Virus record (IMG/VR): IMGVR_UViG_2667527792_000007
Source of the DNA: a virus
Taxonomy: Duplodnaviria > Heunggongvirae > Uroviricota > Caudoviricetes
Length of the DNA stretch: 2,978 nt
Direction: 5' to 3' (one strand)
Shown: one piece after another, positions 1 through 2,978 of the stretch
Layout of the letters: the number at the start of each line of letters is the position of its first letter
Numbering within the stretch: position 1 is the stretch's first letter
The notes under the pieces: generated by a model
Database searches by the model: none
The model's input: the letters and a program-made list of their open reading frames with translations, nothing else
What the model was told of the DNA's origin: nothing
Position numbers and translations under genes: made by a program

Positions 1-915
1 GTGGCGCAGCTTAATGGTGTGGGTGAGAATCACTGGAGCGCGGCAATTTTAAAACGTGCGCTGGCGAATGACTCGGCATGGCACCGTTTAAGTGAGAAAG
101 AGTTCGCCCATCTGCAAACGTTGTTACCCAAACCACCGGCACATCATCCGCATTATGCGTTTCGCTTTATCGATCTATTTGCCGGAATTGGCGGCATCCG
201 TCGCGGTTTTGAATCGATTGGTGGACAGTGCGTGTTTACCAGCGAATGGAACAAACATGCGGTACGCACTTATAAAGCCAACCATTATTGCGACCCGGCG
301 ACGCATCATTTTAATGAGGATATCCGCGACATCACCCTCAGCCATCAAGAAGGCGTGAGTGATGAGGCGGCGGCGGAACATATTCGTCAACACATTCCTG
401 AACACGATGTTTTACTGGCCGGTTTCCCTTGTCAGCCATTTTCGCTGGCTGGCGTATCGAAAAAGAACTCGCTCGGGCGGGCGCACGGTTTTGCCTGCGA
501 TACCCAGGGCACGCTGTTCTTTGATGTGGTGCGCATTATCGACGCGCGTCGTCCGGCGATGTTTGTGCTCGAAAACGTCAAAAACCTGAAAAGTCACGAC
601 CAGGGTAAAACGTTCCGCATCATCATGCAGACGCTGGACGAACTGGGCTATGACGTGGCTGATGCAGAAGATAACGGGCCGGACGATCCGAAAATCATCG
701 ACGGCAAACATTTTCTGCCGCAGCACCGTGAACGCATCGTGCTGGTGGGTTTTCGTCGCGATCTGAATCTGAAAGCCGATTTTACTCTGCGTGATATCAG
801 CAAATGTTTCCCTGCACAGCGAGTGACGCTGGCGCAGCTGCTGGACCCGATGGTCGAGGCGAAATATATCCTGACGAAAGTTTCCTGTAATGGAAGATGG
901 GAAATATGTCGATAA
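1..915 (+). CDS. dcm: DNA-cytosine methyltransferase Dcm, N-terminal/catalytic fragment; Dcm homology ends at ~nt 876, followed by a 12-codon foreign tail ([12 protein letters not shown]) and TAA at 913-915. Probably a non-functional, pseudogene-like remnant.
   Basis: ORF 1..915 translation closely matches E. coli Dcm as recalled. Motif [11 protein letters not shown] at nt 166-195, motif [10 protein letters not shown] with catalytic Cys codon TGT at 430-432, motif VI ENV at 571-579. The GTG at nt 1 encodes an internal Val (..[13 protein letters not shown]..), so the true start lies upstream of the window. The remaining ~150-160 C-terminal residues of Dcm (472 aa as recalled) are absent. Confidence 0.9.
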
Positions 916-982
916 ATGGGCAATACGAACGACGGCAATGATTGCCAGAGAACTTGGTTAACAGAACAACAAAGCTGCCTGA
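878..982 (+). pseudogene. ral: 3' remnant of lambda ral (restriction alleviation protein), lacking start and N-terminal ~33 codons; in-frame TAA at 959-961 before the expected stop at 980-982
   Basis: Frame 2 from nt 881 reads [32 protein letters not shown], matching the C-terminus of lambda Ral as recalled (..[36 protein letters not shown], 66 aa). Upstream in this frame there is a stop at 872-874 and no Ral N-terminus. Position relative to ea10 matches lambda gene order. Confidence 0.6.
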
Positions 983-1026
983 TAGTGGCCTTTATTTTTG
1001 GCATAAATAACAGAATAAACACTGCA

Positions 1027-1058
1027 CTGTGTATTCATTCCAACGAGTGAATACACGG
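1027..1058. repeat. Inverted repeat in the ral-ea10 spacer: 9-bp perfect arms GTGTATTCA (1029-1037) and TGAATACAC (1048-1056), 10-nt loop; function unknown
   Basis: Read directly from the sequence. No T-run follows on the + strand, so it is not a classical intrinsic terminator in that direction. Confidence 0.5.
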
Positions 1059-1118
1059 AGCAATGTCGCTCGTAACTAAACAGGAGCCGACTTGTTCTGA
1101 TTATTGGAAATCTTCTTT

Positions 1119-1145
1119 GCCCTCCAGTGTGAGGGCGATTTTTTA
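1119..1145 (+). terminator. Intrinsic terminator-like hairpin upstream of ea10 (lambda tL2-cluster-like): GCCCTC-CAGTGT-GAGGGC followed by GATTTTTTAT
   Basis: Perfect 6-bp GC-rich stem (1119-1124 / 1131-1136), 6-nt loop, then a T6 run at 1139-1144. Location matches the terminator cluster between ral and ea10 as recalled. Confidence 0.6.
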
Positions 1146-1150
1146 TCTAT

Positions 1151-1155
1151 GAGGA
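1151..1155 (+). promoter_or_regulatory. Shine-Dalgarno (GAGGA) for ea10
   Basis: GAGGA lies 9 nt upstream of the ATG at 1165. Confidence 0.6.
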
Positions 1156-1164
1156 TATGAACAG

Positions 1165-1533
1165 ATGTCAAACATCAAAAAATACATCATTGATTACGAC
1201 TGGAAAGCATCAATAGAAATTGAAATCGACCATGACGTAATGACAGAGGAAAAACTTCACCAGATTAATAATTTCTGGTCAGACTCTGAATACCGACTCA
1301 ATAAACACGGCTCTGTATTAAATGCTGTATTAATCATGCTGGCGCAACATGCTCTGCTTATAGCAATTTCAAGCGACTTAAATGCATATGGTGTTGTGTG
1401 TGAGTTCGACTGGAATGATGGAAATGGTCAGGAAGGATGGCCTCCAATGGATGGTAGCGAAGGAATAAGAATTACCGATATCGATACATCAGGAATATTT
1501 GATTCAGATGATATGACTATCAAAGCCGCCTGA
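1165..1533 (+). CDS. ea10: Lambda Ea10 protein (early-left operon protein, annotated ssb-like; function poorly defined), 122 aa
   Basis: ORF 1165..1533 (MSNIKKYIIDYDWKASIEIEIDHD...MTIKAA) matches lambda Ea10 as recalled in length and sequence. SD GAGGA upstream; the 72-nt spacer to cIII matches lambda. Confidence 0.9.
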   Translation: MSNIKKYIIDYDWKASIEIEIDHDVMTEEKLHQINNFWSDSEYRLNKHGSVLNAVLIMLAQHALLIAISSDLNAYGVVCEFDWNDGNGQEGWPPMDGSEGIRITDIDTSGIFDSDDMTIKAA

Positions 1534-1556
1534 GCGCGGCGTTACCGCATACCAAT

Positions 1557-1580
1557 AACGCTTCACTCGAGGCGTTTTTC
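1557..1580 (+). terminator. Intrinsic terminator-like hairpin between ea10 and cIII (lambda tL3-like)
   Basis: 7-bp stem ACGCUUC (1558-1564) / GAGGCGU (1569-1575) with one G-U pair, 4-nt loop ACUC, followed by UUUU (1576-1579). Confidence 0.5.
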
Positions 1581-1593
1581 GTTATGTATAAAT

Positions 1594-1599
1594 AAGGAG
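1594..1599 (+). promoter_or_regulatory. Shine-Dalgarno (AAGGAG) of the cIII translation initiation region
   Basis: AAGGAG lies 6 nt upstream of the cIII ATG at 1606. Confidence 0.65.
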
Positions 1600-1605
1600 C
1601 ACACC

Positions 1606-1770
1606 ATGCAATATGCCATTGCAGGGTGGCCTGTTGCTGGCTGCCCTTCCGAATCTTTACTTGAACGAATCACCCGTAAATTACGTGACGGATGGAAACG
1701 CCTTATCGACATACTTAATCAGCCAGGAGTCCCAAAAAATGGATCAAACACTTATGGCTATCCAGACTAA
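1606..1770 (+). CDS. cIII: Lambda CIII, 54 aa (inhibitor of host FtsH/HflB protease, stabilises CII)
   Basis: Not in the ORF track because it is short. Manual translation from ATG 1606 gives [54 protein letters not shown], stop TAA 1768-1770, matching lambda CIII as recalled. Strong SD upstream. Confidence 0.9.
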   Translation: MQYAIAGWPVAGCPSESLLERITRKLRDGWKRLIDILNQPGVPKNGSNTYGYPD

Positions 1771-1882
1771 ATTCACTATCGCCACTTTTATTGGCGATGA
1801 AAAGATGTTTCGTGAGGCCGTCGACGCTTATAAAAAATGGATATTAATACTGAAACTGAGATCAAGCAAAAGCATTCACTAA
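1739..1882 (+). CDS. kil: Lambda Kil, 47 aa (host-killing protein that blocks FtsZ-dependent cell division)
   Basis: ATG at 1739 in the frame of ORF 1613..1882 gives [54 protein letters not shown] at 1725-1729. Overlaps cIII by 32 nt and gam by 46 nt, as in lambda. Confidence 0.85.
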
Positions 1883-2253
1883 CCCCCTTTCCTGTTTTCC
1901 TAATCAGCCCGGCATTTCGCGGGCGATATTTTCACAGCTATTTCAGGAGTTCAGCCATGAACGCTTATTACATTCAGGATCGTCTTGAGGCTCAGAGCTG
2001 GACGCGTCACTACCAGCAGCTCGCCCGTGAAGAGAAAGAGGCAGAACTGGCAGACGACATGGAAAAAAGCCTGCCCCAGCACCTGTTTGAATCGCTATGC
2101 ATCGATCATTTGCAACGCCACGGGGCCAGCAAAAAAGCCATTACCCGTGCGTTTGATGACGATGTTGAGTTTCAGGAGCGCATGGCAGAACACATCCGGT
2201 ACATGGTTGAAACCATTGCTCACCACCAGGTTGATATTGATTCAGAGGTATAA
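1837..2253 (+). CDS. gam: Lambda Gam (RecBCD inhibitor); long form 138 aa from ATG 1837, short GamS form (98 aa) from internal ATG 1957
   Basis: ORF 1837..2253 ([15 protein letters not shown]...[15 protein letters not shown]...[10 protein letters not shown]) matches lambda Gam as recalled. Internal SD AGGAG at 1945-1949 precedes ATG 1957-1959. The 5-nt gap to bet matches lambda. Confidence 0.95.
1945..1949 (+). promoter_or_regulatory. Internal Shine-Dalgarno (AGGAG) for the GamS start at 1957
   Basis: AGGAG lies 7 nt upstream of the in-frame ATG at 1957-1959 (MNAYYIQ...). Confidence 0.6.
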
Positions 2254-2258
2254 AACGG

Positions 2259-2978
2259 ATGAGTACAGCACTCGCAACGCTGGCTGGGAAGCTGGCTGAA
2301 CGTGTCGGCATGGATTCTGTCGACCCACAGGAACTGATCACCACTCTTCGCCAGACGGCATTTAAAGGTGATGCCAGCGATGCGCAGTTCATCGCATTGT
2401 TGATCGTCGCCAACCAGTACGGCCTTAATCCGTGGACGAAAGAAATTTACGCCTTCCCTGACAAGCAGAACGGCATCGTTCCGGTGGTGGGCGTTGATGG
2501 CTGGTCCCGTATCATCAATGAAAACCAGCAGTTTGATGGCATGGACTTTGAGCAGGACAATGAATCATGTACATGCCGGATTTACCGCAAGGACCGTAAT
2601 CATCCGATCTGCGTTACCGAGTGGATGGATGAATGCCGCCGCGAACCATTCAAAACCCGCGAAGGCAGAGAAATCACCGGACCGTGGCAGTCGCATCCCA
2701 AACGGATGTTACGGCATAAAGCCATGATTCAGTGTGCCCGTCTGGCCTTCGGATTTGCTGGTATCTATGACAAGGATGAAGCCGAGCGCATTGTCGAAAA
2801 TACTGCATACACTGCAGAACGTCAGCCGGAACGCGACATCACTCCGGTTAACGATGAAACCATGCAGGAGATTAACACTCTGCTGATCGCCCTGGATAAA
2901 ACATGGGATGACGACTTATTGCCGCTCTGTTCCCAGATATTTCGCCGCGACATTCGCGCATCCAGATCATTCTTATAG
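2259..2978 (+). CDS. bet: Lambda Bet (Red-beta single-strand annealing protein), C-terminally truncated: residues 1-235 lambda-like, then RSFL and TAG; 239 aa versus 261 aa in lambda
   Basis: ORF 2259..2978 (MSTALATLAGKLAERVGMDSVDPQELITTLRQ...QIFRRDIRAS) matches lambda Bet as recalled up to ..RDIRAS. Lambda continues SELTQAEAVKALGFLKQKAAEQKVAA, whereas the window continues RSFL then stop at 2976-2978. Confidence 0.9.
   Translation: MSTALATLAGKLAERVGMDSVDPQELITTLRQTAFKGDASDAQFIALLIVANQYGLNPWTKEIYAFPDKQNGIVPVVGVDGWSRIINENQQFDGMDFEQDNESCTCRIYRKDRNHPICVTEWMDECRREPFKTREGREITGPWQSHPKRMLRHKAMIQCARLAFGFAGIYDKDEAERIVENTAYTAERQPERDITPVNDETMQEINTLLIALDKTWDDDLLPLCSQIFRRDIRASRSFL

Follow-up and report, generated by a model that had tools for sequence, protein, structure and literature searches.

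An out-of-frame joint between a dcm fragment and the 3' part of ral in a lambda-like prophage segment, with a second joint inside bet

The window, which is the whole stretch of 2,978 nt of DNA that we analysed, consists of three parts: a piece of the host gene dcm, a piece of a lambda-like prophage and the last 16 nt. Its first codon is GTG, corresponding to codon 34 of Dcm, and its last is a stop codon. Because it starts exactly on this GTG and finishes exactly on the stop, the window looks gene-delimited. The following features are found in it.

1–876, plus strand: internal fragment of the host gene dcm, equal to nt 100–975 of the gene and codons 34–325 of the 472 of Dcm
1–915, plus strand: chimeric ORF of 292 Dcm codons, 12 extra codons and a stop
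848–867, no strand assigned: left arm of an inverted homology, native dcm sequence, ending 9 nt before the left joint
870–880, no strand assigned: left joint; the last dcm base is 876 and dcm meets phage DNA at 876/877 (three-way alignment)
877–915, plus strand: out-of-frame tail of the chimeric ORF, 12 codons with TAA at 913–915
880–2962, plus strand: 2,083 nt (~2.09 kb) from inside the early-left (pL) operon of a lambda-like prophage, without pL, nutL, N, exo, xis, int and att
881–961, plus strand: 3' fragment of ral in frame 2, codons 34–59 and TAA at 959–961, without the start codon and the N-terminal 33 codons
1117–1148, plus strand: intrinsic-terminator-like hairpin with T-run, upstream of ea10
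1165–1533, plus strand: ea10 (DUF2528), intact by ORF, annotation and Pfam
1557–1585, plus strand: intrinsic-terminator-like hairpin with T-run, 3' of ea10
1593–1651, plus strand: cIII mRNA thermoregulator element (Rfam RF01804; bit score 88.5, gathering threshold 50)
1606–1770, plus strand: cIII, intact
1739–1882, plus strand: kil, intact
1957–2253, plus strand: gam in its 98-aa form, intact
2259–2978, plus strand: bet, truncated; 235 native codons are followed by RSFL and TAG, and the final 26 residues of the 261-aa Bet are gone
2937–2956, no strand assigned: right arm of the inverted homology, native bet sequence, ending 6 nt before the right joint
2963–2978, no strand assigned: right joint and final 16 nt (CAGATCATTCTTATAG), the joint lying at 2962/2963 inside bet

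The dcm piece is identical at 876/876 positions to the dcm of E. coli E2865, O26 RM10386, O103 RM8385 and other wild strains. It differs from the dcm of K-12 MG1655 at 15 of 876 positions and from that of E. coli CUPS03 at 12 positions, and the latter differences rule out the CUPS03 lineage as its source. Motifs I (FAGIGG), IV (PCQ), VI (ENV) and VIII (QHRER; QHRERIV) are kept in the ORF 1–915. The Pfam profile PF00145 (DNA_methylase) is covered from position 1 to 194 of 324, and PF18284 is matched as well. The Dcm match stops at residue 325 of 472. It includes neither the target-recognition domain nor motifs IX and X, for which E. coli Dcm has RRLTPRECARLMGF and QFGNSVVVPV. This profile coverage agrees with the original prediction that the retained Dcm lacks its target-recognition domain and C-terminal motifs. 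A homologue search returned full-length Dcm clusters alone.

Where the upstream region is intact, annotators and gene callers call the 472-aa Dcm from ATG1. Since the window opens at codon 34 while callers otherwise take ATG1, the dcm piece may be a fragment of ~0.9 kb within a multi-piece mosaic, with an intact dcm–vsr elsewhere. The GTG34 start suggests a further, third break within ~40 nt upstream of nt 1.

The phage piece is identical over 2,083/2,083 nt (880–2962) to a lambda-like prophage that E. coli CUPS03 (NZ_CP180690) carries at its ybhC/att-lambda site. It differs from lambda (J02459) at 27 positions and is 99.4% identical to phage SfI. The gene order is ral'-ea10-cIII-kil-gam-bet', and all genes point in the same direction as dcm. 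The Ral fragment matches the Pfam profile Ral (PF11058) over positions 34–58 of 66 with an E-value of 1e-14, and it is identical to the Ral allele of CUPS03 (WP_000213971.1), for which the 59-aa form is natural. A complete Ral frame of 59–66 aa with its own start is not found in the window, the first 33 codons and the ATG being replaced by dcm. The earlier account of the ral end holds for the C-terminal part of ral; its stop has to be read differently, as it is the TAA at 959–961 of a natural 59-aa allele and not a sign of damage.

Judged by these alleles, the DNA is that of a wild E. coli and a wild lambda-like phage, not of K-12 or reference lambda. The presence of gam and bet, which are Red genes used in recombineering, might bring to mind a laboratory construct or a recombineering strain with a lambda Red cassette at dcm. 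We consider such an origin extremely improbable: the phage part equals a wild prophage and departs from reference lambda at the 27 positions, dcm departs from K-12 at 15 of 876, exo is missing and bet is truncated, and no marker, promoter, scar or vector sequence accompanies them. Engineered DNA of K-12/lambda laboratory origin was rejected on the wild alleles and the lack of exo, vector and marker.

The left joint can be placed to the base. On the dcm side the sequence reads ...ATATCCTGACG and continues with CCGG (in longer form CCGGTACTG), the phage side reads ...AAGCCTGAAGAAATGTTTCC, and the window reads ...ATATCCTGACGAAA-GTTTCC across the joint. The CCTGACG at 870–876 matches the phage CCTGAAG at 6 of 7 positions, forming an imperfect 7-nt microhomology CCTGA(C/A)G. 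The AAA at 877–879 is phage-like, and one phage base (T) is lost before G880, 3 nt past the crossover. A flank match this good, for a single register, is expected at ~0.6% of random host–phage joints (P ~0.006). No natural phage allele was found that would account for the missing T or the C at 875; CUPS03, the best-matching genome, and the best phages show both differences.

Every dcm match stops at 876, and phage similarity spans 870–2962. Using full-length dcm/Dcm and vsr/Vsr as queries, blastn and tblastn found no Dcm or Vsr similarity beyond 876–882 in any frame, and a plain frameshift in dcm is thereby ruled out. Thus, the continuation of dcm homology past about nt 880 in another frame, named originally as what would speak against a joint, is absent, while the similarity to lambda ral expected just past the joint is present both in the phage match starting at 870 and in the Pfam Ral hit. 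Base-level alignment, the ORF 1–915 and the Ral profile together confirm the central claim that dcm is broken off and that the 3' part of ral follows it in a different frame.

No IS end is observed at the left joint, where dcm directly abuts ral, and neither an att core nor int, xis or any integrase is found within the window. The joint sits in ral, a position that in the intact prophage of CUPS03 is ~5 kb away from int, and does not have the make-up of an att junction. The view that it is not an att-type prophage end was therefore correct, given its position inside ral and the lack of int, xis and att in the window. No adapter, vector or restriction-site signature is present at the joints. 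The few shared bases at the crossover, the small change beside it and the extra joint in cis are the features by which microhomology-mediated illegitimate recombination or template switching is recognised.

The phage identity breaks off at 2962 in every genome and phage record. Because it ends inside bet at this position, the phage piece is an internal fragment with novel joints at both ends and not an int-proximal prophage arm. It was originally proposed that a resident dcm had simply replaced the N/pL/cI side of the prophage; this is not established, as the phage piece measures just 2.09 kb, a second joint lies in bet and the window starts at GTG34. The joint in bet, the codon-34 start and the inverted homology described below had not been noticed in the original prediction.

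The 16-nt tail has no match of at least 10–11 nt in ~300 kb of candidate loci. It is absent from the surroundings of dcm in five strains, K-12 (10 kb) among them, from the regions within ±20–45 kb of dcm in four strains, and from the whole CUPS03 prophage with its att-lambda flanks. No match of at least 10 nt was obtained to IS1, IS26 and IS6100 in the loci examined, nor within 50 kb of sequence from the IS-rich pCP301. Nine exact matches of the tail in viral contigs were dismissed as unrelated, being absent from E. coli, and matches of 8–10 nt inside the two parents are at chance level. Two independent deletions, or one inversion, were tried as models and fail to predict the tail.

An inverted homology lies beside both joints. 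The arms 848–867 and 2937–2956 are complementary at 17 of 20 positions, with a core of 14/15, and they form the second-best inverted repeat in the window. Among 60,000 random E. coli × prophage position pairs, each searched within ±35 nt, a score of at least 12 has a probability of 1.3e-4, for a test that was post hoc. The inverted homology suggests that both joints arose in one event. Homologous recombination between the two arms was rejected, since it predicts dcm joined to antisense bet, and so was snap-back copying, which predicts GGGTCCAGCAGC after 2956; neither arrangement is observed.

We think it somewhat probable (about 0.55) that the joint is the scar of a microhomology-assisted illegitimate recombination in a wild E. 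coli, and probably one step of a multi-break event. As the sequence shows, a strand with dcm up to nt 876 was joined to the prophage ral at CCTGA(C/A)G, or switched template onto it, and one base was lost there. The promoter-less early-left operon then continues for about 2.09 kb, and at 2962 the sequence jumps a second time, into unrelated DNA. The event would have occurred in vivo. Instead of two independent deletions, it would have been a replicative template switch (MMBIR/FoSTeS-like) or the end joining of a captured fragment, and the inverted homology near both joints may have taken part in it. A multi-step microhomology-mediated event fits best because microhomology is combined with base loss, a second switch in the same orientation follows ~2 kb on, and complementary sequences lie near both joints.

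Several observations support such a scar. Both parents match at 100% up to the joints (1–876; 880–2962), which indicates a clean and recent junction without sequencing noise. The microhomology at the joint is not expected from random concatenation or blunt ligation, and the loss of one nucleotide next to a mismatch is typical of error-prone joining, as in alternative end joining in E. coli and in MMBIR. The second joint is 2.09 kb away in the same orientation, and the window holds no IS end, att core or integrase. Other points weigh against the scar. The joint and its products are seen nowhere else in the collections searched, two and perhaps three joints within 3 kb resemble a chimeric molecule, and the tail is predicted by no simple model, be it deletion, inversion, arm recombination or snap-back copying. 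Furthermore, dcm and the prophage pL operon of CUPS03 are on the same strand 1.28 Mb apart. With the phage at att-lambda a simple viable deletion cannot give the joint at this distance; either the prophage must have sat elsewhere, or a fragment must have been copied or captured.

In strain 50579417, which carries the identical dcm allele, a lambda-like remnant (emrE-ybcL-ybcM) is located between fliE and yedK, ~19 kb downstream of dcm, and the same fliE–yedK site holds integrase fragments in other strains. Prophages thus reside and decay close to dcm. The same observation, made next to the same dcm allele, agrees with stepwise decay of a lambda-like prophage near dcm, in which a deletion or inversion would have led from dcm into ral and a later, independent deletion would have run from bet outward. 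A 2-kb remnant would be left, the sole dcm would be destroyed, and the host would be Dcm-deficient and probably Vsr-deficient. Loss of dcm is tolerated (PMC4444293), and the window keeps the int-proximal side of ral, as this course of events would have it. Nevertheless, we consider stepwise decay unlikely: an inverted homology near both joints (P ~1e-4) is not expected from two independent events, the tail is not found within ±20–45 kb around dcm in four strains, the phage piece shows 0 differences in 2,083 nt, and the start at codon 34 suggests that dcm would have been cut at its 5' side too.

A more specific form of the favoured explanation is a single natural MMBIR-like event. A nascent dcm strand would have primed at the imperfect 7-nt microhomology in a nearby prophage, copied 2.09 kb and been dislodged 6 nt after synthesising the 20 nt that can pair with its own dcm part, before a further jump. 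In this detailed form the proposal is improbable. If it were true, the inverted homology would be the physical footprint of how such events end.

Both joints and their products were searched for in other sequences. The two halves are adjacent in 0 of 5,426 complete E. coli genomes, and dcm–ral adjacency is found in no phage or plasmid record. A 38-mer across the left joint and a 33-mer across the right joint are absent from the GTDB representative genomes, the JGI metagenomes and IMG/VR. None of the four possible chimeric proteins, namely Bet' (239 aa) and the Dcm fusions starting from GTG34, ATG20 and ATG1, occurs among ~15 billion public proteins. Literature searches turned up nothing relevant on a dcm–ral fusion or on prophage integration at dcm.

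A joint that is unique across these collections and ~15 billion proteins, together with two or three joints within 3 kb and pieces as short as ~0.9 and ~2.1 kb, would be in line with a chimeric molecule or contig that never existed in a cell, produced by polymerase template switching during whole-genome or PCR amplification, a chimeric long read or a mis-join. In vitro polymerase template switching also yields microhomology with a small indel, and the inverted homology could help displaced single strands to anneal or to snap back. However, the overlap of at most 7 nt is imperfect and lies far under the k-mer overlap that a de Bruijn assembler requires, the joints carry no signature of an adapter, a vector or a restriction site, and the sequence is error-free against both parents. 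Amplification chimeras mostly consist of neighbouring sequences joined in inverted orientation, whereas the pieces here are in direct orientation and their loci are 1.28 Mb apart in CUPS03. We therefore regard an artefact as possible but doubtful. A mosaic with two or three joints in a single sequence needs a read-level check before a phenotype such as Dcm deficiency is deduced from it.

By their coding content, the Dcm, Ral and Bet fragments are non-functional, and the joints make no new working gene. Dcm has lost its target-recognition domain as well as motifs IX and X and ends in a 12-codon nonsense tail, Ral lacks a start and Bet lacks its last 26 residues; the products are dead. The intact ea10, cIII, kil and gam are probably poorly expressed, because pL, nutL and N are absent and the hairpins at 1117–1148 and 1557–1585 would leave only weak read-through into these genes.

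The same features bear on the proposal of a functional or selected fusion, in which the dcm promoter would be captured for gam, bet and kil, or in which a truncated Dcm or Ral peptide would have a new restriction–modification role. The sense-to-sense orientation and the four intact genes (ea10, cIII, kil and gam) would suit it, and it is suggestive on its face that both broken genes act in DNA modification or restriction. Yet the reading frame is not kept across the joint and meets a stop 12 codons later, the Dcm part is without essential domains, no start codon precedes the Ral fragment, exo is absent and Bet is cut short. Terminator-like sites stand between the joint and the intact genes, N/nutL antitermination is missing, and the joint is conserved in no other genome searched. 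A selected fusion is accordingly very unlikely.

The Dcm-deficient host expected in the original prediction is not established; loss of Dcm is plausible only if the broken copy is the sole dcm. If the joint is real, it represents one route to losing Dcm methylation. Such a loss, even if true here, would be unremarkable, being tolerated with little phenotype; dcm mutants have no visible phenotype, and the function of vsr can go too (PMC4444293).

The window can be compared with several known systems. Dcm-deficient E. coli likewise have a dcm frame unable to make active enzyme, a loss that is tolerated and with which vsr function may go. E. coli B strains are without dcm. In K-12 derivatives, dcm-6 is a nonsense allele (PMC4444293). 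Unlike in dcm-6 and B strains, the dcm of the window is broken by a junction with phage DNA and not by a point mutation or an IS-associated deletion.

Cryptic lambda-like remnants, such as DLP12, Rac and Qin in K-12 and emrE-ybcL-ybcM, are also promoter-less partial gene blocks with non-att joints and truncated edge genes. In contrast to them, the phage piece of the window is just 2.09 kb long, is 100% identical to a live-looking prophage and is free of decay. Its neighbour is an internal fragment of a housekeeping-type gene, inverted homology lies beside both of its joints, and no other genome searched has it in this arrangement.

Short-homology illegitimate recombination, alternative end joining, MMBIR and FoSTeS share several features with the window: unrelated sequences meet at a few bases of microhomology, a mismatch or a small deletion sits at the joint, and further joints lie in cis. 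In the window the mechanism is deduced from the scar. The joint is of a well-known class, either a scar of illegitimate recombination or a chimera, and the inverted homology alone is an unexplained oddity. If the joints are real, they add another example of the scrambling of prophage and host genes by non-homologous joining. If raw reads bear them out, the inverted homology could reveal how bacterial rearrangements with several template switches begin and end.

Finally, specialised transducing phages such as lambda gal and lambda bio resemble the window in that illegitimate recombination, frequently at short homologies, has joined host to phage DNA. Their joints involve host DNA beside attB, and one att-derived end is kept. 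In the window, the host DNA comes from dcm, a gene that in CUPS03 lies 1.28 Mb away from att-lambda, and the joint lies in ral with the int-proximal side kept. The phage piece is cut again in bet, so that no packageable phage results.

Besides the dcm/ral joint at 876/877, a second novel joint is found inside bet at 2962/2963, within window 2955-2978. The identity to the phage ends there and gives way to 16 non-phage bases. The Bet product of the window therefore consists of residues 1-235, then RSFL and a stop. No exo, xis or int is present in the window. The window looks gene-delimited, since it opens exactly with GTG (nt 1-3, Dcm codon 34) and closes exactly with a stop codon (nt 2976-2978). 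A third break immediately upstream of nt 1 is likely, because the window begins at GTG34 whereas gene callers choose ATG1 as the Dcm start when the upstream region is intact.

Inverted homology is observed beside both joints, formed by native dcm sequence on one side and native bet sequence on the other:

848-867 and 2937-2956, two arms of a 20-nt inverted homology, 17/20 matching; core 14/15 with 10 exact, GGCGAAATAT

The arms stop 9 nt short of the left joint and 6 nt short of the right joint, and the probability for random position pairs is ~1.3e-4. This arrangement is not accounted for by any simple mechanism.

Several further elements lie between or across the joints:

648-1022, minus strand, antisense ORF of 124 aa crossing the left joint
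1117-1148, 1557-1585 and 1907-1934, sense strand, terminator-like hairpins with T-runs, in the interval from the left joint to kil/gam
1593-1651, Lambda_thermo (Rfam; cIII mRNA thermoregulator), intact, 88.5 bits

With N and nutL absent, the hairpins should stop read-through from upstream. The antisense ORF is chimeric by construction and probably without meaning. Ral ends at a TAA (959-961) where lambda reads AAA. The stop does not result from the rearrangement; it belongs to a natural 59-aa allele (WP_000213971.1) also carried by the prophage of E. coli CUPS03.

Prophage remnants are also found downstream of dcm in E. coli chromosomes. Strain 50579417, whose dcm allele is identical to that of the window, has a lambda-like (DLP12-type) remnant carrying emrE-ybcL-ybcM and an IS200/IS605 transposase (loci L019 39900-40876 and L020 45900-49200). 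It is located between fliE and a truncated yedK, ~19 kb downstream of dcm; other strains hold only an integrase fragment of 120-130 nt at this site. In CUPS03, the same fliE-proximal integrase-remnant site is occupied by a chromosomal multi-resistance island (locus L006 24000-49000) with mer, mph(A), sul1, aadA5, dfrA17 and catA1 together with IS1, IS26 and IS6100.

Among the database records, three 'plasmids' of ~48.5 kb, assigned to Salmonella, Stenotrophomonas and Paenibacillus (NZ_CP082339.1, NZ_CP104294.1 and NZ_CP068597.1), and a phage record labelled 'Campylobacter phage CJLB-4' (MW057783.1) show just the same match to the window as reference lambda. Mistaken deposition of lambda control DNA is the probable explanation.

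Follow-up and report, generated by a model that had tools for sequence, protein, structure and literature searches.

A 2.1 kb early-left block of a natural lambda-like prophage adjoining a truncated Escherichia coli dcm gene

Composition of the window

The window (the whole stretch of DNA analysed here, 2,978 nt) is, by sequence comparison, a 2.1 kb early-left (Red/kil/cIII) block of a natural lambda-like prophage plus a truncated Escherichia coli dcm gene, the two meeting at a non-homologous junction. The comparisons below demonstrate what each part is, that the allele is a natural one, how the left junction reads and which genes are truncated; both junctions are known from this one sequence. 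The features are as follows.

1..876, + strand: dcm fragment (DNA-cytosine methyltransferase), gene nt 100-975, codons 34-325 of 472
1..915, + strand: truncated-dcm open reading frame (ORF), running out of frame into ral DNA (ORF list)
870..880, + strand: dcm/ral junction zone (three-way comparison of dcm, ral and the window)
878..961, + strand: 3' remnant of ral (antirestriction), approximately codons 33-59 (Pfam Ral profile positions 34-59 of 66)
1117..1148, + strand: terminator-like hairpin and T-run in the ral-ea10 interval (consensus scan)
1165..1533, + strand: ea10 (DUF2528), intact, 122 aa (Pfam DUF2528, E = 1.8e-47)
1557..1586, + strand: second terminator-like hairpin and T-run, in the ea10-cIII interval (consensus scan)
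1593..1651, + strand: cIII mRNA thermoregulator element (Rfam RF01804 Lambda_thermo)
1606..1770, + strand: cIII (FtsH inhibitor), intact, 54 aa (Pfam Lambda_CIII)
1739..1882, + strand: kil (cell-division inhibitor peptide), intact, 47 aa (Pfam Lambda_Kil)
1837..2253, + strand: gam (RecBCD inhibitor), intact, 138 aa (Pfam Gam, E = 3.9e-63)
2259..2962, + strand: bet (RecT-family single-strand annealing protein), truncated, codons 1-234 of 261 (Pfam RecT)
2963..2978, + strand: foreign 16-nt tail (CAGATCATTCTTATAG), unrelated to bet of lambda, SfI or CUPS03

The dcm fragment and the left junction

The dcm portion is 100% identical over 876 nt to the annotated dcm of many E. coli, including O26 and O103 strains and strain 7/2; identity is 98.3% to dcm of K-12 (15 mismatches) and 98.6% to that of strain CUPS03 (12 mismatches). 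The 5' 99 nt of the gene lie outside the window. An active Dcm has a complete methylase domain, with its C-terminal target-recognition region and motifs; here the gene of 1419 nt breaks off at nt 975, and the Pfam DNA_methylase match covers only profile positions 1-194 of 324, so that the N-terminal part of the C5-methylase domain is retained and the C-terminal third is lacking. Because of this loss, a real junction would make Dcm deficiency of the source strain probable, and Vsr deficiency possible. Either deficiency would affect the restriction and methylation behaviour of the strain's DNA.

The match to dcm stops exactly at 876. At the junction dcm reads ..TATCCTGACGCCGG, ral reads ..AAGCCTGAAGAAATGTTTCC and the window reads ..TATCCTGACGAAA-GTTTCC, which defines a CCTGA(N)G microhomology of 5-7 nt with one T of ral missing. 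The earlier note had bounded the phage block at 877-2962; position 2962 is the last bet-derived base and 2963-2978 are foreign, but the left border is the junction zone 870-880 and not a sharp edge at 877. Frame analysis places ral in frame +1 relative to dcm, and the dcm ORF gains 12 foreign codons from ral DNA before its stop.

This arrangement was absent from every collection searched. The 28-mer across the left junction has no match in GTDB representatives, IMG/VR or JGI metagenomes, and the junction region has none among phages, where no record has dcm beside ral. No place in 5426 complete E. coli genomes covers at least 80% of the whole window, and plasmids were also negative. The exact protein encoded by the Dcm'-'Ral fusion ORF is not on record, and a literature search combining dcm with lambdoid gene names returned nothing relevant.

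The phage block compared with lambda

The block constitutes an early-left module by its ORFs and its Pfam and Rfam matches: ral, ea10, cIII, kil, gam and bet follow one another on a single strand with lambda-type overlaps, and every phage gene matches its profile (Ral, DUF2528, Lambda_CIII, Lambda_Kil, Gam and RecT). Megablast aligns window positions 877-2962 with lambda J02459 as one collinear piece, the complement of 32107-34193 (100% query cover, 98.7% identity). The earlier note's reading of the block as internal to a pL operon of lambda type, for which the complement of approximately 32.1-34.2 kb of lambda had been predicted, is thus borne out; so is its placing of both ends inside genes (ral and bet), with which the alignment agrees. 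The overlaps (cIII/kil 32 nt, kil/gam 46 nt) and spacers (ea10-cIII 72 nt, gam-bet 5 nt) that it had called lambda-type match the lambda annotation.

Column by column, 880-2962 differs from lambda by 27 substitutions and 0 indels: 18 silent changes, 3 replacements in Gam, 1 nonsense change in ral and 5 non-coding changes. Substitution density is higher in bet (2.1%) than in ea10 (0.3%), and no significant mosaic breakpoint was detected (max-chi-square permutation, p ~0.14), as the earlier note had expected. Ea10, CIII, Kil and residues 1-234 of Bet are identical to lambda in amino acid sequence, so that the claim of residue-for-residue lambda proteins holds for these; it fails for Gam, which carries A56T, G78S and S101A, a natural allele. 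In bet, all 15 nucleotide differences are silent. Judging from the 18 silent changes, together with the wholly silent differences in bet, the divergence from lambda is that of natural evolution under purifying selection, not of laboratory passage.

The window shares with the lambda pL operon its gene order, overlaps, spacers, absence of indels and cIII thermoregulator RNA. The last of these (RF01804 Lambda_thermo) scores 88.5 bits (gathering score 50), matches over its full length (1-59), and spans the ribosome-binding site and start codon of cIII. The differences, beyond the substitutions and the Gam replacements, are that ral ends at codon 59, at a TAA replacing lambda codon 60 (AAA); that bet is truncated; that pL, nutL, N and exo are missing; and that the block has dcm as its neighbour instead of the rest of a phage genome. 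In the lambda annotation, the early-left control elements (pL/oL, nutL and N) are upstream of ral; in the window they are absent, and dcm occupies the DNA 5' of ral. The hairpin at 1117-1148, a stem of 8 pairs (5 of them GC) ahead of TTTTTTAT, is presumably the tL2 region of lambda.

Relatives among wild prophages

The closest relatives of the block are wild prophages. A prophage of E. coli CUPS03 (NZ_CP180690.1, 3131584-3133666) is 100.0% identical to the segment over 2083 nt; its BLAST match begins at window position 870, with 1 mismatch and 1 gap. By this comparison the exact allele is already known, being present in a sequenced wild prophage. Flanked by ybhB and ybhC, the CUPS03 prophage occupies lambda attB and carries int, xis, exo, N, a repressor gene and tail genes. 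Lambda attB and dcm are ~1.2 Mb apart, in the same orientation. The prophage of GCA_014417645.1 differs from window positions 870-2962 by 2 mismatches and 1 gap. Both prophages share with the window the rare Gam allele and a 59-aa Ral; unlike the window, which keeps only an internal 2.1 kb beside dcm, they are whole prophages with repressor, N, exo, xis, int, late genes and an att site. In the assembly collection, just 2 contigs encode the window's exact Gam protein. One has an intact prophage beside a gene of the pectinesterase family (annotated as ybhC in CUPS03); the other is listed as being in a similar place. A close relative of CUPS03 was considered as the source strain and rejected, since the dcm alleles differ at 12 of 876 sites.

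The Shigella phage SfI (JX509734), a serotype-converting phage of Shigella flexneri, is 99.4% identical to the segment and thus closer than lambda (98.7%), while ev243 and phi458 are each 99.1% identical. SfI is collinear with the window in the early-left region and has the identical ral stop codon, but it differs at ~12 positions, including a 1-nt indel at 1145, and is an intact phage. The T at 959 that creates the ral stop is common to SfI and CUPS03, in both of which Ral is annotated as 59 aa, and is absent from lambda.

The earlier note had supposed that natural lambdoid prophages are divergent in this region, which is incorrect: at least 80% of the block is covered in 1316 of 5426 complete E. 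coli genomes, full-length matches among the E. coli genomes listed are ~98-99% identical, and the 40 complete genomes among the matches listed are all at 98.9-99.9%. The ~98% identity it had proposed for telling lambda from wild relatives is too low, because the wild prophages listed are themselves ~98-99% identical to the block. Identity to lambda at this level is therefore the norm for wild E. coli prophages and not a sign of laboratory contamination or engineering, which only near-100% identity to J02459 would suggest.

Its view of the segment as lambda proper, descended from a laboratory strain, accordingly has to be given up. Descent from laboratory lambda, or from an engineered lambda/Red cassette in the chromosome, would account for the 98.7% collinear match, for four of five proteins being identical and for both segment ends lying inside genes. 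Laboratory derivatives are, however, nearly 100% identical to J02459, and the same 27 substitutions separate the window from lambda and from the listed laboratory records (J02459, NC_001416, DE3, imm21, imm434 and others), each of which scores 98.7% and 3698 bits, while the wild CUPS03 prophage is 100.0% identical. The laboratory marker alleles (66-aa Ral; Gam A56, G78 and S101) are absent, the Gam allele and ral stop codon being of wild-phage type, and the host dcm is not the K-12 allele. Standard Red cassettes consist of gam-bet-exo, without ral, ea10, cIII or kil; the window has no exo, and its bet is truncated.

The right end and the 16-nt tail

All database matches of bet stop at 2962, the last bet-derived base, and the tail appends RSFL and a TAG stop to the truncated protein, which has lost its C-terminal 27 residues. 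The 28-mer across the right junction has no match in GTDB representatives, IMG/VR or JGI metagenomes, and the exact truncated Bet is not on record. With up to 2-3 mismatches allowed, no copy of the tail was found in or beside the CUPS03 prophage, around dcm in strains 7/2, CUPS03 and K-12, or in ~125 kb of K-12 loci containing IS1, 2, 3, 4, 5, 30, 150 and 186 and IS600/IS911 fragments. An IS insertion in bet was considered as the cause of the right end: the 16 nt match neither end of IS1, 2, 3, 4, 5, 30, 150 or 186, nor one genuine terminus each of IS600 and IS911, nor anything in loci containing IS26, IS6100, IS200C, an ISVsa5 fragment or TnAs3. In IMG/VR it has only 9 matches, which are unrelated and due to chance; two of these were compared with E. 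coli genomes, without a match. Within the window, no repeat of the tail exceeds an 8-mer. A Sau3AI-type ligation was rejected: the tail's GATC is set in from the junction by 2 nt, and bet lacks the site at that position.

Origin of the arrangement

The segment is an ordinary prophage remnant, its genes are the textbook lambda early-left set, already known, and its overall importance is small. An integrase-inserted prophage has attL/attR ends and an integrase; the window contains neither an att core nor int. Because both ends are non-att junctions inside genes, arrival by illegitimate recombination or deletion, as the earlier note had proposed, is favoured over the action of integrase.

On balance, we consider it likely that a lambdoid prophage of the CUPS03 type, circulating in nature, contributed a piece that was illegitimately joined to dcm, leaving an inert, recently truncated remnant in a Dcm-defective strain. 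The source would be an E. coli (or Shigella) with the dcm allele found in O26/O103 strains. Microhomology would have mediated an illegitimate event that linked dcm, at codon 325, to a point midway in ral, and a second event would have cut bet after codon 234; the outcome would be a promoterless 2.1 kb block, 'ral-ea10-cIII-kil-gam-bet'. We infer that the truncation event was recent, because the 2083 nt show no difference from a living prophage and every internal ORF is intact. Against this origin, no simple deletion can bring dcm next to ral if the prophage sat at attB; either a more complicated course of events or a prophage inserted elsewhere has to be assumed. Also counting against it are the absence of the junctions from all collections searched and the 16-nt tail, for which no source was found.

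The same two observations bear on the alternative that survives best, although we regard it as unlikely: that the joining of dcm to prophage DNA is an artefact, whether the two came from a single genome or from two E. coli sequenced together, and the junctions exist in no cell. A chimeric read, template-switching during amplification and a mis-join are possible causes. The parts are 100% identical to different wild genomes (dcm to that of, for example, strain 7/2, and the phage block to CUPS03, whose own dcm is 12 sites off), and the tail may be a third unrelated piece. The window starts with GTG and ends with TAG; if it was cut at called-gene boundaries, dcm may break just upstream as well, giving a 1-2 kb patchwork. 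However, a de Bruijn mis-join needs a shared k-mer of tens of bases, and the 5-7 nt microhomology with loss of 1 nt is unlike k-mer graph mis-joins; biological illegitimate recombination therefore fits better. The phage block is also horizontally mobile, so phage and host alleles matching different genomes are to be expected in nature, and prophage remnants with non-att junctions are commonplace.

It is quite improbable, in our judgement, that dcm suffered a chromosomal break and that end-joining sealed it with 2.1 kb of resident prophage DNA as filler, which would make the source a natural Dcm-null strain in which gam/kil/cIII might be read through from the dcm promoter. If so, the window would document the capture of a prophage fragment by microhomology end-joining in wild E. 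coli.

Still harder to credit is a domesticated cassette, in which ea10-cIII-kil-gam would be read from the dcm promoter, giving low-level constitutive Gam and/or CIII and Kil, and kept by selection. The phage genes are co-oriented with dcm with no divergent gene between, and neither the four internal ORFs nor the cIII thermoregulator RNA is damaged, but recency accounts for this intactness, as not one base differs from a live prophage. Read-through would meet two terminator-like hairpins, the window has no N, and Kil and Gam are harmful under constitutive expression; moreover, the arrangement occurs in no other genome, giving no sign of retention or spread. The laboratory or engineered origin weighed above is the least credible, and we dismiss it. 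A specialised-transducing phage of the lambda bio/gal type was rejected on geometry: the part of the pL operon that bio-type junctions retain is the N-proximal side, whereas the window has the N-distal side.

Functional state of the remnant

We infer that the remnant would be functionally inert, because the window lacks pL, nutL, N and exo, both terminator-like hairpins lie between the dcm frame and cIII/kil/gam, and Bet is without its C-terminal 27 residues. A functional Red system has a full-length 261-aa bet product and exo; here bet is cut after codon 234, and exo is lacking. The cryptic lambdoid remnants of E. coli K-12 (Rac, DLP12 and Qin), which we take to be decayed lambda-like pieces left after deletions and normally silent, offer a likeness; unlike the window, they are presumably old and divergent and still at their integration sites, with recognisable att/int ends. 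The window remnant differs from them in having two non-att ends, in disrupting a host gene and in showing no decay relative to a living prophage.

Organization of the Window and Its Phage Genes

The window has three parts: a fragment of the E. coli DNA-cytosine methylase gene dcm (1–876), a phage segment (877/880–2962), and a short tail (2963–2978). The phage segment corresponds in a single collinear piece to the complement of lambda J02459 32107–34193 (megablast; coverage 100%, identity 98.7%), the interval that the earlier note had predicted (~32.1–34.2 kb). The following features were identified.

Features of the phage segment
ea10: 1165–1533; ORF, Pfam DUF2528; protein identical to lambda Ea10
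cIII thermoregulator RNA, complete: 1593–1651, overlapping the cIII start; Rfam RF01804, 88.5 bits
cIII: 1606–1770; ORF, Pfam Lambda_CIII; protein identical to lambda CIII
kil: 1739–1882; ORF, Pfam Lambda_Kil; protein identical to lambda Kil
gam: 1837–2253; ORF, Pfam Gam; A56T, G78S, and S101A relative to lambda
bet: from 2259, homology to 2962; ORF, Pfam RecT; residues 1–234 identical to lambda Bet

A ral remnant is likewise backed by a Pfam match (Ral), and the gene coordinates reproduce the spacers (72 and 5 nt) and overlaps (32 and 46 nt) of lambda. Collinearity, overlaps, spacers, and Pfam matches together confirm that this is a slice of a lambda-type early-left (pL) operon. Of the five proteins that the earlier note matched to lambda essentially residue for residue, Ea10, CIII, Kil, and Bet 1–234 are identical to it, and Gam has three replacements. 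The module itself is well known.

Relationship to Lambda and to Wild Prophages

The earlier note regarded the segment as lambda proper and suggested laboratory descent. In a four-way alignment, 880–2962 differs from lambda by 27 substitutions and no indels. All of the laboratory-lambda records listed (including J02459, NC_001416, DE3, and the imm21 and imm434 hybrids) gave the same result (98.7%, 3698 bits); genuine laboratory descendants thus score alike in this region, each 27 changes from the window. Wild phages come nearer: ev243 and phi458 match the segment at 99.1%, the Shigella flexneri serotype-converting phage SfI at 99.4%, and a prophage of CUPS03, a wild E. coli isolate (NZ_CP180690.1) from a carcass swab in Thailand, at 100.0% over all 2083 nt. 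The near-identical prophage of assembly GCA_014417645.1 differs from window positions 870–2962 by two mismatches and one gap. In a large assembly collection, a Gam identical to that of the window was found on only two contigs; one carries a CUPS03-like lambdoid prophage, and the other is listed as a similar place. Judged from these sequence comparisons, the segment is not lambda proper, and the provenance proposed for it was wrong.

That proposal had presumed that natural lambdoid prophages diverge in this region, which is false: at least 80% of the block is held by 1316 of 5426 complete E. coli genomes, with the listed full-length matches at ~98–99%, and part of it is present in 3758. Among the matches listed in a whole-window search (40 E. 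coli genomes), all are 98.9–99.9% identical, nearer than lambda. The limit of ~98% identity proposed for recognizing a natural remnant was not crossed (98.7%), yet such a limit cannot tell lambda from its wild relatives. A mosaic breakpoint check against lambda detected no single breakpoint (p ~0.14).

The 27 differences comprise 18 silent changes (including all 15 in bet), three Gam replacements, one nonsense change at ral codon 60 that is common to SfI and CUPS03, and five non-coding changes, a pattern that marks natural divergence under purifying selection. Neighboring genes contrast strikingly in constraint: every one of the 15 differences in bet (2259–2962) is silent, whereas all three in gam are protein-changing. 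At 959–961, ral has TAA where lambda codon 60 is AAA, giving a 59-aa Ral, as in SfI and CUPS03; the 66-aa Ral of lambda is the odd one out among the three sequences compared.

Several records from unrelated hosts are of lambda length and score like lambda against the window: MW057783.1 (Campylobacter phage CJLB-4, 48361 nt) and three “plasmids” of 48499–48502 nt, NZ_CP104294.1 (Stenotrophomonas), NZ_CP068597.1 (Paenibacillus), and NZ_CP082339.1 (Salmonella). Contaminating lambda control DNA, entered in the databases under phage or plasmid names, is the probable explanation.

The dcm Fragment

Window positions 1–876 are 100% identical to the annotated dcm of many wild E. coli, including O26 and O103 isolates and strain 7/2, and represent gene nt 100–975 (codons 34–325 of 472). 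The allele is of the O26/O103 type rather than that of K-12, from which it differs at 15 sites (98.3% identity); dcm of CUPS03 differs from it at 12. The Pfam match to the C5-methylase domain is limited to profile positions 1–194 of 324, so that Dcm lacks its C-terminal third; Dcm activity would probably be lost, leaving the source strain Dcm-deficient. The window does not include vsr, which overlaps dcm.

The first three nucleotides of the window are an in-frame GTG (dcm codon 34; 1–3), and the last three are the TAG that closes the truncated bet ORF (2976–2978), which suggests that the limits of the window were set by gene calling. In that case, with GTG-34 chosen over ATG-1 or ATG-20, a second interruption of dcm may lie less than ~40 nt upstream, within codons 20–34.

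Junctions and Origin

At the left junction, the dcm side reads ..TATCCTGACGCCGG, the ral side ..AAGCCTGAAGAAATGTTTCC, and the window itself ..TATCCTGACGAAA-GTTTCC. The motif CCTGA(N)G is common to dcm and ral, and one T of ral is missing 3 nt past the crossover. Because the fusion is out of frame, the dcm frame continues into ral for 12 extra codons before a stop at 913–915 (ORF 1–915). At the right junction, bet homology ends at 2962 in every comparison made, and the tail, CAGATCATTCTTATAG, is unrelated to bet, giving the truncated Bet a terminal RSFL and a stop. An att site is found at neither end of the phage segment, and the earlier preference for illegitimate recombination or deletion over integrase-mediated insertion is therefore sound.

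No locus covering at least 80% of the window was found in the 5426 complete E. coli genomes, and searches of GTDB representatives, IMG/VR, JGI metagenomes, plasmids, and phage records found neither junction; no exact protein is on record for the truncated Bet or the dcm–ral fusion ORF. The tail matches no terminus of IS1, 2, 3, 4, 5, 30, 150, or 186, nor one genuine terminus each of IS600 and IS911. It is absent from the CUPS03 prophage, from the dcm neighborhoods examined, and from other examined loci containing IS26, IS6100, IS200C, an ISVsa5 fragment, or TnAs3; nine matches in IMG/VR were judged to be chance.

The window holds the remnant of a natural lambdoid prophage adjoining a truncated dcm, or else it is a chimera that includes such a remnant. 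Artificial joining of dcm and prophage DNA is the main rival to a biological junction, and is favored by the uniqueness of both junctions to this window; we consider it unlikely, since short microhomology with loss of 1 nt is what illegitimate joining in a cell typically leaves, unlike mis-joins in a k-mer graph. For a biological origin, a parent prophage at lambda attB would put ~1.2 Mb between dcm and ral, with both genes pointing the same way, making a simple deletion impossible; the parent would instead have been integrated elsewhere, or the fragment captured.

Functional Potential

From its gene content, the phage fragment most likely does nothing. The position upstream of ral that pL, nutL, and N occupy in lambda is taken by dcm in the window. 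The dcm promoter would be the sole possible source of transcription, and its transcripts would meet terminator-like hairpins at 1117–1148 and 1557–1586 without window-encoded N. The window has no exo, and the last 27 residues of Bet are missing. That ea10, cIII, kil, and gam are still intact is explained by recency, given that the segment does not differ at all from a living prophage.

The CUPS03 Prophage and the dcm Region

Unlike the fragment, the matching element of CUPS03 is an entire lambdoid prophage at the classical lambda attB, flanked by ybhB and ybhC, with int, xis, exo, N, a repressor gene, and tail genes. Two stretches of it (~5485–6925 and ~23800–25992 within NZ_CP180690.1 3092000–3141999) stand out: near one end it carries adjacent SMODS nucleotidyltransferase and SLATT genes, a CBASS-like defense cargo, and its major capsid and large terminase genes are pseudogenized, so that it is itself probably defective.

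The dcm–fli neighborhood is rearrangement-prone. The CUPS03 chromosome has a multiresistance island of ~30 kb that separates fliE from yedK, ~18 kb from dcm (NZ_CP180690.1 ~1874000–1905000); the island contains mer, a class 1 integron with dfrA17-aadA5, mph(A), tet(B), and catA1, with IS1 copies at its borders.

Follow-up and report, generated by a model that had tools for sequence, protein, structure and literature searches.

The 2,978-nt stretch of DNA analysed here (the window) carries three pieces on its plus strand: an internal fragment of the host gene dcm (1..876), 2,083 nt from the interior of a wild lambdoid prophage's pL operon (880..2962) and a 16-nt non-phage tail, CAGATCATTCTTATAG (2963..2978). 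The dcm fragment corresponds to gene nt 100–975 in the sense orientation, begins at the GTG of codon 34 (offset 99) and is matched by the Pfam families DNA_methylase and DNA_meth_N. It is identical (876/876) to the dcm allele of E. coli of the O26, O103 and strain 7/2 type, so that the allele in the window is a natural B1-type allele at 100%. O26 strain RM10386 carries exactly this dcm allele and has an IS1 immediately upstream of it, between a truncated hchA and a truncated HD-domain gene (yedJ), indicating that the neighbourhood of dcm is rearrangement-prone in that lineage.

The phage piece has the gene order ral′-ea10-cIII-kil-gam-bet′, all on the plus strand: the end of ral (880–961, with its TAA at 959–961), ea10 (1165–1533; Pfam DUF2528), cIII (1606–1770; Lambda_CIII), kil (1739–1882; Lambda_Kil), gam (from 1837 or 1957 to 2253; Gam, residues 41–138) and the first 234 codons of bet plus 2 nt (to 2962; RecT). 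The elements pL, nutL, N and exo are absent from 880–2962. The gam frame is open from the ATG at 1837 (138 aa), as in the lambda record; in E. coli CUPS03, RefSeq annotates only the 98-aa form that starts at the ATG at 1957. The TAA of ral′ replaces AAA (Lys) of lambda, which shortens Ral by seven residues and creates an HpaI site, GTTAAC (957–962). CUPS03 has the same ral allele, annotated as a 59-aa Ral-family protein, and the stop codon is a natural variant that is unrelated to the joints.

Compared with the lambda reference NC_001416, positions 880–2962 carry 27 substitutions; compared with the att-lambda prophage of E. coli CUPS03, they carry 0 differences (2,083/2,083 identical). These two results identify the piece as a wild prophage allele and not laboratory lambda. 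The initial annotation had described a lambda-derived segment bounded on both sides by non-lambda DNA; the bounding stands, and the assignment to lambda itself does not. In CUPS03, the prophage sits at att-lambda adjoining ybhC, with int next to ybhC. CUPS03 was considered as the source lineage and rejected, because its dcm differs from that of the window at 12/876 sites. The same chromosome contains, at 1,874,000–1,905,000, a roughly 30-kb multiresistance island between fliE and yedK, with a mer operon, mph(A), sul1/qacEdelta1, aadA5-dfrA17 with intI1, catA1 and tet(B); IS1 stands at its bounds and IS26 inside, and the island is unrelated to the bet joint.

At the left joint (870..879), CCTGACG of dcm (870–876) is followed by phage AAA (877–879). 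The heptamer matches dcm at 7/7 positions and phage (CCTGAAG) at 6/7, and thus forms an imperfect 7-nt microhomology; such a 6/7 overlap has a computed chance probability of about 1.3e-3. The joint reads …ATCCTGACG-AAA-GTTTCC…, the phage T that follows AAA having been deleted before G880, and it contains neither a restriction site nor an IS. The fused Dcm′ ORF enters ral out of frame, continues for 13 codons and ends at the TAA at 913–915. The methylase loses its C-terminal third here, which would inactivate this copy of dcm.

The bet′ ORF (2259..2978) encodes 239 aa: Bet residues 1–235, then R-S-F-L and a TAG stop at 2976–2978. When aligned to the 261-aa lambda Bet, the product is identical at 235/235 residues, after which the 26 C-terminal residues are exchanged for four. 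The novel joint inside bet that had been read from the letters of the window, with 26 codons replaced by RSFL and a stop, is therefore real in the sequence, and the alignment to lambda bet that had been suggested as a check places the divergence after GCATC, at nt 2962. Identity of the DNA to phage stops at this same nucleotide in all 356 phage records and in all matching E. coli genomes, so that the divergence is no effect of chance or polymorphism. In the alignment, GCATC is followed by CAGATCATTCTTATAG in the window and by GTCAGAACTGACACAG in lambda and the closest prophage; the joint splits codon 235 after its second base, giving TCC here and TCG in phage, both Ser. A GATC had been noticed at the point of divergence, and it does lie at 2965..2968, inside the foreign tail and starting 3 nt past the last phage base; the phage parent reads GCATCGTCAG there and has no GATC. 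The bet stop overlaps the exo start in lambda and in CUPS03, whereas the window has 16 nt of non-phage DNA instead. The suggestion that exo is absent or displaced accordingly agrees with the sequence, to the extent that exo does not directly follow bet.

To trace the tail, the final 30 nt of the window were compared by sensitive blastn with 5,426 complete E. coli genomes. A single locus was returned, the antisense strand of nrdA, in 2,821 genomes and with the top score of 35 bits. Positions 2958–2978 (GCATCCAGATCATTCTTATAG) match the nrdA antisense strand (GCATCCAGATCTTTCTTATAG, codons Y583–A589) at 20/21 nt, a match that spans the full tail plus a 5-nt overlap, GCATC (2958..2962), common to phage bet and antisense nrdA. 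The single mismatch is A2969, which is T in all 5,426 genomes, none of which carries the A variant as a natural nrdA allele; it would correspond to NrdA K585N. The BLAST expectation is E=6 over 28 Gb of about 5,400 redundant genomes, or about 1e-3 per genome, and an analytic estimate for a fixed 21-mer matching at 20/21 gives a chance probability of 1.5e-4. By contrast, a 15/16 match to the tail by itself would turn up about 0.12 times in each genome and is not significant; it is the 5-nt GCATC extension, common to both parents, that carries most of the weight. The assignment depends on one 20/21 match, to a third piece of which only 16–21 nt are visible. In a diverse 7.3-Gb database, a 35-bit match has E=2 and would be unremarkable, so that the match owes its significance solely to lying in the same organism. 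A reversed-sequence control 30-mer returned no match in the same kind of search. On these comparisons, the tail probably derives from antisense nrdA, and the most probable source of the foreign DNA joined to bet is a host gene and not an IS or vector.

The same 30-nt search against plasmid and phage records again placed nrdA at the top; the other matches were scattered 17–20-nt chance matches to unrelated bacteria. No IS, vector, plasmid or phage candidate for the tail was obtained from these records by blastn at E<=10, and none of them matched the tail over >=18 nt except at nrdA. Resumption of dcm or of nearby DNA after a simple insertion was tried and rejected, there being no match within 6 kb on either side of dcm with 3–4 mismatches allowed. 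Another part of the prophage and a local inverted copy were likewise rejected, the 16-mer being absent from the rest of the window and, even at 3–4 mismatches, from lambda and from 50 kb around the CUPS03 prophage. Scanned exactly against 2.9 million IMG/VR contigs, the 16-mer gave 9 matches, a chance level, with unrelated flanks and no repeated element, so that a common sequence of phages or IS elements was rejected too. To our knowledge, the tail does not resemble FRT, loxP, the ends of Tn5, Tn10 or Mu, Illumina/Nextera adapters or the termini of common E. coli IS elements.

If the nrdA origin is right, the GATC would be nrdA's own, within CCAGATCT, and RSFL-TAG would be antisense nrdA read in the bet frame, where the A and T alleles give the same peptide. 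Past nt 2978, the sequence would then run on as antisense nrdA, beginning GTATCGATCGGCAGGATCCC….

Both joints appear to be new to the record. When the whole window was compared by megablast with PLSDB plasmids and with the 5,426 complete E. coli genomes, neither joint was spanned by any record, and exact 30–33-nt scans for both joints in genome, metagenome and viral contig collections gave 0 matches. Neither fusion protein, Bet′ (239 aa) or Dcm′ (304 aa), has an exact counterpart in an assembly index; for Bet′, this negative extends over gene calls equivalent to about 15 billion proteins. Outside the joint-proximal changes, the sequence is that of natural alleles throughout, with 2,959 nt (876/876 in dcm plus 2083/2083 in phage) matching exactly.

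The window begins with an in-frame GTG (nt 1–3, dcm codon 34) and ends with the bet′ stop codon (nt 2976–2978). Such a start and end are unlikely to coincide by chance, so the borders of the window are perhaps those of gene calls; in that case, further discontinuities may be hidden outside it. Codon 34 would be chosen as a start in gene calling only where the initial 99 nt of dcm are lacking or broken up, and the contig may therefore end, or have another discontinuity, immediately before the window.

The best explanation, to which we give about an even chance of being correct, is that three unlinked, co-oriented pieces of an E. coli genome have been joined in the window as a patchwork: dcm, DNA copied from the pL operon of a resident prophage and, most probably, antisense nrdA. 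The end of bet would then be one breakpoint of a microhomology-mediated illegitimate rearrangement, as opposed to an IS insertion, a cloning scar or a variant form of Bet. In strain 7/2, dcm (2,226,030–2,226,905) and the matching nrdA segment (2,609,795–2,609,815) are both on the minus strand, and in CUPS03 the pL operon at att-lambda is oriented as dcm is; all three pieces (dcm sense, pL operon, nrdA antisense) are therefore co-oriented on the chromosome. Of the two replichores, one holds dcm and nrdA and the other holds att-lambda. Followed in the direction of the window, nrdA lies behind dcm (strain 7/2 frame). A deletion cannot produce this order, and nrdA is essential; the joint of a tandem duplication can produce it; the duplicated interval from dcm to nrdA would be about 384 kb in the same frame.

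The joints have microhomology in the 2–15-nt range: an imperfect 7 nt on the left and GCATC on the right, the latter conditional on the nrdA assignment. Each is followed within 4–7 nt by a small change, a 1-nt deletion on the left and a T-to-A substitution on the right. Microhomology and junction-proximal errors in otherwise exact sequence are characteristic of a 3′ end that moves to a new template, is extended and then moves again, and we infer that the mechanism was most likely template switching. A 3′ end replicating through dcm would have moved onto the prophage, copied 2.08 kb of its pL operon as filler, roughly the size of one Okazaki fragment, and then returned to nrdA, behind dcm on the same replichore. 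The outcome would be the novel joint of a direct tandem duplication with templated filler, while dcm, the prophage and nrdA, an essential gene, would each still be present intact elsewhere. From standard replichore geometry, the plus strand of the window would be the nascent leading strand in the dcm–nrdA replichore and would have lagging-strand polarity at att-lambda. Long-distance template switching has been proposed for E. coli amplification junctions, which have 4–15-nt imperfect microhomologies over long distances and, in some cases, 1–3-bp indels beside the junction (PMC1428787), and the idea has been generalized in the MMBIR model (PMC2621351). In this specific form, a natural joint of a large tandem duplication (about 0.38 Mb) in a wild B1-type E. 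coli, made by two consecutive long-distance template switches of the MMBIR type with a 2.08-kb insertion and error-prone synthesis directly after each switch, the proposal is an unlikely one that we put forward tentatively.

The same features would arise from polymerase template switching in vitro, and the joints might have formed during MDA or PCR of one strain's library DNA or through some other, in silico artefact of the source record. We regard a chimera of this kind as a real possibility, though a doubtful one. It would account for three unlinked loci within 3 kb, for the fact that both joints and both fusion proteins are unrecorded in the collections searched, for a tail of just 16 nt with the window stopping right after the joint, and for an A2969 variant found in 0/5,426 genomes; microhomology, moreover, is typical also of template-switch chimeras. 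Set against this are the exact matches to natural alleles (876/876 and 2083/2083), which do not have the look of noisy data, and the unbroken course of the contig through the left joint, which implies consistent read support. Chimeras from MDA are mostly inverted and join nearby sequences, whereas all pieces here are direct and megabases apart. Two routes to an artefact can be excluded: a de Bruijn-graph misjoin needs about 20 or more shared bases (k−1), and the joints share 5–7; blunt ligation or read concatenation predicts no microhomology.

The remaining explanations concern the right joint itself. The 20/21 match to nrdA could be due to chance and the tail could be a rare IS or transposon end, another mobile element or unrelated DNA, in which case the phage piece would be a decayed prophage remnant of the ordinary kind. 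The insignificance of the tail by itself speaks for this, as does its composition (31% GC, AT-rich like much horizontally acquired DNA); BLAST is also blind to a bare exact 16-mer at these database sizes, so a match to a chromosomal IS end could have escaped. None of the 9 IMG/VR matches is a repeated element, though E. coli prophages with resident IS are abundant in that collection, and the plasmid and phage records gave no match of at least 18 nt except nrdA. The start of the tail is unlike any IS end known to us; the left joint independently has microhomology and no IS; and dcm is no known prophage attachment site, the matching prophage being at att-lambda. An origin other than nrdA is accordingly quite improbable. 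The initial annotation had left open whether the GATC was a cloning or recombination scar, and lambda red genes are indeed widely cloned; a red fragment ligated at a GATC-type site (BamHI, BglII, BclI or Sau3AI) could have left AGATCA (2964–2969), which resembles a BglII/BclI hybrid site. The GATC is, however, absent from the phage parent (GCATCGTCAG), lies 3 nt beyond the last phage base and is native to the candidate nrdA sequence (CCAGATCT), which together argue against a restriction or ligation scar. The 27 SNPs that separate the piece from laboratory lambda and its identity to a wild prophage, a left joint that is out of frame and lacks a restriction site, and the absence of both joints from every PLSDB plasmid weigh in the same direction, and a laboratory construct is very improbable. 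Hardly credible at all is a natural Bet allele with a short alternative C terminus, or a local sequencing error or frameshift in a normal bet-exo. Lambdoid recombination modules are mosaic, which would permit such an allele, but 356 phage records and thousands of prophages lose similarity exactly at 2962, no indel aligns the 16 nt after the joint to bet, the exact protein is unrecorded and residues essential for function would be missing.

The truncated protein keeps the annealing domain (residues 1–177), as judged by a Pfam RecT match at E=2e-33 and 178/178 identity to PDB 7UJL. Of the C-terminal domain (about residues 195–261), helices 1–2 are kept and helix 3 is missing, and the structures 6M9K and 8TFU align only to residue 236. 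In Redβ, the C-terminal domain is a three-helix bundle in which F249, L250 and K253 are needed for binding to Exo and SSB and for recombination in vivo, and in the crystal structure L223, I227, F249 and L250 form the Exo-binding pocket; the substitutions F249A, F249D and K253A reduce dsDNA recombination to <=0.2% of wild type, and Redβ 1–250, with 11 residues fewer, has neither Exo binding nor ssDNA or dsDNA recombination (PMC6393309). F249, L250 and K253 are all lost in Bet′. Since the 1–250 protein is already dead, a protein that ends at residue 235 should be recombination-dead; the expectation that this Bet is likely impaired thus agrees with the Redβ data (PMC6393309). In vitro, DNA binding and annealing might still be possible.

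Expression of Bet′ is unlikely, because pL, nutL and N are absent and the only transcription upstream is that of dcm, which would have to pass through three terminator-like hairpins with T tracts on the plus strand between dcm and cIII–bet′ (974–989, 1117–1138 and 1557–1576). We take these three hairpins to be probably the lambda tL2 terminators; in total, the window has 11 terminator-like sites, compared with 3.2 expected in shuffles. A partner exo directly downstream, under pL/N control, is not present in the window. Bet′ is almost certainly an inert remnant, and the truncated bet at the joint is ordinary genome or assembly debris and no new system.

For the biology of Red, the consequences are small, Bet′ being a predictable loss-of-function remnant. 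If the rearrangement took place in vivo, the window would be a natural, sequence-resolved case of a complex microhomology rearrangement with an insertion from a third locus and junction-proximal errors. There is ample documentation of such rearrangements from laboratory amplifications under selection and from human copy-number variants, but little from wild bacterial genomes. If the window is a library or assembly chimera, its value would be that of a warning: gene calling would yield a 'novel' 239-aa Bet and a Dcm fusion protein that no organism has.

Comparison with known systems places the window as follows. Bet′ is identical over residues 1–235 to the functional lambda Red Bet (PDB 7UJL, 6M9K and 8TFU) and differs from it in having neither residues 236–261, which make up helix 3, nor an exo partner nor the pL/N control region; with the C-terminal domain and the exo partner failing, it is not a functional member of a Red system. 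Cryptic lambdoid remnants such as Rac, DLP12 and Qin resemble the window in their partial early-left-operon gene sets, their truncated ORFs and their lack of lytic capacity. These remnants sit at attachment sites, with att/int ends or IS scars, whereas the 2.08-kb piece lies inside dcm, far from att-lambda, has non-att ends and exhibits no decay, being 100% the allele of an intact prophage. The lambda gal, lambda bio and Spi− phages likewise have illegitimate host–phage joints at short homologies, and red-gam is a classical zone for their endpoints. In lambda gal and lambda bio, however, the joints use host DNA that flanks att (gal or bio) and one att-proximal phage arm is retained; in the window, neither phage arm is kept, and the host DNA comes from dcm and probably nrdA. 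Aberrant excision of the lambda gal/bio type is rejected because the host partners do not flank att-lambda. There are also the amplification and duplication junctions of E. coli (PMC1428787, PMC2621351), which the window resembles in its imperfect microhomology, its distant co-oriented partners and its small changes nearby; the order of segments here likewise fits a direct duplication. The two joints fit this known class of microhomology-mediated illegitimate junctions, as a new, unrecorded instance. Compared with amplification in the lac system, the span would be about 0.38 Mb instead of 7–32 kb, and 2.08 kb of filler would come from a third locus on the other replichore.
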